DNA of 64,000 bases. It comes from a phage. Position 1 is the first letter of the stretch. Every line of letters begins with the position of its first letter. The stretch lies in sequence record PV806337.1. One strand, written 5' to 3'. Both the position numbers and the translations under genes were made by a program. A model generated the notes under the pieces. That model was not told where the DNA came from. It was given only the letters and a program-made list of their open reading frames with translations, and searched no databases. Shown here piece after piece: positions 1 to 64,000 of the stretch.

Positions 1-864
1 TATAATAGTCTCTCGATATTCAGGATGATTATACACATCGTTAGCACGTAATGCCCATGGTACGTTTTGATTTCCTGATAGCTCAACAGGCACGGAGTAC
101 CTATGGATTGTAGGAGCAACAGTATTATTAACCGGAGGACTAAAGATTTTATATCCAAAGAAATCTTTGAACATAACTTGCAAGCCATCCTTACGTTTTA
201 ACGTACCAGATAGTCCAATCTTGTAGCGAGCACATGATATTTCTAGGAAGTTAGTGAAAGTTGTAGCCACACAATGGTGAACTTCATCAACTATAACAGT
301 ACCGAATACTTTAGAAAGATTATTCGCATGTTTATTCACTGTTTGAATATTACTGACTACAATTGGTGGATCAATATTGTATTTCCCAGAACCTATGATG
401 CCCGGTTCAAACCCAAACCATTTACGAACTTCTGCCGCCCACATTTCACGAATGGATGTATTCGTACAGATTACCAAAGTTTTCTGGCCAAATTTATACG
501 CAAGTGCAAGGGCTAGGATAGTTTTACCAAATCCAGGCTTACCATTAATAATACAGGTATCATCGCATTCTTCATATATTGGAAGCTGATCTTCTTCACG
601 CAGCTTGAACTTAGGTTTTGGTATATCTACCGGAGCTAATGTGCGTTTATCGACTAATTCATATTTTATTCCTTTAGCATCTAGTAAGTCCAGACGCGTA
701 ATAGGAATCCACTTAATCTCTTTGGCAACAACACCACTATTCTTATACATAATAGGGTATTTACTAGTCATTGTCTCAATGTGATAAGTGGTTTGTTTAC
801 TACAATAATCCCAAAGTTCATCATCGGGCTTGAAATAGGCTTTATTAGATATAACAACCTTCAT
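1..864 (-). CDS. SF2 DExH-box helicase, N-terminal part (ORF runs off window start; T5 D10-like)
   Basis: Minus-strand ATG at 864-862 gives MKVVISNKAYF...; Walker A GKPGFGKT and DExH box VDEVHH in translation; frame open to position 1; start overlaps upstream stop (ATGA). Confidence 0.75.
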   Translation of the reverse strand, partial: MKVVISNKAYFKPDDELWDYCSKQTTYHIETMTSKYPIMYKNSGVVAKEIKWIPITRLDLLDAKGIKYELVDKRTLAPVDIPKPKFKLREEDQLPIYEECDDTCIINGKPGFGKTILALALAYKFGQKTLVICTNTSIREMWAAEVRKWFGFEPGIIGSGKYNIDPPIVVSNIQTVNKHANNLSKVFGTVIVDEVHHCVATTFTNFLEISCARYKIGLSGTLKRKDGLQVMFKDFFGYKIFSPPVNNTVAPTIHRYSVPVELSGNQNVPWALRANDVYNHPEYRETII

Positions 865-1358
865 AATTTTATTCTAAGTCTAGGAATTTCAGGCTCCTCT
901 TGATGGACTTGGTAAATAACAGGGCTATTATTTACCAGAATATAGCTTATATAAGCTGGAACATAGGATAATACAAATGGATATGGAACTTTAGCTACAT
1001 AGCATTGGTATTTTCCGTTGTAAATTCTAGCTGAATGCAAAACTTTAGAGGTGACAACATCATAAAACGTAGTTTTCTTCCAGTTAATAAGATTTCCATC
1101 AGAATCTATAAATTGGCTACGCTTTGACCCAACTAATTGAGACAACATGGATATTCTGCCCCTAATAGGATAGAGCTTATATGGTAATTCTTTCCGTTTC
1201 TCAAATAGAATAAGCCTACGTTGAGAAAAAGTGCCAGGCAACTTCCTGTTATCTAGTACATATTTATTATATCTTGTTGTAATTACGGAATAATCACCTT
1301 CTTGCTCAATTGATACAAAAGCCCGTAAAGCATATACGGGCAATTTGAAATCAAGCAC
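861..1358 (-). CDS. hypothetical protein (165 aa)
   Basis: Track ORF; GTG start overlapping polymerase stop; no recognisable motif. Confidence 0.5.
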   Translation of the reverse strand: MLDFKLPVYALRAFVSIEQEGDYSVITTRYNKYVLDNRKLPGTFSQRRLILFEKRKELPYKLYPIRGRISMLSQLVGSKRSQFIDSDGNLINWKKTTFYDVVTSKVLHSARIYNGKYQCYVAKVPYPFVLSYVPAYISYILVNNSPVIYQVHQEEPEIPRLRIKL

Positions 1359-3918
1359 CGAGAATCCTTCTCACGTTATCCAAATCTTTACATACAGCAA
1401 TAAACTTATCATCCTTGTATTTGCTATGATCTGGATGCTCTTTATCCATTGCAGCTAGTTTCTTATACTCGAATTCTGCATCAAGTAATACACCCTTGAC
1501 ATAACGAGTATATTCATCATCATCAATACAAGCGATTGATGGGTGCTGTTTCTTCATCTTACCACAAGAGTAGTCGCGAGAACCTCCAGCTTCAGAATCT
1601 GAATCAATACCAATCGGACAGCCAGGAATACTAATACCGCGGTCTTTCTGAATATTACGAATCAGGATTTCATTGTATTGGTCGATCAAATCCTCACGAA
1701 CAATAGCAACTACGGAGTCGTGAACCAGCATAACAATCTTCATCTCTTGTTCTAGGCCAAGAGAAATGATCTCATTATCTGCATCTACAGCACCTAAAAG
1801 GAGACTATCAGAAGAAGCAGACTGAATGATTGCGTTAAATCCAGAACGGATTTCTTCACCTTGAACACCACGGTCTTCGGAGTGGATATTATGCAGACGA
1901 CGTTTACGACCAAAGTGACTATAGATAAATCCATGATTCTTGATCTGATCATGGCACTTATCAATCCAACGCTTAAGCTGCGGGAACTGACCGAAGTAAG
2001 TTTCTATATACTCTTTAGCATCTGCAACCGTACACTCTACAAACGGTTCGCCTGTCTTAGCAGCCTGTTCCAGAAGAGCTTCGTTAACAGAATGAGCTAC
2101 TTTAGCTGGGCCAGAACCATACAGAATACCAAAGGTGATTGCTTTAGCTGCTTGACGCAGAGCTGGGAATAACTTTTTAACATCACGAGGCTCGCATTGG
2201 AGCTTAAATACCATGTGTGCGATGTTAGAGTGGAAGTCGGGGTATTTATCTGGTTCATTTCTCATGTTGATAAATACTTGTTGCATATTTCTATCACCAG
2301 ATAGAACAGCAGCATAATAAACTTCCGCAGTTGTTAAGTCCCATGCGATTACACGATACCCAGGAGGAGCTACTACACAACCCTTGATAATAGATTCATC
2401 ACGAGGTAACTGTTGCAAGTTCAGTTTACCGGAAGAACTCAGACGACCAGAAGTAGTCATATGTTCGTGGAAACCAGTACGAATGCAACCATCTGCATCA
2501 ATACTCAGAAGAATCTTCTCAACATAAGTAGAGATCAGCTTAGTTAGCTTACGAATCTCTAGTAGAGTCTTAGCAATTGGATGCTGCGTAGACAATTCGT
2601 TCAGAGCTTCTGCATCTGTAGAATCTGCTCCAGTATCCGTCAATTTACCTGTTGGAGTTAAGCCAACATAATCAAACAGAAGAACACGGAGTTGTTTAAC
2701 AGAGTTTGGGTTAAACGCTTCGTTCTGATCTTTCTCTAGCTGAACGACTTCTGGATAAGTATACAGTTTTTCACGAGCTTTATTCAGATTATGGGTTAAC
2801 TGGTACTGAGCTTCTTTTAAACGATCAATAGAAATAGGTACACCACGATCCTCAACACGCTGGAGAAATACACAACCAGGCATTAGGACATCATAATACA
2901 GACTACAAAGTTTTTCATTCTTCTCAATTTTTGGTAAGAAGAAGTTGTGCAAACGTATGGTAGCATCGGTATCTTTCGCAGCGTAAGGCCACATAATATC
3001 AAACGGAATTAAATCATAGGTGAAATCTTCTTTCTTGATTTTATGTGCTTTGCAGTAATCCTCTTTGAACTTATCTAGTTCGAAGTCATAGTCACCCATA
3101 TCGGTATACTTCATTGCTAGAGATTTCAAGCCATGAGTACCACGACGTTCATCTAGAACATAATGCTGCAACATAGTATCATGGAGCCTGCGTTCTTTAT
3201 GCGCTTTATCAAAAGTAAGTCCCAGATGGTACTTATAAAAGTGCATATCAAACTTCAGGTTGTGAAAAACAATAGTGTGGTTTTCACTATCCAGAATTTT
3301 CTGGAGATAATATACTGCAACCTCTGTGAGACAATCAGAATCGATATATACACCCTGATACTCTTGGTGAGACATAGAAACACCAAGCAGATAACCATCT
3401 CGACAGTATAGTGCTGAGGTTTCGGAGTCGAATGCGACAGGTCCGATAACCATATTATACACCATCTTGATATATTCTTCCGCCTCGTCAGGGTCAGTAA
3501 TAGGACGGTAATCACCAGCTTTTGCAATCTTCTCACGACCATTGATAATATCGTGGATATTCTCTACTGTTGCATCGAAAACTGGTTTCATTTCAGGCTT
3601 AAAGTGTAACTGGGCTGGGCTGATACTCGCAATCCAGTTAGCATATCCATTATACTCTACACGTTTACCGGTATAATCACCAATACCTTTCTTACCTGCA
3701 AAGTACAGGAAAGGTTCGGCACCTACTAGTATAACAAAATCATAATCATTAGGATCAAATGGGTTTTCTGGTGTTCCAATAGTAATGTGCTTTTTAAGCA
3801 AACGACCAGATAACTTCTCGTTACACATATGGAATACATCAACTTCCTCGCCGTATAGCTGGAAATGTTTATCATAACGAGTGTTATTTAGAGCTTTATC
3901 AACTACTGCGATTTTCAA
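1351..3918 (-). CDS. DNA polymerase, family A with 3'-5' exonuclease domain (855 aa)
   Basis: Exo motif VAFDSETSALY; motif B RQAAKAITFGILYGSG; motif C LVHDSVV; length equals the 855 aa I recall for T5 polymerase. Confidence 0.9.
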   Translation of the reverse strand: MKIAVVDKALNNTRYDKHFQLYGEEVDVFHMCNEKLSGRLLKKHITIGTPENPFDPNDYDFVILVGAEPFLYFAGKKGIGDYTGKRVEYNGYANWIASISPAQLHFKPEMKPVFDATVENIHDIINGREKIAKAGDYRPITDPDEAEEYIKMVYNMVIGPVAFDSETSALYCRDGYLLGVSMSHQEYQGVYIDSDCLTEVAVYYLQKILDSENHTIVFHNLKFDMHFYKYHLGLTFDKAHKERRLHDTMLQHYVLDERRGTHGLKSLAMKYTDMGDYDFELDKFKEDYCKAHKIKKEDFTYDLIPFDIMWPYAAKDTDATIRLHNFFLPKIEKNEKLCSLYYDVLMPGCVFLQRVEDRGVPISIDRLKEAQYQLTHNLNKAREKLYTYPEVVQLEKDQNEAFNPNSVKQLRVLLFDYVGLTPTGKLTDTGADSTDAEALNELSTQHPIAKTLLEIRKLTKLISTYVEKILLSIDADGCIRTGFHEHMTTSGRLSSSGKLNLQQLPRDESIIKGCVVAPPGYRVIAWDLTTAEVYYAAVLSGDRNMQQVFINMRNEPDKYPDFHSNIAHMVFKLQCEPRDVKKLFPALRQAAKAITFGILYGSGPAKVAHSVNEALLEQAAKTGEPFVECTVADAKEYIETYFGQFPQLKRWIDKCHDQIKNHGFIYSHFGRKRRLHNIHSEDRGVQGEEIRSGFNAIIQSASSDSLLLGAVDADNEIISLGLEQEMKIVMLVHDSVVAIVREDLIDQYNEILIRNIQKDRGISIPGCPIGIDSDSEAGGSRDYSCGKMKKQHPSIACIDDDEYTRYVKGVLLDAEFEYKKLAAMDKEHPDHSKYKDDKFIAVCKDLDNVRRILGA

Positions 3919-4011
3919 ATTTAATCTCCTCTTGGTAAGTAAGTATAACTTCAGTGTTTCTTCTCTAACTTACCAATATATTATATCAAAATATTGGGAT
4001 AATAGCAAATA

Positions 4012-4341
4012 CTATTTATAGGTGTGAAGTAATTTACGCATTTCATTGCGCTGCTTTTCTAGTACCCGAAATTCTTCATCTATACGCAGAAAAGCATCTA
4101 GCGCTTTCATAGATTGCTCAGTATTTTCTACAACAGCCCAATCATATGTTAGGTATACCTCTTGACCTGTATCTTTTACTTTAAAGTAAATATAAGATGC
4201 AGGTAATTTAGGATCACCAAATAAATGGAAATTCTTTCGTTTATTAAGGGACTCCAGTGTTGTAAACCGCTCTAGTTTAACCTCTTTGTGTGTTACACTA
4301 TCATACACTGGAACATCCGCATAAATATATACATATTCCAT
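4012..4341 (-). CDS. hypothetical protein (109 aa)
   Basis: Track ORF between polymerase and primase; no motif recognised. Confidence 0.5.
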   Translation of the reverse strand: MEYVYIYADVPVYDSVTHKEVKLERFTTLESLNKRKNFHLFGDPKLPASYIYFKVKDTGQEVYLTYDWAVVENTEQSMKALDAFLRIDEEFRVLEKQRNEMRKLLHTYK

Positions 4342-4367
4342 AGTAGCTCCTCAGTTATTTAGGACTA

Positions 4368-5258
4368 TTATACCAAATCTTTAAGCGATTCAGCAACTAA
4401 AATTTCAATACGTTTTGCTAACGTATCGACTTCTTCTTTATTTAAATCACCAGGATCCTTACCCTCTGGAAGTAAGAAGTTAGCAACTACAGGTGTTAAA
4501 CGTGTTTTTGTACGGATTAGTTTAGCCAGTGCTTGCGCAGCTTTATTACCAGAAGCATCATTATCTAGTAAGATAACAACAACTTTTACACCGGCAATAA
4601 TATAAGGACTGAACTTATCTGCAATGTTATCTGAAGTAAACTGATGTGTACCAAAGCAGCAAGAAGTATAGTCTATACCATTATCCTCTAGGTTCAGCAT
4701 ATCAAAGATGCCTTCAACTAGAATAAGAACTGGAGTATTATATCGTACAGGAAAAATTGGCGGTGAAACTTGTTTTGGTTTTACTAAGTATTTAGGAGGG
4801 GCAGAACTGTTTATAGAACGACCCAAAAATAGGATATTGCGTCCAACAGCATCTGTGATTGGGAATACAATTCTGCCTTCCCAGTCTGCTTGGTGTTGGA
4901 AAGCAAAATATTTCTTCAAGGTCTTAGAACTTATACCTCGGAAATCACCTTCGAAAAGGCAAGCAGATTCAGGAATTGCAAGATTCGTTGATCCATTCCT
5001 AATCTCTGAAATCTTTTTACGTACTTGCGATAGCCTTGGGGACTGTCGGTACTGAGTCTCATTAAAATAATGGTAAATGCTCGGTATACCTTTACCGAAG
5101 CCACAACTCAAGCAGTGCATAATACCTGTTTCAGGGTCAATACGCAAACTTGGGTGTTTATCGTCATGATCTGGATTGAGACAACAGATGAGGATGTCCC
5201 CACCTGTGTCTTTATATTCAATGCCTTTCAGATCAAGTAGTTCTGTTATTCTACTCAT
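4368..5258 (-). CDS. DNA primase (DnaG-like: CHC2 zinc finger + Toprim)
   Basis: Zinc finger CCLNPDHDDKHPS...HCLSCG; Toprim Glu (LILVEGIFD) and DxD (ILLDNDASG). Confidence 0.8.
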   Translation of the reverse strand: MSRITELLDLKGIEYKDTGGDILICCLNPDHDDKHPSLRIDPETGIMHCLSCGFGKGIPSIYHYFNETQYRQSPRLSQVRKKISEIRNGSTNLAIPESACLFEGDFRGISSKTLKKYFAFQHQADWEGRIVFPITDAVGRNILFLGRSINSSAPPKYLVKPKQVSPPIFPVRYNTPVLILVEGIFDMLNLEDNGIDYTSCCFGTHQFTSDNIADKFSPYIIAGVKVVVILLDNDASGNKAAQALAKLIRTKTRLTPVVANFLLPEGKDPGDLNKEEVDTLAKRIEILVAESLKDLV

Positions 5259-6778
5259 ATATCGCTGGCCTGTTCACCTGTTGAATTTTCAGTTTTGTCT
5301 TTCTTAGCACGTTTAGGTTGAGCCGGCTTATCCTTCTCAATAGGGATAACGAACTCAGCTTCCATTTGAGATATATCTTCCATTGCTAGATTGGTAGTGT
5401 TATCCATCCGCAGGGTTTCCCAGTTCATTTTAGGCATAAACTTCACGCTATCAGAAGAACGAGTCTTAACGAAGTCAAACATAATAGCACCTTGACCATT
5501 ATCAGCTTTTGCAGCATTAAGATTAGCAGCCATGTCTGCGGAATCAAGAATCCCCTTTGACATACGTGTTCTACCATCTTGATCGATCTGGTAAGGAGCT
5601 ACGCCAGCCACGTTATGTTTCTGGCAGATGGATTTGAAAGACGAGCTAACAACCATCTGTTCTTTCCAGTCATACATATCAATGGTTTTAGAATCTGGAA
5701 GTCGGGTTTGGTTAATATAGTCCAGTAAAGCTACTGTAACTTTATCACCATATCTAGCAACTAATTTATTTAATTCTACGTCAACTGTTGTAATGGACAG
5801 TTCAGGGTCATAAACGATAATCATAGGAGTATGTAGTTCATACCCTTCTATTAGCTTACTCTCCATATCGTAGAAATCACTCATCTTAGCCATTGTATAC
5901 TGTTTAACGAAGTTATCGAAAAGCTCTTCACCACCGTTGAACATTCTAGCTCTAGTTCTGGCTAATCTCAATAGAGCTGCACCTTCTAGAGTATTATTAC
6001 GCATTGCTAGTGCTGATACCCCGGCTAACATGGCTAGATTACGTCTAAATACTTCATGTTCTTTCATCTCAATTGAGAAGTATGGAGCAATATCTCCATT
6101 CAAATATTGCTGAACCTGTATGTTTGAACAGATAATGGATTTACCAGTACCACGCCAACCACCAAGCAGTAACGTTTCTGTGCGAGCTAAACCAATTTGA
6201 GCGTCGAACTCATTACAAATACCAAGAGCGATTAAGTTCAGTTTGGTATCTTCTTCTCTCTGGAAAATACGCATGTTATCTGCGTTGAATACTTTTCCAG
6301 TATTCGTTACTTTCTCTTCTAATTTTAAGTGAAGGGAGGCAACTCGGTTGAGAATTTCTCCCTGATCCAGCATTGTTAAATCTTGAAGCACGTCTGTTTC
6401 TAGAAGCTTCAGGAATAAATCCTGTGTATATTCAGCCTCTAGGACTTCAAGTGCCTGTTCCATGCTCACTTCTGGAATTTGAGTGTTAGCTAAGACGACT
6501 AGAGCTTGAGAAAGGCGGGCGTTCCTATTAGCTTCAAGCATAAGTGCGTCAATGGACGGCATTGTGTTATATTTTTTATAATAATTCTGGACGGCTTGGT
6601 AAATTGAGGAGAAAGCGTCATTAAAATGATCTTTATGCAGTTTTGAGAATGTTTCCAATGCTATTTGCTTCTGTTCGGAAGCTAGAAGCATCTTCAACAC
6701 TACAGCTTGCACGTTAAACAAGGTCATTCTCCTTTGCACGCTTTCGTGCCTTCTAAATGCAAAAAGGGGAAGGAGCAT
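5255..6778 (-). CDS. replicative DNA helicase (DnaB/RecA-fold, 507 aa)
   Basis: Walker A GGWRGTGKS; directly upstream of primase in same operon; strong RBS (AAGGGGAGGGGG) before ATG 6778. Confidence 0.7.
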   Translation of the reverse strand: MLLPLFAFRRHESVQRRMTLFNVQAVVLKMLLASEQKQIALETFSKLHKDHFNDAFSSIYQAVQNYYKKYNTMPSIDALMLEANRNARLSQALVVLANTQIPEVSMEQALEVLEAEYTQDLFLKLLETDVLQDLTMLDQGEILNRVASLHLKLEEKVTNTGKVFNADNMRIFQREEDTKLNLIALGICNEFDAQIGLARTETLLLGGWRGTGKSIICSNIQVQQYLNGDIAPYFSIEMKEHEVFRRNLAMLAGVSALAMRNNTLEGAALLRLARTRARMFNGGEELFDNFVKQYTMAKMSDFYDMESKLIEGYELHTPMIIVYDPELSITTVDVELNKLVARYGDKVTVALLDYINQTRLPDSKTIDMYDWKEQMVVSSSFKSICQKHNVAGVAPYQIDQDGRTRMSKGILDSADMAANLNAAKADNGQGAIMFDFVKTRSSDSVKFMPKMNWETLRMDNTTNLAMEDISQMEAEFVIPIEKDKPAQPKRAKKDKTENSTGEQASDI

Positions 6779-6800
6779 AGCCCCCTCCCCTTAGGTTTAA
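6764..6800 (-). promoter_or_regulatory. hairpin plus T-run spanning RBS and start codon of the DnaB-like helicase gene
   Basis: Minus-strand AAGGGGAGGGGG-CTATGCT-CCTTCCCCTT then TTTTT; start codon lies in the loop. Confidence 0.45.
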
Positions 6801-6809
6801 TTTACCAGA

Positions 6810-7577
6810 TTATTCAGCAGCCGCAGCTTTTGCATCCAGTTTAGCACGCTTAGCGGCACCATCATAGTCCTTAGCAACCAGACCACGACGAGACAGCATA
6901 GATTTAACACCGCGCTCAGACTTACCAGTTTTCTCAGCGATCTCAGCAACAGTCATGTTAACCAGATCCAGACCTTCTAACAGATCTTCACGAGTTTTAG
7001 CACTTGAGGTTTCCTGTACCGGCATAGCAGCGATACGACCTTCACGAAGCAGGCTCAGAGCTTTACCGCGGATCTGCTTAATATTACGACCGAAGTGAGC
7101 AGCGATAGCTTCAATAGTAGCACCAGCAACAACCTGATTAACAAAATCAGTTTCTTCATCTGGAGTGAAGGAACGAACAGCAGCAGCTTTTTCGGTTGGC
7201 TTAACAGAAGCGGTCATTTCCAGACTCAGAATCTTACCCTGTACCTGCTTAGCACCGAACTGACCACCAGCCACAGCAGCAGCGATTTCAGCATAGGTAT
7301 ACTGACCAGCATGAGCGTTCAGGAAATCAACCAGTTCAGCTTCCTGCTCAGGAGTCCACGGGGATTTCTGTACTTCGTTAGCTTTCTGTACTTCAAAACC
7401 TTCTTTACGCAGTTTAGAGCCAACAGAGCGAGCGGTAACATCTTTGCCAGTTTCAGCGGCCAGTTCAGCAGCGATAGCAGCTACTTGTTCTTGAGAGATT
7501 ACAGCAACACCCAGAGCAGTGGCTTTTGCTTTCAGAGACTCGGTTACACCTTCTACGTTCCAGTTCAGTTTAGACAT
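6810..7577 (-). CDS. DNA-binding protein with three internal HTH-like repeats (T5 D5-like)
   Basis: Three repeats (YAEIAAAVAGG..., IEAIAAHFGRNIKQIRGKALSL, VAEIAEKTGKSERGVKSMLSRRGL); Ala-rich; sits in replication module. Confidence 0.6.
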   Translation of the reverse strand: MSKLNWNVEGVTESLKAKATALGVAVISQEQVAAIAAELAAETGKDVTARSVGSKLRKEGFEVQKANEVQKSPWTPEQEAELVDFLNAHAGQYTYAEIAAAVAGGQFGAKQVQGKILSLEMTASVKPTEKAAAVRSFTPDEETDFVNQVVAGATIEAIAAHFGRNIKQIRGKALSLLREGRIAAMPVQETSSAKTREDLLEGLDLVNMTVAEIAEKTGKSERGVKSMLSRRGLVAKDYDGAAKRAKLDAKAAAAE

Positions 7578-8340
7578 TATTATTTTTCTCCAATAGTTCT
7601 TTAATCGACAGGATTTCTATCCCATTCGTTTCGGCTTTCTTATAAGATGAGGAAGAACGTTTTGATTCATCCTCACAGATTAGGTATTTGACGTCTTTGG
7701 TAACGGATTTCTTAACCGTGTATCCTAGACCTTCTAAGTAGTTTGTTGCATCCGTTCGATTTGCAAAATCTTGCAAAGATCCGGTAATACATACCGCGAT
7801 TCCATTTGGCTGGGCAACTAAATCATCAGTAACGACGGTTTTAGCTTTAGCACCAGTTGAGAATTTCCACGGTAATTCGATAACATCCTTGCCTTGTGGG
7901 GAATTTAGCCAGGCTTTATAATTTTCTCCAGCCTTGCCGTCAGCCTTCACATCATGGAAGCTAGTGCAATTTTGGGATAATTTCTTTGCTGCAACCTCTC
8001 CAATTAGAGGGATTCCTAAAGAACCGAGAACTGAACCAAAGTCAATGTCTCCGCGAACTTTAGTATTTAATTCGCTAATTAACTTAGCGGCAACCTTGCT
8101 ACCCACGGCTCTAACCAAATCTTCTTCGGTTAGGTAAAAGAGTTCTGAAATCTTCGTCAGCTCCAGCTTCTCAATAGTTTTCGGGCCAAAGCCCTTTAAC
8201 TTCATTTTTGAACAGAAGTTCTCAATTAACTTACTTGATTGCGCTGGACAGTTGGACTTATTCCGACAGAATAATTGTCCGTTGACAAGATCTAGCTTAG
8301 AACCACAAGAGGGACATTGTGTTGGAATTTCGATTTTCAT
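7570..8340 (-). CDS. ligB: NAD-dependent DNA ligase, C-terminal subunit (Zn finger, HhH, BRCT)
   Basis: C4 zinc finger CPSCGSKLDL...CRNKSNC, HhH-like GFGPKTIEKL, C-terminal BRCT-like region; track start 8343 is TTG, ATG at 8340. Confidence 0.8.
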   Translation of the reverse strand: MKIEIPTQCPSCGSKLDLVNGQLFCRNKSNCPAQSSKLIENFCSKMKLKGFGPKTIEKLELTKISELFYLTEEDLVRAVGSKVAAKLISELNTKVRGDIDFGSVLGSLGIPLIGEVAAKKLSQNCTSFHDVKADGKAGENYKAWLNSPQGKDVIELPWKFSTGAKAKTVVTDDLVAQPNGIAVCITGSLQDFANRTDATNYLEGLGYTVKKSVTKDVKYLICEDESKRSSSSYKKAETNGIEILSIKELLEKNNNV

Positions 8341-8370
8341 CAAATTTCTTCCTTATCAATTTATATAAAT

Positions 8371-8399
8371 ATTATAGCAAGTATTTAAGCATTTAGCAA
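8371..8399 (-). promoter_or_regulatory. T5-type promoter upstream of ligB
   Basis: -35 TTGCTA and -10 TATAAT on minus strand, 17-bp spacer, then RBS AAGGAAG. Confidence 0.65.
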
Positions 8400-8542
8400 C
8401 TACAATTTTAACTAACTTTGCTTACCCTCGCCATAACTTTCTATCCCTCAACTGAATGATAATAGTATATACCTAAGCGGCGAAAATGTCAATAACCACT
8501 TTATAATTCCGATATGGTAGATGGGTAGCAAAGGGTTATGTA

Positions 8543-9514
8543 TTAATCGTATACTCGCTCTACTATGCACGGGATTACACCACCAGCACGAATCACTCGA
8601 ATTTGGCAACCGATCTCTAGATCAAGAGAGTTAATATAATCAACGTTATTAAGAGTCGCTTTAACAATTGTAGCATCATCAATAATTACCGGTTCGAAAT
8701 AACCAACTGGAGTTACTTTACCAGAAGCCCCTACCTGCCATTCAACTTTAGTAAGAGTTGTAATCTCACCTTCTTCATCCTCTTTAATAGCGAATGCTCC
8801 ACGAGGGAATTTATTAGTCCAGCCTTCTCGGAAGAACTTGTTGTTGTCGTTAATACGAACAACTTTACCGTCCGTCGGAATCCATTTAAAGAAGGAACGC
8901 ACATTAACAACTGTTAAGAAGTTCTCATTCTCTAGCCAAAGCATATCTTTTAAATACGCTTCTGTAATACCTACAGATTCAGCAGAACACTGGATACCAT
9001 ATGCAACGAAGATTAAACCACCTTCCCCGATACGTTGTACAAAATCATCACTATCTTTGAGGTTAATAGCACCAGAGGCAAAGTTACGTTTATTTTCTAC
9101 TTCTTTTGTAATTAGAACTTCACCAGTGATTTGAGTAGGTACTTTTTGGGAAATCTTTTTAGGGATGTTCAGCAATCTTACGTTGCTTGTGACATCATTC
9201 CCTAGAATACCATTACCACGAGTTAGTGCTTGAACAAATTCGCCATTAATATATAACAGAGAAATCGCACAACCATCTAACTTATCAGTTTCTACTTGAC
9301 CTAACGGGTTAAATGGGGGTTTATCTCCACGATTATAATAAACTTTCTGTAAAGAATACATACGATACAGATGTGGAATATCACCCTTAGGTCCGATCTC
9401 TTCTTCTAACGGGAAGCGTTTTACCAGGCAATCATACTCCTCATCTGAGATTAAAGACATACCTTGATAATATGCTTCTTGGCAACGTTTAATAAAGTCT
9501 TTTACATTGGTCAT
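8543..9514 (-). CDS. ligA: NAD-dependent DNA ligase, adenylation/OB subunit
   Basis: KxDG adenylation motif (KLDGCAISLLY); N-terminal Ia-like region; separate gene from Zn/HhH/BRCT part, as in T5 split ligase. Confidence 0.8.
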   Translation of the reverse strand: MTNVKDFIKRCQEAYYQGMSLISDEEYDCLVKRFPLEEEIGPKGDIPHLYRMYSLQKVYYNRGDKPPFNPLGQVETDKLDGCAISLLYINGEFVQALTRGNGILGNDVTSNVRLLNIPKKISQKVPTQITGEVLITKEVENKRNFASGAINLKDSDDFVQRIGEGGLIFVAYGIQCSAESVGITEAYLKDMLWLENENFLTVVNVRSFFKWIPTDGKVVRINDNNKFFREGWTNKFPRGAFAIKEDEEGEITTLTKVEWQVGASGKVTPVGYFEPVIIDDATIVKATLNNVDYINSLDLEIGCQIRVIRAGGVIPCIVERVYD

Positions 9515-9787
9515 TTATTCTGCCTCATAGTATGTGGGTTGTCTAGTGGATCCGTGCCATGTATAATTTTTGCAAAGATGCAAATATGTAGTTTTTACTA
9601 GCCTATCTGACAACGGAGAGTATATTTCAGCTACTAATACTTCTTTTTCGTAATGAAGTGAAATCAGCTTATACCCACTTCTAGTTTTAGTATACTTTTC
9701 TCCATTAATCTTCTCCTCCCACATAAGTATAAGAGGCTGTCCGATGTACGGGAAAGGTTTAAGTGTACTTATACTTATCTTTTTCAC
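9515..9787 (-). CDS. hypothetical protein (90 aa)
   Basis: Track ORF, GTG start, own T5-type promoter upstream. Confidence 0.5.
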   Translation of the reverse strand: MKKISISTLKPFPYIGQPLILMWEEKINGEKYTKTRSGYKLISLHYEKEVLVAEIYSPLSDRLVKTTYLHLCKNYTWHGSTRQPTYYEAE

Positions 9788-9817
9788 TTTGCAACCCTCT
9801 CATTAATTTATATAAAT

Positions 9818-9846
9818 ATTATATAACAAAACTGAGTTGAAAGCAA
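9818..9846 (-). promoter_or_regulatory. T5-type promoter
   Basis: -35 TTGCTT, 17 bp, -10 TATAAT on minus strand upstream of 9515-9787. Confidence 0.65.
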
Positions 9847-9873
9847 GTACATTTATAAAGAAAAAGCCAAGAA

Positions 9874-10182
9874 CTAGGCATTCTTGGCTTTGAGTTCTTC
9901 AGCTCGTTTCTGTACTTCATGTAAAACCTCAGATTCGCTAAGAATCTGTGTAAACGCATAGAAAAGCTGTGATGTTGTTTCTAGGGTGTAAGGAAAAGAG
10001 AAGCCAGATTTCGTTGGAAACCATTCATCATTAATATCAAGAAGCCAGTAACGAATACCCATGTATAGATTCCCACGAAATTCAGATACTGTTAATCTTA
10101 CTTGTTCCCCCTCCTTCTCCCAAAGTATGATGGACTGGTCATCAACGTGTCCTTCATAGTTTTGATTTACCTGTTCGCTCAT
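9874..10182 (-). CDS. hypothetical protein (102 aa)
   Basis: Track ORF; no motif recognised. Confidence 0.5.
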   Translation of the reverse strand: MSEQVNQNYEGHVDDQSIILWEKEGEQVRLTVSEFRGNLYMGIRYWLLDINDEWFPTKSGFSFPYTLETTSQLFYAFTQILSESEVLHEVQKRAEELKAKNA

Positions 10183-10200
10183 TTACATATCCCAAATACA

Positions 10201-10222
10201 CAAAAAGCCCCATATAGGGGCT
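10201..10222 (-). terminator. rho-independent terminator
   Basis: Minus-strand AGCCCC-TATAT-GGGGCT followed by TTTTTG, just after stop of 10233-10529. Confidence 0.65.
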
Positions 10223-10232
10223 AATTGGTTTC

Positions 10233-10529
10233 TTATCGGCCTACTGGAGAAGCACGATCTAACTCTGATTGGAGGCTAGTCACACGACGGACTTTCTCGA
10301 CAGGAATAAAACGGAAGCTATCATTAGTACGAGAGAAGACAAGGATCTCATCATCTTTCGCTTTACGAATACGTTCACGTTTAATACGCTCAGCCAGATA
10401 TTTATCTTGGGCTGGATCAAATTCCATCGTACCCTGAAGGTACGTGGTTCCTTTCTGACGAAGTTTCTCGTAATGAAGATAAAACTCACCAAATTTTTCA
10501 CATTGTGCGATAATTTCAGCTTTGGTCAT
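10233..10529 (-). CDS. hypothetical protein (98 aa)
   Basis: Track ORF; followed by minus-strand terminator hairpin at 10201-10222. Confidence 0.5.
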   Translation of the reverse strand: MTKAEIIAQCEKFGEFYLHYEKLRQKGTTYLQGTMEFDPAQDKYLAERIKRERIRKAKDDEILVFSRTNDSFRFIPVEKVRRVTSLQSELDRASPVGR

Positions 10530-10565
10530 AACTGTGTTCCTTTTGTTGGTGGATTTATCTAAAAA

Positions 10566-10976
10566 TTACTTAGTGATAGCTCGGATTGCTTCTGCCAGAT
10601 GAGCAGCCGCTTTACCGGTCAGTTTGTCGATAATTGCATCATCCAGAAAATCTGGTGCTAGGCCAGCATCAGAGAATGCTGAACGAAGATCGGCATGAGC
10701 TTGGGCTTTGGAAGTGCGAGAACCACCAGAAGCTTTTTCTCCAGTAGATGCACTAGATTTAGAAGCAGAGCCAGCAGCTTTCTTGATATATACACCTGCT
10801 TTGGTCAACTTCATACGAAAACCGTTCGGAGTTACACCATTTTCCTGAGCAATTTCGCTAACAATTTCCATGCTAACACCCGGACGTTCATCCTCTGGGA
10901 ATTGCTCCATACGAGCAACGTATTCGGAAGACATTTTTTCGAACAGTTCATCAGTCCACTGAGTTGGAGTAGTCAT
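10566..10976 (-). CDS. hypothetical protein (136 aa), S/A/G-rich linker
   Basis: Track ORF; RBS AAGGAA; T5-type promoter upstream on minus strand. Confidence 0.5.
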   Translation of the reverse strand: MTTPTQWTDELFEKMSSEYVARMEQFPEDERPGVSMEIVSEIAQENGVTPNGFRMKLTKAGVYIKKAAGSASKSSASTGEKASGGSRTSKAQAHADLRSAFSDAGLAPDFLDDAIIDKLTGKAAAHLAEAIRAITK

Positions 10977-11033
10977 ATTTTATATTTCCTTAATTAAGAA
11001 TTAAACAGAATAGTTCTTTCAAACTATGAGAAT

Positions 11034-11062
11034 ATTATATCAAGAATTATAGGATTAAGCAA
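11034..11062 (-). promoter_or_regulatory. T5-type promoter
   Basis: -35 TTGCTT, 17 bp, -10 TATAAT on minus strand upstream of 10566-10976. Confidence 0.65.
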
Positions 11063-11079
11063 CTGAAATTTTTCTGTAG

Positions 11080-11355
11080 TTACTCCACCAGGCCAACAGC
11101 AAGCATATCATCAATGCTGGCAATCTCCCAATCGTCAGCAATAGCTTCGCATACTGTTAACGTAACAACCTCACTATAGGGATAATTACCAGCTACCCAG
11201 GTATGTTGGGTAACTACATCTGAGTCAGCGTCTAAAGTTAGTAACACTAAGCCATTATTGTCATTATCCCAGCTTCTACGATATAGAGTTTTTACTTCCC
11301 CATCTTTAAGCAAATCTGTTAGCTTACTCACGGCGTTTTCCTTTTTCTTTATCAA
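11080..11355 (-). CDS. hypothetical protein (91 aa)
   Basis: Track ORF overlapping stop of upstream gene. Confidence 0.5.
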   Translation of the reverse strand: MIKKKENAVSKLTDLLKDGEVKTLYRRSWDNDNNGLVLLTLDADSDVVTQHTWVAGNYPYSEVVTLTVCEAIADDWEIASIDDMLAVGLVE

Positions 11356-12028
11356 GTTTCAGGGCAGCCTTAACAGCTTCGTTAATCAACGTAATAATTT
11401 CTTCACGAGTCCACTTATATCCTAGAGATTTTACGTCTACCCCTAACTTTTCCAGATGTTTAACAGAAGCCAGCTCGTAATTCATATAATGAACGTTCTG
11501 TTGTTTGCCTTCTGATAGAAGCCATACACGGTAACAACCAACAGGGTTATCCATTGCTTTTTTGATTTCACCGATACACTGGTATCCAGGAACCCAAACA
11601 AGCTCACCAACTGCAAATTCTTCTGCTACAGCATCATCAGGAATAATTGGAGGATTCAATGGATCTACAATATCATTCAAACGAAGCAGAGCACCATATC
11701 GTTCCAGAACAGATTTAACCATTGCTACAGAGCGGTAATTACGATCGGCAATCTCTTCGAAAGAATCACCAGATAAATACTGCTCAATAACGTTAGCTAA
11801 CTCAATGCCTTCAATGAGTGTGCCACGTTTCTTTTTCTTCATTTCGGCAACTTGAATCTGGCGGTCTTGCCACTCCTCAATCATCCTTTCCATAGTTGGA
11901 TTGGATGATACGCCGAGCATTTCACATGCTGCTTTCTTGGTACCACCGTTCTCCAGATGCTCTATAACCTTTTTAAAGACTTCATCTGGGATTTCATGGA
12001 TATGTTTCTTTCTACGAGAACCGGCCAT
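11324..12028 (-). CDS. hypothetical protein with HTH-like segment (234 aa); first gene after PN25-type promoter
   Basis: RBS GAGAGAGGAG and ATG at 12028 immediately downstream of PN25-like promoter; possible HTH KKAACEMLGVSSNPTMERM. Confidence 0.6.
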   Translation of the reverse strand: MAGSRRKKHIHEIPDEVFKKVIEHLENGGTKKAACEMLGVSSNPTMERMIEEWQDRQIQVAEMKKKKRGTLIEGIELANVIEQYLSGDSFEEIADRNYRSVAMVKSVLERYGALLRLNDIVDPLNPPIIPDDAVAEEFAVGELVWVPGYQCIGEIKKAMDNPVGCYRVWLLSEGKQQNVHYMNYELASVKHLEKLGVDVKSLGYKWTREEIITLINEAVKAALKLDKEKGKRRE

Positions 12029-12059
12029 ATTTAAACTCCTCTCTCAAATTTATGAATCT

Positions 12060-12088
12060 ATTATACAGAAAAATTTTCCTGAAAGCAA
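12060..12088 (-). promoter_or_regulatory. T5 early promoter, PN25-type
   Basis: Reverse complement reads AAAAATTTATTTGCTTTCAGGAAAATTTTTCTGTATAATAGATTCATAAATTTGAGAGAGGAGTT; -35 TTGCTT, 17-bp spacer, -10 TATAAT. Confidence 0.85.
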
Positions 12089-12096
12089 ATAAATTT

Positions 12097-12339
12097 TTAC
12101 GATTCCTTGAGCAAAGAAGCAAGTTCAGCATAGACTTTATCTAACTCAAAGCCTATGCGAAGAGACACGTTAGTTTTCCGTTGTTTAAGTAACCACTCGG
12201 ATATGTTAGGGATGCCAGCTAATCTATGTGGTACCACCCTACATAACTTTTCCGAAGTGTCGTAAACAGGAACTTTACGTTCTTTTACTGGGAACTTCCT
12301 TATTTCCCATTTTTTATTCTTCACTGTCATTTCTAGCAC
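12097..12339 (-). CDS. hypothetical protein (80 aa)
   Basis: Track ORF; no motif. Confidence 0.45.
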   Translation of the reverse strand: MLEMTVKNKKWEIRKFPVKERKVPVYDTSEKLCRVVPHRLAGIPNISEWLLKQRKTNVSLRIGFELDKVYAELASLLKES

Positions 12340-15103
12340 CTAGTTCTGCCATTGCTTCATCATGCATATGTTTCTCCTCATCAGTCATAAACTTATATGG
12401 GATTGGCATACACTCGATTTTACAATAGGTTCTGTACCAGTCTACAATATTCTCCGTGTTCATATCCTTACCAATACCCATCATACCAAGATACATTCTT
12501 GCATATTTAGGGTTAGCACTCTGACCTGTTTTAAGGAAGAAATCTTTCTTCTTACCTTTCAGAGCTTCTATGAATGGTTTGATAGTGACGTTTGAACACT
12601 TCTTAATATCTTCCCAGAACATCTCGTGCATCTTATGGAAGAATGCAGCCCGATCATTAGGTTTATCCTTGATATATTGTTCAACATGCTCAACTGTTAC
12701 ATCTTTAATAGACTCAAGATGGTAATAGCGAACAAGAAGTAGTTTAGCTTCATACGCATCTGCATGTCGTGGAGCACAATAATCAGGAGTTGAATACAAA
12801 ATGGCTTTGATTCGCTCTTCTGTATACTCTTTACCTGCACCTTCGATAGTTCCCCAGCTTTCACTGAAAATATCAATAGTTGCACCCTGATCAAGCAAGT
12901 AATAACGTAAAGTACTAGTATAGTTCCTAGACTCCAGCTCCCTGCGACGTGCGTATAATTGCTGTGCTAACTCCAGCCAACCTTCATCAATGTTATATTG
13001 TTCAGAACCTGCGGAGAATCCACTCGTAGATTTATCAATAAAATAATAAATGTTCTGAGCACCACGGTCGCGCCTGATTGCTTGGAAACGCATGTTTGGC
13101 GCCTGGTTACTAGTTCTAGTAATAACAAATACGTTATCAAAATAGTTGAAGTCAACTCCACTCGTTACGGATGGACTACATAATAAGCAATCAATTTGTT
13201 GGTCAATTAGCTCATTAGTTGTATAATCCAGAATACGTCTAATATCCACATCAGATGTAGAGTTTGAGTGGATTTCCTTAACTAACGCACCCGTATTACG
13301 ACGCAATGCCATGCCCTTCTCATTCAGTTCATCTGGCCCACAGTCAGATACTAGGATAGATTTCTCACCCATCTCTAGAGAAGTCTGAAGTGCAACCCAA
13401 ATACTGGATTCATCAGGGAACTCATAAGCATGAGCTTTTGATAGCATTTTACGGTGATGATTATAAAATGCAACCGGTTTATCAAACTCAATCAAAGAAC
13501 CATATGCTTCAATTGTTTCTGCACTAATATCCCCATCAGATAATATAATGATTTTTGCAGTTGCAAGAATATCCCGAAGAACCTGAATACATTCACGACG
13601 TTGTTTAACAACCGGGGCGAATAATAGGTCGTTCATTACTGCATCACATTCATCGATAAAGATTGCATCAATTTGACCAATAAAACTCTTGAACTTATGC
13701 AAAGAGTGAATAGTTGTGGACATACGGTCAATAGCACCACGCTTAAAATTAAGCATATCTACAGACTTATCGTATTGTCCTGCACTAAATTTCTTAGCAT
13801 TTGAAGATACCAGTGCTCTAGTATTGGTAATTGCTAAAAAATTACCTTTAATAACTCCTGAATCTAACCAACGCACAACCGCCGTGGTTTTACCTGTGCC
13901 TAAACTCGCTTTTACAAAAGTCATATAACCTTCTGGTGGCACAGTATTTAGTTTCAAGAAATTATCAGTTTCTAGAGAATTAGTTTCTAGCTTTTTAAGT
14001 GGAATACCTTTTAAAATATCGGGTATATCGCGTTTAGAATTATTAACAAACGCTTTCAGAGCCTGCTTACGACCGTTATTAAAATAATCTTGAATATTAC
14101 GACTGTTATCTTTAGTTGCGATATATTCTGATAAGGCTGGACGGATTTCTTTTTCTAGCCATGCAAAATCAACACCATCCTCTAATGCTCTATGGTATAG
14201 TTTGGGGATAATACGCAAGTACACCCCATCCTCAGCTTCTTCTAGTTCGCTGATAGTTTCCTCTACTTTATCAGAGGCAGCTTTTTTACCTTTAATTTGA
14301 TCGAGTAAAGAGTAAAACTCCTCCTTAAACTCACCTCTAGTTGTTTCATAGTCAACCAGATTATTTGGTAAATTTACTTTAGAACCTTTAACAAATACCA
14401 GACGTGAAGCACCCTCCGCTTTAAACGGATCTACTATACCATCGGTAAATAACGGATCTGCAAAATAATGGAGCTGTACGGAAGAGTAATAAGCTAAGTC
14501 GGCAATATCAAAGCCGTACTTTTGTCTACTACTTTCATTGATAGATGTAAATAAGAATTTGATTTGACCCTGAGTTACTTTAACATTAGATTCTAGTATT
14601 AAGTGCATTCGGATACCTGGTTTTAGCCCAGCCGAAGACGATGCATGAGCGATAAACCCTGCATCAAGAGGAAACATATCCTCACTAATACTATTTAACA
14701 TCCTAATAATATGTCGAGCCATGCCAACAAGATCAAACTTGTTACAACCACCTGTATCTACAATACCATCCACGTCCATTGCAATTATATGACTTGGGTT
14801 AGATACATTAAAGTTGCCCTTCTTACGTCGCACATTATTTTTAGGTGCAAGACATCGACCTCGTACCGCAACGATATGAGGGTCAGACGTTAAACGTCTC
14901 ATAAGAGGAAGCATTTCTACTAGGGTTTGAGGATCAACTTCATCAATTACATCAAACTTGAAGGGCATTGAGGCTGGTTTACCTTCAGGATGCTTTGAGG
15001 AAAATCTTTTAGCAAAAAGATAGTCTTCTGCTTTAACTTCTCGCCAATTGCCTGTGGCTAAATCGCGATGAAATCCTGCATGACCTTGTAGGATTGAGAA
15101 CAC
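12314..15103 (-). CDS. large SF2 helicase / putative replication-origin-binding protein (T5 D2-like)
   Basis: Walker A ASLGTGKTT, Walker B IFIDECD; about 930 aa; track start 15181 is TTG, likely GTG at 15103 with AGGAG 7 nt upstream. Confidence 0.7.
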   Translation of the reverse strand: MFSILQGHAGFHRDLATGNWREVKAEDYLFAKRFSSKHPEGKPASMPFKFDVIDEVDPQTLVEMLPLMRRLTSDPHIVAVRGRCLAPKNNVRRKKGNFNVSNPSHIIAMDVDGIVDTGGCNKFDLVGMARHIIRMLNSISEDMFPLDAGFIAHASSSAGLKPGIRMHLILESNVKVTQGQIKFLFTSINESSRQKYGFDIADLAYYSSVQLHYFADPLFTDGIVDPFKAEGASRLVFVKGSKVNLPNNLVDYETTRGEFKEEFYSLLDQIKGKKAASDKVEETISELEEAEDGVYLRIIPKLYHRALEDGVDFAWLEKEIRPALSEYIATKDNSRNIQDYFNNGRKQALKAFVNNSKRDIPDILKGIPLKKLETNSLETDNFLKLNTVPPEGYMTFVKASLGTGKTTAVVRWLDSGVIKGNFLAITNTRALVSSNAKKFSAGQYDKSVDMLNFKRGAIDRMSTTIHSLHKFKSFIGQIDAIFIDECDAVMNDLLFAPVVKQRRECIQVLRDILATAKIIILSDGDISAETIEAYGSLIEFDKPVAFYNHHRKMLSKAHAYEFPDESSIWVALQTSLEMGEKSILVSDCGPDELNEKGMALRRNTGALVKEIHSNSTSDVDIRRILDYTTNELIDQQIDCLLCSPSVTSGVDFNYFDNVFVITRTSNQAPNMRFQAIRRDRGAQNIYYFIDKSTSGFSAGSEQYNIDEGWLELAQQLYARRRELESRNYTSTLRYYLLDQGATIDIFSESWGTIEGAGKEYTEERIKAILYSTPDYCAPRHADAYEAKLLLVRYYHLESIKDVTVEHVEQYIKDKPNDRAAFFHKMHEMFWEDIKKCSNVTIKPFIEALKGKKKDFFLKTGQSANPKYARMYLGMMGIGKDMNTENIVDWYRTYCKIECMPIPYKFMTDEEKHMHDEAMAELGARNDSEE

Positions 15104-15602
15104 AACAATACTCCTGTGTTGGAAATAAAATAAGTTTTCTTTAGGACTATTCAGAAAGAATAGAACAACTGTTACTGTCAATTTCTCAACAAATTAATCG
15201 CAAATACTGAAGTGGGGTGGCAACTTCCACTTTCACGCTGCGCTGCTGCTTTGCTATATCGCACAAATCCTTGAGGATGGCCGCTAAGCCAGATTTGCTC
15301 ACCTAATGCTTCATATACTAGCTCATACTAGATGCAATATAACTTACAGAATCACGTCTCGGAGTTTTTCACTCCTCCCATCTCACTTCACAACCACCTC
15401 ATACTAGGTTGCTTCGAGGCCTTACCAGGGTTCCTATGGGACGCAGATCGCTAAGTATTCTATTAACTATTTGTTTAAAAACTAACACGTAACAGTTAAA
15501 ACAACCCTTAATGGGGCAGCCTAACTGTTCCGTATCGCGGATTGTAAACAAGAAAAATTAGCAAAATCAATTTTTACTAATGTCTCTCAATTCAATATAA
15601 AT

Positions 15603-15631
15603 ATTATATCAAGATTTTGGGCATCCTGCAA
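15603..15631 (-). promoter_or_regulatory. promoter heading a roughly 500-nt leader before the D2-like gene
   Basis: -35 TTGCAG, 17 bp, -10 TATAAT on minus strand; no ORF for about 500 nt downstream. Confidence 0.5.
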
Positions 15632-15722
15632 GTAAAATTTTCCGGATGGTGCTATCATTGGTCTTGAGTACGGATAAAACCGAGCCAAAATGACTCGGTA
15701 ATCAGAGTTCAGCTAATAAAAA

Positions 15723-16115
15723 TCATTCATCATTTAAGCCTGGAACATAAATCCCAACACGGTTTAATTGTTCTTTAGCTTCTTTGAGAATATCTGGAGT
15801 GTACTCCCAAATATCATCTTCCACCTGTAAAAGATGGGGCGAACAACCATCATCCGACACACGACATATGGCCAAACCACGTGGGTGGAACAAAGAGAAA
15901 TTTAGGGCAACAATTAAACCCATAGCAGACAACTCATTCCAATCCAACTCCCATTCCCCCGCGTAGCCGGATAGGAAAACACCAACACAGGGATCATCTA
16001 TTTGCTGCTCCGGAAAAGTGAAGGAGGCTTGTCTTACCCCCAACCAACGTTGTAGCAGCTTCTCCGCACGTTTCACCAAACTAGGATCAATCTGACGCCA
16101 ATATACTTGTTCCAT
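15723..16115 (-). CDS. hypothetical protein (130 aa), paralog of 16125-16553
   Basis: Shares blocks with neighbour (PCVGVFLSG, MGLIVALNFSLFHP, RVGIYVPGLN vs PCIGLIVQV, MGLVFALNYKLFMP, RFGYMIPGLT). Confidence 0.5.
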   Translation of the reverse strand: MEQVYWRQIDPSLVKRAEKLLQRWLGVRQASFTFPEQQIDDPCVGVFLSGYAGEWELDWNELSAMGLIVALNFSLFHPRGLAICRVSDDGCSPHLLQVEDDIWEYTPDILKEAKEQLNRVGIYVPGLNDE

Positions 16116-16124
16116 TCTGCCTCC

Positions 16125-16553
16125 TTAAGCAGTTAAACCTGGGATCATATACCCGAAACGTCGAAGTTTCTGAATCCCCTCATTTACTTCTTCCGGTGAG
16201 TAAGACCAACCATAACGTTCATTAACCTGAAAACCAGGAGATTCACTAGTTTTATAGTTAACAACAAGGCGATGCTTAGCAGGCATAAACAGCTTATAAT
16301 TTAACGCAAAAACTAAGCCCATTTCGTCTAACTCTTTCCAGCCCACAATCTCTTCAAGACCATCCTCTACCTGCACAATTAAACCAATACAGGGGGCCTC
16401 ATCAATATCATCTTTAAAAGCAAAGGAGATTTCGTTATTCTCACACCATATTTTCAAGGAGTTAATAGCCTCATTATACAGGCTAGCCGGTAGAGTACGC
16501 CAAAAGTTAACCAAAATTGGGTTAGCTTCTTTAGAGAATACATTATTGAACAT
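16125..16553 (-). CDS. hypothetical protein (142 aa), paralog of 15723-16115
   Basis: Same motif blocks as neighbour; tandem duplication. Confidence 0.5.
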   Translation of the reverse strand: MFNNVFSKEANPILVNFWRTLPASLYNEAINSLKIWCENNEISFAFKDDIDEAPCIGLIVQVEDGLEEIVGWKELDEMGLVFALNYKLFMPAKHRLVVNYKTSESPGFQVNERYGWSYSPEEVNEGIQKLRRFGYMIPGLTA

Positions 16554-16555
16554 AT

Positions 16556-17062
16556 TTACACCTTAAATTGTTGTAGGGCTTTACACATTTCAAGATCTGG
16601 ACTAAATTCTAGCATATAGCTAACAGCCATTAAATCTTGAAGATTTATTCCAGTTCTACCGTTGACTATAACCGTTGGATACTGGTACATCATAGCACCA
16701 GCGTCATCCAGAACACACCAATGTTTGAGCTTATGCTTTTCAACGAAGCGAAGAACAGAATTACCCCTAGATAATCCACCCCCAGTAAAATCCGTTGTAC
16801 CAAGAAAACGATCGATAAGACCTAATCCGGTCATAATCTGAACGTTCTCCATCTCATTCCTGACAGAGAACCATGAGGATACTCCAACAATCATTATCGG
16901 AGAAGGACGAATAAAGTCCTGAAAAGCCTTGAGAAGCGGTTTGAAAACCCAATCACTTCCAAAGAAAATCTTTTCGTCATCAGGTGCATGATGGTGGGAG
17001 ATGCTCGAATTGAGCACCCCATCAATATCTAGAAAAATAATTGGAGTATTACTTATTTCCAT
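16556..17062 (-). CDS. HAD-superfamily phosphatase-like protein (168 aa)
   Basis: HAD motif I IIFLDIDGVLNS and motif IV-like VLDDAG. Confidence 0.6.
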   Translation of the reverse strand: MEISNTPIIFLDIDGVLNSSISHHHAPDDEKIFFGSDWVFKPLLKAFQDFIRPSPIMIVGVSSWFSVRNEMENVQIMTGLGLIDRFLGTTDFTGGGLSRGNSVLRFVEKHKLKHWCVLDDAGAMMYQYPTVIVNGRTGINLQDLMAVSYMLEFSPDLEMCKALQQFKV

Positions 17063-17258
17063 TTTTGTTCCTTTCTAAGAACCTATCATACTCAACCGTA
17101 TCAACATATATAACACCATAGTCATCGGATTTATAGTCCATCTCCCACAGCTCACAGCGATAGCACCAACTACCATCCGCCCATACAAATATATCATCGG
17201 GGTGTGTATACACAGATTTAACTATGGACATACCTGTTTCCCTTGCTTCTCGACACAT
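17049..17258 (-). CDS. hypothetical protein (69 aa), Cys/Trp-rich
   Basis: Track ORF overlapping both neighbours. Confidence 0.4.
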   Translation of the reverse strand: MCREARETGMSIVKSVYTHPDDIFVWADGSWCYRCELWEMDYKSDDYGVIYVDTVEYDRFLERNKNGNK

Positions 17259-18054
17259 AAGGTCTACCCTCTAAATGAGCTTCTACACGAGCAATAAAAT
17301 CAGGATCACTAAAAGCATCTACCGCACCTTTACTCCAGTAAGGGACACCACGTTCTTCCAGCTGGTACATCTCACTACGAGTCATACCTTGATAGCCCGG
17401 TTCCGCCGCGAGGGCACTATCATAGTAGTTAACTACCATAAATTTCGCAGCAGTCCTATTAAGAACAGGAAATAATTCCCAGTAGAAGTTAATTACTTGG
17501 TTAGAGCAACCAACCACAATGATCATATCTTGACTGGTAATACCATCAAAAACATTATACATTTCTGCGTATGCAGGAGCATGCTCTCCAAAGAAGATTA
17601 CATTAGGTTTAACCCATTTATAATCATCTGGATCAATAGAATTGTATCCTACATCAATAATCCGTTTATTGCTACTATTGTAGCTATCAGCTACAACAAC
17701 CTCTTTTAAATATCCGTGAATATGCAGAATGTCACTATGTGGAACGCCAGCACGCTCAATAAGGTCATCAACGTTGGTAGTCAAGTTTACTACTTGACCT
17801 GGATATTGTTTATACCATTCACCAATACGCAAATGCGCAAGATTGGGTTCAACAGTTTTTAGCTCTTCACGACGCTTGTTGTAAAACATATGGGTTTTAT
17901 GATAAAAATTACCACGAAAGGCATGAATATTACATACTTCTTCTAGATCATAGTCATCCCACAATGCTTTACCACTAGCAGTATCAGTACGGAAGGCTCG
18001 TACACCACTTTCAACACTCAAACCCGCACCACTAATAATAATTAATCTACGCAT
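17218..18054 (-). CDS. Sir2-family (sirtuin-like) NAD-binding protein lacking the zinc ribbon
   Basis: Sirtuin motifs ISGAGLSVESGVRAFR, TTNVDDLIERAG, HIHGYL, KPNVIFFGE, IIVVGCS; no CxxC...CxxC zinc module. Confidence 0.65.
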   Translation of the reverse strand: MRRLIIISGAGLSVESGVRAFRTDTASGKALWDDYDLEEVCNIHAFRGNFYHKTHMFYNKRREELKTVEPNLAHLRIGEWYKQYPGQVVNLTTNVDDLIERAGVPHSDILHIHGYLKEVVVADSYNSSNKRIIDVGYNSIDPDDYKWVKPNVIFFGEHAPAYAEMYNVFDGITSQDMIIVVGCSNQVINFYWELFPVLNRTAAKFMVVNYYDSALAAEPGYQGMTRSEMYQLEERGVPYWSKGAVDAFSDPDFIARVEAHLEGRPYVSRSKGNRYVHS

Positions 18055-18268
18055 TTTTCACCTGTTCTCTGAAGTTTTGCCCAATACTGTCTAATAGCTC
18101 AGCTAATTCTTTATTGCCTTTCTCCATTAAGGTATTAGCAATAACTTCTAGCATAGTAGCGCAGGATTCAACACCATCCTTATAGCCAGTTTCCCACTGC
18201 TGCATTAATGCATTTTCCAAAGCGGAGTTTAAACCCTTATCTGGTAGCATCGGCTTCGAGAATGCCAT
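18047..18268 (-). CDS. hypothetical protein (73 aa)
   Basis: Track ORF in overlapping operon. Confidence 0.45.
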   Translation of the reverse strand: MAFSKPMLPDKGLNSALENALMQQWETGYKDGVESCATMLEVIANTLMEKGNKELAELLDSIGQNFREQVKNA

Positions 18269-18461
18269 AAAGTTTCTCCTCTAGTTCCATAACACGATTT
18301 TCATAAGAGGCACGCAACTTTTCAATTGCCAGTGCACGCACTGTAACCTCATTAGAGTTAATAGCTAATTGGGCCAGATCTTCTGTTTCCATACGTCCGT
18401 TGTAAATTAATCGATATTTAAGGTGTTTCACATTCTTAGTCATTATTAAACTCCACTGCAA
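18237..18461 (-). CDS. hypothetical protein (74 aa)
   Basis: Track ORF in overlapping operon. Confidence 0.45.
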   Translation of the reverse strand: MQWSLIMTKNVKHLKYRLIYNGRMETEDLAQLAINSNEVTVRALAIEKLRASYENRVMELEEKLYGILEADATR

Positions 18462-18816
18462 CTGTTTCTAGGTCTTCGTCAGAAAAACTAGAGTATACAT
18501 CTTTAAGATACTGTTTAATACTCCAAGTAATATCTTCGTACCCATTGGGGCTACGTTGGTATACTTTTAACACTCTATTATACACAAATTCAAGATTACA
18601 TTTTACTTCATCTCTGTCTTCATCAAACAAGCAATATGGGTTATAAGGCGATACATCTAGATTTGTTCCCACCCAATCGCCAATAATGGTAGGGTATCCA
18701 ACACCCTCTATATGCGAGTAATCACCTGTGGCAGCAAAGACAGCCTCAGCAATATCATCTACACCCAGATGGAAACTACCACATGTAGATTCAACTATAT
18801 AGGGCTTTAATTCCAT
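18436..18816 (-). CDS. hypothetical protein (126 aa)
   Basis: Track ORF; RBS GAGAGGAGAAAG; T5-type promoter upstream. Confidence 0.55.
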   Translation of the reverse strand: MELKPYIVESTCGSFHLGVDDIAEAVFAATGDYSHIEGVGYPTIIGDWVGTNLDVSPYNPYCLFDEDRDEVKCNLEFVYNRVLKVYQRSPNGYEDITWSIKQYLKDVYSSFSDEDLETVAVEFNND

Positions 18817-18844
18817 ATCTTTCTCCTCTCAAATTTATAAATCT

Positions 18845-18873
18845 ATTATATATAAATTTTTGGCTGAAAGCAA
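18845..18873 (-). promoter_or_regulatory. T5-type promoter for the 18816-15723 operon
   Basis: -35 TTGCTT, 17 bp, -10 TATAAT, then ATTTATAAATTTGAGAGGAGAAAG RBS region. Confidence 0.7.
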
Positions 18874-18915
18874 ATAAAATAAAAGCCAGGTCGACTAGCA
18901 ACCCGGCTGATTAGC

Positions 18916-20763
18916 TTACTTAGCTCGAATATCCTGATGTTTCACCCTGCCCATAACCTCATGCTGTTTGCCTGGGTTAAATGGACGAGCACCTGGATTT
19001 CCAAGATACCCACAAACTCGACGAGTTACTTCAAGAGTTTCGGGGTCATGATTACCACAGATAGGGCACTTAAATCCATCTTCGGATGCTATTGTTTCAC
19101 CTAAGAATCCACATTTACCACAAGAATCCACTGGAGTATTAATACCGAAGTAATGAACTTTACTAGCAGCATAATTAATAACCCATTCTAGTGCATCTGG
19201 GAATCGTTTCATATCCGGTAGTTCTACATAGGAAATACACCCACCAGAAGCAATCGGAGTAAAGTTAGATTCATAATCAAATTTCACATTGGGAGCAACT
19301 TTACGTTCCACATCAAGGTGGTGAGAGTTAGTGTAGTATCCTTTGGACAGAATATCTTCATGCTCCGGGAAATATTCACGATCTAAACGGCAAAACCTAT
19401 CACACAGGGACTCTGACGGTGTAGCATACAGGCTATAACCTAACTTAGTTTCTTCCTTCTTCTGATCGACTCTATCTCGCATGTACTGCAATACACGCTG
19501 AACAAACTTGATGCTGGTCTCGGACATTGTGTCTACATCTTTGCCAAACATGAACTGTAGCATTTCATGACAACCAATATATCCTAGAGATACAGAAGCA
19601 CGGTTATAGAAATGATCGAATACGTATTCATCAGGCTCCAAGCGCAGTCCAAAGGCTCCTGACATATAGAGGATGGGTGCAGCTTTAGCTTGAATGTATT
19701 TTAAGCGATCAACTCTCCACTCCAACGCTTTTAATGCTGTATCCACACGTAGCTCAAGCAAATCAAAGAATAGATCAATATTTCCTTCAGCTTCGATAGC
19801 AATTCTAGGCAAGTTTACAGAAACAACACCTAAGTTATTACGACCTGCAGTTTCACCATCTTCTGTAGCAGCTAGGAATGAACGGCAGCCCATAGAAACT
19901 TTATAGTCACCAGTAACTTCCACAACCTTATCATAGCTGATATAATCTGGATACATACGTTCAGCAGTACATTTCATAGCTAACTTCTTGATGTCATAAT
20001 TAACATCCCCTGGTTTCATATTAACGCCATCACGGAGTACAAATACCAGTTTAGGGAAGATAGCTGTACGCTTATTGATACCTAAACCATCCATGCGTAC
20101 TTTCAGTATTGCTTTCTGTACTAGACGTGCTTCCCAAGAAGTTCCTAGACCAAAACCAAAGGTAATAAATGGACTCTGCCCATTAGAGTTGAACATGGTA
20201 TTGATTTCATATTCTAAACCCTGACAAGCGTCATAGACTTCTTTTTCAGTCATCTCCGTAGCCATTACGGATGCTTTGGCTTCATCCTTAGTCCAACGTT
20301 TTGCAAACGCATGATTTTTGTCATAAGATTTACGAACATAAGGGGCTAATACTTCATCAAGGCGATCTACAGAAGTACCACCATACTGATGGGAGCTAAC
20401 CTGAGTGATAATCTGAGCAGTAATAGCCGCCGCAGTAGTGATAGAGTTTGGAGTGCTAATTTCAGCATTACCAACCTTCATACCATTCTTCAACATATCT
20501 TCCAGAGCTACCAGGCAACAGTTAGTCATACCTAATGCAGCATAATCAGCATCATGGAAATGAATATCCCCAATCATATGAGCATTTCGAATCTGAATTG
20601 GCATTTCTTCTAAAATCAGATACTTACTCAATTCACCTGCAAGCATATCCCTTTGTGTAGGGAAACGTTCACTCGGTTTGTTCGCGTTATTAAAAAGTAA
20701 CTCTTCATTGGCAGATCCCTCAATAATTTCCTTACAATTTCTAATCAATTCATCTTTGTTCAT
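18916..20763 (-). CDS. nrdD: anaerobic ribonucleoside-triphosphate reductase (class III RNR)
   Basis: C-terminal zinc site CGKCGF...CPICGNHD and glycyl-radical motif RVCGYLG; 615 aa. Confidence 0.9.
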   Translation of the reverse strand: MNKDELIRNCKEIIEGSANEELLFNNANKPSERFPTQRDMLAGELSKYLILEEMPIQIRNAHMIGDIHFHDADYAALGMTNCCLVALEDMLKNGMKVGNAEISTPNSITTAAAITAQIITQVSSHQYGGTSVDRLDEVLAPYVRKSYDKNHAFAKRWTKDEAKASVMATEMTEKEVYDACQGLEYEINTMFNSNGQSPFITFGFGLGTSWEARLVQKAILKVRMDGLGINKRTAIFPKLVFVLRDGVNMKPGDVNYDIKKLAMKCTAERMYPDYISYDKVVEVTGDYKVSMGCRSFLAATEDGETAGRNNLGVVSVNLPRIAIEAEGNIDLFFDLLELRVDTALKALEWRVDRLKYIQAKAAPILYMSGAFGLRLEPDEYVFDHFYNRASVSLGYIGCHEMLQFMFGKDVDTMSETSIKFVQRVLQYMRDRVDQKKEETKLGYSLYATPSESLCDRFCRLDREYFPEHEDILSKGYYTNSHHLDVERKVAPNVKFDYESNFTPIASGGCISYVELPDMKRFPDALEWVINYAASKVHYFGINTPVDSCGKCGFLGETIASEDGFKCPICGNHDPETLEVTRRVCGYLGNPGARPFNPGKQHEVMGRVKHQDIRAK

Positions 20764-21421
20764 TAATTATTTCCTCAATAAACCTTGCTACTACTTCTGG
20801 CTCAATACTAAAAAATTCTGTAGCACCATCAAAATCTTTATATTGACAATTATATTCCTTAAACTGTAAATGGGTTTCTCTCTCAATATGCATAGCTTTT
20901 GATCTATCTGAAAAGCTATACTCCTTAAATATTTTTAAATCATGTATGTTAGAGGAAGTTTTAATATCTCTGAGTCTATCTTTAGTTCTGCTAGACACAC
21001 CTATTTTGGTTCCCACATTACTTACTAAAATATATACGTTAGTAGGATAATTATCCTTCTCTAATAAACATATAGGACAACCAGAATTATGATTTCTAAC
21101 ACTATCAAGTGTAGACTCCCATTTATGATCATTCTCACAGCTGAACATGATTTTACTCTTGGAATTGATATATTTACCTTCCATCTTTATTCCACGGGCA
21201 GCTAAAGATTCATTTACTTCTTTAAGATCTAAAGTACGGCTAGCACAATAAGGGCAACCTCTACCACCTTTTACGTTATCTACTCTAGCCTCCCAACTAT
21301 GCCCATTAGAGCACTTAAATATAGCCTTGGATTTAGCTGATACATACGTGCTTAGCATAACTATTCCTCTAGGAGCAAGTGCTAAGTTCACATCTTCTGT
21401 AGTTATTTTCTTTCTTACCAT
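20750..21421 (-). CDS. zinc-ribbon x2 plus T5orf172/GIY-YIG-like domain protein (homing-endonuclease-like)
   Basis: Two repeats C..GH.W......CP.C; C-terminal NVYILVSN...KIGVSSR...EFF resembling T5orf172 domain; overlaps nrdD start. Confidence 0.6.
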   Translation of the reverse strand: MVRKKITTEDVNLALAPRGIVMLSTYVSAKSKAIFKCSNGHSWEARVDNVKGGRGCPYCASRTLDLKEVNESLAARGIKMEGKYINSKSKIMFSCENDHKWESTLDSVRNHNSGCPICLLEKDNYPTNVYILVSNVGTKIGVSSRTKDRLRDIKTSSNIHDLKIFKEYSFSDRSKAMHIERETHLQFKEYNCQYKDFDGATEFFSIEPEVVARFIEEIINEQR

Positions 21422-21442
21422 TAAATTCTCCTTAATTCACAT

Positions 21443-21471
21443 ATTATACATAATTCCACCCCATACGTCAA
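21443..21471 (-). promoter_or_regulatory. sigma70-like promoter for 21421 gene and nrdD
   Basis: -35 TTGACG, 17 bp, -10 TATAAT on minus strand; RBS AAGGAG. Confidence 0.6.
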
Positions 21472-21643
21472 CTACATTTTTCTAATACTATTTGACTTTT
21501 GATTTTTATCAATTTTTATTGATGCTATACAGCATAATATCTTTACATATAAATAAATGATTATCTAGTATCATATTTCTACCTTTATAAGCAAGTAAAT
21601 TTTTTATTTAAAAGCAATATCATAGGTTTATTTAAAATTATAC

Positions 21644-21673
21644 TTGCTTTTTGCTGTAAACCTTGTTATAATA
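21644..21673 (+). promoter_or_regulatory. T5-type promoter for phoH
   Basis: -35 TTGCTT, 17 bp, -10 TATAAT about 75 nt upstream of phoH. Confidence 0.65.
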
Positions 21674-21748
21674 TATTTGTAAGTTGATAAACAAGATCTC
21701 TTTGTTGATCCTCTGTTAGAAGCGAAGTACACTATAGGAGTGTTATTT

Positions 21749-22501
21749 ATGGGAAAAGCACGTCAAAAAAGAGAGAACCGCAATGGTTCAAGAAAGCGTG
21801 GCAACAAGTATGAGAATAACGTAATTCAGGCTGATTTTTCTAATGATTACGCTAACCCAGTTGCTAAATCCCTAGTAGGTAAAAACCGCGAGCAAAAATC
21901 ATATATCAATATGATCAAGAACAACACAGTGACTGTGGGCATCGGTGAGCCAGGTACTGGTAAAACCTTTATTCCGTCCGTTCTTGCAGCTCAGGAACTC
22001 GTAGACATTCACTCAGATATTGAGCAAGTGATCCTCGTACGTCCTAATGAACCTCTAGGTAAGTCTCTTGGTATGCTTCCTGGTGATCTAGCAGAAAAGC
22101 TAGAGCCTTGGTTGGAGCCAATAGCTGATGGTATGAAATGGGCCATCGGCGATCATGCCTATAAGGGATATGTCGAACGTCAGAAAATTAAATTTTTGGC
22201 TGTCGAACATGCTCGTGGCAGAACTTTCAACAACTCCTATGTAATTGTCGATGAAGCTCAGAATATTTCCGTTGAGGCAATGATTTGTCTTCTAACTCGT
22301 GTAGGGCAAGACTGCCGTTTAATTATCTGCGGAGATATAGCTCAGAAAGACATTAAAGGTGACTCAGGTCTAGCACTCCTTATGGAAGTCTATGAGAAAT
22401 ACGAAAATGCCCCATTCTCAATGATCGAATTGATTGATAACGTTCGTTCTGTTGAGTCTAAAGCATTCTATGACATCTTTAAAGACATGGGGAAGGTGTA
22501 A
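21749..22501 (+). CDS. phoH: PhoH-like ATPase
   Basis: Walker A GEPGTGKTF, Walker B VIVDEAQN; track start 21740 is GTG, ATG at 21749 with AGGAG upstream. Confidence 0.85.
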   Translation: MGKARQKRENRNGSRKRGNKYENNVIQADFSNDYANPVAKSLVGKNREQKSYINMIKNNTVTVGIGEPGTGKTFIPSVLAAQELVDIHSDIEQVILVRPNEPLGKSLGMLPGDLAEKLEPWLEPIADGMKWAIGDHAYKGYVERQKIKFLAVEHARGRTFNNSYVIVDEAQNISVEAMICLLTRVGQDCRLIICGDIAQKDIKGDSGLALLMEVYEKYENAPFSMIELIDNVRSVESKAFYDIFKDMGKV

Positions 22502-22502
22502 T

Positions 22503-22724
22503 ATGGGAAACGTCGTTCATCTGAGCCGTAAAACTAAAATACATCGTACTTCACTGAGTGCTGCTAATATGATTACACGTAAGGAAGGGGAAGAAAGTCC
22601 TAAGACAACCCTAGCGTGGAAAATTGTAACCTCAAATCCAAATAAACCATTCAATTATAACGAGTTGAGCACCTCCATAGATATTCTATTAAAAGAAGTA
22701 GCTAGAACTAAAGTAATTGAATAA
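22503..22724 (+). CDS. hypothetical protein (73 aa)
   Basis: ATG at 22503 with RBS GGGGAAGG; track start 22434 lies inside phoH. Confidence 0.5.
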   Translation: MGNVVHLSRKTKIHRTSLSAANMITRKEGEESPKTTLAWKIVTSNPNKPFNYNELSTSIDILLKEVARTKVIE

Positions 22725-22866
22725 GCTAAAAAGCTAGACTGGTAATATACAGGGCCTGGGTATGAAAATACTCGGGCCTTTTCTATCAGAAAATTTTATT
22801 TGCCTAATGACCGATAATAAAGTAGAATATTCCTTAAATCCTGATAACTATAAAAAGGAAAGCCAA

Positions 22867-25197
22867 ATGAGCCATCGCATTGAAAAAGTAATTAAACGTG
22901 ACGGTACTGTAGAAGACTTTGCTCCTGAAAAAATCAATGGTTGGGCAGAGTATGGTTGCAAAACAGTTGATGTAAGCTGGTCAGCCATTACTATGGCTGC
23001 TCAAAAAACTCTGCCTAAAGGGGTTGTAGATTCCGACACTCTGATGGATGCATTAATTAAAGCTGCTGAAAGTCTTATTAAAGATAATCCAGCATACGAT
23101 GTGCCAGCAAAGGAATTACGTCTTGCGCAAATGCGTAAACGCCTTTATGACTCTTTCGAACCACCTTCTTTACGCTTCTTCCATGACCACATGGTTAGCG
23201 TAGGTGCATGGGAAGACATGAGTGCATGGATTACCGATGAGCAATTTGAAGCTCTGAATCAGGTTATCGACCATGATCGTGACCGTCTTTTTACTAGTGG
23301 TGGGCTGAAGCAGTTCTTTGATAAGTATTCCCGTCGTAATATAGCCACTGGTGAAATTTATGAAACCCCGCAATTCGCCTACATGGGTATGGCAATGGCG
23401 ATGTTATCTCAACCTAACTGGACAATTCTAGATGCAATCGACCTCTACAACGCAATGTCGCTCCACAAAATCAACGTTCCTACGCCGCCACTGGTTGGTC
23501 TGCGCTCTAGTGACCGTGGATTTGCTAGTTGCTGTCTCGTGGATTCCACTGACACGTTGGATTCAATCGACACCGCCGAGCACATCGTCTTCAAAATGGT
23601 CGCAGCCAGAGCGGGAATCGGGTATCATCTTGAAAGCCGATCAATTGCTGATCCGGTGCGAAATGGGGCATTCCCGCATTCCGGAAAACTGCCATATTAT
23701 CGACACATTGACCGCTCAGTAAAGGCCAATACTCAGCAAACTCGTGGTGGTTCTGCTACAGTGTCTTATCCATACTTCGACCCTGAAATCATTCAATTGA
23801 TGCAGGTTAAGCAACAACGTGCTACAGATGAGAATAAAATCGATAAGATGGATTATTCTCTGAGCTTTAACAATCTTTTGTTAAAACGTTATCTTAAAAA
23901 CGAAGATATTACGCTAATGTCATACTTCTATGCTCCAGAAGTTCATGAAGCGTTTTATAGTGATGACGAGGCTAAATTTGAAGAAATCTACGTGGCAGCG
24001 GAGAAACGTGTGGCATCTCTTACAAAGATCGACCACGAAGGAAAAACAGTTCCTGCAGCTCCTAAAGTCTCTGCAAAAGAAATCCTAGATACTTGGCTAC
24101 GTATCCGAATGGAAACAGGACGTATGTATGCTCACCACATTGGGGAATCTAATCGTCACGGTAACTTCCTTGATCCGATCCGTATGACAAACCTTTGTGT
24201 TGAAATTACTCAGCCTACACGCCCGTTCCATCACATTACAGAGCTGTACAAGACAAAAGAGCAGCTTGATCAAATGAAGCCGGAGGATATTGGTGAAGTA
24301 TCTCTGTGTAACTTAGGTGGTGTTGTACTTGGACGCATGGAATCTCTGGCTGAGTGGGAAAAAACTTGCTACATCCTTCTGAAGTTTGTTGATACAATTA
24401 TTGAAATTCAGGATTATCCGTTCCCAACTATGGAATATACGGCCAAGAAACGTCGTAATGTCGGTATTGGCCTAATGAACGCAGCAGGTGCAATGGCAGC
24501 AGAAGGTCTGGCTTACGAAGGTATTGAAGCTCGTAACTGGATCCACCGTGAGGCTGAAAAACTGTCTTACTTCCTGCATAAAGCCTCTGTACGCCTGGCT
24601 AAGGAACAGGGTGCATGTGAGTGGTTTGATCGTACTAAACCATCTAAAGGAATTCTGGTAATCGACACGTACAAGAAAACTGTTGATGAGCTGGTATCCG
24701 TAGGTCTAGAAATGGACTGGGAGTCTCTGCGTGCAGATATTCTGAAATATGGTATGCGTAACTCTGTTCTGACTGCTCAGATGCCGGGAGAAAGTTCTTC
24801 TGTTCTGTTAGGTGTTACTAACTCTATCGAACCACCTCGTAAGATTGTATCTATCAAGGGTAGTGCAGTAAATAAAGTAATTGCAATTGCTCCAGGTGCA
24901 ACCGATTGGGAAACGTTAATGAGCTATAAATTGGCTTATGATGTAGATCGTATCGAGTGGATCAAATGGGTAGCAACTATGCAGAAATTCTTCAGCCAGT
25001 CTGTTAGTACTAATATGTACTACGACTACACCAAGTTTGAGAATGAAATTATTCCTGGCCCAGTAGTAGTTCGTGATTTCATGACTGCTGTTAAATACGG
25101 GTGGAAAACTTGGTATTATGCTAACTTCAACACCGCAAATGGTGGTGGTGCTGGAGAAGAAGCAGCTGGTTGTGCATCAGGCGGTTGTACTATTTAA
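22867..25197 (+). CDS. nrdA: ribonucleotide reductase class Ia large subunit
   Basis: N-terminal ATP-cone-like region, C-terminal redox pair GCASGGC; likely start M36 of track ORF with RBS AAAGGAAAG. Confidence 0.9.
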   Translation: MSHRIEKVIKRDGTVEDFAPEKINGWAEYGCKTVDVSWSAITMAAQKTLPKGVVDSDTLMDALIKAAESLIKDNPAYDVPAKELRLAQMRKRLYDSFEPPSLRFFHDHMVSVGAWEDMSAWITDEQFEALNQVIDHDRDRLFTSGGLKQFFDKYSRRNIATGEIYETPQFAYMGMAMAMLSQPNWTILDAIDLYNAMSLHKINVPTPPLVGLRSSDRGFASCCLVDSTDTLDSIDTAEHIVFKMVAARAGIGYHLESRSIADPVRNGAFPHSGKLPYYRHIDRSVKANTQQTRGGSATVSYPYFDPEIIQLMQVKQQRATDENKIDKMDYSLSFNNLLLKRYLKNEDITLMSYFYAPEVHEAFYSDDEAKFEEIYVAAEKRVASLTKIDHEGKTVPAAPKVSAKEILDTWLRIRMETGRMYAHHIGESNRHGNFLDPIRMTNLCVEITQPTRPFHHITELYKTKEQLDQMKPEDIGEVSLCNLGGVVLGRMESLAEWEKTCYILLKFVDTIIEIQDYPFPTMEYTAKKRRNVGIGLMNAAGAMAAEGLAYEGIEARNWIHREAEKLSYFLHKASVRLAKEQGACEWFDRTKPSKGILVIDTYKKTVDELVSVGLEMDWESLRADILKYGMRNSVLTAQMPGESSSVLLGVTNSIEPPRKIVSIKGSAVNKVIAIAPGATDWETLMSYKLAYDVDRIEWIKWVATMQKFFSQSVSTNMYYDYTKFENEIIPGPVVVRDFMTAVKYGWKTWYYANFNTANGGGAGEEAAGCASGGCTI

Positions 25198-25206
25198 TAA
25201 AAACAA

Positions 25207-25233
25207 GGAGATCTTCGGGTCTCCTTTTTCTTT
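25207..25233 (+). terminator. rho-independent terminator after nrdA
   Basis: GGAGAT-CTTCGG-GTCTCC followed by TTTTTCTTTG. Confidence 0.7.
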
Positions 25234-25243
25234 GAAATTTTAC

Positions 25244-25272
25244 TTGCTAATCGCTACCAGATTTGCTATAAT
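25244..25272 (+). promoter_or_regulatory. T5-type promoter for nrdB
   Basis: -35 TTGCTA, 17 bp, -10 TATAAT directly after terminator hairpin. Confidence 0.7.
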
Positions 25273-25303
25273 ATTCCTGAAATAGTGAGAAAGAGGAAAA
25301 TCA

Positions 25304-26449
25304 ATGACTACTTTACTAAACCTGAATTGGGATCATACTAACGCCGACCTTTTCCTGGGAGATTCTCTCGGTATCGCAGATTATGTACGTGTAGCACATC
25401 CAGAACTAGAACGTCTGGCACTTCTGCAGCGCTCTCAATTTTGGACTGAAACTGAAATCAGTCTGGAAGCAGATAAGAAACAATGGCCTAATCTCCCACG
25501 AGAAATTCAGGAAATTACACTCCTGAACTTAGCATGGCAAACTCAAACTGATTCCTTTATCAGTCGTGCCCCTGAAGCAGCTATTATGCCGCTTGTAAGT
25601 CGTCCAGAATTGGAAGGTATGCTCAAACAGTGGAGCTATTTTGAAGACCTGCATAGTCGTGCTTATAGCAATATTATTCGTAATGTGCTGACTGATCCAG
25701 CAGAATTTATTGATTCTGTAACCAAAAACCAAGAAGCATTCGCGCGCATCGCTGATTCTGTTGAACTATTCGATGAACTGTACCAGTTAGGTCAGTATTT
25801 CATCGCAGTACGCGATCATCGTGGCGACAATACATATCCAGAAACTGAGTTCCCTGAAGTTAAACGTGAAACTCAGGCTAAACTATTAGACGCTTACTTT
25901 GCGATCTATGGTCTGGAAGCAATGCAGTTTTACGCATCCTTTGCATGTACCTTTGCATTAGCAGAGAACGATATTCTGCAAGGTATTGCTAAAAATCTGC
26001 AATTAATCGCTAAAGATGAAGCTCTGCACACTCAGATGTCCAAAGCAATCATCCAGATTATGTTTCAGCAATTTGACAAAGATCTGGTAGATGAAGCAGT
26101 GGCTAAAGCACCAGCACAGCTCCTGAAAACTCTGAAAACTGAAATTGAATGGGGTCATTTCATTTTCAAAGGTCGTAGTCTGATTGGCTTGAATGCAGAA
26201 CTTCTAGAAGAATATCTGTATTTTGTGGGACGTAATGCATTTATGCACATCGGTGTAGAATGGCCTAGTCATTTACCAGTAATCACCAAAAACCCTATTC
26301 CGTGGATTATGAACTGGTTGGATACTACTTCTCTACAGCCTGCTCCACAAGAAATCCAGATTGGTGCAGCCTACCGTGTAGGTCAGGTAACTGAGACCTC
26401 TACTGATACTCTGAAAGATCTGGGTAATGAATTTGGAGATTTCTTATGA
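25304..26449 (+). CDS. nrdB: ribonucleotide reductase class Ia small subunit
   Basis: Diiron ligand blocks (EAMQFYASFA, DEALHTQ); own promoter and terminator upstream. Confidence 0.9.
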   Translation: MTTLLNLNWDHTNADLFLGDSLGIADYVRVAHPELERLALLQRSQFWTETEISLEADKKQWPNLPREIQEITLLNLAWQTQTDSFISRAPEAAIMPLVSRPELEGMLKQWSYFEDLHSRAYSNIIRNVLTDPAEFIDSVTKNQEAFARIADSVELFDELYQLGQYFIAVRDHRGDNTYPETEFPEVKRETQAKLLDAYFAIYGLEAMQFYASFACTFALAENDILQGIAKNLQLIAKDEALHTQMSKAIIQIMFQQFDKDLVDEAVAKAPAQLLKTLKTEIEWGHFIFKGRSLIGLNAELLEEYLYFVGRNAFMHIGVEWPSHLPVITKNPIPWIMNWLDTTSLQPAPQEIQIGAAYRVGQVTETSTDTLKDLGNEFGDFL

Positions 26450-26979
26450 TTACAGCAATGTATGCAGTTGGGCCGAATGGGGAGTTCGGCCTCCGCGGTA
26501 AACTTCCATGGGGTTCCTTCAAAGAAGAACTAGATGCTTTCTATTCTCAACTGGACGTGTTGAATCCAGATAACATCATCATTGGTGCGGGTACTTATTT
26601 AGCTCTTCCATACGCCGTTAGAGAACGTATGATTGGAGCTTCTGACCTATTTATTCGTGCTGATCGTCCACTGCCAGATGATATTACACATGATATTTAC
26701 ACCCCAATTTCTAAGATTGGGGATGCTTTACCTACATTTCTGAAAGATCAGCAGACAGTAGTTCTAGGTGGTGCTAACCTTCTTCTAGAAATGTATCAAT
26801 ATGGTCATATTGAAAGTGCTTTTGTATCCACAATCTTTAGTAATCAAAAACTAGAGGCAGATGTATATCTGGATAATACGATTCTAGATTACAACTATGA
26901 ATCTACTCGTTTAGTTTACGCAACTGGCGCAAACAGTGATAACAGCCTGCGATTTGTACAGGAATTGGTTACTTATTAA
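26446..26979 (+). CDS. frd: dihydrofolate reductase
   Basis: N-terminal [23 protein letters not shown] signature; overlaps nrdB stop and thyA start. Confidence 0.8.
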
Positions 26980-27833
26980 TGGATCAGTATATAGAAGTTG
27001 GAAAACGTATTCTATCAGAAGGTCAGTGGGTAACGAATCCCAGAACAGGGGTTCGTTGCCTCACCATTATTGATGCAGATTTTACTTTTAACGTAGGTGC
27101 AGGTGAATTCCCACTTATTACTACTCGTAAGGCGTTTGCAAAACAAGCAATAATGGAAATGATTGGGTATCTACGTGGGTATGATTCAGCAGCACAATTC
27201 CGCGCTATTGGTGTTAACACATGGAATGCTAATGCAAATGAAAACTTAGCTTGGCTAGACAATCCATACCGTAAAGGTGAGGATGATATGGGACGAGTCT
27301 ATGGTGTTCAAGGACGTCAGTGGACTAATTCCGATGGTCTTATGTTTGACCAACTAGTCAAGATTTATCATAATCTGAAAAAGGGCATTGATGATCGTGG
27401 GGAAATTCTAACCTTCTGGAATCCGGGGGAGTTCTCAAAGGGTTGCTTACGTCCATGTATGCATACTCATCAGTTCTCTATTTTGGGAGATACATTATAT
27501 CTGAACTCTTTCCAGAGATCTAATGACTTCCTGTTAGGCCAAGTATTTAACATGGTTCAGTGCTATACGCTTCTAGCATTAATGGCACAGATTACAGGCC
27601 TTAAACCAGGAATTGCACGCCAGAAGATTATCAATCTTCATATCTATGAGGATCAGTATAATGTTTTGATGGAGCACAAGCAATTCGATCGTGAACCTTT
27701 TGCACTCCCAACTCTAGAAATTAATCCAAATATTAAGACTTTAGATGACGTATTGACTTGGGTAAGTAAGGATGATTTTACTGTTCAAGGTTATGAACAT
27801 CATCCAGCTATTGCATACCCATTCACTGTTTAA
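26979..27833 (+). CDS. thyA: thymidylate synthase
   Basis: ThyA-like blocks (FWNPGEF, catalytic Cys region [19 protein letters not shown]); adjacent to frd. Confidence 0.8.
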
Positions 27834-27846
27834 TTTAAAATATTAT

Positions 27847-27876
27847 TTGCTTTAATCCCAGTACTTATAGTATAAT
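27847..27876 (+). promoter_or_regulatory. T5-type promoter for HNH endonuclease gene
   Basis: -35 TTGCTT, 18 bp, -10 TATAAT. Confidence 0.65.
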
Positions 27877-27903
27877 ATCTCCTATATACATTATAGGAGA
27901 TAT
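27875..27903 (+). promoter_or_regulatory. 12-bp perfect inverted repeat occluding the RBS of the HNH gene
   Basis: ATATCTCCTATA-TACAT-TATAGGAGATAT; right arm contains the AGGAG Shine-Dalgarno 5 nt before ATG 27908. Confidence 0.6.
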
Positions 27904-27907
27904 ATTT

Positions 27908-28462
27908 ATGATCGTACAAGAGGGGTGGACAAAAGAATCCGCACGTAATAGGTTTATCTATAATCCTCTTACTGGGGAGATTTTAAATAGAATTAACAGT
28001 GGTAGGGCTAAGAAAGGACAGATAGCCGGGTACCTAGACAAGTCTACTGGATATATTCGGGTAACATTGGCAGGAAAAAGAATGAAAGGACATCAGTTAG
28101 CCTTCTTATACATGGAAGGATATATACCTGATACTATAGATCACATCAACAGAATAAAATCTGATAATAGATGGTGTAATTTAAGGGAATCTTCACCCCA
28201 AGAGAATGCTAGAAATATTAAAGCAAGAAGTAAATCTGGTTATTTAGGGGTTGGGTGGCATAAGCCAAGTCAAAAATGGTGGGTATATACTAAAGATGTA
28301 AAAGGAGCGCAGATTAATGGTGGTTACTTTGATTATACGAAATTAGAGGAAGCAGTCAATAAAGCTAATGAACTCCGTCAGCAATTACATGGACATACTG
28401 CTATTTTAGAAGTTTTTAATCCTGATCAACCAATACCTACCATAGAGGAACTTAATAAATGA
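27908..28462 (+). CDS. HNH homing endonuclease with AP2-like DNA-binding region
   Basis: HNH motif HQLAFLYMEG...IDHINRIKSDNRWCNLRE; AP2-like GYLGVGWHKPSQKWWVY. Confidence 0.75.
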   Translation: MIVQEGWTKESARNRFIYNPLTGEILNRINSGRAKKGQIAGYLDKSTGYIRVTLAGKRMKGHQLAFLYMEGYIPDTIDHINRIKSDNRWCNLRESSPQENARNIKARSKSGYLGVGWHKPSQKWWVYTKDVKGAQINGGYFDYTKLEEAVNKANELRQQLHGHTAILEVFNPDQPIPTIEELNK

Positions 28463-28935
28463 GTGTTTTCCACATTTACACAGATGGTGCTTGTAAGTCT
28501 AACCCAGGTCCAGGTGCTTGGGGATTTATTGTCTATGATGATAACGATGATCGTTTAGGTTCTAAATCTGGATATAGTCCTAAAACTACAAATAATGAGA
28601 TGGAACTCACGGCTATTGTAGAGGCTCTACGTTGGTCAGTTAAAAAAGATAATAGACCAATTGTTATCTATACTGATTCTGCTTATTGCAAAAATGGTAT
28701 GGAAAGTTGGATGTTTTCTTGGCAAAGGAAAGGCTGGAAGAAAGCAGATGGTGAAGTTCCTCTTAATCTAGAACTTTGGCAGGAAGCATTTAAATTAACA
28801 CAGCAGTATATCAACTTTCATAATACTAACCCTACCTTTATTAAGGTTAAAGGACATTCTGGTATTAGTGGTAATGAAGCTGTAGACGCCTTATGTAACA
28901 CAGTTATTACTGAAGCTGAAATGGCTGAGATGTGA
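28459..28935 (+). CDS. rnh: ribonuclease H (RNase HI)
   Basis: HIYTDGACKSNPGPGAWGF, ELTAIVEAL, IYTDSAY, GHSGISGNEAVDAL. Confidence 0.85.
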   Translation: MSVFHIYTDGACKSNPGPGAWGFIVYDDNDDRLGSKSGYSPKTTNNEMELTAIVEALRWSVKKDNRPIVIYTDSAYCKNGMESWMFSWQRKGWKKADGEVPLNLELWQEAFKLTQQYINFHNTNPTFIKVKGHSGISGNEAVDALCNTVITEAEMAEM

Positions 28936-28956
28936 TAAATAAATTAAAAAATTTTC

Positions 28957-28985
28957 TTGCTTAAAGCCCTCTAATTTAGTATAAT
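28957..28985 (+). promoter_or_regulatory. T5-type promoter
   Basis: -35 TTGCTT, 17 bp, -10 TATAAT upstream of 29013. Confidence 0.7.
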
Positions 28986-29012
28986 ATTCGTATTGAAAGT
29001 GAGGAGGGCTTT

Positions 29013-29291
29013 ATGAGAATTTATAACTCAAATTCATTAGGATTTAAACCGTTGAGAAAACGTGCACAATCACCTCGTCAAATAAGAAAGGCTAATATTG
29101 GTGAGCCAGAAACACGTCTTCCACCTCCTCCGGAACAACGTTTAGTTTATCTGGATGAAGAATTAGCTGAACGCGAAAGAAAAGCTCAAGAAGAGATTGA
29201 GCGTAAGAAAATGTGTACTGCTCCAGCATATAATAAAGGAGCGTATCAATATGTTTCCGATGCAGAACAAGCCAAGATGGTTGGTAGATAA
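29013..29291 (+). CDS. hypothetical protein (92 aa)
   Basis: Track ORF with T5-type promoter and RBS GAGGAGGG. Confidence 0.55.
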   Translation: MRIYNSNSLGFKPLRKRAQSPRQIRKANIGEPETRLPPPPEQRLVYLDEELAERERKAQEEIERKKMCTAPAYNKGAYQYVSDAEQAKMVGR

Positions 29292-29307
29292 TTTTTAAAA
29301 AATTCAT

Positions 29308-29336
29308 TTGCTAAACGCTTCAAATTCTCGTATAAT
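29308..29336 (+). promoter_or_regulatory. T5-type promoter
   Basis: AAAAATTCATTTGCTAAACGCTTCAAATTCTCGTATAAT; -35 TTGCTA, 17 bp, -10 TATAAT. Confidence 0.75.
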
Positions 29337-29374
29337 ATACTTCATAAATTGATAAACAAAAAGGAAAATAAATA

Positions 29375-29890
29375 ATGGCTAAGCAGAAAAACGCAAAAAC
29401 TCAAGCAGCCCCGGCAGTTAAAACTTTCCCTCAGACTGAGGCTAACCGCAAAGCTCGTCTGGAACGCCACCTGCGCAAGCACCCTACTGATGCTCAAGCT
29501 GCACAGGCACTGAATCGTCCGGCTCCGATTCGTCAAAAGCCGAAGGCTAAGAATACCACTCGTTCTGTAGTCCGCCTTGTGACCTATGTACAGGGTTATG
29601 GTCACAAATCTGTTCCAGTAGCACTGAGTTTCAATGCTGGAGCAGAATTGTTCCCTCGTAATGGCATGGCCATGAAAGATTACGAGAAAGCAGTTAACCA
29701 GAAACGCAAACCAACGGCAGATGTATTGCGTGATACTCGTGGACAGTTTGGTTCTGTTAAGCCAAATATCTTCGGTGTAGAGTATAGCAAAGATAATGTT
29801 CGTGCTCTATGTTACGGTGTAGGCATTAAGTTCACGGGTGATTCTGCTCGTAAATCTGCTAAACCAGCTCGTAAACGTAAAGCGAAGTAA
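29375..29890 (+). CDS. hypothetical basic protein (171 aa)
   Basis: Lys/Arg-rich; own promoter; RBS AAAGGAAAA. Confidence 0.55.
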   Translation: MAKQKNAKTQAAPAVKTFPQTEANRKARLERHLRKHPTDAQAAQALNRPAPIRQKPKAKNTTRSVVRLVTYVQGYGHKSVPVALSFNAGAELFPRNGMAMKDYEKAVNQKRKPTADVLRDTRGQFGSVKPNIFGVEYSKDNVRALCYGVGIKFTGDSARKSAKPARKRKAK

Positions 29891-29899
29891 TAGATAAAT

Positions 29900-29915
29900 A
29901 GGGGCAGAAGCCCCT
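29900..29915 (+). other. GC-rich GNRA-tetraloop hairpin (intergenic RNA element)
   Basis: AGGGGC-AGAA-GCCCCT immediately after stop of 29375-29890; no T-run. Confidence 0.5.
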
Positions 29916-29954
29916 ACAATCTACTAATTCTCTAACTAATCAAGGATATTTTTT

Positions 29955-30170
29955 ATGTTCTCTAAGAAACCACGTTCCGTTACTGAAATCGTTGCTTCCT
30001 TTACCACTATCACTGATGAGCTTCAAGCTCGTATTGAGGCTGATCAAAAAATTGCGGCGGATATTCAGAAACAGCAGGAAGAACTCGCTTTAAAGTTGGC
30101 TGAAACCAACAAGAGTGAAAAATCTGCCCAAACTATTATGGAAAATATCCTTAAACTGCTGGGCAAGTGA
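29955..30170 (+). CDS. hypothetical protein (71 aa), coiled-coil-like
   Basis: Track ORF with RBS AAGGA. Confidence 0.5.
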   Translation: MFSKKPRSVTEIVASFTTITDELQARIEADQKIAADIQKQQEELALKLAETNKSEKSAQTIMENILKLLGK

Positions 30171-30178
30171 TTTAAATC

Positions 30179-30196
30179 AGGGGGCGAAAGCCCCTC
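30179..30196 (+). other. GC-rich GNRA-tetraloop hairpin (intergenic RNA element)
   Basis: AGGGGGC-GAAA-GCCCCT after stop of 29955-30170; near-identical to hairpin at 29900. Confidence 0.5.
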
Positions 30197-30211
30197 TTAT
30201 TTGGAGAAACT

Positions 30212-30448
30212 ATGCGTAATTTTGTAGCAAAGAATGATTTTAACCGTGCTAGCACTCATAAGTCCGCTAGAGATTATACACGACTTTCTAGTCATGAGGT
30301 AATGGACACCTGTTATGAAGAGCTGGAAGGTAGCTGGAATGAATGGCCCGACTTCTCTATGGAAGAGAACTGGGATGTCAGTGAGGATATGCTTCCTGGC
30401 TTTAAAGACCCCAAGAAGTGGGAGTCTATTAAAGAGCTGTCTCTTTAA
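30212..30448 (+). CDS. hypothetical acidic protein (78 aa)
   Basis: Track ORF with RBS GGAG. Confidence 0.5.
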   Translation: MRNFVAKNDFNRASTHKSARDYTRLSSHEVMDTCYEELEGSWNEWPDFSMEENWDVSEDMLPGFKDPKKWESIKELSL

Positions 30449-30476
30449 TAGTTTTCTACACAATAAAGGATAAGTT

Positions 30477-31178
30477 ATGAAAGTAAAACCATTTGGTATG
30501 CTAGATATTGAATCTCTGGGAACTCCAGGAGATTGTGGTACTACTCATATCGCAATGCCTTCTTTCGCTTTTGTGGCTATGCATGGAATTGATAAAGACC
30601 CTGATCTAATATTTGTTACTTTGGATGTACAAGATCAGCTTAATTCTGGTGCCAAAGTTACAGCATCTACTCTAGCATTCTGGATGGATCAAGCTAAAAA
30701 TAGCCCGTCTGCTATCCACATTATGGAAGCTATGAAGGAACGTAATCCAAAACTGATTGCCTTCCAAAATGGTAAACATCATTGCACTAATAAACTCGGC
30801 TCTAACTATGCTGCCTACTCTATGGCTAAAAATATTATGGAGTTGGCTTTAGGCGAAAATGCTTTGTATTATGGAAACGGTCCAGAGTTTGATATGACTA
30901 TCTACTCTGCAAACACGTTCCATGCTGGAACCAATGAAGAGGTAGTTCCGTGGAAATTCTGGAATTTGGGTAATGTTCGATCTCTTCGTAACCTCTGGAT
31001 GCAGGCTGGATACAGTTATAAAGCTCTAGAGACCGAAGGTATTAGCTGGGCAATAGCTAAAATGGAGAAGATGGACACCATTCGTTATGGGATCTATCCG
31101 GTTAAGCACGACCCAGCATTTGATGCCTTAGTTGAGAGCTATTGTGTTGCAGCTATGATCGAAAAAATGAAAATTTGA
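30477..31178 (+). CDS. DEDDh-family 3'-5' exonuclease-like protein
   Basis: Exo I-like MLDIESLG and Exo III-like HDPAFDALVE. Confidence 0.6.
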   Translation: MKVKPFGMLDIESLGTPGDCGTTHIAMPSFAFVAMHGIDKDPDLIFVTLDVQDQLNSGAKVTASTLAFWMDQAKNSPSAIHIMEAMKERNPKLIAFQNGKHHCTNKLGSNYAAYSMAKNIMELALGENALYYGNGPEFDMTIYSANTFHAGTNEEVVPWKFWNLGNVRSLRNLWMQAGYSYKALETEGISWAIAKMEKMDTIRYGIYPVKHDPAFDALVESYCVAAMIEKMKI

Positions 31179-31179
31179 T

Positions 31180-31208
31180 TTGCTTCCGGCTCCAAAATTC
31201 TGTATAAT
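31180..31208 (+). promoter_or_regulatory. T5-type promoter
   Basis: -35 TTGCTT, 17 bp, -10 TATAAT upstream of 31249. Confidence 0.7.
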
Positions 31209-31248
31209 ATATTCATAAATTTGAGAAAACAATAAAAGGAAAACAAAT

Positions 31249-31431
31249 ATGCCAGTATCTAAAAATGTTCGTAAAAATGGTAAGAAAGCTACTCGTAATC
31301 TGGGTATCCGTCGTATGGCTGAACGTCAATCAGGTATCCAGAAAATCTTTGATCTGCTAAATCGTGCTAATCCTAAAATTGATAACAGTAACGATACTGT
31401 TCTGCGCACTCTGCTGGCAATTGGTCTGTAA
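31249..31431 (+). CDS. hypothetical small basic protein (60 aa)
   Basis: Track ORF with own promoter. Confidence 0.5.
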   Translation: MPVSKNVRKNGKKATRNLGIRRMAERQSGIQKIFDLLNRANPKIDNSNDTVLRTLLAIGL

Positions 31432-31484
31432 TAGACCAACTTTAAACAAATTCAAATCTCAAACTTCATATAAGGAAGCAAATA

Positions 31485-32123
31485 ATGACTACTCGTATCT
31501 CTAAAACTCGCGCTCTGGCAACTATCAAATCTCTGGAAGCTAAAATCCGTAAAGCTACTGAACAACAGCTTCTGATCGCTGTTGGTGAAGGTAAGGATAA
31601 AAATAAGGTTGTAGTTGGCGCTGCAATCGAAGTAGATGATTTATCTGAGCGTATTAAGACAGATTTCCAGTCCCTGCTGGATATGATGTCCCAGCGTGAT
31701 CGTATCAAAGCTGCTCTGATTAAGAGCAATGCAGAAACGATCGTTGAGATAGGCTCTCGTAAAATGACTGTTGCGGAAGCAATTGAAGCTAAGCGTTCTA
31801 TGGAACTTAAAGCCCAACTGCTGGCTAACATGCGTAAGCAGTTCCATGCCGCCACGGTTAAGTTTAATACGCAGAAAGCACAGTTTGATGCTAAATATGA
31901 GCGTTTGCAGGATAGCATGGCTACCCGTGATAAGAAAACTTCCGAAGATGAAGTTAAAATGCAGCTCAACCTGCTGGAACTCAAGAATACTCCATTCTTG
32001 ATTGATCCGCTGGAACTGGAGAAGCTGATTAAGCAGCATGACGAGGAATACCAGGACTTTGCAACAAATGTTGATTTTGTTCTGTCCGAGTCTAACGCCT
32101 CTACCTTCATTGAAGTAGAGTAA
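31485..32123 (+). CDS. hypothetical protein (212 aa), coiled-coil-rich
   Basis: Track ORF with RBS AAGGAAG; antisense track ORFs look spurious. Confidence 0.6.
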   Translation: MTTRISKTRALATIKSLEAKIRKATEQQLLIAVGEGKDKNKVVVGAAIEVDDLSERIKTDFQSLLDMMSQRDRIKAALIKSNAETIVEIGSRKMTVAEAIEAKRSMELKAQLLANMRKQFHAATVKFNTQKAQFDAKYERLQDSMATRDKKTSEDEVKMQLNLLELKNTPFLIDPLELEKLIKQHDEEYQDFATNVDFVLSESNASTFIEVE

Positions 32124-32506
32124 TAATTTAAAAGCTAGTAAATCGGTAGACGAAAGCCCAAGCATCTTACCTCGCAGCAGCGGTTGAAATACGAGGTTAA
32201 ATAAGACCGCTGACCATACTATAAAGTATAATCTATTGGAGATTATGTTTATTACACCAGCCTTTTAAGCTGACACGTAAGAACAAAGCGTCGTTGATAT
32301 TACCGACACAACTTCAAAGATCAACATTTAAGTATGAAAGCTGAAAAGTTTAAAGAACTCAAACTTCTAAACTTCTAAAGCTAAAAGATGCAAAGTATTC
32401 GTTGATGATTCAAACCCTAGATCAAAGGTACATGGCTCATAAGATATGGCCTGTGGCGCCTCTAGGCTGTTTATCGGTTTACTAGTTTCACAATTTAAAA
32501 ATGTAT

Positions 32507-32535
32507 TTGCTAATTTACTAAGTTATCTGTATAAT
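32507..32535 (+). promoter_or_regulatory. T5-type promoter
   Basis: -35 TTGCTA, 17 bp, -10 TATAAT upstream of 32566. Confidence 0.7.
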
Positions 32536-32565
32536 ATATTTTTAAATTGATGAAACGAGGCTATT

Positions 32566-32883
32566 ATGACTTTTCATATTTTGATTGATGATGTGCGTAA
32601 TCTTCACGGAATGGATATTATCATTCGAACCCCAGAAGCCGCTGTAGAGTTTCTGAATAAAACTGATACCACCGGCCATTTCGTTTATATGGATAATGAC
32701 TTGGCTGTAGATGGTATGGAAGGTTATCAAATTCTTCGTTTACTCTTAGAATTTGGGCAGAGACCAAAGAAAGTGGTACTAGTAACCTCGAACCCAGTAG
32801 CTAAGCAAAATATGCGTAATGATTTGCTTGACTTAGGGTATAAAGAAAATCCCAATCGTGTTGAATATGATTGGCAGGAGTAA
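32566..32883 (+). CDS. hypothetical protein (105 aa), possibly receiver-like fold
   Basis: Track ORF with own promoter; acidic residues ILIDDV...MDNDL; weak. Confidence 0.5.
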   Translation: MTFHILIDDVRNLHGMDIIIRTPEAAVEFLNKTDTTGHFVYMDNDLAVDGMEGYQILRLLLEFGQRPKKVVLVTSNPVAKQNMRNDLLDLGYKENPNRVEYDWQE

Positions 32884-32888
32884 AAAGA

Positions 32889-33338
32889 ATGAAGGCAGCT
32901 TTGCTTTTAGTAGCTGCCCTTACCTTCAGCTTTAGTAGTCAGGCATCGCACGATGCAAAAGAAATAGATTGCATTGCTAAAAATATCTATTTCGAAAGTC
33001 GTGGTGAGGGCATAAAGGGAATGACGGCGATTGCACATGTTACTAAAAACCGTGTAAACTCCGGTAAATTCCCAGATTCCTACTGTAAAGTAGTATATCA
33101 GTCTAACCAGTTCTCTTGGGTATCTAAGAGACCAAAAGTTGATAAAACTGATGAGGCTTGGCAAACCGCTAAGAATTTAGCTAGAGTGATATACTACGTT
33201 GATTTACCACAAGATCCTACATATGGAGCACTATACTTCCATAGTGGTAAAGATAAACCTTACTGGACAAAGAAGTTTAAGAAAACAACTAAGATTAAGG
33301 GACATACATTCTATAAACCTGTTGTCACTAAAACTTAA
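32889..33338 (+). CDS. secreted cell-wall hydrolase, SleB/CwlJ-like
   Basis: Signal peptide MKAALLLVAALTFSFSSQA; block NIYFESRGEGIKGMTAIAHVTKNR typical of SleB-type hydrolases. Confidence 0.6.
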   Translation: MKAALLLVAALTFSFSSQASHDAKEIDCIAKNIYFESRGEGIKGMTAIAHVTKNRVNSGKFPDSYCKVVYQSNQFSWVSKRPKVDKTDEAWQTAKNLARVIYYVDLPQDPTYGALYFHSGKDKPYWTKKFKKTTKIKGHTFYKPVVTKT

Positions 33339-33346
33339 AAATTTAC

Positions 33347-33375
33347 TTGCTTAGCTACTTAAATTTCTGTATAAT
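33347..33375 (+). promoter_or_regulatory. T5-type promoter
   Basis: -35 TTGCTT, 17 bp, -10 TATAAT upstream of small ORF 33407. Confidence 0.7.
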
Positions 33376-33406
33376 ACTTTCATAAATTAATGAGAGGAAG
33401 CGAAAT

Positions 33407-33577
33407 ATGAAATCAGTTGTAATTATTGGTGTTAACACTCGCGGTATTCGTACTACGAAAACTGTTAAAACTTCTAACGTTGCTGAAATAACTACGAACC
33501 CTAAAAAGTTTGATTTCGCCAAAGTCTCAGCAGTTATGACAGAACAATCTTTTAACCAAGCATTGGGGATGAAATAA
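33407..33577 (+). CDS. hypothetical small protein (56 aa)
   Basis: Not in track (<60 aa); T5-type promoter and RBS GAGAGGAAG upstream; stop overlaps next start. Confidence 0.4.
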   Translation: MKSVVIIGVNTRGIRTTKTVKTSNVAEITTNPKKFDFAKVSAVMTEQSFNQALGMK

Positions 33578-34011
33578 TGGGTGAAAATATTCTAATGACC
33601 CTTCGTGGACTACTTAGTCTAGCACGTACTCACGGTGATAAGGAACGGGCACTTAATCTTCAGACCATGATTGGTGATCTGCAACGTATTGATAAAGACA
33701 TTGTTACTCGAACCGAGTTCGTAGCCTATCTGAAAGCTCAGATTAAGGCTCTAGAAAATGCAAAACAACGCGCTATTAAAGTTGGTATGGAAGTTCCTAC
33801 TGATGTAGACTATGAGCAACTGCTTTATTCCATGCTGCAAGAGTATCAGCCAAGTCAACTGACTGAGGTTCAGATTCGTGAGTATTTTGCAGAACTGGTT
33901 AAATTAAACCCAGGTATTACCAAAGCTCTATTAATGAAAACTATTAAGGCAGAATTTCCCGGACGTTATGACGGTAAAACAACTGCTTTGATTGCTAGTG
34001 AATTTTTCTAA
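33577..34011 (+). CDS. hypothetical protein (144 aa)
   Basis: Track ORF. Confidence 0.55.
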   Translation: MGENILMTLRGLLSLARTHGDKERALNLQTMIGDLQRIDKDIVTRTEFVAYLKAQIKALENAKQRAIKVGMEVPTDVDYEQLLYSMLQEYQPSQLTEVQIREYFAELVKLNPGITKALLMKTIKAEFPGRYDGKTTALIASEFF

Positions 34012-34019
34012 AAATTCAT

Positions 34020-34048
34020 TTGCTAAATGCTTATAAATTCTGTATAAT
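34020..34048 (+). promoter_or_regulatory. T5-type promoter driving an about 800-nt non-coding transcript ending in tRNA-Arg
   Basis: -35 TTGCTA, 17 bp, -10 TATAAT; no ORF with RBS until 34955. Confidence 0.7.
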
Positions 34049-34270
34049 ATATTCATAAATTAGGGAACAGCGAGCCGATTACGCTGAGTGCAGAATCCCA
34101 ACCGGAGCGCATTGAATAGAGTCGGTGGGTTAGTTGTAAAACTAGTACACAGGGGGCGGCAATCCCGGTTAGTGGCTAGAACGTGTAAAATGAGGCGTCT
34201 GAAACCTCTCCCCTAAACTCTTCTCTGATTTATAAATAGTGGGGTGTGGAAATCACTTATGTAGTAACAC

Positions 34271-34342
34271 TGCCGTCCTAGTATAATTGGTATTATCAAG
34301 CCGTAACTGGTGGAAGATGTAGGTTCGAATCCTACGGTCGGT
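34271..34342 (+). ncRNA. degenerate tRNA-like fragment (T-arm and acceptor only)
   Basis: T-arm GTAGG-TTCGAAT-CCTAC and 6/7-bp acceptor GCCGTCC/GGTCGGT, no convincing anticodon arm, no CCA. Confidence 0.3.
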
Positions 34343-34845
34343 AAGAACTGGATAACTGATGCTTTTAACATAAAAGCTTCCGAGGTTAGTTGCGCACTGC
34401 CTAAACCACGCGGTAGTTGGTTCCAGACTAACCAACCAGTCTGCTGAATAGTTTTATTACGATTTAACTATGTCCAGGCTAAAGAAGAACTTTAGAAGGT
34501 ATTCTAGGATAGTGAAGTTCTTTCTCCATATCGGAGTAGTTTTTCAAGCTATCCACAAAGTGGGAAATGCTGACATGAGAGATGTCACTAATGGTGCACA
34601 ATAGCACAGGTAATTCGCGATAACTCCTGTTGAGTAGCAGCAAAAGGTGGGAAGTCATGACCCCAAGCCTAACCGAGTCCTCAATATACCGCAGGACATA
34701 ACCACTAAGTCACCCTGACTTAAACTGGAAAATAATAGACGTTACTGTATTTTGTCTTGAAATACTTAATGAGTGAGACTTATGACTCTCCCGGTATCGT
34801 CTGTATTTTTAAGAGTTTTTACGAGAGTTCTTAAAAATACTTAAA

Positions 34846-34920
34846 CGGGGTGTAGTCTAAGGGAGAGGCAGGAGTCTTCTAAATTCCTTTATGCAGGTTC
34901 GAATCCTGTCACCTCGGCCA
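34846..34920 (+). tRNA. tRNA-Arg (anticodon TCT)
   Basis: Acceptor CGGGGTG/CACCTCG, anticodon stem GGAGT/ATTCC with loop CTTCTAA, T-arm GCAGG-TTCGAAT-CCTGT, encoded CCA. Confidence 0.8.
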
Positions 34921-34954
34921 ATTTTATTAACTGTAACTAAAACAAAGGAAATAT

Positions 34955-35902
34955 ATGTTTGCTACTAAAAATATGAAAGAACTGACTTCTGAGCAGAAAG
35001 TAATTCGTACTATTAAACGTTGGGGTATTGGTGCTGTAGTTGGTTTAGCAGGTTTAATCCTAGCTTTTAATTCATATACTATTGTTTCTGATGGTACGGT
35101 TAAAACCCAAACATTCCTGGGTAAAGTAGACCCTAATCCAGTATTGCCGGGCTTCCATCTTGTAAACCCGTTTGCATCTTTCGATACTTTTAGTACAAAA
35201 GATATTGCTGTAAAATTAGATAAACTTCAGGTTCCTAGCCAGGATAAGTTTAAATCCACTGTTGACCTGACTGTTATGTTGCAGTTTGATGGTTCTAAAG
35301 CACCGATTAACCGTATTAACGCAGGTACTCAGGATCAGGCACTAGACAAGTATGTAACTGAAAAATTACTGTCTACTATTCGTGAGTTTGGTAAGTCTGT
35401 ACCTAAAGCACAAGATTTATTTGATGCTAAAATTCAGGCTCAATTGCAAACTGCAATTCAACAGGAAGTTGAAGAGTATGCGCGCCCATATGGTTACACA
35501 GTTAAGCAGGTATTCCTTCAGGATATTACCTTGCCGCCAGTAATCATGGAACAGGTACAGAATACCAAAGTTCGTGAAGAGCAAGTTAATGCTGCGAAAG
35601 CTGAACTTGCTCGCGTTGAACAGGAAGCACAGCAAAAAGTTAAACAAGCAGAAGCAGATCGTGAAGCTCGTAACAACCAAGCTATTGCTAATGAACGTGA
35701 CGCAGATGCTAAACTGTACGCAGCTAAGAAAGAAGCTGAAGCTAACGCCGCATTGCAACGTACCATTACTCCTGAAATGATTCGTTGGAAACAACTGGAA
35801 GTTGAAATGATCCGTGCTCAGAAGTATCAAGGTGGTGTACCTCAGACTGTGGTAGGTACTGGCTACGATGGTCAAATGATCATGGATATGCGTAACAAGT
35901 AA
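34955..35902 (+). CDS. SPFH/band-7 (stomatin/prohibitin-like) membrane protein
   Basis: N-terminal TM (WGIGAVVGLAGLILAF), SPFH-like core, long Ala/Glu/Gln coiled coil. Confidence 0.65.
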   Translation: MFATKNMKELTSEQKVIRTIKRWGIGAVVGLAGLILAFNSYTIVSDGTVKTQTFLGKVDPNPVLPGFHLVNPFASFDTFSTKDIAVKLDKLQVPSQDKFKSTVDLTVMLQFDGSKAPINRINAGTQDQALDKYVTEKLLSTIREFGKSVPKAQDLFDAKIQAQLQTAIQQEVEEYARPYGYTVKQVFLQDITLPPVIMEQVQNTKVREEQVNAAKAELARVEQEAQQKVKQAEADREARNNQAIANERDADAKLYAAKKEAEANAALQRTITPEMIRWKQLEVEMIRAQKYQGGVPQTVVGTGYDGQMIMDMRNK

Positions 35903-35925
35903 TAGTTACACGTAATCTTCGAACC

Positions 35926-35960
35926 AAGCCCGCGTTTCCTACGAGAGCGCGGGCTTTTCT
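35926..35960 (+). terminator. rho-independent terminator after SPFH gene
   Basis: AAGCCCGCG ... CGCGGGCTT followed by TTTCTGTATTT. Confidence 0.7.
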
Positions 35961-35970
35961 GTATTTAAGG

Positions 35971-36015
35971 CAAAAGAAAAAGCCCCTTACCTTTCGGCAG
36001 GGGCTTTTGTTTTTG
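35971..36015. terminator. bidirectional terminator between convergent units
   Basis: AGCCCCT-TACCTTTCGGC-AGGGGCT flanked by A-run upstream and T-run downstream. Confidence 0.65.
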
Positions 36016-36221
36016 GTTTAGAACCATACTCTCGGTGTACAGCAACCACCCATACGGGAGGCCAATCTTGACTGAAAATCTACTCTAGGGGGCAGGATAA
36101 GAGTAGGCTTAAAGGCAAAGGGATTGAACGCCGGTATTTGCGTAAACATTGCTGGAGAGCAACAACGTGCTACAGGCACTGGGCAGCACGAAACAGATTT
36201 TCTGCAACACATATTTCCTCC

Positions 36222-36638
36222 TTAGGAGTTACTACCCCCATTTTGAGCTTTTGCAACTTGGCTTTGGCAGAAGCTATTAAACTTACCCATAAGTGATACA
36301 AGCTGTTTCCCATCCTCTGTCTTTGCGAAGTCTTCGAAAAGGGCTAGTACTGCCTGTCCTTCCGCAGAAACCTGCGGTTGTTGGGTTTGTTGCTGAACTT
36401 GCTGCTGAGGCACCTGTTGCTGCATTTGTTGAGGCATTTGCGACTGCCCGCTCATTTGCTGCATCATTTGCATAGGACTCACACTTCCAGGGTTTTGCTG
36501 GAGTTGTTGCTGCATCTGTTGCGCTTCTGCTAAACGCTGTTGCAACTGTTGTAAGTAGGGGTTATCCAGACCCGGAATGGGCTGCTGGGAGCCCATACTT
36601 TGATTAAGTCCGTTATTTACAAAACCATATTTACTCAT
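36222..36638 (-). CDS. Gln-rich low-complexity protein (138 aa)
   Basis: Track ORF; extreme Q/M/P composition (QQMQQQLQQ...). Confidence 0.5.
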   Translation of the reverse strand: MSKYGFVNNGLNQSMGSQQPIPGLDNPYLQQLQQRLAEAQQMQQQLQQNPGSVSPMQMMQQMSGQSQMPQQMQQQVPQQQVQQQTQQPQVSAEGQAVLALFEDFAKTEDGKQLVSLMGKFNSFCQSQVAKAQNGGSNS

Positions 36639-36659
36639 AATGGGCTCCTCCCCTTAATA

Positions 36660-37649
36660 TTAAGCCGGCAGTTTAGCCTGCAGACCAGCCAGAGTCTGAG
36701 TGATAGCACCAAGACTTAAAGCGATTTGATTAATTACCTGACCGTTAGCACCGCTACCCGCAGCGATTGCTTCACGTAGGCGACATGCGTCTAACTCATC
36801 CTGGATACGCGCAGTAGTTACACCAGCGATCGCAGTCTGAAGTTCACAGCAACATTCAGCGATCTGACGTTCCAGAGAGTTCTGGTTAGCACACATCTGA
36901 GCCTGAACAGCGGCAAACTGGTTATTAGTTTGTAAAGTCTGCTGGAAAGCGATCTGTGCAGAATCAAACTTATCTTGTGCACGAGCTATCTGGTTAGCTG
37001 CGAAAGATTGATCAATCTGGCGAGAAAGATCGAACTGACCCTGAATAACGTTGCGAGTTTCCTGGCAGATCTGATTAGACAGATTAGCACCTGTACCGTA
37101 GATCGTAGTTAGTACAGACTGAGTATCACGGCTCTGGTTTTGGGTTGTCTGGCTAAAACCATTGTTAACTGCGCTTAAAACAGCTCCAGTACCCTGGTTA
37201 GCCTCTGTACGAGTAGTGTTGATAGCTGCTAGAATACTAGCGGTATCTTGGTTCTGAAGTACTGCATCAACTGCGGTACCTTCACCAACTACACCACGTC
37301 CACCGAATCCACCGAAACCACCGAATCCGCCGGTTAATAGAGCACCGATTAGGATAGCTCCGAATAGTCCCATACCTTCACCACCGAAAGCACCTGCGTT
37401 TGCTGGGTAACCACCCAGTAGGCCAGGGAAGCCACTAGTGAATACGTTTACTGGTTCTTGCATTTTATGTTTTCCATATTTATGACAATGTTCATCATCG
37501 TCATCTTCTTCTTCATCATCGTGTTCACGATGTTTTTCTTCGTAGGCTCTGACCTTCTCCCACTTTTTCTTATCTGATTCCTCGTGACGGTGCAGTTCTG
37601 CTGCAACGCTAGCGACGGTCTCAGGACTCTTAGCTACTTCTTCTGTCAT
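36660..37649 (-). CDS. membrane protein with His/acidic N-terminus, Gly-rich TM and Q/N/T-rich C-terminus
   Basis: Likely start M21 of track ORF with RBS AGGAGGTG; HREHDDEEEDDDDEH block; GALLTGGFGGFGGFGG; own sigma70-like promoter. Confidence 0.55.
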   Translation of the reverse strand: MTEEVAKSPETVASVAAELHRHEESDKKKWEKVRAYEEKHREHDDEEEDDDDEHCHKYGKHKMQEPVNVFTSGFPGLLGGYPANAGAFGGEGMGLFGAILIGALLTGGFGGFGGFGGRGVVGEGTAVDAVLQNQDTASILAAINTTRTEANQGTGAVLSAVNNGFSQTTQNQSRDTQSVLTTIYGTGANLSNQICQETRNVIQGQFDLSRQIDQSFAANQIARAQDKFDSAQIAFQQTLQTNNQFAAVQAQMCANQNSLERQIAECCCELQTAIAGVTTARIQDELDACRLREAIAAGSGANGQVINQIALSLGAITQTLAGLQAKLPA

Positions 37650-37711
37650 ATTTTGACACCTCCTAGTATATAGAAAATGTGTGTCTCTTTGATCACTCAT
37701 CCATAACATAT

Positions 37712-37740
37712 ACTTTACACTACCCCAGCGAAAATGTCAA
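37712..37740 (-). promoter_or_regulatory. sigma70-like promoter for antisense island gene
   Basis: -35 TTGACA, 17 bp, -10 TAAAGT on minus strand; lacks the T5 early promoter downstream box. Confidence 0.5.
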
Positions 37741-37856
37741 GGGGTCTTTAAAAATTGCCCCCGGATTTTTAGTGGGGTCACAAATTTTGGTCCTCCCCAC
37801 TTATCTGCTACCCTTAAGTGCCCTATGATTTTCCTCTAAAAAGTTAAAAAATTTGA

Positions 37857-37885
37857 TTGCTTGAATGCTAAATTCTCTGTATAAT
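37857..37885 (+). promoter_or_regulatory. T5-type promoter for Toprim gene
   Basis: -35 TTGCTT, 17 bp, -10 TATAAT. Confidence 0.7.
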
Positions 37886-37915
37886 ATATCTATAAATTTG
37901 AGAGAGGAACCAAAT

Positions 37916-38434
37916 ATGAATGTTGATGAGCTAACACAGCACCTCTTATCCAGAGGATTTGATACAGATAAATATCATTGCTGGTTAAGTCCGGAAGGAT
38001 GGCTAACAGTCCCGTTGTATGACTTCTCCGGGATGTTGCGAGGCTATCAGACGTATAATCCTTCTGCTCCAAAAGGTCATGGTAAGTGTCCCTTTGAAGC
38101 TAAATATTTTACTTATTCTACTACCCAGTGTGTATGGGGACTAGAAACTCTCAATGGAGATGAAAAAGTAGTATTGATCGCTGAATCTGTATTTAAGGCA
38201 GTTGCGCTACATAACGCTGGTTATCCAGCCCTGGCAATGTTAGGTTCTTCTCCAGGAAAAGCGTTATTAAAGCAACTGAAATTATTACCTTTTAAATTGG
38301 TAGCTGTCGGAGACAACGATCCTGCGGGTGAAAAATTTGCTAGAAAATTAAACGGCTTTGTTTCTCCCGTAGATGTGGATGAGATGTCTACCGAAAACTT
38401 GAAAAATTTTCTTGCTATGAAGCTAAATTTCTAA
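37916..38434 (+). CDS. Toprim-domain protein (possible RNase M5-like/primase-like nuclease)
   Basis: Toprim Glu (VVLIAESVFKAV) and DxD (AVGDNDPAGEKFARKL); likely start M18 of track ORF. Confidence 0.6.
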   Translation: MNVDELTQHLLSRGFDTDKYHCWLSPEGWLTVPLYDFSGMLRGYQTYNPSAPKGHGKCPFEAKYFTYSTTQCVWGLETLNGDEKVVLIAESVFKAVALHNAGYPALAMLGSSPGKALLKQLKLLPFKLVAVGDNDPAGEKFARKLNGFVSPVDVDEMSTENLKNFLAMKLNF

Positions 38435-38440
38435 TATAAT
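38412..38440 (+). promoter_or_regulatory. T5-type promoter directly upstream of tRNA-Ser
   Basis: -35 TTGCTA, 17 bp, -10 TATAAT; tRNA starts about 16 nt after -10. Confidence 0.65.
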
Positions 38441-38455
38441 ATATCTTATAAATTC

Positions 38456-38544
38456 GGAAGAATAGCATAACGGTATTGCAGCAGATTGCTAATCTGTCGG
38501 TTTGAAATATAGCCTTGTGGGTTCGATTCCCACTTCTTCCGCCA
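38456..38544 (+). tRNA. tRNA-Ser (anticodon GCT), long variable arm
   Basis: Acceptor GGAAGAA/TTCTTCC, anticodon loop TTGCTAA, T-arm GTGGG-TTCGATT-CCCAC, CCA; T5-type promoter directly upstream. Confidence 0.8.
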
Positions 38545-38550
38545 AATTCT

Positions 38551-38628
38551 GGTTCTCAAGCTCATATGGTATGAGCACCCGGCTCATAACCGGAAGGTAC
38601 GTAGGTTCGAATCCTCGGGGAGCCACCA
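38551..38628 (+). tRNA. tRNA with CAT anticodon (Met/fMet/Ile2), non-canonical T-stem
   Basis: Acceptor GGTTCTC/GGGAGCC with G-U pairs; anticodon loop CTCATAA; T-loop TTCGAAT with bulged stem; CCA. Confidence 0.55.
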
Positions 38629-38648
38629 ACTTAATTAGGGGATTACAA

Positions 38649-38837
38649 GTGGAATTATACATAGTTTATGTTGTATTTATTCAAGATAGAGAATACCCGG
38701 ATGAATATAAAAAAGGATATAGGTTAGCCAGAGCTACCTCTGAGGCCCAAGCTATGGATAAAGTGGCAGATTATATGATTATGGTAGAAAACGTATACTA
38801 TATCGACTCCCTTGAAGCCTCAAAAGTAATTGACTAA
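38649..38837 (+). CDS. hypothetical small protein (62 aa, GTG start)
   Basis: C-terminal part of track ORF 38502..38837 downstream of two tRNAs; weak. Confidence 0.3.
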   Translation: MELYIVYVVFIQDREYPDEYKKGYRLARATSEAQAMDKVADYMIMVENVYYIDSLEASKVID

Positions 38838-38846
38838 GGAGACTAT

Positions 38847-39032
38847 ATGTCCAAGTTTCAAGAACTCAAGCAAGAGCTAGAAGAATGTGCCTGCCCTGAG
38901 TGTAGGGGAATTGGTGAAAGTTCTGATGCAGAAGCAGGAGATACTTTTTGCAATATCTGGATTTGTTCAAATTGCAACGGTACAGGTATTAATCCTAACT
39001 GCGGTGTTTCCCTAGATATTGAACGAGGATAA
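38847..39032 (+). CDS. small Cys-rich zinc-ribbon-like protein (61 aa)
   Basis: CPECRG...CNIWICSNCNGTG; RBS AAGGAG. Confidence 0.5.
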   Translation: MSKFQELKQELEECACPECRGIGESSDAEAGDTFCNIWICSNCNGTGINPNCGVSLDIERG

Positions 39033-39037
39033 TACCT

Positions 39038-39127
39038 GTGAAACTAAAAGATTATTATATTGGTTGGTTTGTGGGACTAGTAGTAGGATTTTCACTAGGC
39101 TATAATATGTATCAACTAATAAACTGA
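39038..39127 (+). CDS. possible hydrophobic micro-peptide (29 aa, GTG start)
   Basis: VKLKDYYIGWFVGLVVGFSLGYNMYQLIN; speculative. Confidence 0.2.
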   Translation: MKLKDYYIGWFVGLVVGFSLGYNMYQLIN

Positions 39128-39133
39128 TTACAT

Positions 39134-39210
39134 GGGGGTGTAATCGAATTGGCATAGGTACTGGACTTAAAATTCAGGTTTTGTGGGTTCGAATCCCACC
39201 ACCCCTACCA
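39134..39210 (+). tRNA. tRNA, probable anticodon TAA (Leu), short variable arm
   Basis: Acceptor GGGGGTG/CACCCCT, anticodon stem CTGGA/TTCAG with loop CTTAAAA, T-arm GTGGG-TTCGAAT-CCCAC, CCA. Confidence 0.6.
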
Positions 39211-39225
39211 ACTTAAGGAAATAAG

Positions 39226-39393
39226 ATGTATAGACATCCACCTCCGCCAACACGTCGTTCTAGGGAAGTCATCCTTATGGAATTGACTAAAAACTTCAAG
39301 GCAACTCTTGAAGATAGAGATTTAGGCACGGATGAAGACATTGATTTTATTTGTAGACTATTAAAGATGAAACTGGAGAAACAACATGGCTAA
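39226..39393 (+). CDS. hypothetical small protein (55 aa)
   Basis: ATG 11 nt after RBS AAGGAA; stop overlaps next start (ATGGCTAA). Confidence 0.4.
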   Translation: MYRHPPPPTRRSREVILMELTKNFKATLEDRDLGTDEDIDFICRLLKMKLEKQHG

Positions 39394-39592
39394 TCCTGAA
39401 ATTACCGCACAACGTTTCATGCTTAAAGGCATGATTGCTGAAGCAGGTATGACTCAAGAGGTTGCAGACTTTCATAAGCAATTTCTTGATATTATAACTC
39501 TAGCTAAAGAGACTGGAGAAAGAGAACACGGTGCAGCAATTATGGCTATATCTCTTATTAGCCTAGACTTAGCTGAAGAATCTGGAATTTAG
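39386..39592 (+). CDS. hypothetical protein (68 aa)
   Basis: Track ORF. Confidence 0.5.
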   Translation: MANPEITAQRFMLKGMIAEAGMTQEVADFHKQFLDIITLAKETGEREHGAAIMAISLISLDLAEESGI

Positions 39593-39622
39593 CTCCTCCA
39601 AACAGAATTTTTAAAAATGTAC

Positions 39623-39652
39623 TTGCCTTTTGCTTTAAATTTCTGATATAAT
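39623..39652 (+). promoter_or_regulatory. T5-type promoter
   Basis: -35 TTGCCT, 18 bp, -10 TATAAT upstream of 39683. Confidence 0.6.
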
Positions 39653-39682
39653 AGTTATATAAATTGATGAAGGAGTTAACTA

Positions 39683-39958
39683 ATGCAAAATCGTGTTGTA
39701 GCAACTGGTATTGAAAGTGCAATCTGTAAATCCTGGGAAGGCTGGGAAGGTGAGATTGAATGGCTTTATTTCTATGATGTAGAACTTCTACCGGAAGTTA
39801 AAGCTAAATGTGTTGAAGCTGGCATGGCTCCAGATGCAAAAGCTGATATTGATATTTCAATGTCTGAACTTAAAGGTCGTGTAATTACTGTTAGTGATGA
39901 GGGCGAAGAAGTCTTCGAACTTCCATTCTCCTTAACTGTCACTCCTAAGTTCGACTAA
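39683..39958 (+). CDS. hypothetical protein (91 aa)
   Basis: Track ORF with promoter and RBS AAGGAG. Confidence 0.55.
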   Translation: MQNRVVATGIESAICKSWEGWEGEIEWLYFYDVELLPEVKAKCVEAGMAPDAKADIDISMSELKGRVITVSDEGEEVFELPFSLTVTPKFD

Positions 39959-39994
39959 CTAATACAGCATTGGGTAAGTTCTTTAAAATTTGAC

Positions 39995-40023
39995 TTGCTC
40001 AGTGCCTTAAAACTTGGTATAAT
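39995..40023 (+). promoter_or_regulatory. promoter for tRNA sub-cluster (Tyr, Glu, Trp)
   Basis: -35 TTGCTC (overlapping TTGACT), 17 bp, -10 TATAAT. Confidence 0.6.
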
Positions 40024-40039
40024 AGTTATCTAATTTGGA

Positions 40040-40089
40040 AACATATTTAAAAGTGTTTAAACTAGTATTTGAATACTTTTAAATATGTT
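40040..40089 (+). promoter_or_regulatory. 15-bp perfect inverted repeat in tRNA leader
   Basis: AACATATTTAAAAGT ... ACTTTTAAATATGTT separated by 20 nt; right arm ends 3 nt into tRNA-Tyr. Confidence 0.6.
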
Positions 40090-40177
40090 GGATTAGTATC
40101 GTAGAGGTAGCGAAGCAGACTGTAAATCTGCCGACTCGGAAGGGTCTCGGGTGGTTCGACTCCATCATCCAACACCA
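40087..40177 (+). tRNA. tRNA-Tyr (anticodon GTA), long variable arm
   Basis: Acceptor GTTGGAT/ATCCAAC, anticodon stem GCAGA/TCTGC with loop CTGTAAA, T-loop TTCGACT, CCA. Confidence 0.8.
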
Positions 40178-40184
40178 AATTTAA

Positions 40185-40261
40185 GTCCTGTTAGACAAAC
40201 TGGTAAAGTCACTACCCTTTCAAGGTAGGATTTGCGGGTTCGATCCCCGCACAGGACGCCA
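40185..40261 (+). tRNA. tRNA-Glu (anticodon TTC)
   Basis: Acceptor GTCCTGT/ACAGGAC, anticodon stem CTACC/GGTAG with loop CTTTCAA, T-arm GCGGG-TTCGATC-CCCGC, CCA. Confidence 0.8.
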
Positions 40262-40267
40262 TTTTCT

Positions 40268-40346
40268 GCATTCCTAGAGTGTTACTGGACAGCATGTCGG
40301 TCTCCAAAACCGTACGGTCTAGGTTCGAGTCCTAGTAGGTTTGCCA
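40268..40346 (+). tRNA. putative tRNA-Trp (anticodon CCA); acceptor and D stems poorly paired
   Basis: T-arm CTAGG-TTCGAGT-CCTAG then ...G-CCA; anticodon loop CTCCAAA; weak acceptor pairing, possible pseudogene. Confidence 0.45.
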
Positions 40347-40352
40347 AAATTT

Positions 40353-40427
40353 GCACCTTTAGCTGAGATGGATTAGCGCTTGCCTGAAGAGCTTGAGAGG
40401 TTGGATCGTTACCAACGGGGTGCTCCA
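40353..40427 (+). tRNA. tRNA-like, possibly Phe (anticodon GAA), non-canonical T-loop
   Basis: Acceptor GCACCTT/GGGGTGC, D-arm GCTG...TAGC, anticodon loop CTGAAGA with mismatched stem, T-arm GTTGG-ATCGTTA-CCAAC, CCA. Confidence 0.45.
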
Positions 40428-40444
40428 AATTGAAGGAGCTGCTG

Positions 40445-40717
40445 ATGCATCCTGAAAACTTCTTTATTTACTGCGCTGATAAGTCGCTGAAACGTAGAAT
40501 TAACAAAGTCTATCATTATAGTGCTAGTCAACAGCCTTATGTATACGCTTTTGACGGTGATCACATTCCACTAGAACAATTATCTTGTGATTACATGATA
40601 TTGAAGAACTTTGATGAGACGAAGATCTCGAGCGTTCACAATCGACAGAATCCATTAACGTGGAAATATAAGAAGAAAAAGAAAGGCATCAAATTCTTAA
40701 AAAATGTAGTTGCTTAG
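40445..40717 (+). CDS. hypothetical protein (90 aa)
   Basis: ATG 40445 with RBS GAAGGAG; track start 40430 is TTG. Confidence 0.5.
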   Translation: MHPENFFIYCADKSLKRRINKVYHYSASQQPYVYAFDGDHIPLEQLSCDYMILKNFDETKISSVHNRQNPLTWKYKKKKKGIKFLKNVVA

Positions 40718-40738
40718 TTTCCAAAAGTTCTGTATAAT
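40710..40738 (+). promoter_or_regulatory. T5-type promoter upstream of tRNA-Cys
   Basis: -35 TTGCTT, 17 bp, -10 TATAAT. Confidence 0.65.
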
Positions 40739-40786
40739 AATTACATAAATTGAACTGGAGAAGCAACATGACAGAACAAGATAAAC

Positions 40787-40862
40787 CGACCGTTGGCTGA
40801 ATGGCTTAGGCGAAGGATTGCAAATCCTTTTTATGTGAGTTCAAATCTCATGCGGTCGTCCA
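40787..40862 (+). tRNA. tRNA-Cys (anticodon GCA)
   Basis: Acceptor CGACCGT/GCGGTCG, anticodon stem AAGGA/TCCTT with loop TTGCAAA, T-loop TTCAAAT, CCA; promoter directly upstream. Confidence 0.8.
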
Positions 40863-40883
40863 AATTACTAAAGGAAAGAAGTA

Positions 40884-41402
40884 GTGCATACAAAAGTTTT
40901 TGATAGTTTGGTAAAGAAAGGCGTTGTTACTAACGAGCCCTTCTATATAACCGCAGAACTAATCCAGAGATTTATGGAAGAATATATAAATCTTTCAGGA
41001 ACCAATGGTAATACCAAAAAGAATACAAATACTATGTATTCGAGAAAACTTGCTGCACTTTCCTTTATAAAGTTTAAGCAGGAAAATAAACTTCCTATTT
41101 CTGAAGGTTTTGTATACTGTATTAGTAATCCTGCATGGAAAAATCAGTATAAAATAGGTATGAGTCAAAATCCAAAAGAGAGATTAGCTCAATATCAGAC
41201 TTATTCCCCTTATAGGGATTATAAGTTAGAGCATTGGTCTTTTTGGTTTGACAAACGAAAAGGTGAAAAACTAATTCACCAGTATTTCAAAGATTTAAAA
41301 GAACATGAGTGGTTTAGTATAAATTCTAGGGATCTTAGTAAATATCTAGAACGTATTAACTCTAGTTCTGACTTATATGGTTCCTTAGCTCTAATTGGTT
41401 AG
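40884..41402 (+). CDS. T5orf172/GIY-YIG-like domain protein
   Basis: GFVYCISNPAWKNQYKIGMSQNPKERL...EWF; GTG start with RBS AAGGAAAG; last 24 nt overlap a tRNA 5' end. Confidence 0.6.
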   Translation: MHTKVFDSLVKKGVVTNEPFYITAELIQRFMEEYINLSGTNGNTKKNTNTMYSRKLAALSFIKFKQENKLPISEGFVYCISNPAWKNQYKIGMSQNPKERLAQYQTYSPYRDYKLEHWSFWFDKRKGEKLIHQYFKDLKEHEWFSINSRDLSKYLERINSSSDLYGSLALIG

Positions 41403-41456
41403 AGCGGCATCTTGTTAAGTTGAGGGTTGCTGGTTCGAATCCTGCAGGAACCGCCA
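41379..41456 (+). tRNA. tRNA, probable Asn (anticodon GTT)
   Basis: Perfect acceptor GGTTCCT/AGGAACC, D-arm GCTC...GAGC, loop TTGTTAA, T-loop TTCGAAT, CCA; 5' end overlaps CDS 40884-41402. Confidence 0.6.
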
Positions 41457-41558
41457 AATTCTGTGTAGAGTTAAGTAAACCGGTAGCCAACCAGCTATCA
41501 TTGCTGACATCGAATTCAGCCATAGATACCATTTTCGTTAATAACTGAGGAAACAAGC

Positions 41559-41744
41559 ATGTCCAAGAATGTAATTGCGCAGCTAGAAGTTCATCGTGAT
41601 AGCACTATCAACAATATTGAAGTTGAGAAGAAATACATAGAAGAACTTAAACATGATATACTGGTAAGTCTCAACCGTCTTAATGTACGAAAAGAGTTTC
41701 TTAAAGAACTTAATGCAGCTATTGAAAAACTCAAAGCTGAGTAA
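41559..41744 (+). CDS. hypothetical protein (61 aa), coiled coil
   Basis: Track ORF with RBS GAGGAAA. Confidence 0.5.
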   Translation: MSKNVIAQLEVHRDSTINNIEVEKKYIEELKHDILVSLNRLNVRKEFLKELNAAIEKLKAE

Positions 41745-41753
41745 ATGAATTAT

Positions 41754-41830
41754 GCGACCGGGGCTGGCTTGGTAATGGTACTCCCCTGTCACGGGAGAGA
41801 ATGTGGGTTCAAATCCCATCGGTCGCGCCA
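41754..41830 (+). tRNA. tRNA-Asp (anticodon GTC)
   Basis: Acceptor GCGACCG/CGGTCGC, anticodon stem CTCCC/GGGAG with loop CTGTCAC, T-loop TTCAAAT, CCA. Confidence 0.8.
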
Positions 41831-41847
41831 AATAAGGTAGGTTAGCT

Positions 41848-42006
41848 ATGGAACGTAGGGAGTTTACTCCAGAAGAGATAGAGCAGATAAAAGAATCTGC
41901 TATGAAAAATGCTAGAATATCTCTGTCACTGGAAGGTATCATTATTAGTGATGTAAACTTTGAAAAAATCAAAGCCATAGCTGATGAACTGGAAAAAGTA
42001 ATTTAA
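41848..42006 (+). CDS. hypothetical small protein (52 aa)
   Basis: Not in track; ATG after RBS AAGG. Confidence 0.35.
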   Translation: MERREFTPEEIEQIKESAMKNARISLSLEGIIISDVNFEKIKAIADELEKVI

Positions 42007-42007
42007 T

Positions 42008-42083
42008 ACATCCATAGCTCAATGGTTAGAGCTACCGCCTCTTAAGCGGAGGGTTCTAGGTTCAAGTCCTAGTGGGTGTACCA
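42008..42083 (+). tRNA. tRNA-Lys (anticodon CTT)
   Basis: Acceptor ACATCCA/TGGGTGT, D-arm GCTC..GAGC, loop CTCTTAA, T-arm CTAGG-TTCAAGT-CCTAG, CCA. Confidence 0.65.
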
Positions 42084-42109
42084 AATTAAACTAGCACGAG
42101 AAATATGCT

Positions 42110-42457
42110 ATGATTAATGCTAAAGAAGAATTGTTACTTGCCCTAAAGAATACTAATTCTGAAGTTAAGTGTATTAAGATAGAATTCGGTTATTATGGGG
42201 ATAAAGAAGTTTGGGTATTACCCGTAGGTTATACAGAAAAAGATATTGAAGATTTTCTAGATAATCTAGACTTTAAATATGATTCTGGTTTCGGCGGACA
42301 ATTGCTTTATGGTAACGTATGGTTTACCGATGGAACTTGGTTAGAACGTGGTGAATATGATGGTTCTGAATGGTGGGAATATAAGACTACACCAGCAATC
42401 CCAGAAGAATGCCGAACAATTAATGGTGAAGTAGATCGTACTTTACTATTAAATTAA
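42110..42457 (+). CDS. hypothetical protein (115 aa)
   Basis: Track ORF. Confidence 0.55.
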   Translation: MINAKEELLLALKNTNSEVKCIKIEFGYYGDKEVWVLPVGYTEKDIEDFLDNLDFKYDSGFGGQLLYGNVWFTDGTWLERGEYDGSEWWEYKTTPAIPEECRTINGEVDRTLLLN

Positions 42458-42579
42458 CAAAATTTCAGTGCAGAACACGGAGCTAGCAATTCGGAAGTGC
42501 TGACTCATGATAAGCTGCCTATGTACTTGCGAAGCGGTCGTGTCCAAGACTCGGACTCTTGCACTGAAAACAATCAAAC

Positions 42580-42700
42580 ATTCTAGCGTGGTTGATGGGG
42601 AAACCAGCTTGGCGAGGGCAGAAGCTCGTTCGATTCGAGTGAAAGAATGGTTCTCGTAAGTCCGCACAAGTGATAACAGGTTCGAGTCCTGTCTAGAATG
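42580..42700 (+). ncRNA. tRNA-like element about 121 nt, tRNA ends with expanded internal region
   Basis: Perfect 7-bp acceptor ATTCTAG/CTAGAAT, D-arm-like TGGTT-GATGGGGA-AACCA, 3' T-arm ACAGG-TTCGAGT-CCTGT, internal second T-arm-like CTCG-TTCGATT-CGAG; no CCA. Confidence 0.4.
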
Positions 42701-42711
42701 ACACTATAAAG

Positions 42712-42833
42712 TTTACTTATTATGTAGGTTCCGATAGACCGGCGGGTCTATTCTGGCATTTAAGAGAGGTCTCGCAAACTTCTTTGTCAGCCGTGGGGTT
42801 GGTAGCCTCCAGGTGGCCTACACAATAAGTAAA
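42712..42833 (+). ncRNA. structured non-coding element closed by a 17-bp long-range stem
   Basis: TTTACTTATTATGTAGG pairs with CCTACACAATAAGTAAA 105 nt downstream (16/17); internal hairpins AGACC-GGCG-GGTCT; no ORF. Confidence 0.4.
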
Positions 42834-42849
42834 TTTATTAAAAATTCAT

Positions 42850-42878
42850 TTGCTATTCTGCTTTATTATCTGTATAAT
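42850..42878 (+). promoter_or_regulatory. T5-type promoter
   Basis: -35 TTGCTA, 17 bp, -10 TATAAT upstream of small membrane ORF 42911. Confidence 0.7.
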
Positions 42879-42910
42879 ATATTTTATAAAGTGAAGAGAA
42901 GGAAAGCAAA

Positions 42911-43069
42911 ATGAAACACAAGATAGCTCAAGTTTTTATGGCATTATGGTGTATACCAATAGCTATAACAGCATTTAATCTAGATACTTTTACTATAGAA
43001 GAAAAATGTATCGGATTAGTTAGCGGTTTTATTATGCTGGGCTTATCTTTGCTGTGGTTAAAGAACTAA
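42911..43069 (+). CDS. small membrane protein (52 aa)
   Basis: Promoter and RBS GAAGAGAAGGAAAG; two hydrophobic segments. Confidence 0.4.
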   Translation: MKHKIAQVFMALWCIPIAITAFNLDTFTIEEKCIGLVSGFIMLGLSLLWLKN

Positions 43070-43073
43070 TATT

Positions 43074-43151
43074 CTCCGTGTAGCTCAGTTTGGCCAGAGC
43101 GTTTCGTTTGGGGCGATAGGGTCGGGGGTTCAAATCCTCCCACGGAGACCA
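43074..43151 (+). tRNA. tRNA-Pro (anticodon TGG)
   Basis: Acceptor CTCCGTG/CACGGAG, D-arm GCTCAGTTTGGCCAGAGC, loop TTTGGGG, T-loop TTCAAAT, CCA. Confidence 0.7.
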
Positions 43152-43157
43152 AACAAT

Positions 43158-43235
43158 TGCGGGTTAGATCTCTGGTAGAGATCGCTAGTCTCATAAGCTA
43201 GAAAGAGGTAGGTTCGATTCCTGCACCCGCTTCCA
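43158..43235 (+). tRNA. tRNA with CAT anticodon (Met/fMet/Ile2)
   Basis: Anticodon stem CTAGT/GCTAG with loop CTCATAA, T-loop TTCGATT, CCA end. Confidence 0.65.
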
Positions 43236-43255
43236 CTTTAATAGAGGATTTCGAA

Positions 43256-43423
43256 ATGAAAGTATTTCGATTAGTAGTAAGTGACAAACGTTTAGGTAAG
43301 AATACCTCAAAATCCTTACTTGCTCATTATGGAAAAGATGAGAAAGAAGTAATGGCGGAGTTTGGGATTAATCACCCTTACTTGAAAGTTCACTCTATTA
43401 AAGAAGTATATAATGGTTACTAA
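43256..43423 (+). CDS. hypothetical small protein (55 aa)
   Basis: ATG after RBS AGAGGA between two tRNAs. Confidence 0.4.
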   Translation: MKVFRLVVSDKRLGKNTSKSLLAHYGKDEKEVMAEFGINHPYLKVHSIKEVYNGY

Positions 43424-43424
43424 T

Positions 43425-43503
43425 AGATCGCTAGCTCAATAGGTTTAGTAGCATCCGACTTTTAATCGGAAGGTTCTGGGTTCGAGTCCCAGGCGATCTA
43501 CCA
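43425..43503 (+). tRNA. tRNA-Lys (anticodon TTT)
   Basis: Acceptor AGATCGC/GCGATCT, anticodon stem TCCGA/TCGGA with loop CTTTTAA, T-arm CTGGG-TTCGAGT-CCCAG, CCA. Confidence 0.8.
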
Positions 43504-43521
43504 ATTTCAAGAAAAACGCAG

Positions 43522-43550
43522 TTGCTTGATGCTTAATTTCTTGTTATAAT
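43522..43550 (+). promoter_or_regulatory. T5-type promoter driving a structured leader and tRNAs
   Basis: -35 TTGCTT, 17 bp, -10 TATAAT; followed by GAAA-tetraloop hairpin 43564-43583. Confidence 0.65.
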
Positions 43551-43563
43551 ATTTATATAAATT

Positions 43564-43583
43564 GATGAGGAGAAATCCTCATC
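43564..43583 (+). other. GAAA-tetraloop hairpin at 5' end of a promoter-driven transcript
   Basis: GATGAGGA-GAAA-TCCTCATC, about 14 nt downstream of -10 TATAAT. Confidence 0.5.
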
Positions 43584-43787
43584 ATAGTTCACTAAGGTAT
43601 TAGCTCGACCTAGGACTGGCTACCAAAAAGCACGATCCCTACGATTTGGAGAAGTTCTAGATTAGTCCACTAGATTCAGCGGCAACTGAATAGTGTATTG
43701 GGTTTGCGAGATGACGCAGTTCCTTCCGCTCGAAGCGAAGGTGCTGTAGTTACGCCGAGCTAATAGCCTTAGTAAACTAAAGAATTT

Positions 43788-43866
43788 GGGGGATGGGTCT
43801 GCTAGGGGTGGACACCTCACTTGCACCGAGGACATCAGAACGATTCGAATTCGTTATCCTCCACCA
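43788..43866 (+). tRNA. tRNA, probable Ala (anticodon TGC)
   Basis: Acceptor GGGGGAT/ATCCTCC, D-arm GTCT...GGAC, loop CTTGCAC, T-arm AACGA-TTCGAAT-TCGTT, CCA. Confidence 0.6.
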
Positions 43867-43871
43867 AATAC

Positions 43872-43948
43872 GCGTGATTGATGGAATTGGCATACATACC
43901 GTCCTTAGAAGTCGGGTTTTGAGGGTTCGAATCCCTTGTCACGCACCA
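43872..43948 (+). tRNA. tRNA, probable anticodon TAG (Leu), short variable arm
   Basis: Acceptor GCGTGAT/GTCACGC, loop CTTAGAA, T-arm GAGGG-TTCGAAT-CCCTT, CCA. Confidence 0.55.
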
Positions 43949-44073
43949 AATTTGATGGTCAGAGTAAATTAAACCTACTATCTCGGTTGAGCTGTTTTAA
44001 TGGGTTCGAATCCCAGCGAGGCGTAACTGCCTGGTGTGATAGAGGCATCATTCCACTAACATTGGAAAAACTA

Positions 44074-44304
44074 ATGAAACGAAAATTAAAAAAGTCTTAT
44101 ATAATTAAGATAAATAAGCTACGAAGTAGGGCAAAAGGATGGCCACTTCGAATATTAATTGCGGATAACCATACTAGATACCATGCGGAACAACGTCATT
44201 ACAAACAGTGGGAGTCATACTGCCGCTCAAAAGCAGGTCGTTTAGATGGATCTTATGAGTTTCTATTTGGTAAGAAGCCTACTAGAGTAGCTTTAGGTAA
44301 TTAA
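44074..44304 (+). CDS. hypothetical small basic protein (76 aa)
   Basis: Internal ATG of track ORF 43936..44304, whose N-terminus overlaps a tRNA; weak RBS. Confidence 0.3.
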   Translation: MKRKLKKSYIIKINKLRSRAKGWPLRILIADNHTRYHAEQRHYKQWESYCRSKAGRLDGSYEFLFGKKPTRVALGN

Positions 44305-44309
44305 TACTT

Positions 44310-44400
44310 GGAAGAGCAAATCGAATTGGCGACGAAAACCGCTTGGAAAGTGGCTGACTGGTAAAACGGCTTGAGAGTTCAAATCTCTCCTCTTCCGCCA
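44310..44400 (+). tRNA. tRNA-Ser-like (probable anticodon GGA), long variable arm
   Basis: Acceptor GGAAGAG/CTCTTCC, T-arm GAGAG-TTCAAAT-CTCTC, CCA; candidate loop TTGGAAA. Confidence 0.55.
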
Positions 44401-44412
44401 AACAATTTATAT

Positions 44413-44507
44413 GGTAGGTCAATCCAATGGCTGGCGTGGGACTCCGACTTGAAATCGGTTGATCGTAGTGATACGGTGTAAGGGTTCGATCCCCTTACCT
44501 ACCTCCA
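44413..44507 (+). tRNA. tRNA-Ser-like (probable anticodon TGA), long variable arm
   Basis: Acceptor GGTAGGT/ACCTACC, anticodon hairpin CCGA-CTTGAAA-TCGG, extra arm CGTA-GTGA-TACG, T-arm AAGGG-TTCGATC-CCCTT, CCA. Confidence 0.6.
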
Positions 44508-44512
44508 AATCT

Positions 44513-44644
44513 TGAAGTATGCCGGAATCGGTAGACGGGGCTGCCTAAAAGGTTTATAGGGAACATCCACTCCCTGCAACATACCTCATAAAGCGGCTGA
44601 GATAAATGGTCTATCTCGTGAAGGTTCAAGTCCTTCTGCTTCTT
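44513..44644 (+). ncRNA. tRNA-Leu-like element about 130 nt with extra internal sequence
   Basis: 5' TGAAGTA-TG-CCG-GAATCGGTAGA-CGG resembles type II Leu D-arm; 3' T-arm GAAGG-TTCAAGT-CCTTC; acceptor 6/7 pairs; extra hairpin GAGATA/TATCTC. Confidence 0.35.
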
Positions 44645-44873
44645 GATATATCTATGGCTCAAAGTGTAACGGTGCTATTTGATGCTCTTAGTAAGACTTT
44701 CCCGACATGCGTTCGGGAGTAAGCTGCTAAGGCTAGAGTAGAAGAGTTTCGGAGAGCCGCCACAATTGAAAATTCGTACTCGTCTTGAGCTGCGCGCAAT
44801 AGGAGATAACTTGATTAGTATTCTAGAACATGCTAATTGAGGATGGTTTCGCTAACCCTGCGAGTTTTCAATT

Positions 44874-44950
44874 GTGGCTATATCATAATTGGTTAATGAT
44901 CCTGATTGTGAATCAGGCCTATGTGGATTCGAATTCCACTAGCCACCCCA
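44874..44950 (+). tRNA. tRNA-His (anticodon GTG)
   Basis: Acceptor GTGGCTA/TAGCCAC, anticodon stem CCTGA/TCAGG with loop TTGTGAA, T-arm GTGGA-TTCGAAT-TCCAC, CCA. Confidence 0.8.
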
Positions 44951-44975
44951 AATTAACTTAAACAGGAAATAAAAT

Positions 44976-45170
44976 ATGGCTGATTTCTGCAAACAATGCT
45001 CCATTGATATGTGGGGCAGAGATACTGGTGATCTTTCTGGTTTGATTACAGAAGCTGAAGTTAAAGAAGGCTACGGTGCAGTTGTAGTTTGCGAAGGCTG
45101 TGGAGTTATTCGAGTAGATCATGAAGGCAAACGTTTAGAAGAACCTGGGCCAACTACTCTAATTCCATAG
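44976..45170 (+). CDS. hypothetical Cys-containing protein (64 aa)
   Basis: Track ORF with RBS AGGAAA; CxxC...CxxC. Confidence 0.5.
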   Translation: MADFCKQCSIDMWGRDTGDLSGLITEAEVKEGYGAVVVCEGCGVIRVDHEGKRLEEPGPTTLIP

Positions 45171-45182
45171 AGTAATAATTAT

Positions 45183-45258
45183 TGGGATGTAGATCAATTG
45201 GCAGATCGTCGGCCTCTGACTCCGAAGGTTCCACGTTCGATCCGTGGCATCCCAGCCA
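45183..45258 (+). tRNA. tRNA-Gln (anticodon CTG)
   Basis: Acceptor TGGGATG/CATCCCA, D-arm GATC..GATC, loop CTCTGAC, T-arm CCACG-TTCGATC-CGTGG, CCA. Confidence 0.7.
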
Positions 45259-45264
45259 AACAAT

Positions 45265-45340
45265 TGGAGAGTAGTGTAACGGTTAGCACAACGGCCTTTG
45301 ACTCCGTTAATGGTAGGTTCGATTCCTCCTTCTCCAGCCA
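45265..45340 (+). tRNA. tRNA-Gln (anticodon TTG)
   Basis: Acceptor TGGAGAG/TTCTCCA, loop CTTTGAC (paralogous to previous tRNA), T-loop TTCGATT, CCA. Confidence 0.7.
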
Positions 45341-45348
45341 AATAATAA

Positions 45349-45424
45349 GCGGTTAAGCACACGGGTTGTGTCGCAGGCCTTCCAAGCCTCGCTGAGTAGG
45401 GTTCGATTCCCTCTAGCCGCTCCA
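45349..45424 (+). tRNA. tRNA-Gly (anticodon TCC)
   Basis: Acceptor GCGGTTA/TAGCCGC, anticodon stem AGGC/GCCT with loop CTTCCAA, T-loop TTCGATT, CCA. Confidence 0.7.
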
Positions 45425-45440
45425 ACTTTAAGGAAATGTT

Positions 45441-45662
45441 ATGCACGTTTTTGAGTTTCGTAATAAAAATACTGATAAGCGAGTTATCATTATTGGAGAA
45501 ACATACCGAGCATATGAACAAACTGACGGCTCTGTTATCTTGAATGATGAGAAAGGAGGTTTTAGCTTTTATCCAGAAGAACCTTATGAAGAGTTTCGTA
45601 CTAAGTTTCTTTTACCAGACTGGCTAGCAGTAGCTGAGCAACGAGAATCCGAAGATGGCTGA
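45441..45662 (+). CDS. hypothetical protein (73 aa)
   Basis: Track ORF with RBS AAGGAAA. Confidence 0.55.
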   Translation: MHVFEFRNKNTDKRVIIIGETYRAYEQTDGSVILNDEKGGFSFYPEEPYEEFRTKFLLPDWLAVAEQRESEDG

Positions 45663-45819
45663 TAACCTAAAATTAAGGGTCGACAAACAAAAGAAATACA
45701 TTGAGGTTGAATTAGGCGAAGAACGCTTAAAGCTAACTTTCGAGTTTCTTCAGCAGTTGGCAATGACAGTTATGACTGATAAGTCTCCTGTTATTGAAAA
45801 AGAAATCCCGTTGAAATAA
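45655..45819 (+). CDS. hypothetical small protein (54 aa)
   Basis: ATG overlapping previous stop (ATGGCTGA); not in track. Confidence 0.35.
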   Translation: MADNLKLRVDKQKKYIEVELGEERLKLTFEFLQQLAMTVMTDKSPVIEKEIPLK

Positions 45820-45827
45820 CGGGTTCT

Positions 45828-45902
45828 GCTCCTAAAGCATTGCTGGCGATGCAGTTGCCTTGTAAGCATCTGAACCGGGTTCGATTCCTGGTGGGAGCAC
45901 CA
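45828..45902 (+). tRNA. tRNA-Thr (anticodon TGT)
   Basis: Acceptor GCTCCTA/TGGGAGC, D-arm GCAT..ATGC, loop CTTGTAA, T-arm CCGGG-TTCGATT-CCTGG, CCA. Confidence 0.7.
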
Positions 45903-45917
45903 AATTTAAAAATTCAT

Positions 45918-45946
45918 TTGCCTTCTCTCTTATTTCTTGTTATAAT
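45918..45946 (+). promoter_or_regulatory. T5-type promoter
   Basis: -35 TTGCCT, 17 bp, -10 TATAAT upstream of 45977. Confidence 0.7.
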
Positions 45947-45976
45947 ATTTATATAAATTAATGAGAGGGAAACCAA

Positions 45977-46270
45977 ATGAAACGTTATCTTTCTGTAGTA
46001 TTTCAAACTGGTGGTCAAAGATATACCTATGAATTTCCTAACTCTTGGAAAATCAAAGAAGGTGATCAAGTTGTTGTGTTAACACCACGTGAAGGATATA
46101 AAGTAGTAACTGTTAAACAAGTATTCCCAAAAGATCATGAACCAGCTAAAGGCATTTGCTATAAGATGATTCATGGTGTAGTTCGTCAAGTACCACGAGC
46201 GGAAGTCGAAATCAAAATAGATAAAGATGGTAAACTTAAATACACCTCCTGCTTAGACGAGTTGCTATAA
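45977..46270 (+). CDS. hypothetical protein (97 aa)
   Basis: Track ORF with promoter and RBS GAGAGGGAAA. Confidence 0.55.
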   Translation: MKRYLSVVFQTGGQRYTYEFPNSWKIKEGDQVVVLTPREGYKVVTVKQVFPKDHEPAKGICYKMIHGVVRQVPRAEVEIKIDKDGKLKYTSCLDELL

Positions 46271-46476
46271 TGAGGATTACTTTTACAGAAAAGATCATGA
46301 GTAATGGTGTTATGATCATTACCGCATGGGATGGTAATCAGTGGTGTAGTGTTTCAGGTATTAAACCTGAAGAACAAACACTAGAAAATATCTCAAAGAT
46401 TAAGCGAAGAATGGCAGAACGTGCACGACTTCCAGGTGCACCCAGAAATGGCAAACGTTCTGCAACTAAATGTTAA
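46270..46476 (+). CDS. hypothetical protein (68 aa)
   Basis: Track ORF overlapping previous stop. Confidence 0.5.
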   Translation: MRITFTEKIMSNGVMIITAWDGNQWCSVSGIKPEEQTLENISKIKRRMAERARLPGAPRNGKRSATKC

Positions 46477-46477
46477 T

Positions 46478-46554
46478 GCTTCGGTAGCTTAGCGATCTAA
46501 AGCACTCGGCTGATAACCGAGAGATCGGGGGTTTAAATCCCTCCCGGAGTACCA
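46478..46554 (+). tRNA. tRNA-Ile (anticodon GAT)
   Basis: Acceptor GCTTCGG/CCGGAGT, anticodon stem CTCGG/CCGAG with loop CTGATAA, T-loop TTTAAAT, CCA. Confidence 0.75.
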
Positions 46555-46650
46555 AATTTAGGAATTAAGACTATGCGTCCAGGAAAGTTTAAAAAAGCTA
46601 ATTGGTCTAAAGAGTATAAAGAATACTTACTTAGTCTAATAAAACATAAT

Positions 46651-46726
46651 AGTTAGTTGGCAGAGTGGTTATGCACCTCCTTCATACGGAGCGATTACAG
46701 TGGTTCAAATCCACTACTAACTACCA
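46651..46726 (+). tRNA. tRNA with CAT anticodon (Met/fMet/Ile2)
   Basis: Acceptor AGTTAGT/ACTAACT, anticodon stem CTCC/GGAG with loop TTCATAC, T-arm AGTGG-TTCAAAT-CCACT, CCA. Confidence 0.7.
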
Positions 46727-46763
46727 TTAAAAGAGCTAGAGATAGCTAAATATAGGAGCAGTT

Positions 46764-46958
46764 ATGTTAACAGTTAAAGTAATGGCCACTAATGGTGGTG
46801 AAGAAATTCATGACGGTACTAGTGTAGGATTTAATCCCAAAAATAAAAGTATTCATATTTCAGGATTAGATCAACCAATTTTCTTAAAAGAGAATGAAGT
46901 TGCCTATGTTATGAACCAAAATGGTAAAACTGTTTCCGTATACTATGGAAAAGTATAA
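46764..46958 (+). CDS. hypothetical protein (64 aa)
   Basis: Track ORF with RBS AGGAG; terminator follows. Confidence 0.55.
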   Translation: MLTVKVMATNGGEEIHDGTSVGFNPKNKSIHISGLDQPIFLKENEVAYVMNQNGKTVSVYYGKV

Positions 46959-46968
46959 AGAATAAAAT

Positions 46969-46995
46969 ATCAGGCCTTTGTGCCTGATTTCTATG
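46969..46995 (+). terminator. rho-independent terminator
   Basis: ATCAGGC-CTTTGT-GCCTGAT followed by TTCTATGTTTATT. Confidence 0.6.
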
Positions 46996-47143
46996 TTTAT
47001 TAAGCTGAATGGGACTATCAATCCACAAGCCGGACTACGAGCGATTATCGGGTATTCACTTAATAAACAGCCTGCCTTCCAGTTTTTATCTTGCTTCTGG
47101 GTTAACAAAAAGCTGAGCCAAATTCTAACATCGGGGAGATCTA

Positions 47144-47512
47144 ATGAAAGCATATCAAAATCTTAAATCTGGCGTAATTAACCTTGTTCATGAAAATCAG
47201 ATTATTCAGCTGTACTCCGACAATGGTGAACTTAAACAGAAAGTTCTAGTTGAAGATCTAGAAGGTATCACACCACAATTCGATTCCGAAGCCTTCCGTG
47301 AAGTCAAAGTGGAAGTCGCTCCTCAAATCGAAGGTGGTCAGCACCTAAATGTCAATGTGTTAAGCCGTGATCAGCTTTTGGATGCGCAGAAACATCCTGA
47401 AAAATATCCTCAGTTGACCATCCGTGTCTCTGGCTACGCTGTTCGATTTAATGCACTGACTCGCGAACAACAGAACGACGTTATTAGTCGTACGTTTACT
47501 CAGGCGATGTAA
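47144..47512 (+). CDS. grcA: autonomous glycyl-radical cofactor (GrcA/YfiD-like)
   Basis: C-terminal half [57 protein letters not shown] closely resembles E. coli GrcA incl. RVSGY glycyl radical motif. Confidence 0.8.
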
Positions 47513-47593
47513 TGGGGTTTGGATACGATTTCTCCCAGCTACGCAAGGTAGTCGAGCAAACTCCATTTATCTCCCAAGTTTTAGGAGAAATGT

Positions 47594-47908
47594 GTGGATC
47601 GAGCATTAAGACGCCATCACCGGCAACGTATGAAGAACAACCGCAAGAAGTACTGGACAGTCTTTCCACATGAAGAAAGCCCTAAGCGGTTAGGTATCAT
47701 CACTACTACTCCTTGCATCTGTTCTTGTTGGATGTGTGGGAACCCTCGCAAATATTATAAGAATAGTAAAGCAGGACTGAAAATTTCGGAGATTAGGAAA
47801 ATGGAAGCAATGATTATGGGCATTTCAAATGATGAATTTGATGGCTTTGTAGGATTCGGAGAAGGAATCAGCTCAGGCTGTTTCGAAGATGAATGCCACG
47901 ATCTGTAA
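47594..47908 (+). CDS. hypothetical protein with basic N-terminus and CxCxCxxC cluster (104 aa)
   Basis: GTG start with RBS AGGAG; TPCICSCWMCGNP; not a CX3CX2C radical-SAM motif. Confidence 0.5.
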   Translation: MDRALRRHHRQRMKNNRKKYWTVFPHEESPKRLGIITTTPCICSCWMCGNPRKYYKNSKAGLKISEIRKMEAMIMGISNDEFDGFVGFGEGISSGCFEDECHDL

Positions 47909-47917
47909 TTAATAACA

Positions 47918-47953
47918 AACCCCAGCTATTGAACAAGTAGTCTGGGGTTTTTC
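47918..47953 (+). terminator. rho-independent terminator
   Basis: AACCCCAG ... CTGGGGTT followed by TTTCT. Confidence 0.7.
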
Positions 47954-48029
47954 TGTATACAGGTAAATAGTTTATGTATAATAAAATTCATCCACATTAG
48001 GTTAATTTAAAAGACTTAATGGAGGTAAT

Positions 48030-48377
48030 ATGAGCCGTACTTATCGTAAACAATCTGGTGATCAGTGGTGGAAGTCTAAAGAACAATTCTCTCAAGAATA
48101 TTCTTTCATCAAAGAAAATGGCTACTGGATTCGTGTTATTTATGCCAAATCTTGGGACTACATCAAAAAAGAAATGAAGGAAGCAACCATTCGTAATGAG
48201 AAAAAGGATGGTTATAACTGGAATTCCATTAGTAAGAATGTTAAGTGGCACTCTAATAAAATGGTTCGTCAAGGGAATCGTCAAGAACTCCACCGCGTGA
48301 TGAAAGATACAGAAAATTATGATTATAATCGCGATCATGACATGCGTAAGCGTGGATTATGGTGGTGCTATGACTAA
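48030..48377 (+). CDS. hypothetical protein (115 aa), Trp/Lys-rich
   Basis: Track ORF with RBS GGAGG. Confidence 0.55.
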   Translation: MSRTYRKQSGDQWWKSKEQFSQEYSFIKENGYWIRVIYAKSWDYIKKEMKEATIRNEKKDGYNWNSISKNVKWHSNKMVRQGNRQELHRVMKDTENYDYNRDHDMRKRGLWWCYD

Positions 48378-48394
48378 ATTCTGAAATAATTCAT

Positions 48395-48423
48395 TTGCTA
48401 AACCTCTCTTTTCTTGCTATAAT
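48395..48423 (+). promoter_or_regulatory. T5-type promoter
   Basis: -35 TTGCTA, 17 bp, -10 TATAAT upstream of 48454. Confidence 0.7.
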
Positions 48424-48453
48424 ATATTTATAAATTGATGGGAGAGGTTTGAA

Positions 48454-48735
48454 ATGAAAACTCGTCTAGACTGTGCCCTTCATGTTCTTGAGCATGATGT
48501 TGTGGGAACCTGTATGTCTTACCACGAAGCAGGTCGTTTAATTAAAGAACGTGTGGCAGATGTGTGCGGATTGAAGATTACTGCTGAGGAATCTGAGGAT
48601 CTTTTAGGTCAAGCACTGGAGAAAACCGAAATGTTTCTCTGCGATTCTTGTTCTTGGTGGTGTGAAGCTCACGAACGTTCTTTCAACGATTATGATGTAT
48701 GTCGTGATTGTAGTGGGGAGGATGAAAATGAATAA
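48454..48735 (+). CDS. hypothetical Cys-rich protein (93 aa)
   Basis: Track ORF with promoter; CDSCSWWCEAH...CRDCSG. Confidence 0.55.
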   Translation: MKTRLDCALHVLEHDVVGTCMSYHEAGRLIKERVADVCGLKITAEESEDLLGQALEKTEMFLCDSCSWWCEAHERSFNDYDVCRDCSGEDENE

Positions 48736-49027
48736 GTTTATTATTGCACTGATGATCTCCGCAGTTAGTTTCGGTTCTATGGCGTCTACCAAAGTTTCTA
48801 TGAAAAATGGCAGTGTTAAAGTCCAACAGAACGGCATTATTACCGAGTATGGTAAAGTTCGTGATGTTAAAGAACGTAATGGTAAAGTAGAAATCTATAC
48901 TAACAAAAACTTTTCTACTCCAGCTGTTACTATTGGCAAACGCGGTGAAATAACCACTCAACGTACTAATAGCTCTAGTTCTTTTACTTGTCGTTATGAT
49001 TGCGACTTTGAAGGTGAAGATGAATAA
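48728..49027 (+). CDS. secreted protein with signal peptide (99 aa)
   Basis: MNKFIIALMISAVSFGSMAS signal peptide; RBS GGGAGG; track start 48662 lies in upstream gene. Confidence 0.5.
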   Translation: MNKFIIALMISAVSFGSMASTKVSMKNGSVKVQQNGIITEYGKVRDVKERNGKVEIYTNKNFSTPAVTIGKRGEITTQRTNSSSSFTCRYDCDFEGEDE

Positions 49028-49412
49028 TTTAGACCCTAGAATTAAATTTGCAATTACCGAAATCCAAGATCAAATTGATGAGGACTTTACTGTTTGGTCA
49101 AGGTCCGGTAACGGGGAATACTGCCAGCTTTATAGTATGAAAATGGGTATCTCAATTGAGCTTAATATCAACTCTGAGGGTAGAGTTGAAGCCCAACCCA
49201 TGTTCAGTGTTCCAGGCTTCTCTGGATTTGTTGCAGGTATAAAATTGTGCCTACCAAATAACCATCTTCATCGAGTTATTTGTCAGCTAGAGACTATTAA
49301 GCATTTCTTGCCAGAAGGTAATATTAATGACTACTACCATGAAGTTGTAGCAGCTCATATGATGAAAGAAAGTAAACGTCGGAGAGAAGAACGTGAAAAG
49401 ACTAAACATTAA
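49020..49412 (+). CDS. hypothetical protein (130 aa)
   Basis: Internal ATG of track ORF 48996..49412 with RBS GAAGGTGAAG. Confidence 0.5.
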   Translation: MNNLDPRIKFAITEIQDQIDEDFTVWSRSGNGEYCQLYSMKMGISIELNINSEGRVEAQPMFSVPGFSGFVAGIKLCLPNNHLHRVICQLETIKHFLPEGNINDYYHEVVAAHMMKESKRRREEREKTKH

Positions 49413-49689
49413 CAGCACAGTGCAGATTCCAGCAACTAAGGATGTTTTAACATTCCTACGAAGTGAAAACGCTCAGTTTTGGCATGATCATGTTGTAAAG
49501 AACGGTAGTATTCCAGATGTAGTTGCCTTTGCCAAAAAACGTATCGAAGAATATAAAGATCCAGAGATTAAAGATGGGATGATCACTATGCAATTGTGGG
49601 TAGCCATGAATACGTTTGGACCTACTATGAGTCTAGGAGTTACTCCACTGTTTACTAATATTCTAATTAATGAAAAGGATCTGAAATGA
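49393..49689 (+). CDS. hypothetical protein (98 aa)
   Basis: Track ORF, GTG start. Confidence 0.5.
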   Translation: MKRLNINSTVQIPATKDVLTFLRSENAQFWHDHVVKNGSIPDVVAFAKKRIEEYKDPEIKDGMITMQLWVAMNTFGPTMSLGVTPLFTNILINEKDLK

Positions 49690-49970
49690 TTATCTCTCCA
49701 TTTGCTCTTTGGTTCGTCATTGGATCTATAGTAGCTATTTACAGCTTGGTTGATGATCTGTATATTTCTAAGAATAAAGATGTAATATTATACGTTATAC
49801 ATAAAACTCGACCGTTAGATCTGCCTCCTCTTGATGATAAAACATTACTCAGATGTGCTAGATCTATGATATTTATTGTGGATATTCTTCTAGGCCCAAC
49901 ATCTGTGTTTTTCTTTTATAGAAAGACTCGTAATATGAAAAAATTTAAAGCTGAAATGCAGAATACCTAA
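49686..49970 (+). CDS. membrane protein (94 aa)
   Basis: Track ORF; N-terminal TM FALWFVIGSIVAIYSLV. Confidence 0.5.
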   Translation: MIISPFALWFVIGSIVAIYSLVDDLYISKNKDVILYVIHKTRPLDLPPLDDKTLLRCARSMIFIVDILLGPTSVFFFYRKTRNMKKFKAEMQNT

Positions 49971-50080
49971 AGAACTCGCGTAGGACCGAGTTGCGTCACC
50001 TGCAACTGTTACGGATAAGGGAGTCGTGCCCCTTAGTGCGGTAAGTGGTGAGGTGGCTGCTAGCCATAACTGGAGATAAT

Positions 50081-50425
50081 ATGACTATATTACTAATTCT
50101 TGTTACAACTTGGTTTTTAATCGGTGCTGTATATGCGATAGCTATTATTAGACATTTGGATGAACATTCTGCTGAATGGTTTGTTAAGTATCTACGTATT
50201 GATGATCAAGAACAGAAGTTTAAAGATGAAAAGCAGAAAAAAGCAGTAAATAATATGACAGCCAAAGAATGCTTGTTCTACATGCGTATTGTAGGGTTCT
50301 TTGGACTATTAGTTGCTGGCCCAATTGGTTCTACCATTGCTCCATATAAAGAAACAGTTGCTGACATCAAATTGTGGAGAAATGCAGGGGTACTACGCAA
50401 AGCTAGAGAAACTAATATTACATAA
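50081..50425 (+). CDS. membrane protein (114 aa)
   Basis: ATG with RBS GGAGA; two predicted TM segments; terminator follows. Confidence 0.5.
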   Translation: MTILLILVTTWFLIGAVYAIAIIRHLDEHSAEWFVKYLRIDDQEQKFKDEKQKKAVNNMTAKECLFYMRIVGFFGLLVAGPIGSTIAPYKETVADIKLWRNAGVLRKARETNIT

Positions 50426-50469
50426 GATTGATACTAAATCAACTTACTAGCAAAAGCAAATAATGACAA

Positions 50470-50505
50470 AGCCCAGCCTGCACTTTTGCGACTGGGCTAT
50501 TTTTA
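50470..50505 (+). terminator. rho-independent terminator
   Basis: GCCCAG-CCTGCACTTTTGCGA-CTGGGC followed by TATTTTTAT. Confidence 0.65.
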
Positions 50506-50519
50506 TAATAAAATTTTAG

Positions 50520-50548
50520 TTGCTTAGATGCCCAAACTTTTGTATAAT
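50520..50548 (+). promoter_or_regulatory. T5-type promoter
   Basis: -35 TTGCTT, 17 bp, -10 TATAAT upstream of 50580. Confidence 0.7.
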
Positions 50549-50579
50549 ATGTTTATAGATTGAGGCAAGAGGATTAAAT

Positions 50580-51278
50580 ATGAGGATTATTTCTAAGTTC
50601 GCCGATGTGTATGATTTGCAGAACAGTTTGTTCGACCCAGATCGTGTTTGGGAGCGTAAAACTGAAGAGTTGCTGGTTAAAGTAACCGATGATGCAGAAA
50701 AGAACATTGTGCATACTCGCCAGGTATTTCGTGATGGCTCGCTATCTTTTCGTGGTGATTTCGAATATTTTGTAAACCCACTATTTGTTGCAGGTGAAGT
50801 TTACTGGTTGCACGAGCTGTACTGCTGGCATCCGGCATTTAGCTTCAAAACGTTCAACCTCGACACTATGTTCGATAAAATGGAAGAGATGGGGTTGCAT
50901 GCCCGCTCTTATTTAATGGATAAGAGTCGCGGAGATGTTCGTGAAACAATGCGTGATTTGCTCGCTGAAGCAAAACCTAAAGCAGAACGTATCTTATCCG
51001 AACTGCGTGTACCGATTGCATATGTGAAAGGTATTAAAAAGAACGATAACGATGATGTTCGTAACTTCGTGATTCAGACTAACATTCGTTTCCATCAGTC
51101 AGGTATTCCGTGGCAGGAAATTGAAAGTAACTTATACCGTTTACACCAAGTTCTCGAACAGTATATCTTCGGTGTACTAGGAACTGGTGAGCCTGATATG
51201 ATTAAAGTATCAGATAAAGACAGGTTAGCAGCGCATGGATTTGATACAAAAACTTCTTTCAGGAATATGGCAAGGTAA
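50580..51278 (+). CDS. hypothetical protein (232 aa)
   Basis: Track ORF with promoter and RBS. Confidence 0.6.
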   Translation: MRIISKFADVYDLQNSLFDPDRVWERKTEELLVKVTDDAEKNIVHTRQVFRDGSLSFRGDFEYFVNPLFVAGEVYWLHELYCWHPAFSFKTFNLDTMFDKMEEMGLHARSYLMDKSRGDVRETMRDLLAEAKPKAERILSELRVPIAYVKGIKKNDNDDVRNFVIQTNIRFHQSGIPWQEIESNLYRLHQVLEQYIFGVLGTGEPDMIKVSDKDRLAAHGFDTKTSFRNMAR

Positions 51279-51684
51279 GTGGTATATCCTGGGAGCAGGT
51301 CTAGCGATAGGCATCGGGTTCGGTGCTTATCACTTAGTAGATAAAGTGGAGACTTTAGCAGGAGATCTTGCGGTAGCTACTAAAAAGATTTCTTCTCTAG
51401 AGACTTCCCTCAATAAGGTGAAAGCTGAAAGCGAACTTCGTGAGACTAGAATGAATCAGTATTTCACAATGAATAATATTTCGCAAGCAGATCTAGACAA
51501 AAAGATTAAGCAGTTAGACAAAGCTCTTAGTCGCCAAGATATTATAGCTGCAAAGCCTGGATTGGTAACATTAATTGCTAAAAAGCAGAGTAAAGAGTTC
51601 GAGGAAAGATTAGCATGTTTAACTGGAAACTTGGAATACTGCTCGCAGCCGCAATCACAATCACAGGCTGTGCAGAAGAAATAA
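51235..51684 (+). CDS. membrane-anchored coiled-coil protein (possible i-spanin-like)
   Basis: N-terminal TM WYILGAGLAIGIGFGAYHLV then coiled coil; overlaps both neighbours. Confidence 0.5.
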   Translation: MDLIQKLLSGIWQGKWYILGAGLAIGIGFGAYHLVDKVETLAGDLAVATKKISSLETSLNKVKAESELRETRMNQYFTMNNISQADLDKKIKQLDKALSRQDIIAAKPGLVTLIAKKQSKEFEERLACLTGNLEYCSQPQSQSQAVQKK

Positions 51685-51968
51685 AACCAGAGCCATCTCA
51701 TGAGTTAAAGCAAGCTCATGTAGACTGGCCTAAAGGACTTCAACCTTGTAGCTTTGACTTTAAGTTTGAAAAGAAAGTAGCTACAAATGGAGAAGATGGC
51801 GTAGTAGTTGTTGTACCATATAAAGATTGGAATATGTTGGCAAAATGCCGTGAGGCAGAATATTCATATATTTCACGACTGACAAGTATGGTTTGCTTCT
51901 ATCGCCAAGATTTACAAGAAAAACGTTGCTTAGTTTACTATCCACCCATTACAAATAGGAAAGATTAA
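51615..51968 (+). CDS. lipoprotein (possible o-spanin-like)
   Basis: Lipobox LAAAITITGC; start embedded in upstream gene; RBS GAGGAAAG. Confidence 0.5.
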   Translation: MFNWKLGILLAAAITITGCAEEIKPEPSHELKQAHVDWPKGLQPCSFDFKFEKKVATNGEDGVVVVVPYKDWNMLAKCREAEYSYISRLTSMVCFYRQDLQEKRCLVYYPPITNRKD

Positions 51969-52720
51969 TGTCAGTATTAGTCGGTTTACATGGTGAAGCT
52001 GGTTCGGGAAAAGATACCGTTGCAAAATTAATTATCGATTGGTGTAATGACACGTATCCAACGTGTTTACCCCGTCGTTATAGTTTTGCTAAGCCCGTTT
52101 ATGAACTTGCATCCGTAATCCTCGGTGTAACTCCAGAGTTTCTAGGAGAGCGCAGGGGAAAAGAGGTTGACCAATGGTTTACGGTCACACAATCTCAATT
52201 GGAGCGAGCCAGAGATGTGTGGTTTAAGTACGGTATCGATAAGTTTGAAGACTTCTCGTACGTTTGGCCTATTTTTGAGGAAAAATATCTTAATCCTCAA
52301 CAACTTATCTCAGAGAGTAAAAAAGACGGACTTTATAGTTTATTTATTTCTCCGAGAAAAATGTTACAGCTCGTAGGAACTGAGCTAGGAAGGCAGCTGG
52401 TGCATGAACGCATTTGGCTCATAATTCTGGAGCAATCCATCGCTAAAGACGACCCAGACGTCGCCGTAATAACAGATGTTAGATTCCCCAATGAAGGAGA
52501 GTTACTCAGAGAAACAAACCATTTAGATATGGATTCTTTGATAGTAAATGTAGTACCCGCTGAGCAGAAGTTCACTATTAAATCAGATCATCCATCTGAA
52601 AGTGGTATTCCTGCAAAATATATTACTCACGAATTAGTTAATAAATTCGATGGTATCAATAACCTTAAACTAGAAGTTTATAACTTCTGTGACTTAGAGC
52701 TAGAACCACTAGTTGGATAA
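51968..52720 (+). CDS. deoxynucleoside monophosphate kinase-like P-loop kinase
   Basis: P-loop GLHGEAGSGKDT at N-terminus; about 250 aa. Confidence 0.65.
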   Translation: MSVLVGLHGEAGSGKDTVAKLIIDWCNDTYPTCLPRRYSFAKPVYELASVILGVTPEFLGERRGKEVDQWFTVTQSQLERARDVWFKYGIDKFEDFSYVWPIFEEKYLNPQQLISESKKDGLYSLFISPRKMLQLVGTELGRQLVHERIWLIILEQSIAKDDPDVAVITDVRFPNEGELLRETNHLDMDSLIVNVVPAEQKFTIKSDHPSESGIPAKYITHELVNKFDGINNLKLEVYNFCDLELEPLVG

Positions 52721-52732
52721 TCAAGGATCGCT

Positions 52733-53332
52733 ATGACTAATAAAAAAGAAGAAAAGACTAACCTGTTTCACTCCATTCGCCAATCTAATGAGTATACCTT
52801 TTTCTTTGATGAAGAATTAGGTCCACCTGATGAATACCGTGATTTATCAATGGTACTTATGCAGGCAAATGAGGACGACGAAATTAATCTGATGATTAAT
52901 GGCCCGGGTGGTTATGTTGATACTGCCGCACAGTTATCTAACTTAATTGCTAATTGCCGTGGAACAGTTATAGGACACCTGATTGGTCCTAGTGCTTCTG
53001 CTTACTGCACAATTTTCCTATCTTGTCATGGATGGGTAGTACACCCACATGCTACGCTAATGGGACACACGTTCTCTGGCGGGTTCTGTGAGAAAGGTCA
53101 AGAAATCAAGAAAGCCTATGAATCTTACAACAAGTTCGTAGAAGATATGATGCTAGATGTCTACTATCCATTCTTCTCAATAGATGAAATCGACGAGATG
53201 GTAAAAGACAACAAAAATATCTATCTAGATAGCAAGGAAATACATAAGCGTATTGAAATCTTGGCAAAATATCGATCTGAGCAATATAATAAAATGCAGT
53301 TACCTCAATCCGAGGGGCACAACGAAGAGTAA
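52733..53332 (+). CDS. ClpP-like serine peptidase (S14 fold)
   Basis: ClpP-type INGPGGYVDTAAQL and Ser/His region GPSASAY...HPHATLMGH. Confidence 0.55.
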   Translation: MTNKKEEKTNLFHSIRQSNEYTFFFDEELGPPDEYRDLSMVLMQANEDDEINLMINGPGGYVDTAAQLSNLIANCRGTVIGHLIGPSASAYCTIFLSCHGWVVHPHATLMGHTFSGGFCEKGQEIKKAYESYNKFVEDMMLDVYYPFFSIDEIDEMVKDNKNIYLDSKEIHKRIEILAKYRSEQYNKMQLPQSEGHNEE

Positions 53333-53342
53333 GTAATTTTAA

Positions 53343-53374
53343 GCCAGGGTTAAGTACCCTGGCTTTTCTTTTAT
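53343..53374 (+). terminator. rho-independent terminator before lysis cassette
   Basis: GCCAGGG-TTAAGTA-CCCTGGC followed by TTTTCTTTT. Confidence 0.75.
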
Positions 53375-53434
53375 CTAAAATTCTTCTTGACAACGACATA
53401 ATTTTGTGCTCCAAGTGTAACATTTAAAAACCCA

Positions 53435-53463
53435 TTGAAATTTTCCTCCAAAATTAGTATAAT
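53435..53463 (+). promoter_or_regulatory. promoter for holin-endolysin cassette
   Basis: -35 TTGAAA, 17 bp, -10 TATAAT, then RBS AGAGGAGG and TTG start. Confidence 0.6.
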
Positions 53464-53488
53464 GGTACTGGTTAGAGGAGGTTACAAA

Positions 53489-54145
53489 TTGGAAAAGTTC
53501 TTACAATTATTAACAGTACTGCTCCAAGAAGCGAAAGACCCAGCATCGCTTCTTAAACGTCTGCTAACTATCTTAGTTGCTGTCATTATTTTCTTATTTG
53601 TTAGTAATACTAGTGAAGTGATGTCATTCTTAAAGACTTTTTCCACGTCTGCAGTTTTACAGGATTTACAAACCCAGAGGATAGATAACTTCCCTAATGT
53701 GGCGAGGGAAAAGAGCATGGTTCTCTTCTCTCAGACGGGTGCAGATGCTGTTTTTGTAGTCAAGTATAAACCAGATGCTATCAATGACTATTCCAATATT
53801 ATTGCATGGGAAAGTAATGCGCAATTAGATAGGGCTGACTTGGCCGATAAAGCGGTAAATAAAACGTCTGAATTATACAGACGTCATTTAGAGGGCTTTA
53901 ACTACGCATCGGATCTAAGTGTAAGAGTAAATAAATATATGGGGTTAAATATACCTGCGTTTAAAAACGTTACTTTTAATTACATATACACTTGTCCATA
54001 CTTCAATCTAAAAAATATCTATGCTGGGTACATTGGTATTGCTTGGAAAGATAATCCGGTAGATACAGCTGATTCTGAACAGTTCAAGGAATATTTAGCA
54101 AAGCTCTGTTCCCCACAACAGAGATCTTTAGGTAGATCAATATGA
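53489..54145 (+). CDS. hol: holin (218 aa, TTG start)
   Basis: RBS AGAGGAGG then TTG; N-terminal TM; immediately upstream of and overlapping endolysin. Confidence 0.65.
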   Translation: MEKFLQLLTVLLQEAKDPASLLKRLLTILVAVIIFLFVSNTSEVMSFLKTFSTSAVLQDLQTQRIDNFPNVAREKSMVLFSQTGADAVFVVKYKPDAINDYSNIIAWESNAQLDRADLADKAVNKTSELYRRHLEGFNYASDLSVRVNKYMGLNIPAFKNVTFNYIYTCPYFNLKNIYAGYIGIAWKDNPVDTADSEQFKEYLAKLCSPQQRSLGRSI

Positions 54146-54555
54146 GTTTTAAATTTGGTAAAAATAGTGAAAAACAATTAGCTACCGTTAAGCCCGAACT
54201 ACAAAAAGTAGCTCGTAGGGCTTTAGAACTATCTCCGTATGATTTCACAATCGTGCAAGGTATTCGTACAGTAGCACAAAGTGCCCAGAACATTGCTAAT
54301 GGTACTTCATTTCTAAAAGATCCTAGTAAAAGCAAACATATTACTGGGGATGCTATTGATTTTGCTCCATATATTAATGGCAAAATTGATTGGAATGACT
54401 TAGAAGCATTTTGGGCAGTTAAAAAGGCTTTTGAACAAGCTGGTAAAGAGCTAGGCATTAAACTTCGTTTTGGTGCTGATTGGAATGCTTCGGGAGATTA
54501 TCACGACGAAATAAAACGTGGTACCTATGATGGCGGTCATGTCGAACTAGTTTAA
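54142..54555 (+). CDS. lys: endolysin, zinc L-alanyl-D-glutamate peptidase (M15)
   Basis: 137 aa MSFKFGKNSEKQLATVKPEL... matches my recollection of T5 endolysin; zinc ligands HITGDAID and GGHVEL. Confidence 0.9.
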   Translation: MSFKFGKNSEKQLATVKPELQKVARRALELSPYDFTIVQGIRTVAQSAQNIANGTSFLKDPSKSKHITGDAIDFAPYINGKIDWNDLEAFWAVKKAFEQAGKELGIKLRFGADWNASGDYHDEIKRGTYDGGHVELV

Positions 54556-54566
54556 TTAATAACTGA

Positions 54567-54590
54567 GGCGGGAATATTCCCGCCTTTTTA
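54567..54590 (+). terminator. rho-independent terminator after endolysin
   Basis: GGCGGGA-ATAT-TCCCGCC followed by TTTTT. Confidence 0.8.
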
Positions 54591-54632
54591 GGCAAAGGGG
54601 GCTTTAATAATTTTTGAAGATAGGAGAAAGCC

Positions 54633-55049
54633 ATGTTTGCAGAACTATTCACTATGATGCTGCTAGGTATCTGGAAAATAAGTCTAGTAGTATTCGTTTT
54701 AATGATAGTCTTTACTATCATTGCATTAACTACCCGAAATAGCTTATTAATAAAGGTTATTCACGGACTAGAGTATATAATTATGGGTTCATTCGGCGTT
54801 TGTAAATGCAATTGCCATAGAGATACGAAATATTGTTGGTTATGGATGGAACTAGAGAATCCTATATCCATAGCTTTGGCTGTTTCATTCGGTATGATTC
54901 TTATGGCCCTTACTCTAGCATTAATACCTTTGATGTTAGCTGGGGGAGTTACAGCGTATTTCACCCTTTTCTCCCCGATACTTATGTACTCAATTTACCC
55001 AATAACTATGTATCTAGTTAGGAAAAAATTTATACATACAGTAGATTAA
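54633..55049 (+). CDS. multi-pass membrane protein (138 aa)
   Basis: Track ORF with RBS AGGAGAAAG; four hydrophobic segments. Confidence 0.5.
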   Translation: MFAELFTMMLLGIWKISLVVFVLMIVFTIIALTTRNSLLIKVIHGLEYIIMGSFGVCKCNCHRDTKYCWLWMELENPISIALAVSFGMILMALTLALIPLMLAGGVTAYFTLFSPILMYSIYPITMYLVRKKFIHTVD

Positions 55050-55062
55050 GATAAAAAAGTAG

Positions 55063-55091
55063 TTGACTTTTAGCCCTAGTTATTATATAAT
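55063..55091 (+). promoter_or_regulatory. sigma70 consensus-like promoter
   Basis: -35 TTGACT, about 17 bp, -10 TATAAT upstream of 55125. Confidence 0.65.
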
Positions 55092-55124
55092 ATATACATA
55101 AATTAGTTAAGAGAGGTATATATT

Positions 55125-55556
55125 ATGTCTGATCGTTTCTATACTCAAATGGCGGAACATTTTCGTATACCACATTACGAGCTAAACATTGCACTCCGTG
55201 ATCATGACTCTCCTGAGTACAAAAAGCTCGAAAAGAAAGCGGAAAAATCTATTGATACAAAGGTAGGTGCATCTATGTCTAAGGGCAAAAAGTTAACTCG
55301 TCTTGATCTTAATAAAATTTTAACTGAACTTTTGGGTACTGATATTGAAGGTGCTAAATTACCGCTTCTTGTACTAGAGACTATGATTAAAAAGGTCAAA
55401 AATAAAGAATATAAGAAGGTAGAAGTGCCAGAAGGCAGATTGAAGGCTCCTTATCAGGAAGCATTAACCGAGTGTTTGGGTGTAAATCTTGATCTAAGCA
55501 CCGCAACCGTAAAAACTATGAAAAACTTCTTAGAGGCCATTAATAACTATGAGTAA
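55125..55556 (+). CDS. hypothetical protein (143 aa)
   Basis: Track ORF with promoter (TTGACT/TATAAT) and RBS. Confidence 0.55.
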   Translation: MSDRFYTQMAEHFRIPHYELNIALRDHDSPEYKKLEKKAEKSIDTKVGASMSKGKKLTRLDLNKILTELLGTDIEGAKLPLLVLETMIKKVKNKEYKKVEVPEGRLKAPYQEALTECLGVNLDLSTATVKTMKNFLEAINNYE

Positions 55557-55839
55557 ATTAGTATATCTATTGAAAGGTTCCACTTGCAATCCTTGCAAAA
55601 TGTTTGAGCCAGTATTTGATAAAGTAGTCAATGACTATAATTTGGAAATCCATAAAGAGACTGATAATACAGAATTAATGCAGAAATTTGGTGTGCGCCA
55701 AGTTCCTGTAGTAGTTCTGGCAGATCGCTTACCTAATGGTCGAGTAGAAGCTAATCATATTCTGATTGGACGTCAGCTTCGTAAAGAAACTATGCACGAA
55801 GCTATTAAAAATTTCCTGGATGATAATCCAGAGGACTAA
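55549..55839 (+). CDS. thioredoxin/glutaredoxin-like redoxin
   Basis: CxxC active site GSTCNPCKMFEPVF near N-terminus; 96 aa. Confidence 0.6.
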   Translation: MSKLVYLLKGSTCNPCKMFEPVFDKVVNDYNLEIHKETDNTELMQKFGVRQVPVVVLADRLPNGRVEANHILIGRQLRKETMHEAIKNFLDDNPED

Positions 55840-55847
55840 TAAACAAA

Positions 55848-55878
55848 GCCTGATCTTAGCGGATCAGGCTTTTATTTT
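55848..55878 (+). terminator. rho-independent terminator
   Basis: AGCCTGATC-TTAGCG-GATCAGGCT followed by TTTATTTT. Confidence 0.75.
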
Positions 55879-55880
55879 AC

Positions 55881-55909
55881 TTGCTTTTTGCTAAAAATTT
55901 TGGTATAAT
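55881..55909 (+). promoter_or_regulatory. T5-type promoter
   Basis: -35 TTGCTT, 17 bp, -10 TATAAT upstream of 55937. Confidence 0.7.
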
Positions 55910-55936
55910 ATTTATATAAATTGATCGGAGGATTAA

Positions 55937-56182
55937 ATGTTAGCGGAACAGGCAAAACGTTTAGCCAGAATAAATAGAGCTGCACTTCTTAAAAGCAGAA
56001 AGAAACAATATAAGTATGTTAAAAAGAGAATAGTTTCTTCTGTGGGGATTGGAGGTTCTTTTGTACAGTTTAATCGTGATGAAATTGGTTATGAAGCTAT
56101 AAAAGCCCTCTATAAAGAGGGTTATACCCTCCAACTATCTAATGATTATGGCACAACTATTTTAACTGTTATTTGGGAATAA
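55937..56182 (+). CDS. hypothetical protein (81 aa)
   Basis: Track ORF with promoter and RBS GGAGGA. Confidence 0.5.
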   Translation: MLAEQAKRLARINRAALLKSRKKQYKYVKKRIVSSVGIGGSFVQFNRDEIGYEAIKALYKEGYTLQLSNDYGTTILTVIWE

Positions 56183-56184
56183 TT

Positions 56185-57048
56185 ATGAAAAAAGAATTTA
56201 ATGTACATAAAACTCTAGTAGTGCCGGATGATGCCAACTTGTTTTTCGTTGGTGATATTCATGGGTGCAACGATTTGCTAGAAGATGCGTTAAAATTAGC
56301 TGGGTATAATAGCAAAAAAGATTGCGTAGTATGTGTTGGTGACTTAATTGACCGAGGCACACAAAACTTACAAGTTTTAGCCAAATTCCTGTATAATCCA
56401 CGCTTTATCAGTGTCCGTGGCAATCATGACCAATTTATGATTGTGGGAGATTGGGCTAACTGGATGTATAATGGTGGTATGTGGGCCATGAATGAACTAG
56501 ATGCTGACACCATTAAAAATATTGCCGAAGATATGGCTGAAAAAATGCCAGTATTCCTAACTGTTAGACATCGTGGTAAGAAGTTTGGTGTTGTTCATGG
56601 TGGTATACCTTTTACATACAAAGAATGTGGTAATGAAGTAGAAACCCCAGTATGGGATAATCTTATTGCACAAGTAGAAGCAACTAAGGAAGACCCACAT
56701 GACCATCCGGGATACCATGTTGAACCATATTTATGGGATCGAGATGTAATCCAAGAAATAGGCTTCTACTTGTCCAAAAATGGTGAGGAACACCCATATT
56801 TCCAGCGTTATGCAGGATTTAAAGAAAAATACATGGTAGAAGTGCCTGAAGTTAAAGGGGTAGATTTCGTGTTTCACGGGCATACTGGGGTCCCTTACCC
56901 ACTTCTTTATAAAAACCGTGTTTATCTTGATACTGGCGGTGTTTTCAACGGGCAGTTGACGGTTGCGCAGGTTAATGATGAAACGGGCAAAATCACCACA
57001 TTTACTACACTCCGGGAAGATAGCTGTGGTGTACAGAGGATTCTTTAA
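56185..57048 (+). CDS. Ser/Thr protein phosphatase (PPP-family metallophosphatase)
   Basis: GDIHGC, GDLIDRG, GNHD, GH motifs; track start 56173 is TTG, ATG at 56185. Confidence 0.8.
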   Translation: MKKEFNVHKTLVVPDDANLFFVGDIHGCNDLLEDALKLAGYNSKKDCVVCVGDLIDRGTQNLQVLAKFLYNPRFISVRGNHDQFMIVGDWANWMYNGGMWAMNELDADTIKNIAEDMAEKMPVFLTVRHRGKKFGVVHGGIPFTYKECGNEVETPVWDNLIAQVEATKEDPHDHPGYHVEPYLWDRDVIQEIGFYLSKNGEEHPYFQRYAGFKEKYMVEVPEVKGVDFVFHGHTGVPYPLLYKNRVYLDTGGVFNGQLTVAQVNDETGKITTFTTLREDSCGVQRIL

Positions 57049-57347
57049 TGAATGATAGAATGAAAGAAGTACGAGAAGAATTACGAGCAATGCGTATTGA
57101 TGCCCTTCGTTGGAGGGCATTAGTTAATGCTTTCGTCAAAGGAGATACTGGGGTAATATATTCTGGGATAGCAGTCAATTTTTGTTTTAATTCTCCTACT
57201 GAAATAGAGGTAGAAACAAGGCTTACTACCTATCTTAATGAGGTAGACCTTAAGGAAGGAGAGACTTCCGAGGAGTTTAAAACCAAAGTGTTAACCTCTT
57301 GGGTTGATAGTTTAATACAGAATAAGGAAAAGAGTAATGAAAGTTAA
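57048..57347 (+). CDS. hypothetical protein (99 aa)
   Basis: Track ORF overlapping previous stop. Confidence 0.5.
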   Translation: MNDRMKEVREELRAMRIDALRWRALVNAFVKGDTGVIYSGIAVNFCFNSPTEIEVETRLTTYLNEVDLKEGETSEEFKTKVLTSWVDSLIQNKEKSNES

Positions 57348-57927
57348 ATTCTGGTCAGACTTGCACCTAGACCACCCTGGAGCGTTACGTTTCCGTCCGT
57401 GGTTTAAGAACATGAAGGAGCACGATGAGTATATTCTAGACACTTTGTCCAAGCATATTGGTAAACGAACAAAACTTATTTTGCTAGGAGATATTGCAGT
57501 AGGTCGTGAAGGTCTGGCCAAGTTAAAGTCGGTTATCCACAATGTCCCTAATCAACTCATTATGGGTAATCATGATGCGGAGCGTCAAGGACTGAGTATT
57601 AGGGACTTAGCGGAAGTTTATGACGATATTCAAGCTCTAGGCAAACAGACTGGAGGTGGCAAAAAGTTTTGGCTATCTCACTGCCCTTTGCATCCCAATG
57701 AACTTCGTGGCAAACTAAATATTCACGGACATGTACATACTACTTCTTTACGTGACCCACGTTATATTAATGTCTCATTTGAAATGAGTAGAACTCCAAT
57801 TCCACTAGAGGATATTGTGTCTGGTAAGTTTACTAGTTACGATAGAGTGGTTAATTGTACTACCGGCGAGGTATTACAAATAGGAGAAGACGTAGCTGCT
57901 GTATTGCGTGGCGATATAAATGTCTAA
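57337..57927 (+). CDS. calcineurin-like metallophosphoesterase
   Basis: SDLHLDH, LLGDIAVG, GNHDAE, GHVH motifs. Confidence 0.7.
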   Translation: MKVKFWSDLHLDHPGALRFRPWFKNMKEHDEYILDTLSKHIGKRTKLILLGDIAVGREGLAKLKSVIHNVPNQLIMGNHDAERQGLSIRDLAEVYDDIQALGKQTGGGKKFWLSHCPLHPNELRGKLNIHGHVHTTSLRDPRYINVSFEMSRTPIPLEDIVSGKFTSYDRVVNCTTGEVLQIGEDVAAVLRGDINV

Positions 57928-58035
57928 GTATATAGCTGAGGTTATTATTAAACGAATCATACAGGCGATAGCAATACTTATAATCATTTGTATTGCTATT
58001 GGCACAGGATTAGGCATTTTAATTAAAAGTTTTAT

Positions 58036-58064
58036 TTGCTAAAATGCTTAAGTTTCTGTATAAT
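58036..58064 (+). promoter_or_regulatory. T5-type promoter
   Basis: -35 TTGCTA, 17 bp, -10 TATAAT upstream of 58095. Confidence 0.7.
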
Positions 58065-58094
58065 TGCTGTATAAATTGATGAGAAGGAATCAAA

Positions 58095-58526
58095 ATGAAC
58101 AAAGTTGATAAAGCTCTAGTTTTCGCAGCAGCAGATAAGTTTGAACAAGTTAAGGCAACTTTCCGAACCCTGTTTCAGTCTTACGTACAGGATAAGTCTA
58201 ATCCTATTTCTGAACGCTTGATGGTTTGGGAGTGTCATGCTTGCAATGCCTTATTAATTGCGGATTATCGTAGCGATATAGATAAAGATCTATGCGAAAT
58301 TCTTATCGCTGAGGAGGCAGAACGTTATCAGTTAGTCTCTTTCCAAGATTTGGCGGAGCATATCATTCCCGATGATCTTTGGGATAAATACTATGGTGAT
58401 CCTGAAGATGAAGGAATGACTCCAGAAGCATGTATTGAGCTGATCTGCAAAGATCATCCTGAAATTGCAGAGAAATTTGAAAAAGTTTTTGCTTCTGAGT
58501 TCTCCGGCGTTGTTAACGATTGGTAA
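58095..58526 (+). CDS. hypothetical acidic protein (143 aa)
   Basis: Track ORF with promoter and RBS. Confidence 0.55.
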   Translation: MNKVDKALVFAAADKFEQVKATFRTLFQSYVQDKSNPISERLMVWECHACNALLIADYRSDIDKDLCEILIAEEAERYQLVSFQDLAEHIIPDDLWDKYYGDPEDEGMTPEACIELICKDHPEIAEKFEKVFASEFSGVVNDW

Positions 58527-58543
58527 GTAATTAAAAAATTCAG

Positions 58544-58572
58544 TTGCTTTAAGCCTTAAAATTCTGTATAAT
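58544..58572 (+). promoter_or_regulatory. T5-type promoter
   Basis: -35 TTGCTT, 17 bp, -10 TATAAT upstream of 58605. Confidence 0.7.
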
Positions 58573-58604
58573 AAGTTCATAAATTAATGAGAGAGGAAAT
58601 TCTA

Positions 58605-58856
58605 ATGGAAAACATGACTAAAAACGAAATGGCTAACGTTCTGGCAATTCTCCTCGACATGCAGGGTTTTGAAGGACAGCTCATGAAGATGTCTATTCCG
58701 GCGATGAAAAAGATGTATGATTCTCTGAATAAGAATGCTATGGCGTTCAACCTTGCAAAACAGGAAGCTCGTTTTGCTAAAGAGCATCAAGCGACTGCCG
58801 AACGTCGTGCAGCATCTTTTGAGCGTGAAGTTAAGCAACTGAAAGGTAAGAAATAA
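58605..58856 (+). CDS. hypothetical protein (83 aa)
   Basis: ATG after RBS GAGAGAGGAAA; track start 58587 lies in promoter leader. Confidence 0.5.
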   Translation: MENMTKNEMANVLAILLDMQGFEGQLMKMSIPAMKKMYDSLNKNAMAFNLAKQEARFAKEHQATAERRAASFEREVKQLKGKK

Positions 58857-58878
58857 GGACTAAGGGAGTATATAATTA

Positions 58879-59160
58879 ATGTTGATTGAAATTCTTATTG
58901 GGTTACTAGTTCTTACTACGCTAGTAGCGATTGGCGGAGTTATTGGGATTGTGAATGCACGAAAAAGCATGGAAAATATGCTTATTACTAATGATGGACT
59001 ACACCACCGTTTGCTAGAGCAAGAGCAGGATATTGAATTAGCACAAAGACGCTCGGATATTCTTAAGGAAAAATTAAATAATATAGAAGCAGTAGTTGGG
59101 AATAATAAATTACCTGCTAAAGTAATGCGTACACAGATAATCACGGAGATTAAAAAATGA
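58879..59160 (+). CDS. membrane protein (93 aa)
   Basis: N-terminal TM LIEILIGLLVLTTLVAIGGVIGIV; RBS AAGGGAG. Confidence 0.5.
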   Translation: MLIEILIGLLVLTTLVAIGGVIGIVNARKSMENMLITNDGLHHRLLEQEQDIELAQRRSDILKEKLNNIEAVVGNNKLPAKVMRTQIITEIKK

Positions 59161-59402
59161 TGATGTTTATCCTAGCATTTTATTTGATTGTGGTAGGGGT
59201 TCTAGTTACTAAGTACCACATATGGGCACCAAATAATGTAGGTAAGGTAGCACTGTTTGTTATCCCAGTTCCACTTATTATACTTTCTATGTTACTGGTG
59301 ATGTTAATAGGTAAAGTAACAAAAACAGATGTTAAGCGCATTGCTGACGAATTGCAACAGTCCTGTGATATGGTTGAGGATATTCTTAAAGATGAAGTTT
59401 AA
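59157..59402 (+). CDS. membrane protein (81 aa)
   Basis: Two TM segments; overlaps previous stop. Confidence 0.5.
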   Translation: MMMFILAFYLIVVGVLVTKYHIWAPNNVGKVALFVIPVPLIILSMLLVMLIGKVTKTDVKRIADELQQSCDMVEDILKDEV

Positions 59403-59718
59403 TTTTAATGAATTAAATACCTTACATGAGATATTACAGTTTGTGAATAATAATATTAGTATTCCAGATGATACACTAGAAGTTCTCATGTTAATCGAGA
59501 AAAAGGTAGGAATTGAAATTGAGGATTCTTGGAAACCACTTTCTGTATTAACACCTCTTAATATGAAAGTGATAGTTAAAAATATTGATACTGGTGAAGA
59601 GTGTGAAATGATTCGTAAAGAACTAGCTGATAGCTACTCACCAAAGTCTGTAGTAATGTACCATGATGATACCGCTAAGACTCTACAGACAGCTAATTAC
59701 GTATGGCGTCTCCCATGA
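59392..59718 (+). CDS. hypothetical protein (108 aa)
   Basis: ATG overlapping previous stop; track start 59329 lies in upstream gene. Confidence 0.45.
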   Translation: MKFNFNELNTLHEILQFVNNNISIPDDTLEVLMLIEKKVGIEIEDSWKPLSVLTPLNMKVIVKNIDTGEECEMIRKELADSYSPKSVVMYHDDTAKTLQTANYVWRLP

Positions 59719-59817
59719 TTAATTTAGTACCAATTACTGCGTGGCTAATAGCACTATTAGTGCTCGCAGTTTTTATTATTGTGGAGCAGGCCAAAGTAAT
59801 AAGGAGACTTAAAAACA

Positions 59818-60018
59818 ATGATAAAACGTCTTGTTTATCAGGCACCAAAGATTGTAACTGAGTATTTTGTATTACTGCCTCAGATTGTATTTCTAACAGC
59901 ATTATTTAATATACTTTTTCGACATCTAGGAATAACGGAAAATATCTTCTACACTTCTGGACTACTTCCTTTTATGTACGAAGGCATTATCGTGGCAATT
60001 AACGGAGTTCGTAAATGA
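59818..60018 (+). CDS. small membrane protein (66 aa)
   Basis: Track ORF with RBS AAGGAGA. Confidence 0.4.
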   Translation: MIKRLVYQAPKIVTEYFVLLPQIVFLTALFNILFRHLGITENIFYTSGLLPFMYEGIIVAINGVRK

Positions 60019-60476
60019 CAGCACTACAACAACTACAGAATTACTGGTTTGATAACCAATTTAACGATCTTTTCATCCAGTTGTTTGTCGAAACGAACGG
60101 ACGCTTCAACTACCGATTCTTTAACAAGTTTCACGAAACAAAATTCTCGCATACAGAAATTAATGCAGCGATCCAAGACCTAACTGGTTCTAAAGTAGTT
60201 CAATATCGTGAAGTAGACTTTACACCAGATTGTTTTGGGTTTGAGTTGTTTAAGAAAGCATATAAATTTGGTAAGTTTGAGGATGCTCGTCAATGGGTTC
60301 ATGATTTCTGGTACAACACTGATATTGTTCCTAGTCGTGTACTGATTCTTAACTGGATTGCTAAACAACATCCGCCTAAAGCTCAATCATCCTTCTTACC
60401 AACTGACACAGGAAACCTCTACCATGACAGAAAAGAAAAATCCATTATTGGAGCAGATGAAGGAGTGGGAGAGTAA
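60015..60476 (+). CDS. hypothetical protein (153 aa)
   Basis: Track ORF overlapping previous stop. Confidence 0.5.
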   Translation: MTALQQLQNYWFDNQFNDLFIQLFVETNGRFNYRFFNKFHETKFSHTEINAAIQDLTGSKVVQYREVDFTPDCFGFELFKKAYKFGKFEDARQWVHDFWYNTDIVPSRVLILNWIAKQHPPKAQSSFLPTDTGNLYHDRKEKSIIGADEGVGE

Positions 60477-60795
60477 TATTGAATCTGGTCTAGTAGACGG
60501 AGAAGATATTGTTAACTCCATGCTAGAAGTAACAGTAGATAATATTAATCCTATTTTGGCCAAAGAAACCTCCGATCTTATAGGACTCTCTAGCACATTT
60601 GATTCTTTAGCTAAATTAGCCTTAGATGACGAAGAGATAACCAAAGAAGATCTCGCCTCAGCTATGAATATGGCTATTAACGCTTACATTGGTAAACGTA
60701 CCGATGAACTTGGTAAACAGATCAATAAGCGTGATGCTACGCTAGGTCTTATGGAAACGGCCACTATGTTAAGAAGTGGTAAACAACTTCATTAA
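60424..60795 (+). CDS. hypothetical protein (about 123 aa)
   Basis: Internal ATG (MTEKKNPLLEQ) of track ORF 60358..60795; start uncertain; terminator follows. Confidence 0.45.
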   Translation: MTEKKNPLLEQMKEWESNIESGLVDGEDIVNSMLEVTVDNINPILAKETSDLIGLSSTFDSLAKLALDDEEITKEDLASAMNMAINAYIGKRTDELGKQINKRDATLGLMETATMLRSGKQLH

Positions 60796-60802
60796 TTCTA
60801 GA

Positions 60803-60840
60803 GGCCAGGACTTAATTGTTCTGGCCTTTTGAGTACATAT
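60803..60840 (+). terminator. rho-independent terminator
   Basis: GGCCAG-GACTTAATTGTT-CTGGCC followed by TTTT. Confidence 0.65.
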
Positions 60841-60854
60841 AAAAGGAGACTATA

Positions 60855-61088
60855 GTGGAAATTGTATTAGTTATTCTTGCAATAGCACTATTATTCGCAA
60901 TCAGCGTATCTATTAAAAAGACTCGTGATCTTAATAGGACTATAGATGATAACAGAAAACTACGTGGTGAAAAGGCTAGGCTTAACCTACAACATGAAGC
61001 TCTGAAGTTATTTGTAGTTCAGGGCAATAGAAACCATACTCCTGAAGACTTTATTAAACAGCTTAAAAAGCACTTAGGGCTCAAATAA
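60855..61088 (+). CDS. small membrane protein (77 aa, GTG start)
   Basis: RBS AAGGAG; N-terminal TM IVLVILAIALLFAISV. Confidence 0.45.
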   Translation: MEIVLVILAIALLFAISVSIKKTRDLNRTIDDNRKLRGEKARLNLQHEALKLFVVQGNRNHTPEDFIKQLKKHLGLK

Positions 61089-61273
61089 TGGAAACTCTTT
61101 TTCTTTTAATGCTCGTAGGTTCTCTGTTACTAATACTAGCACTTCTACTAATCTGCAATATTCTTAATAATAAGAATCTAGAGCTAAAGTGTGAGAACCA
61201 AATCCTTAACCGTGAACTTAAACAATATAATCTAGCAGCCTATAAACTGTTAGACAAACTGGAGAATAAATAA
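61088..61273 (+). CDS. small membrane protein (61 aa)
   Basis: TM LFLLMLVGSLLLILALLLI; overlaps neighbours. Confidence 0.4.
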   Translation: METLFLLMLVGSLLLILALLLICNILNNKNLELKCENQILNRELKQYNLAAYKLLDKLENK

Positions 61274-61875
61274 TGACTTTTAATGCGCAACAATCTATTC
61301 AAGTAGTGCCAGATCATGAACTGAACACATGGGATTATAGCTTTAAAGATTTAACCGCTACTGTACAATTTAAATCTATGAAGCTAACATTTGCACACAC
61401 TGACCTTAGAGCATGTAAAGGTCTTGAGGATAAGCTCGAAGATGCTCGCAAGATTTTTGGTAAGGCTCGCATCCCAGCTGATAATCTAATTAACGCATTA
61501 ATCGATGCAGGGTACAAACTTGTGAAGACTGAGGTGAACCGCCCTAGTACTCCAGTGACTATTAGAGATCCGTGGCAGTCAGGGACAATCGCAATGCTGA
61601 ATAAATCATCGGATTTGCACAATGTTCCTTGTGGGGGTGTGATAAGTAGTACGCAGTCATATAAGTTTGGGGAAGATTACGGCCCTTCTGTACAGTTGAA
61701 ACATACTCAAGAAGCTTTTGAATCTGATATGCGAAGCGTAGCACCTGCGGATGCTGAAGGTTTTAGAAGTCCCATCTATGTTACTCACTTTAATAATCTT
61801 AGGCCTGGGAGTATAAATGATGCTATCCTTGAAGCGTTGGGAGCTGCTATTAATGAAGATAAGAGGGGTAATTAA
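61273..61875 (+). CDS. hypothetical protein (200 aa)
   Basis: Track ORF. Confidence 0.55.
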   Translation: MTFNAQQSIQVVPDHELNTWDYSFKDLTATVQFKSMKLTFAHTDLRACKGLEDKLEDARKIFGKARIPADNLINALIDAGYKLVKTEVNRPSTPVTIRDPWQSGTIAMLNKSSDLHNVPCGGVISSTQSYKFGEDYGPSVQLKHTQEAFESDMRSVAPADAEGFRSPIYVTHFNNLRPGSINDAILEALGAAINEDKRGN

Positions 61876-62600
61876 TGAGTATAAAAAAGAATTTAGCAGA
61901 GATTATTAAGTTAGCTAGAGCTTGTAATGGAAAATGTGTTTCTCAGCTTAATGAACTAGAAGCACATGCAGTAGCATTTTGTGCAGAGTTTTATCCTGCA
62001 TACCTTAATGCTAGTGGGCAACCTAAATATAATAAGGATGCCGAAGAAGTTACGTTAGCTCCTTCATATATTAGCTTGCGTCGTTTAATTCAAACCGTTG
62101 ATCCTACTATTAAAGGATTCTCAGCAGATTCATTCCACGTCTTTGCAGATAAAGAACTCCCGTATTTTAAAGAAGGAAATGCAAAGTCATGTTTAGAATG
62201 TTATCCTAATATACTGATGATTCCTCAAAAGCAATGTAAATACGATCATCTTCCTAGACTTACAAAGAAAGTAGCACCACCTTATTCTTCTCTATCTGAA
62301 TTAAAGCTAGGAATTGTATCTACACTTGCGCAGATTCATCTAAGTATAGTTGACGACTCAACAACATCTAACCCTATTCTAGATGCTGCTCACTTTGAAA
62401 TTTTACGTGATCCTGAACAAGCTAGAAAAGTTGCTAAGTCTGTTAAGTTTGATATATCAACAATTCTTGACACTAAACAAGAAACTAGACCTAGAGGAAG
62501 TGTAGATTATTCTGCGCTAAATTCCGAGTCATCTTACTTAGCAACATTCCTTTTCATGGCGTCAAAAGGGGTTATTCTAAAGGTTAATAAAGATGGATGA
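61875..62600 (+). CDS. hypothetical protein (241 aa)
   Basis: Track ORF. Confidence 0.55.
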   Translation: MSIKKNLAEIIKLARACNGKCVSQLNELEAHAVAFCAEFYPAYLNASGQPKYNKDAEEVTLAPSYISLRRLIQTVDPTIKGFSADSFHVFADKELPYFKEGNAKSCLECYPNILMIPQKQCKYDHLPRLTKKVAPPYSSLSELKLGIVSTLAQIHLSIVDDSTTSNPILDAAHFEILRDPEQARKVAKSVKFDISTILDTKQETRPRGSVDYSALNSESSYLATFLFMASKGVILKVNKDG

Positions 62601-63321
62601 TTTACGTGCTGAAATTAATAAAAAGTTACGAGAGGAAGCCCGGAGGTTTCCTCTTAAAAACTTTTTGAAGTCAAATGGCTCTACTAATATAACGAAGATT
62701 AGGCAACTTCACCCTGACTTCCAACAAGAGGCCTTAAACCTTATCTTTATTAGGAAAGCTTTAAAAGTCCAGAAAGAAGAGTATGGGTATGAAAGAGTTA
62801 ATTATAAGACAGCCAATCAGTTAGTAGAGATATGGTGCTATAAACATAAAGGATACTTTATGCAAACTGCTAGATCTCACCTAGATGGGCACGGTTGTTT
62901 ACAATGTGCTAGGGAAAGCAACCTAAATACACCTATCGAGAAACCGGAGGTAGAAGAAGATGTTCAGTCCCCCACATATCTCTATATCTTCTCTAATAAA
63001 GATCAGTCTAGGAAGAAATTAAAGACAAAGATTGGGGTTTCTAGAGAGCCACATCAAAGGTTTAAGAATCTAGAGTATGATAAATTGCGTGTGCCGGGTT
63101 TTGAAGATATGGAAGTATTTGGTATCTACCAGTATAAGAAAGGATCGAAAGAACTCGCTTACAAAATAGAACACCAAGCACATAAATTTTTCGAGAATAA
63201 ATTTGCTAACCATTATAAATTCGATGGAGCAAAAGAGATATTCAACATTAAAGCTGTAGAGGCAGAAGAATATCTATTAAGTCAAGGTTGCATAAAAATT
63301 TACCCAACTCCAAACTCATGA
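62593..63321 (+). CDS. zinc-ribbon plus T5orf172/GIY-YIG-like domain protein
   Basis: N-terminal CYKHKGYF...GHGCLQCAR; C-terminal YLYIFSNKDQ...KIGVSREPHQR...GAKEIF, same family as 20750-21421 and 40884-41402. Confidence 0.6.
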   Translation: MDDLRAEINKKLREEARRFPLKNFLKSNGSTNITKIRQLHPDFQQEALNLIFIRKALKVQKEEYGYERVNYKTANQLVEIWCYKHKGYFMQTARSHLDGHGCLQCARESNLNTPIEKPEVEEDVQSPTYLYIFSNKDQSRKKLKTKIGVSREPHQRFKNLEYDKLRVPGFEDMEVFGIYQYKKGSKELAYKIEHQAHKFFENKFANHYKFDGAKEIFNIKAVEAEEYLLSQGCIKIYPTPNS

Positions 63322-63348
63322 CAAAAATTTAAAAGTAACGAAATCTGC

Positions 63349-63378
63349 TTGACATTCGTGAGAATAATGTGTTATAAT
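63349..63378 (+). promoter_or_regulatory. sigma70 consensus promoter facing the repeat region
   Basis: -35 TTGACA, 18 bp, -10 TATAAT; no ORF downstream within window. Confidence 0.6.
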
Positions 63379-63699
63379 AATCTCATAGATTAAAAACATC
63401 AACTTGTTTTTACCTCTAGGCCGTAGATTTACATCATTCCTCGTAGGAAAACACTTGATGACGGTTCTGCTCGCAGGTTCTCGTCAATTGTTCTTCCACA
63501 CCGAGACTTAGGAGGATGTATCAAATCGCACGCGCCTAGAGGGGCTAACTCTCATGAAATGGGGGTATATTTACTTTTAAATAACTAAAAAATATTTAAA
63601 GGCAATATCTGTGTTCAAGATGATACACCTGTTGCCGCTCTCCATCTCTAGGATCACATACACTTTCCTAGAAACTCCAGAGTTCTCACTAAATACTCA

Positions 63700-63950
63700 C
63701 GAAATATCACACTTCTAGTGGGCGGTTCTCCTAAGTTTCTAGGAACATATACTAGGCGGTTAATATAGGGCGGTTAATATAGGGCGGTTATTTCTAGGAG
63801 ACATTTTTCCAAAACACATTTCCAGAAATTACTATCGGATTTGCACATTGTGTTTCTAGAAATTTATGGTCGGATTTGCACAAACGCCTAAGTTTTTAGG
63901 AACTCTTACTCCCCTGAAAATGGCAGCATTATTTCGGGCCGAAGGCCCAT
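63700..63950. repeat. iteron-like direct repeats and repeated motifs in non-coding region
   Basis: Three tandem copies of about 14 bp (TAGGCGGTTAATA, TAGGGCGGTTAATA, TAGGGCGGTTATTT); GGGCGGTT 4 times; CTAAGTTTCTAGGAAC twice; TCGGATTTGCACA twice; hairpin GGGCCGAAGGCCC. Confidence 0.6.
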
Positions 63951-64000
63951 AATTGCCTGAGTTTTTAGAGCCACAGAAATTTTCACTTGTCAAGCTATTT

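What the first reader, a model, noticed from the sequence alone, without database searches (positions are those of the whole stretch)
40884..41456. Protein-coding gene whose 3' end overlaps the 5' end of a tRNA gene
The T5orf172-like ORF ends at 41402 while the tRNA (probable Asn) starts at 41379 with a perfect 7-bp acceptor stem, so 24 nt serve both as codons and as tRNA acceptor/D-arm. Processing of the tRNA would cleave the mRNA, which suggests coupling between tRNA maturation and expression of this gene, or recent insertion.
Basis: seen in the sequence. Interest (0 to 1): 0.45.

Follow-up and report, generated by a model that had tools for sequence, protein, structure and literature searches.

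The report
Nuclease gene ending inside a tRNA
In this T5-like phage, a small selfish-looking nuclease gene in the tRNA operon has no stop codon of its own and ends inside the next tRNA gene; the overlap is real, but it is already annotated in phage T5 and the idea behind it has been published.

Summary
ORF 40884-41402 (GTG start, 172 aa, T5orf172/MUG113 = GIY-YIG-type nuclease) ends at a TAG that is nt 22-24 of tRNA-Asn(GTT) 41379-41456, so 24 nt are shared.

The window is a T5-like phage. The gene is the ortholog of T5.069 / BF23 "ORF trn 2.8", and GenBank already annotates both with this overlap.

Comparison with relatives shows a 510-nt cassette (Shine-Dalgarno sequence plus 165 codons, no stop codon) placed exactly between a 6-nt spacer and tRNA-Asn +1. 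The block ORF + tRNA-Asn + RNA3-like is 87-100% identical between phage genera whose flanks are only about 35-72% identical. The protein is under purifying selection (dN/dS 0.07).

The overlap is a family habit. Of 22 T5orf172 clusters found in phage tRNA clusters, 12 end inside the downstream tRNA, and four of these use tRNA U8-A9-G10 as TAG. HNH-like and PD-(D/E)XK nuclease genes do the same.

Most likely this is a homing-endonuclease-like gene travelling welded to its tRNA. RNase P cleavage would then remove its stop codon and limit expression; this step is inferred. The 2008 T4 SegB paper proposed a very similar control for SegB and the T5 F-Tfl endonucleases. Interest is modest.

The parts
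40710..40738 (+). T5-early-type promoter-like site: TTGCTT, 17-nt spacer, TATAAT, about 50 nt upstream of tRNA-Cys. Presumed start of the transcript that carries tRNA-Cys, the ORF and tRNA-Asn.
   Evidence: Read by eye in the sequence. It resembles T5 early promoters (own knowledge). The consensus scan did not call it because the -35 hexamer matches TTGACA at only 3 of 6 positions. That scan found no + strand terminator-like site between 39900 and 42600.
40787..40862 (+). tRNA-Cys(GCA), the upstream neighbour. Its CCA end is the left boundary of the shared cassette.
   Evidence: ARAGORN; Rfam 48.5 bits. Similarity to misterkot starts at about 40859.
40863..40868 (+). AATTAC: the remaining inter-tRNA spacer, identical to the end of the whole spacer AAATTAC at the empty site of phage GSW6.
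   Evidence: GSW6 reads tRNA-Cys | AAATTAC | tRNA-Asn; the window reads CCA-AATTAC-[510 nt]-GGTTCC.
40869..41378 (+). Inserted cassette of 510 nt: a 15-nt leader with Shine-Dalgarno AGGA (40872-40875), then 165 sense codons. It holds no stop codon in the reading frame.
   Evidence: Filled versus empty site comparison; ORF list.
40884..41402 (+). T5orf172/MUG113 (GIY-YIG superfamily) nuclease-like gene, 172 aa. Ortholog of T5.069 / ORF065 / BF23 ORF trn 2.8. Putative free-standing homing endonuclease.
41106..41357 (+). Nuclease domain (aa 75-158). Family-invariant residues include G75, Y78, K90, G92, R100, E128, E142 and W143.
   Evidence: Pfam envelope; invariant columns in the alignment of 25 homologs.
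41379..41402 (+). The 24 nt read both as codons (GSLALIG plus TAG) and as tRNA-Asn nt 1-24. The out-of-frame TAG at tRNA nt 8-10 is skipped. The stop codon used is tRNA nt 22-24.
41379..41456 (+). tRNA-Asn(GTT), the 'T5-type' allele. It is found in 134 phage records.
   Evidence: ARAGORN; Rfam 51.7 bits; megablast.
41459..41531 (+). Counterpart of T5 'RNA3' (annotated as a putative tRNA-like RNA). It lies inside the block of high cross-genus identity, so it is probably part of the same mobile unit.
   Evidence: T5 and BF23 annotation; identity profile; fold z = -2.05, no Rfam match.

Best explanation
What it is. The ORF is a free-standing, homing-endonuclease-like selfish nuclease gene of the T5orf172 branch of GIY-YIG. 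It sits in the early tRNA operon of a T5-like phage. It is a minimal cassette with its own Shine-Dalgarno sequence and start codon but no stop codon, placed exactly between the inter-tRNA spacer and nucleotide +1 of tRNA-Asn. Translation therefore runs into the tRNA gene and stops at the first in-frame stop, the TAG at tRNA nt 22-24.

How it travels. The ORF, its tRNA-Asn and the adjacent RNA3-like element are inherited and exchanged between phages as one block. The overlap is mainly a structural consequence of very tight packing of nuclease genes against the 5' ends of tRNAs. It recurs in this family and in other nuclease families in phage tRNA clusters.

Inferred consequence.
1. The gene is transcribed as part of the tRNA precursor.
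2. RNase P cleavage at 41378/41379 releases tRNA-Asn.
3. The ORF message is then left without its last 7 codons and its stop codon.
4. Processed messages are non-stop and are handled by ribosome rescue (tmRNA tagging and degradation).
5. Only unprocessed precursor gives full-length protein.
This would keep a potentially toxic nuclease at a low level.

Shown here: the anatomy, selection on the protein, cassette boundaries, block transfer and family-wide recurrence. Inferred: nuclease and homing activity, co-transcription, the RNase P cut, and the effect on expression.
For: - Overlap and gene reality.
- Nuclease fold and conserved residues R100 and E142.
- Precise filled versus empty site with the same tRNA-Asn allele. 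GSW6 reads Cys | AAATTAC | Asn; the window reads AATTAC + 510 nt with no stop codon + Asn.
- Presence/absence polymorphism. About 80 of roughly 490-500 T5-like records hold the ORF. Shivani has the same tRNA-Cys and the same downstream DNA, but 152 nt plus a different tRNA-Asn in place of the ORF + tRNA-Asn.
- Island of identity. Against the Epseptimavirus misterkot, 40880-41539 is 87-100% identical, while the left flank is 35-72% and the next gene 53-72%.
- Paralogs at other inter-tRNA sites, each reading into the next tRNA:
  - Tyr|ORF|Glu, 10 and 15 nt.
  - Met|ORF|Lys, 10 nt.
  - Tyr|ORF|Asn, 10 nt.
  - T4-like EnC07 ORF|Asn, 10 nt.
  - My1, 33 and 43 nt.
  - Metagenomic loci, 5, 13, 22 and 27 nt.
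- Family tally: 12 of 22 clusters overlap the tRNA, 3 abut it and 3 lie within 20 nt.
- Enrichment over other ORFs: p = 0.01.
- Other nuclease families do the same. An HNH/NUMOD4-like ORF (weak Pfam hits) ends at U8-A9-G10 of tRNA-Asp. A PD-(D/E)XK ORF overlaps tRNA-Ile by 7 nt.
- In the window, this is the only recognisable nuclease gene in the tRNA cluster and the only ORF that overlaps a tRNA.
- Precedent. The T4 SegB paper proposes control of SegB by processing between its last sense codon and stop codon during tRNA-Arg maturation, and a similar lowering of expression through transcript processing for the T5 F-Tfl endonucleases (PMC2330249). T5orf172 genes have been described as homing endonuclease genes that sit at recombination boundaries (PMC10448857).
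Against: - No cleavage, homing or expression data exist for this protein.
- Some paralogs have their own stop codon 9-51 nt before the tRNA, so the overlap is not required for the gene.
- The tRNA-encoded tail (aa 166-172) lies beyond the conserved domain, so a message cut by RNase P could still give an active protein if the ribosome is rescued without tagging.
- The last 108 nt of the ORF are invariant against misterkot while the rest differs at 7.5%. This hints at an extra constraint or a more recent exchange that the by-product view does not explain.
- The promoter is assigned by eye only.
Confidence: 0.6

Rival explanations
1. The overlap is a selected regulatory device. Sharing 24 nt would make translation of the nuclease and maturation of tRNA-Asn mutually exclusive on any one transcript, tuning one against the other. 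For example, ribosomes could unfold the acceptor and D arms, or RNase P could act as a timer.
For: - Overlap recurs in independent paralogs and in three nuclease families.
- The same register is reused: the stop codon is tRNA nt 8-10 in four T5orf172 clusters upstream of Asn, Glu and Lys tRNAs.
- There is no substitution in the last 108 nt of the ORF against misterkot.
- A similar idea has been published for SegB and the F-Tfl endonucleases.
Against: - Overlap length ranges from 0 to 43 nt and the stop falls at different tRNA positions (8, 13, 22 and others).
- Ten of 22 clusters do not overlap.
- The overlapping tail is not conserved in sequence or length.
- T4 SegB keeps its own TAA 5 nt before tRNA-Arg.
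- Two of the three frames reading into this tRNA meet a stop within 24 nt, so any stop-less cassette would look like this.
Confidence: 0.2
2. The protein is not a homing endonuclease. It would instead have a tRNA-related or anti-defence role, for example acting on tRNA, on tRNA genes, or on host anticodon-nuclease defences. That role would explain why this subfamily is always found in tRNA clusters, with the overlap incidental.
For: - All nine metagenomic paralogs and all T5-like and T4-like paralogs with the same N-terminal domain lie in tRNA clusters.
- More distant T5orf172 proteins that share only the nuclease domain do not.
- The N-terminal domain has no known function.
- Purifying selection is strong, which is unusual for a purely selfish gene.
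Against: - Patchy presence at otherwise syntenic sites.
- One to three paralogs per genome, at different inter-tRNA sites.
- Sharp cross-genus identity island bounded by tRNA ends.
- T4 SegB shows that a GIY-YIG homing enzyme can live in a tRNA cluster and target tRNA gene DNA.
Confidence: 0.12
3. The ORF is a recent insertion or a decaying pseudogene that lost its own stop codon. The read-through into the tRNA would be a transient accident on the way to loss.
For: - The cassette has no stop codon.
- ORF-less alleles exist, including one with the same tRNA-Asn (GSW6).
Against: - The ORF is intact in about 80 records, including T5 and BF23.
- dN/dS is 0.07 across 6% nucleotide divergence.
- Catalytic-type residues are invariant in 25 homologs.
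- The same stop-less design is seen in paralogs only 40-50% identical.
Confidence: 0.04
4. The overlap is an artefact of boundary calling: the true tRNA start or the true ORF stop lies elsewhere.
For: One T5 record (AY587007) places its tRNA features 68 nt away from where ARAGORN finds them, and there no overlap is visible.
Against: - ARAGORN and the Rfam covariance model agree on 41379.
- The 7-bp acceptor stem fixes the 5' end.
- The reading frame has no stop codon before 41400.
- AY543070 and AJ604530 annotate the same overlap.
Confidence: 0.02

Closest known systems
Phage T5 T5.069 (ORF065) and BF23 'ORF trn 2.8' with tRNA-Asn
   Same: Orthologous locus. The protein is 172 aa and 99% identical, with the same GTG start, the same 24-nt overlap with the same tRNA-Asn, and the same neighbours (tRNA-Cys upstream, RNA3 downstream).
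   Different: The window tRNA-Asn carries a private A-to-T change in the T-stem (41443). The region upstream of tRNA-Cys is arranged as in Salmonella phage S130, not as in T5. The GenBank records call the protein 'hypothetical' and do not comment on the overlap.
T4 SegB (GIY-YIG homing endonuclease in the T4 tRNA cluster)
   Same: - A free-standing GIY-YIG-superfamily gene between tRNA genes, on the same strand and transcribed within the tRNA precursor.
- It ends right at the next tRNA.
- The authors proposed that processing for tRNA-Arg maturation cuts between the last sense codon and the stop codon and so limits expression.
- SegB targets tRNA gene DNA; its preferred site is tRNA-Asn of T2L.
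   Different: - SegB has its own TAA, 5 nt upstream of tRNA-Arg, so the genes do not truly overlap.
- There is no detectable sequence similarity by BLASTP.
- It belongs to a different GIY-YIG branch (PF01541-type rather than T5orf172/MUG113).
- SegB activity and homing have been shown by experiment; here they have not.
[quoted passage not shown]
   Same: Selfish nuclease genes inside the T5 tRNA cluster. Lowering of their expression through tRNA-precursor processing has been suggested (citing Akulenko 2004 and a personal communication). An HNH/NUMOD4-like ORF in related loci ends at U8-A9-G10 of tRNA-Asp.
   Different: They are a different nuclease fold (HNH) and are nicking enzymes. No HNH gene was found in the tRNA cluster of this window.
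T5orf172 homing endonuclease genes of ICP1 and other phages (Barth, Dunham and Seed 2023)
   Same: Same Pfam domain pair (T5orf172/MUG113). They lie at boundaries of genetic exchange between related phages, and T5-like phages are among the lineages carrying them.
   Different: Those proteins are mostly larger and carry CapR/DUF723/DUF4397 zinc-finger DNA-binding domains. This subfamily has a short helical N-terminal domain with no match. The passages of that paper retrieved here do not mention an overlap with tRNA genes.
Animal mitochondrial 'tRNA punctuation' of mRNAs
   Same: Protein-coding and tRNA sequences abut or overlap on one transcript, and excision of the tRNA defines the end of the mRNA (own knowledge; Ojala et al. 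1981).
   Different: In mitochondria, cleavage followed by polyadenylation completes a partial stop codon. Here cleavage would remove a complete stop codon. No polyadenylation-based repair is expected in bacteria.

Membership tests
tRNA (Rfam RF00005) | Cloverleaf scored above the family gathering threshold, with an anticodon and a defined 5' end | tested here: met
   51.7 bits against a gathering score of 29, at 41379-41453. ARAGORN calls tRNA-Asn(GTT) at 41379-41456. There is one U:U mismatch in the T-stem.
T5orf172 / MUG113 (GIY-YIG clan) | Match to the Pfam domain models above their curated cut-offs | tested here: met
   MUG113 scores 59.3 bits (cut-off 22.3). T5orf172 scores 47.6 bits (cut-off 20). 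The classical GIY-YIG model PF01541 scores only 13.6 bits, below its cut-off.
T5orf172 / MUG113 (GIY-YIG clan) | GIY-YIG alpha/beta fold with conserved Tyr, Arg and Glu in the active-site region | tested here: met
   - AlphaFold2 model: pLDDT 90, with a three-stranded sheet plus helices over aa 75-160.
- Y78, R100 and E142 are invariant in 25 homologs.
T5orf172 / MUG113 (GIY-YIG clan) | Metal-dependent DNA cleavage | not testable with these tools
   Needs purified protein.
Free-standing homing endonuclease gene | Presence/absence polymorphism at the same site in otherwise collinear relatives | tested here: met
   Filled: the window, T5, BF23, S130 and misterkot. Empty: GSW6 (same tRNA-Asn allele), Shivani, oselot and Eps7 (other allele). 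About 80 of roughly 490 records are filled.
Free-standing homing endonuclease gene | Evidence of horizontal spread with co-transferred flanks (an identity island) | tested here: met
   87-100% identity over 40880-41539, against 35-72% and 53-72% in the flanks, in comparison with a phage of another genus.
Free-standing homing endonuclease gene | Site-specific cleavage of the allele that lacks the gene, and nuclease-dependent over-inheritance in mixed infection | not testable with these tools
   No experimental data found.
Free-standing homing endonuclease gene | A separate DNA-binding module next to the nuclease domain | tested here: inconclusive
   An N-terminal three-helix domain (aa 1-67) is modelled with confidence. 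It has no Pfam hit and no convincing structural match.
SegB / F-Tfl-type arrangement (nuclease gene inside a phage tRNA operon, clipped by tRNA processing) | Same-strand position between tRNA genes, with no terminator or obvious private promoter | tested here: met
   tRNA-Cys lies 21 nt upstream. The scan found no + strand terminator-like site between 39900 and 42600 and no promoter-like site between tRNA-Cys and the ORF start.
SegB / F-Tfl-type arrangement (nuclease gene inside a phage tRNA operon, clipped by tRNA processing) | The tRNA 5' processing site lies at or upstream of the stop codon | tested here: met
   By sequence, tRNA +1 is at 41379 and the stop codon at 41400-41402. The cut itself is inferred from RNase P biology.
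SegB / F-Tfl-type arrangement (nuclease gene inside a phage tRNA operon, clipped by tRNA processing) | Reduced protein output because of that processing | not testable with these tools
   Needs RNA end-mapping and reporter assays.

The most novel reading that the evidence does not exclude
Nuclease genes of several folds (T5orf172, HNH-like, PD-(D/E)XK) in phage tRNA clusters may form obligate 'nuclease + tRNA' mobile modules. The conserved tRNA nucleotides U8-A9-G10, or D-loop TAG/TAA triplets, would serve as the nuclease's stop codon. These modules would drive the turnover of phage tRNA alleles and repertoires. The shared nucleotides would make RNase P and ribosome rescue a built-in limiter of nuclease dosage. 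On this reading the overlap is a convergent, selected design and not a packing accident.
Probability: 0.2. Interest if true: 0.55.

Novelty: new member of a known kind. Interest (0 to 1): 0.3.

Why it matters
For this locus, very little is new. The overlap has been in the T5 and BF23 GenBank records for about twenty years, and the idea that tRNA processing clips nuclease messages in phage tRNA operons was published in 2008.

The comparison adds three things.
- The habit is widespread. More than half of this T5orf172 subfamily borrows its stop codon from the next tRNA, often the near-universal U8-A9-G10, and at least two other nuclease families do the same.
- The nuclease gene and 'its' tRNA allele move together between phage genera.
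- This gives a concrete, testable handle on two questions: how selfish nucleases are kept at a harmless dose, and how the tRNA sets of large virulent phages get reshuffled.

It is also a practical warning for annotation pipelines that forbid overlaps between protein-coding genes and tRNA genes. Several records (EnC07, NBSal002, vB_EcoD-Elw) leave such ORFs uncalled, and one (mar004NP2) leaves the tRNA uncalled.

Tried and rejected
- SegB homology: BLASTP of the ORF against T4 SegB found no similarity, so the resemblance is in arrangement and not in close ancestry.
- Solved structures: a profile search of the family against PDB sequences gave no hit at E <= 1.
- Decayed remnant: the 152-nt Shivani spacer that replaces the ORF was searched for a decayed T5orf172 remnant with tblastn. 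Nothing was found, and the spacer does not occur in the window.
- Promoter and terminator scan: it did not call the promoter-like site seen by eye and found no + strand terminators.
- RNA3-like element: no Rfam match even at E <= 10.
It was repeated with database homologs.
- Literature: searches for an explicit description of T5orf172/tRNA overlap or of non-stop messages created by tRNA processing turned up only the SegB discussion. Older papers from the Ksenzenko laboratory and Wang et al. 2005 are not in the searchable library.
- Distant relatives: about 55 IMG/VR relatives share only the nuclease domain (36-51% identity over aa ~72-158) and lie in contigs without tRNAs. The tRNA link therefore belongs to the subfamily with this N-terminal domain and not to T5orf172 as a whole.
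- 'Addiction' idea: the thought that the overlap blocks loss of the ORF is rejected, because GSW6 has the same tRNA-Asn directly after a 7-nt spacer.
- Other nucleases in the window: a Pfam scan of the larger ORFs in the tRNA cluster found no other nuclease gene.
Full report
**1. What is there**

The window carries a cluster of at least 21 tRNA genes between about 34.8 and 46.7 kb (ARAGORN). The Rfam model finds three more. Megablast shows a T5-like phage (Demerecviridae, Tequintavirus). Region 40300-42100 is 98% identical to Salmonella phages S130/S131, and 502 phage records match it.

The ORF in question runs 40884-41402 on the + strand, with a GTG start, 172 aa and a TAG stop. ARAGORN places tRNA-Asn(GTT) at 41379-41456. 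The Rfam tRNA covariance model places it at 41379-41453, with 51.7 bits and E = 7e-9. The two methods agree on the 5' end, which the perfect 7-bp acceptor stem GGTTCCT/AGGAACC also fixes.

The shared stretch is 41379-41402. It reads GGT TCC TTA GCT CTA ATT GGT TAG, which is G-S-L-A-L-I-G-stop.

**2. Both genes are real**

- The ORF matches Pfam MUG113 (E = 5.5e-16) and T5orf172 (E = 2.5e-12) over aa 75-158, and phrog_5032 (E = 2e-63).
- An AlphaFold2 model built on 25 homologs is confident (pLDDT 90, pTM 0.84).
- Y78, R100, E128 and E142 are invariant across the homologs.
- Against the ortholog in Salmonella phage misterkot there are 31 nucleotide differences but only 6 amino-acid differences, giving dN/dS = 0.07. 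The protein is under purifying selection.
- The GTG start is supported by an AGGA 8 nt upstream, by the ribosome-binding site annotated in BF23, and by the conserved N-terminus 'MH.K' in paralogs that start with ATG.

**3. It is the T5 gene**

- The same 172-aa protein is T5.069 in AY543070, ORF065 in AY587007 and 'ORF trn 2.8' in the BF23 tRNA-region record.
- AY543070 and AJ604530 annotate the CDS and tRNA-Asn with exactly this 24-nt overlap.
- In AY587007 the tRNA features sit 68 nt away from where ARAGORN finds them, which hides the overlap there.

**4. Anatomy of the insertion**

Salmonella phage GSW6 has the same tRNA-Asn allele (76 of 78 nt) directly after a tRNA-Cys, separated only by AAATTAC. 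The window reads CCA-AATTAC-[40869..41378]-GGTTCC.

The extra DNA is therefore a 510-nt cassette. It consists of a 15-nt leader with the Shine-Dalgarno sequence, followed by 165 sense codons. It has no stop codon in the reading frame and abuts tRNA nucleotide +1 exactly.

Of the three frames that read into this tRNA:
- one stops at nt 8-10 (TAG, the U8-A9-G10 triplet);
- one stops at nt 22-24 (the frame used here);
- one stays open through the whole tRNA.

**5. The unit that varies is ORF plus tRNA**

- Shivani, also a Tequintavirus, has the same tRNA-Cys and the same downstream sequence. Between them it carries 152 nt of unrelated sequence plus a different 83-nt tRNA-Asn allele.
- Epseptimaviruses such as oselot and Eps7 have tRNA-Cys, 8 nt, then that other allele.
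- The T5-type tRNA-Asn occurs in 134 phage records.
  - About 80 carry the T5-type ORF.
  - 39 are Klebsiella phages. In the two I read, a 41-47% identical paralog reads into the same tRNA in the other register, stopping at nt 8-10.
  - GSW6, and My1 (no ORF immediately upstream), carry this tRNA without the ORF.
- Against misterkot, a phage of a different genus, 60-nt bins are 87-100% identical from 40880 to 41539, which spans the ORF, tRNA-Asn and the RNA3-like element; mismatches stop at 40858, just inside the end of tRNA-Cys. Identity is only 35-72% to the left (a different tRNA-Cys allele) and 53-72% in the next gene. This is the signature of a block that has moved between genomes.
- At a second site the same pattern holds.
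  - In the window, tRNA-Met and tRNA-Lys(UUU) are separated by a 55-aa ORF that ends 1 nt before the tRNA.
  - In misterkot, BF23 and Eps7, a T5orf172 paralog sits there.
  - In misterkot, where I compared the tRNA sequence, it comes with a different tRNA-Lys allele.

**6. The overlap is a family habit**

I ran ARAGORN plus a family HMM on 79 IMG/VR loci, the annotated phage loci and nine metagenomic contigs. Every relative that shares the N-terminal domain lies in a tRNA cluster.

After clustering at 70% identity there are 22 T5orf172 clusters in tRNA clusters:
- 12 end inside the downstream tRNA, with overlaps of 5, 10, 10, 10, 10, 13, 15, 22, 24, 27, 33 and 43 nt;
- 3 end on the base before tRNA +1;
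- 3 end 9-20 nt before it;
- 4 end further away.

In four clusters, upstream of Asn, Glu and Lys tRNAs and including a T4-like Karamvirus, the stop codon is tRNA U8-A9-G10 read as TAG.

Other ORFs of 50 aa or more that end near a tRNA in the same loci overlap it in 12 of 41 clusters (Fisher p = 0.01). Some of those ORFs are probably not genes. The convincing ones include:
- a 193-aa ORF with weak NUMOD4 and HNH_3 hits, below Pfam's cut-offs, that stops at nt 8-10 of tRNA-Asp;
- a PD-(D/E)XK endonuclease that overlaps tRNA-Ile by 7 nt.

In the window, eight other ORFs end 1-21 nt before the next tRNA. Only the nuclease gene overlaps, and it is the only recognisable nuclease gene in the cluster. 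Tight packing is thus general in these operons, and running into the tRNA is typical of the nuclease genes.

**7. How it most likely works**

Shown here:
- the gene is a conserved GIY-YIG-type nuclease gene;
- it is present or absent at a fixed inter-tRNA site;
- it has paralogs at other inter-tRNA sites;
- it lies in a block exchanged between genera.
Together these fit a free-standing homing-endonuclease-like element. T5orf172 genes have been described as such, sitting at recombination boundaries (PMC10448857). Homing nucleases are named as the main source of differences among T5-like genomes (PMC10644984).

Inferred:
1. Transcription starts from a T5-early-type promoter-like site at 40710-40738. 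I read this by eye; the scan did not call it. It would continue through tRNA-Cys, the ORF, tRNA-Asn and beyond, since no + strand terminator-like site was found.
2. RNase P cuts at 41378/41379. This is established for bacterial tRNA precursors, for example PMC2190699 (listed).
3. That cut removes the last seven codons and the stop codon, leaving a non-stop message.
4. [quoted passage not shown]
5. Only uncut precursor gives the full protein, and a ribosome terminating at 41400-41402 would hold the acceptor and D arms unfolded.

The net effect would be low nuclease output.

The T4 SegB paper offers nearly the same proposal. [quoted passage not shown] SegB's preferred target is a tRNA-Asn gene. 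In T4, however, segB keeps its own TAA 5 nt before tRNA-Arg, and SegB shows no sequence similarity to this protein.

**8. What argues for caution**

- No activity, homing or expression data exist for this protein.
- The overlapping tail (aa 166-172) lies beyond the conserved domain, which ends at about aa 158-161, and is modelled with low confidence. A clipped message could still give active enzyme if the ribosome is rescued without tagging.
- Overlap length and register vary widely and ten of 22 clusters do not overlap. I therefore read the overlap as a by-product of minimal insertion against tRNA +1, with a likely dampening effect, and not as a device proven to be selected.
- One observation does not fit neatly. 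The last 108 nt of the ORF show no difference from misterkot, while the first 411 nt differ at 7.5%. This could reflect a more recent exchange around the tRNA or an added constraint.

**9. Verdict**

The 'processing cuts the mRNA' logic is sound and has precedent in the literature. 'Recent insertion' should be replaced by 'old, mobile cassette that includes the tRNA'.

On novelty, this is a further member (T5orf172-type) of a known kind of arrangement, at a locus whose overlap is already in GenBank. The family-wide pattern and the use of U8-A9-G10 as a stop codon are a modest extension. I could not find them described in the searchable literature. Interest is 0.3.

Noticed in passing
window 41443: The window tRNA-Asn has T where every other copy read here has A (T5, S130, mar004NP2, GSW6, misterkot, K7_rec19). 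This turns T-stem pair 51:63 into U:U. None of the 134 database records with this tRNA is identical to the window; the best is 77 of 78 nt. It could be a real private mutation or a sequencing error.
   Followed up: partly
window 41295-41402 (last 108 nt of the ORF): There is no difference from misterkot here, although the first 411 nt of the ORF differ at 31 positions. About 8 differences would be expected over the whole 108 nt, or about 6 in the 84 nt upstream of the tRNA. The stretch continues through tRNA-Asn. It could reflect a recent exchange tract or an extra constraint upstream of the tRNA.
   Followed up: partly
window 41459-41531: Counterpart of T5/BF23 'RNA3 (tRNA-like RNA)'. It is 92-98% conserved across genera and lies inside the cassette. 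It folds into an acceptor-like stem plus two hairpins (z = -2.05) but matches no Rfam family even at E <= 10.
   Followed up: partly
window 34272-34343, 38551-38625, 40353-40424: Three tRNA-model matches reach the Rfam gathering score (31.5-40.3 bits) but ARAGORN does not call them. By position, 40353-40424 corresponds to the tRNA-Phe annotated in relatives.
   Followed up: no
window 42006/42008, 43423/43425, 46476/46478: Three small ORFs (52, 55 and 68 aa) end exactly 1 nt before the next tRNA. Others end 4-21 nt before. Directly adjacent tRNAs are 6-8 nt apart. The whole operon is packed so that ORF messages are in effect tRNA 5' leaders.
   Followed up: partly
window 43236-43424; L104 4777-5425; L012; L009: The tRNA-Met / tRNA-Lys(UUU) interval is an empty site in the window. 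BF23, Eps7 and misterkot have a T5orf172 paralog there. In misterkot its start overlaps the end of the upstream 54-aa ORF, its stop codon is nt 8-10 of the tRNA, and it comes with a different tRNA-Lys allele.
   Followed up: partly
L020 and L022 (193-aa ORF before tRNA-Asp); L098 reverse strand (133-aa ORF before tRNA-Ile): An HNH/NUMOD4-like ORF (weak Pfam hits, below the curated cut-offs) ends at U8-A9-G10 of tRNA-Asp. A PD-(D/E)XK endonuclease ORF (PDDEXK_5, E = 5e-28) overlaps tRNA-Ile by 7 nt. Two further nuclease folds thus show the same habit.
   Followed up: partly
L001 (AY587007, phage T5): The tRNA features in this T5 record lie 68 nt away from the positions ARAGORN finds in the same sequence. 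As a result ORF065 appears to overlap tRNA-Cys instead of tRNA-Asn. This looks like an annotation offset.
   Followed up: yes
L003 (vB_Eco_mar004NP2) about 2486-2490: This phage has a 1-nt insertion in the T-loop of tRNA-Asn (GCTGGATTCGAAT). The tRNA is neither annotated there nor called by ARAGORN, while the overlapping ORF is intact.
   Followed up: no
L091 (Shivani) 1277-1428: The 152-nt segment that replaces the ORF between tRNA-Cys and the other tRNA-Asn allele folds strongly (-41.3 kcal/mol). It has no similarity to T5orf172 or to anything in the window. Its nature is unknown.
   Followed up: partly
L102 (T4) 949-953 on the minus strand; L011 (GSW6) 1497-1503: The 5 nt between the segB stop codon and tRNA-Arg in T4 read ATTAC (context TTTTAAATTAC|G). 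The spacer before tRNA-Asn in GSW6 and the window reads AAATTAC|G. This may be a shared pre-tRNA processing context or a coincidence.
   Followed up: no
L103 (UFV-AREG1, T4-like) 962-1516: A 27%-identical T5orf172 relative sits directly after tRNA-Arg, where T4 has the stable RNAs rnaD and rnaC. I did not check whether its 3' end abuts one of those tRNA-like RNAs.
   Followed up: no

What the first reader, a model, noticed from the sequence alone, without database searches (positions are those of the whole stretch)
42580..42700. tRNA-like gene with a perfect acceptor stem but about 45 nt of extra internal sequence
A 7-bp acceptor (ATTCTAG/CTAGAAT), a D-arm-like hairpin and a canonical T-arm are present, but about 70 nt lie between the D-arm and T-arm instead of about 22 to 40. 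The extra sequence contains a second T-arm-like hairpin (CTCG-TTCGATT-CGAG). It could be an intron-containing or chimeric tRNA, a tRNA-derived regulatory RNA, or a decayed tRNA.
Basis: seen in the sequence. Interest (0 to 1): 0.6.

Follow-up and report, generated by a model that had tools for sequence, protein, structure and literature searches.

The report
Phage T5 "RNA2" tRNA-like RNA
This is the already-annotated "RNA2" gene of T5-like phages: a well-conserved RNA shaped like a tRNA, but with the anticodon arm replaced by a long conserved arm ending in a second T-loop, so it cannot decode, and its function is still unknown.

Summary
The window is a T5-like phage, and 42580-42700(+) is about 96% identical and syntenic to the misc_RNA "rna2, tRNA-like stable RNA with unknown functions" annotated in phage T5 (NC_005859) and BF23. 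It is not a decayed tRNA. A covariance model separates 36+ family members (67-142 bits) from ordinary tRNAs (38 bits or less), and 28 of 34 base pairs show compensatory changes (0/500 shuffles reach the observed score). It is not an intron-containing tRNA either. ARAGORN and Rfam do not call it, and no anticodon loop remains. The acceptor sequence and discriminator are not conserved. No CCA is encoded, although all 21 ARAGORN-called tRNAs in the window encode one. The anticodon arm is replaced by a 63-nt arm: three helices, a 5-bp hairpin with a T-loop (UUCRAYU), an invariant AAUGG strand and a CGUAA bulge. The same module occurs in Klebsiella and Serratia T5-like phages, T4-like Acinetobacter phages (without D-stem or a good acceptor), metagenomic tRNA arrays and one bacterial chromosomal context. 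It is absent from Rfam. The T5 region is dispensable in the laboratory. The most likely role is a non-decoding tRNA mimic, excised by tRNA-processing enzymes, that acts through its elbow and long arm. The partner is unknown. The gene is known, but the family breadth and structural model appear new.

The parts
42580..42586 (+). Acceptor stem, 5' strand (AUUCUAG). The depositors' T5 rna2 feature maps to window 42579-42703.
   Evidence: Pairs with 42693-42699. All 7 pairs show changes on both sides across the family: ATTCTAG/CTAGAAT, GGGTACT/GGTATCC, TACGGGG/TCCCGTA, GGGGCGG/TCGCTCC, ACTGACC/GGTCAGT and others.
42589..42606 (+). D-arm: 5-bp stem (42589-93 with 42602-06) and 8-nt loop GAUGGGGA carrying the conserved GG.
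   Evidence: All 5 pairs covary. GG is conserved in every member, including those without a D-stem.
42608..42611 (+). P1, base of the long arm, 5' strand (CUUG). It occupies the anticodon-stem position.
   Evidence: Pairs with 42667-42670 (CAAG). 100% of cells are paired and 4/4 pairs covary.
42612..42615 (+). 5' side of the internal loop (GCGA), opposite GCA at 42664-42666.
   Evidence: The loop size (4-5 nt opposite 3 nt) is kept across the family and the final A of the 3' side is conserved. No standard pairing is supported.
42616..42623 (+). 5' strands of P1b (GGGC, 42616-19) and P2 (AGAA, 42620-23).
   Evidence: P1b pairs with 42660-63 (GUCC). It is mostly invariant, and pair 40:81 switches between C-G (18 sequences) and U-A (9). 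P2 pairs with 42651-54 (UUCU), 82.7% paired, with register shifts in the Klebsiella and Acinetobacter forms. These are the weaker parts of the model.
42624..42640 (+). T1: internal T-arm-like hairpin, 5-bp stem and loop UUCGAUU, capping the long arm where an anticodon loop would be.
   Evidence: 4/5 stem pairs covary: CTCG/CGAG, ACGG/CCGT, CTGG/CCAG, CTTG/CAAG, ATGG/CCAT, CCCG/CGGG. When the search pattern left the loop free, it varied only within UUCRAYU.
42641..42650 (+). 10-nt purine-rich bulged strand GAAAGAAUGG, with AAUGG invariant.
   Evidence: AAUGG is invariant in all members, including those found by BLAST rather than by the pattern. No conserved ORF starts at its AUG, and no antisense target exists in the window.
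42651..42670 (+). 3' side of the long arm: P2 3' strand (UUCU), bulge CGUAA (42655-59), P1b 3' strand (GUCC), loop GCA (42664-66) and P1 3' strand (CAAG).
   Evidence: UAA and CC are invariant. The rival MFE pairing of this segment is no better than shuffles.
42671..42675 (+). 5-nt variable-loop equivalent (UGAUA).
   Evidence: Its position and length match a class I tRNA variable loop (alignment).
42676..42692 (+). T2: canonical T-arm, 5-bp stem and loop UUCGAGU.
   Evidence: 4/5 pairs covary. GGUUC.A.UCC is conserved.
42693..42703 (+). Acceptor 3' strand (CUAGAAU), discriminator G (42700) and a non-CCA tail ACA.
   Evidence: No CCA is encoded here, whereas all 21 ARAGORN-called tRNAs in the window encode CCA. 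The discriminator and tail vary between lineages.

Best explanation
The locus is the RNA2 gene of T5-like phages, a non-decoding tRNA mimic.

Shown here:
- It is orthologous and syntenic to T5/BF23 rna2.
- It folds into a tRNA-like core: a 7-bp acceptor stacked on a 5-bp T-stem, a D-arm with the GG that locks the T-loop, and a 5-nt variable loop.
- The anticodon arm is replaced by a conserved 63-nt arm made of helices P1, P1b and P2, capped by a second T-loop hairpin and carrying an invariant AAUGG strand and a CGUAA bulge.
- It has no promoter of its own and lies among tRNA genes.
- It has no anticodon loop, no conserved acceptor identity and, in this phage, no encoded CCA.

Inferred:
- It is transcribed as part of a polycistronic tRNA/ORF precursor.
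- It is excised by the tRNA-processing machinery: RNase P at the 5' end, and endo/exonucleolytic trimming at the 3' end.
- It accumulates as a stable RNA of about 120-125 nt that is neither aminoacylated nor used in decoding.
- It acts in trans through the parts that are conserved even in relatives lacking acceptor and D stems, namely the elbow (D-loop GG plus T-loop) and the long arm. It would engage, or compete with real tRNAs for, a factor that recognises tRNA shape. That factor could be a tRNA-processing or tRNA-modifying enzyme, a tRNA-binding protein, or a tRNA-targeting defence nuclease.

The RNA is an accessory function. The T5 region that contains it can be deleted without loss of plaque formation on laboratory E. 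coli.
For: Identity: the window is 99.8% identical to T5-like phages. The element is about 96% identical and syntenic to T5 rna2, followed by rnaIV, promoter P13a, a small TM ORF, tRNA-Pro and tRNA-fMet. BF23 rna2 carries the same annotation.

Structure: covariation supports the acceptor, D, P1, T1 and T2 helices. The model built from the family matches genuine tRNAs over its full length at 20-38 bits, which shows the core is tRNA-like.

Not a decoding tRNA: ARAGORN and Rfam give no call. Acceptor, discriminator and 3' tail vary between lineages. All 21 ARAGORN-called tRNAs in the window encode CCA but RNA2 does not.

Functional core is elbow plus long arm: copies in T4-like Acinetobacter phages keep the GG loop, long arm, T1, AAUGG and T2 but have no D-stem and a weak or absent acceptor.

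Selection acts on the RNA, not on a peptide: the mini-ORF is not conserved.

Co-transcription with tRNAs: no sigma-70-like promoter lies directly upstream. In relatives the element follows a tRNA's CCA by 0-7 nt.

One copy per genome, and broad distribution in tRNA arrays.

Dispensability: the T5Mos deletion 30661-38625 spans rna2 (record positions 32959-33083) and the phage is viable (PMC11464382). The region is the del-1 deletion hotspot (PMC12483538).
Against: No expression, end-mapping, modification or binding data were available to me. 'Stable RNA' rests on the depositors' GenBank notes.

The partner and the biological effect are entirely inferred.

Helices P1b and P2 are only moderately supported, and nothing tests tertiary contacts.

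Part of the apparent invariance of GTTCGATTC, AATGG and TAA comes from the search patterns used. It is only partly controlled by BLAST-found members and by a pattern that left T1 free.

The missing CCA does not rigorously exclude aminoacylation, because E. coli can add CCA after transcription, and three lineages do encode CCA.

The occurrence in a bacterial chromosomal context fits a general role in tRNA biology better than a phage-specific decoy.
Confidence: 0.6

Rival explanations
1. Anti-defence decoy. RNA2 is specifically a sponge or competitive inhibitor for a host or prophage tRNA-targeting immune nuclease or tRNA-modifying toxin, complementing the nuclease-resistant tRNAs encoded in the same region. 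This is a specific sub-case of the best explanation.
For: The T5 tRNA region is an accessory arms-race locus. Its tRNA-Lys neutralises PARIS (PMC11464382). T5-like phages evade tRNA-Tyr-cleaving systems by encoding tRNA-Tyr (PMC13096335). T5.058 in the same region triggers DRT9 (PMC12483538). RNA2 is dispensable in the laboratory. It keeps tRNA shape but lacks the anticodon loop.
Against: Most characterised tRNA-targeting nucleases recognise the anticodon or variable loop, which RNA2 lacks. The same module occurs in a bacterial chromosomal tRNA operon next to a chemotaxis gene and in phages of very different hosts, which argues for a universal partner rather than one defence system. No experiment links RNA2 to any defence.
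Confidence: 0.2
2. Purely cis-acting processing or punctuation element. The tRNA-like fold only recruits RNase P and 3' processing enzymes to cut the polycistronic transcript and stabilise neighbouring RNAs (upstream ORF mRNA, RNAIV). The RNA has no trans function.
For: It has no promoter of its own and lies between an ORF and another structured RNA. The acceptor plus T-stem forms the 12-bp stack that RNase P measures (PMC4919913). tRNA-like punctuation is an established principle.
Against: A punctuation signal needs only the acceptor and T-arm. Here the best conserved part is the long arm with T1, AAUGG and CGUAA, and the Acinetobacter-phage copies keep that arm while losing the acceptor and D-stem. 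The flanks are replaced between lineages (tRNA-Lys and tRNA-Gly in Epseptimavirus, tRNA-Gly in Acinetobacter phages, no tRNAs at all near L088) while the element is retained.
Confidence: 0.12
3. Aminoacylated tRNA-like RNA with a non-decoding role. This could be tmRNA-like ribosome entry, or an amino-acid donor for a tRNA-dependent transferase or amidotransferase, possibly together with the phage YqeY-like protein.
For: The acceptor helix is intact. CCA is encoded in UTK0010/OSY-STA, Klebsiella K7rec10 and L083. G3:U70 with A73 occurs in Serratia Kamaji and L056. YqeY/GatB-tail genes lie next to the element in L088 and L053 and at the edge of the T5-type tRNA region.
Against: Acceptor pairs, discriminator and CCA are not conserved. 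Slocum, the sister of Kamaji, has G3-C70. The Acinetobacter copies lack a usable acceptor. There is no conserved tag ORF, and ARAGORN's tmRNA search found nothing. YqeY adjacency is not general: four YqeY loci have no family hit, and the L053 protein has no homologue in deposited phages.
Confidence: 0.05
4. Intron-containing tRNA, for example tRNA-Arg(CCG) with a 48-nt insert that is spliced out to give a working tRNA.
For: At a lowered threshold (-ps80) ARAGORN models 42580-42700 as tRNA-Arg(CCG) with a 48-nt intron.
Against: Nothing is found at the default threshold in intron mode. The intron would sit at 33/34, not 37/38, and would leave C at position 37. The residual 'anticodon' would change between lineages (UCCGCA, UCCAUA, ACCAUA). 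The insert is far too small for a group I intron, and no Rfam ribozyme or intron family matches at E up to 10. The 'intron' is the most conserved part, and it is paired to the putative loop through P1b.
Confidence: 0.02
5. Decayed tRNA pseudogene or chance tRNA-like sequence with no function.
For: tRNA finders and Rfam do not call it. The single-sequence fold has z = -1.0. There is no CCA. The region is dispensable in the laboratory.
Against: It is conserved in about 480 phage records and in distant lineages, with compensatory changes in 28/34 pairs. There is a clean score gap between family members and tRNAs. The flanks turn over while the element persists.
Confidence: 0.01

Closest known systems
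Phage T5 / BF23 rna2 (misc_RNA T5s06 in NC_005859; FIU71_gs03 in NC_042564), 'tRNA-like stable RNA with unknown functions'
   Same: The same gene. It is about 96% identical, has the same length and boundaries, and has the same neighbours: T5.067-like ORF upstream, then rnaIV, promoter P13a, a small TM ORF, tRNA-Pro and tRNA-fMet downstream.
   Different: Only point substitutions, for example U3-A70 here against U3.G70 in T5. In BF23 and Epseptimavirus, a tRNA-Gly(GCC) is inserted between rna2 and rnaIV.
Canonical tRNA (Rfam RF00005)
   Same: 7-bp acceptor plus 5-bp T-stem, T-loop UUCRANY, D-arm with GG, 5-nt variable loop, location inside a tRNA operon. A model of this family aligns to real tRNAs end to end.
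   Different: No anticodon stem-loop, which is replaced by a 63-nt arm. C8 instead of U8. 5-bp D-stem. No encoded CCA. Not detected by ARAGORN or RF00005.
Phage T4 stable RNAs: species 1 (rnaC) and species 2 (rnaD)
   Same: Small stable RNAs of unknown function, encoded at the end of a phage tRNA cluster and co-processed with tRNAs (annotation). rnaC has a T-arm-like 3' end.
   Different: Not homologous. rnaC scores 19.6 bits (E=0.025), which is like any tRNA, and rnaD gives no hit. Neither has the long-arm module.
tmRNA tRNA-like domain
   Same: tRNA mimicry with the anticodon arm replaced by a long irregular helix. The Acinetobacter-phage form has a D-loop without a D-stem, as the tmRNA domain does (general knowledge).
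   Different: No conserved G3:U70, no conserved CCA, no tag ORF, no pseudoknots, and 120 nt against about 360 nt. ARAGORN's tmRNA search is negative.
Bacterial Y RNAs of the YrlA type (PMC4201824)
   Same: A non-coding RNA with a tRNA-like module (T-arm, D-arm, acceptor-like stem). It is a substrate of tRNA enzymes, occurs in bacteria and phages, and does not decode.
   Different: Opposite topology. YrlA's termini are in the Ro-binding stem at the 'anticodon' side and its acceptor is a closed stem-loop. RNA2 has free acceptor termini and a closed long arm. There is no Rfam YrlA hit. No rsr gene is annotated in the T5 stretch read; linkage to rsr was not tested further.
Interdigitated double T-loop elbow-docking motif (T-box Stem I, RNase P S-domain, L1 stalk; PMC4919913)
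   Same: A T-loop-bearing hairpin next to a conserved purine-rich bulge at the tip of a long helix.
   Different: The motif needs two pentanucleotide T-loops lying adjacent in space. Here the conserved bulge sequence AAUGG is D-loop-like, not T-loop-like, and is separated from the loop by a 5-bp stem. Membership is unsupported.

Membership tests
T5-type RNA2 (rna2 of T5/BF23) | Sequence orthology to the annotated rna2 | tested here: met
   About 96% identity over the whole element in the three-way alignment. 140.5 bits against 136.7 bits for T5 itself under model R1.
T5-type RNA2 (rna2 of T5/BF23) | Synteny: after the T5.067-like ORF and before rnaIV, promoter P13a, a TM ORF, tRNA-Pro and tRNA-fMet | tested here: met
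T5-type RNA2 (rna2 of T5/BF23) | Accumulates as a stable RNA in infected cells | not testable with these tools
   Only the depositors' note 'stable RNA' is available. No transcriptomic data were found.
Canonical decoding tRNA | 7-bp acceptor coaxial with a 5-bp T-stem, T-loop, and D-loop GG | tested here: met
   Covarying helices and conserved loops.
Canonical decoding tRNA | 5-bp anticodon stem with a 7-nt loop (U33, anticodon, purine 37) | tested here: not met
   Replaced by the 63-nt arm ending in a T-loop. The only ARAGORN model needs -ps80 and gives C37.
Canonical decoding tRNA | Recognised by the tRNA covariance model or ARAGORN | tested here: not met
   No hit at the gathering score, none at E up to 10, and none with ARAGORN at default settings or in intron mode.
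Canonical decoding tRNA | 3' CCA (encoded in every co-resident tRNA) and a conserved identity set | tested here: not met
   The tail is G-ACA here, whereas 21/21 ARAGORN-called tRNAs in the window have CCA. Acceptor and discriminator vary. Post-transcriptional CCA addition is not testable.
Intron-containing tRNA | Intron at 37/38 (or a group I intron) whose removal restores a canonical anticodon loop | tested here: not met
   The insert is the conserved part and is paired to the would-be loop.
tmRNA | Alanine identity (G3:U70), CCA, tag reading frame, pseudoknots | tested here: not met
YrlA / bacterial Y RNA | Ro-binding stem formed by the termini; closed acceptor-like stem-loop; linkage to rsr | tested here: not met
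   The topology is opposite and there is no Rfam hit. Linkage to rsr was not tested beyond the annotated T5 stretch.
T4 rnaC / rnaD | Sequence and structure homology | tested here: not met
   19.6 bits for rnaC and no hit for rnaD.
Interdigitated T-loop elbow-docking module | Two pentanucleotide T-loops that interlock | tested here: inconclusive
   One T-loop (T1) is present. The second strand's conserved AAUGG does not fit the T-loop signature. A 3D structure is needed.

The most novel reading that the evidence does not exclude
RNA2-like RNAs are an undescribed, widespread family, absent from Rfam 15, of 'two-T-loop' tRNA mimics found in T5-like and T4-like phages, other uncultured phages and some bacterial tRNA operons. 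Their conserved long arm would form a second elbow-like or tRNA-docking knob. The RNA would then be a trans-acting adaptor or decoy for a universal tRNA-shape-reading factor, such as RNase P, a T-arm-modifying enzyme, a YqeY/GatB-tail protein or a tRNA-directed immune nuclease. That would give phages a way to tune host tRNA metabolism or immunity.
Probability: 0.3. Interest if true: 0.7.

Novelty: already known. Interest (0 to 1): 0.45.

Why it matters
The gene itself has been in the T5 and BF23 GenBank records for about two decades, so the finding rediscovers it. What remains open is its function. It is a strongly constrained RNA of about 120 nt that has kept a tRNA body while swapping the anticodon arm for a conserved module with a second T-loop. 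It is shared by unrelated phage lineages (Demerecviridae, T4-like Acinetobacter phages, uncultured phages) and at least one bacterial tRNA operon. It sits in the T5 accessory region that is now known to hold counter-defence tRNAs.

The question is directly testable. Deletion collections and BASEL-type T5-like phages exist. The covariance model built here gives explicit mutational targets (T1 loop, AAUGG, CGUAA) and could seed an Rfam family. That family would stop gene callers from placing spurious 'hypothetical protein' ORFs over the locus, as several deposited records do.

Tried and rejected
1. Rfam at the gathering score and at E up to 10 on 42400-42900: no family, not even tRNA.
2. ARAGORN at default, tmRNA and intron modes: nothing. 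The only model, at -ps80, was rejected as not credible.
3. The single-sequence MFE fold of the long arm: rejected. Its covariation is no better than shuffles, 0.100 with 193/500 shuffles reaching it.
4. A local hairpin AGAA(65-68)/UUCU as an alternative to P2: rejected by inspection. The Klebsiella and UTK0010 variants lack the 3'-side AGAA but keep a 5'-side partner.
5. Homology to T4 rnaC/rnaD or to T5 rna1: rejected at 19.6, no hit and 13.3 bits.
6. A tmRNA-like or coding mini-ORF from the AAUGG AUG: length and frame are not conserved.
7. An antisense target for the conserved single strands within the 64-kb window: only the self-match, plus one 12/14 match at 30255-30268 in a region with ORFs on both strands, judged to be chance.
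8. A conserved neighbouring protein partner: none is common to all lineages. YqeY/GatB-tail genes lie next to the element in L088 and L053 and distally in T5-like phages. However, four other YqeY loci lack the RNA and the Acinetobacter phages lack a detectable homologue of the L053 protein. I kept this only as a lead.
9. K-turn and interdigitated T-loop readings of the internal loops: the sequence signatures do not fit (inspection; motif definition).
10. Literature searches for a function of T5 RNA2 or for expression data: nothing in the searchable library.
11. Many genome and metagenome pattern hits were chance matches in coding DNA, or real tRNA T-arms, and were discarded.
Full report
The window carries a phage-type tRNA cluster: 21 ARAGORN tRNAs and 23 Rfam tRNA hits between about 34.2 and 46.7 kb. 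It is 99.8% identical to T5-like Demerecviridae such as Escherichia phage Baret and Salmonella phage PMBT29.
- acceptor ATTCTAG (42580-86) with CTAGAAT (42693-99), and discriminator G at 42700
- D-arm TGGTT-GATGGGGA-AACCA (42589-42606)
- T-arm ACAGG-TTCGAGT-CCTGT (42676-92)
- 69 nt between the D-arm and T-arm
- an internal hairpin (G)CTCG-TTCGATT-CGAG(T) (42624-40)

Neither ARAGORN nor Rfam calls the locus, even at E up to 10 on a 500-nt slice. The single-sequence fold is thermodynamically unremarkable, with z = -1.0.

**Identity.**
The RefSeq record of phage T5 annotates, in the syntenic position, a misc_RNA 'rna2 / RNA2, tRNA-like stable RNA with unknown functions' (record 32959-33083). It is followed by rnaIV, promoter P13a, the two-TM ORF T5.066, tRNA-Pro and tRNA-fMet. 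A three-way alignment shows the window element is about 96% identical to T5 rna2, and that 42716-42832 is rnaIV. The BF23 tRNA-region record carries the same rna2 annotation. The finding is therefore a rediscovery of a gene known to the T5 community. Most other deposited T5-like genomes leave the locus unannotated or place a 'hypothetical protein' over it.

**Distribution.**
- BLAST finds the element in about 480 phage records. These include E. coli, Salmonella, Shigella and Citrobacter T5-like phages, Klebsiella Sugarlandvirus, and the Serratia phages Kamaji and Slocum (about 75-82% identity). The core also matches Acinetobacter phages.
- Pattern scans of IMG/VR, metagenomes and GTDB genomes gave many hits. 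I filtered them for the rest of the architecture.
- L068/L081 is GC-rich (about 60%). There the element follows tRNA-Val and tRNA-Ala and lies beside a methyl-accepting chemotaxis gene (PF00015, E=2e-38). That is a bacterial chromosomal context.
- Almost all copies lie in tRNA arrays, often 0-7 nt after the CCA of the preceding tRNA. L088 is an exception, with no tRNA within 10 kb.

**Structure.**
I derived a comparative model, numbered from A1 = 42580:
- acceptor 1-7 with 114-120
- D stem 10-14 with 23-27
- P1 29-32 with 88-91
- P1b 37-40 with 81-84
- P2 41-44 with 72-75
- T1 hairpin 45-49 with 57-61, loop UUCGAUU
- bulged strand 62-71, GAAAGAAUGG
- bulge 76-80, CGUAA
- variable loop 92-96
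- T2 arm 97-101 with 109-113

A covariance model built on this (R1) scores 36 family members at 67-142 bits. There is then a gap down to ordinary tRNAs at 38 bits or less. Those tRNAs align over the full model by deleting the long arm, which is direct evidence that the body is tRNA-like. Each genome has one copy.

| Test | Cells paired | Pairs changed on both sides | Covariation score | Controls |
|---|---|---|---|---|
| Full model, model-based alignment | 92.5% (shuffles 70.8%) | 28/34 | 0.562 | shuffles 0.167 (0/500 reach it); slid at most 0.135 |
| Full model, unfitted MAFFT alignment | 89.5% | 25/34 | 0.445 | shuffles 0.173 (0/500) |
| Long arm only, comparative model | 90.0% | 8/12 | 0.343 | 0/500 shuffles |
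| Long arm only, MFE pairing | 77.8% | 3/12 | 0.100 | 193/500 shuffles, no better than chance |

The acceptor (7/7 pairs), D stem (5/5), P1 (4/4, 100% paired), T1 (4/5) and T2 (4/5) are solid. P1b is mostly invariant, with one pair switching between C-G and U-A. P2 is irregular, with register shifts. These two helices are provisional.

**Caveat on invariance.**
Some of my search patterns required GTTCGATTC, AATGG and TAA, so their invariance is partly by construction. Two controls address this. Members found by BLAST keep the same blocks. A pattern that left the hairpin free recovered T1 loops UUCAAUU and UUCGACU, so the constraint is the T-loop signature UUCRAYU rather than one exact sequence.

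**Two architectural classes.**
- Class A has the full cloverleaf-like body. Some members have an entirely canonical U8-A9 and D-arm (L071, L088). This class includes the T5-like, Serratia and Klebsiella phages and L056, L057, L068, L071, L077, L083 and L088.
- Class B has no D-stem, only a GG-containing loop (UACC-NN-GGNGGAAG), and a weak or absent acceptor. In phage 133 the whole 105-nt spacer between tRNA-Gly and tRNA-Cys is the element. This class includes the T4-like Acinetobacter phages and L053.
- All members share the GG loop, the long arm with T1, AAUGG and CGUAA, and the T2 arm. The functional core is therefore the elbow plus the long arm, not the acceptor end.

**What it is not.**
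- Not a decoding tRNA. There is no anticodon loop. C8 replaces U8. Acceptor pairs, discriminator and 3' tail differ between lineages. The window copy ends G-ACA, while all 21 ARAGORN-called tRNAs in the window encode CCA.
- Not an intron-containing tRNA. ARAGORN in intron mode finds nothing at its default threshold. At -ps80 it proposes tRNA-Arg(CCG) with a 48-nt intron at 33/34 and C37. This contradicts the conserved pairing of UCC in P1b and the fact that the 'intron' is the best conserved part.
- Not a pseudogene (see covariation above).
- Not tmRNA-like. There is no conserved G3:U70, no CCA, and no tag frame. The AUG in AAUGG opens frames of 2 to more than 18 codons in different members.
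- Not related to T4 rnaC/rnaD or to T5 rna1 (19.6 bits, no hit and 13.3 bits).
- Not a YrlA-type Y RNA, whose tRNA-like module has the opposite topology (PMC4201824).

**Context and likely mechanism.**
No sigma-70-like promoter lies directly upstream. The good match (TTGCTA-17-TATAAT, 42850-78) is the P13a equivalent, downstream of RNAIV. Upstream lie a 115-aa ORF (42110-42457, T5.067-like) and an unannotated structured segment. RNA2 must therefore be cut from a polycistronic precursor. Its 12-bp acceptor/T stack and intact elbow are what RNase P measures (PMC4919913).

The T5 tRNA region (del-1) is dispensable and prone to deletion. T5Mos lacks 30661-38625, which includes rna2, and still forms plaques (PMC11464382; PMC12483538). 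The same region carries the tRNA-Lys that neutralises PARIS and a DRT9 trigger. Related work shows T5-like tRNA-Tyr countering tRNA-Tyr-cleaving systems.

I therefore commit to the following reading: a non-decoding tRNA mimic, excised by the tRNA-processing machinery, that acts in trans through its elbow and long arm on a factor that reads tRNA shape.
- Shown: orthology, fold, lack of decoding features, genomic context, dispensability.
- Inferred: processing route, stability, absence of charging, and the trans-acting role.
- Unknown: the partner.

An anti-defence decoy is an attractive specific version. It is weakened because known tRNA nucleases mostly read the anticodon or variable loop, and because the element also occurs in a bacterial tRNA operon.

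**Leads that did not hold.**
YqeY/GatB-tail (tRNA-binding) genes lie 200 nt upstream of the L088 copy (PF09424, E=1e-15) and 350 nt downstream of the L053 copy (weak). The window's T5.081 homologue (33577-34011) is a distant relative. However, YqeY genes are common in tRNA-rich phages. Four such loci have no RNA2-family hit, and the L053 protein has no homologue in deposited phages. No antisense target exists in the window. The interdigitated-T-loop idea is not supported by sequence.

**Verdict.**
The gene is already known as T5 RNA2. The covariation-backed structural model, the recognition of a conserved 'second T-arm' module, and the extension of the family to T4-like Acinetobacter phages, uncultured phages and a bacterial chromosome appear not to be described in the searchable literature or in Rfam 15. 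They make a long-standing unknown directly testable.

Noticed in passing
window 42463-42572 (+): A segment of about 110 nt between the T5.067-like ORF and RNA2. It is closed by a 10-bp long-range helix (UUCAGUGCA...UGCACUGAA), is almost identical in T5, and is not annotated there. MFE is -32.6 kcal/mol with z = -1.7. In Epseptimavirus the corresponding position is occupied by tRNA-Lys(CUU). It may be another processed stable RNA or a tRNA remnant.
   Followed up: partly
window 42716-42832 (+): Ortholog of T5 rnaIV ('stable RNA with unknown functions'). It is strongly structured (MFE -43.2 kcal/mol, z = -3.4) and closed by a terminal helix UGUAGG/CCUACA that extends to CUUAUU/AAUAAG. Like the T5-annotated RNA2, it ends in ...ACA. 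It has no Rfam family.
   Followed up: partly
window 34272-34343, 38551-38625, 40353-40424, 44310-44397 (+): tRNA-like hits from Rfam RF00005 (35.5, 40.3 and 31.5 bits) or from model R1 (44310-44397, 22.4 bits) that ARAGORN did not call. By synteny with T5 they probably correspond to a tRNA-like segment of rnaX, tRNA-Ile2(CAU), tRNA-Phe and tRNA-Ser(GGA). The cluster therefore holds more tRNA genes than the 21 listed.
   Followed up: no
window 33577-34011 (+): A 144-aa ORF, the homologue of T5.081 'tRNA amidotransferase'. It is a distant YqeY/GatB-tail-domain protein (Pfam E=0.003, below cutoff; BLASTP E=3e-7 to the clear YqeY protein of L088). A standalone tRNA-binding domain sits at the edge of the tRNA region. 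It is a candidate binder of phage tRNAs or tRNA-like RNAs.
   Followed up: partly
L013 4060-4170 (-), L007 590-680 (+), L037 609-700 (+): In Acinetobacter phages the RNA2-like element is followed immediately by an uncalled tRNA-like gene of about 88 nt (GGAAAGU...GCUUUCC-G-CCA). It has a long variable arm, an anticodon-loop-like CUGCUAA (GCU, Ser) and, in L007, an atypical T-loop (UGCAAGU).
   Followed up: no
L013 5451-5523, L053 7053-7127, L085 6751-6823 (all -): The T4-like phage contigs that carry the element also encode a tRNA with a CUA anticodon (ARAGORN labels it 'tRNA-Pyl'), that is, a potential amber suppressor.
   Followed up: no
L038 696-926 (+) (Acinetobacter phage W16): A 76-aa ORF with a truncated RF-1/GGQ-type domain (PF00472, E=3e-10) starts 19 nt after the R1 match to the RNA2-like element (561-677). 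A release-factor or ArfB-like fragment lies next to a tRNA mimic.
   Followed up: partly
L101 1457-1550 and 3881-3979 (+) (Vibrio phage Pylo): Two unannotated stretches of 94-99 nt in this phage's tRNA array give weak tRNA-like hits to model R1 (21.6 and 22.9 bits). Their length suggests tRNA-like RNAs with insertions, unrelated to the RNA2 long arm.
   Followed up: no
L057 1-8283: A very dense array of 47 tRNA genes in 8.3 kb on a 1.46-Mb metagenomic contig, with many duplicated isoacceptors (five tRNA-Lys UUU, three tRNA-Phe). It also contains an RNA2-family member at 6023-6138.
   Followed up: no
Deposited T5-like genomes (e.g. OR896820, PV577658, MW006479): Many records annotate a 'hypothetical protein' CDS across the RNA2 locus. 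The only ORFs there are short and unconserved, so these are probably gene-calling artefacts over a structured RNA.
   Followed up: no
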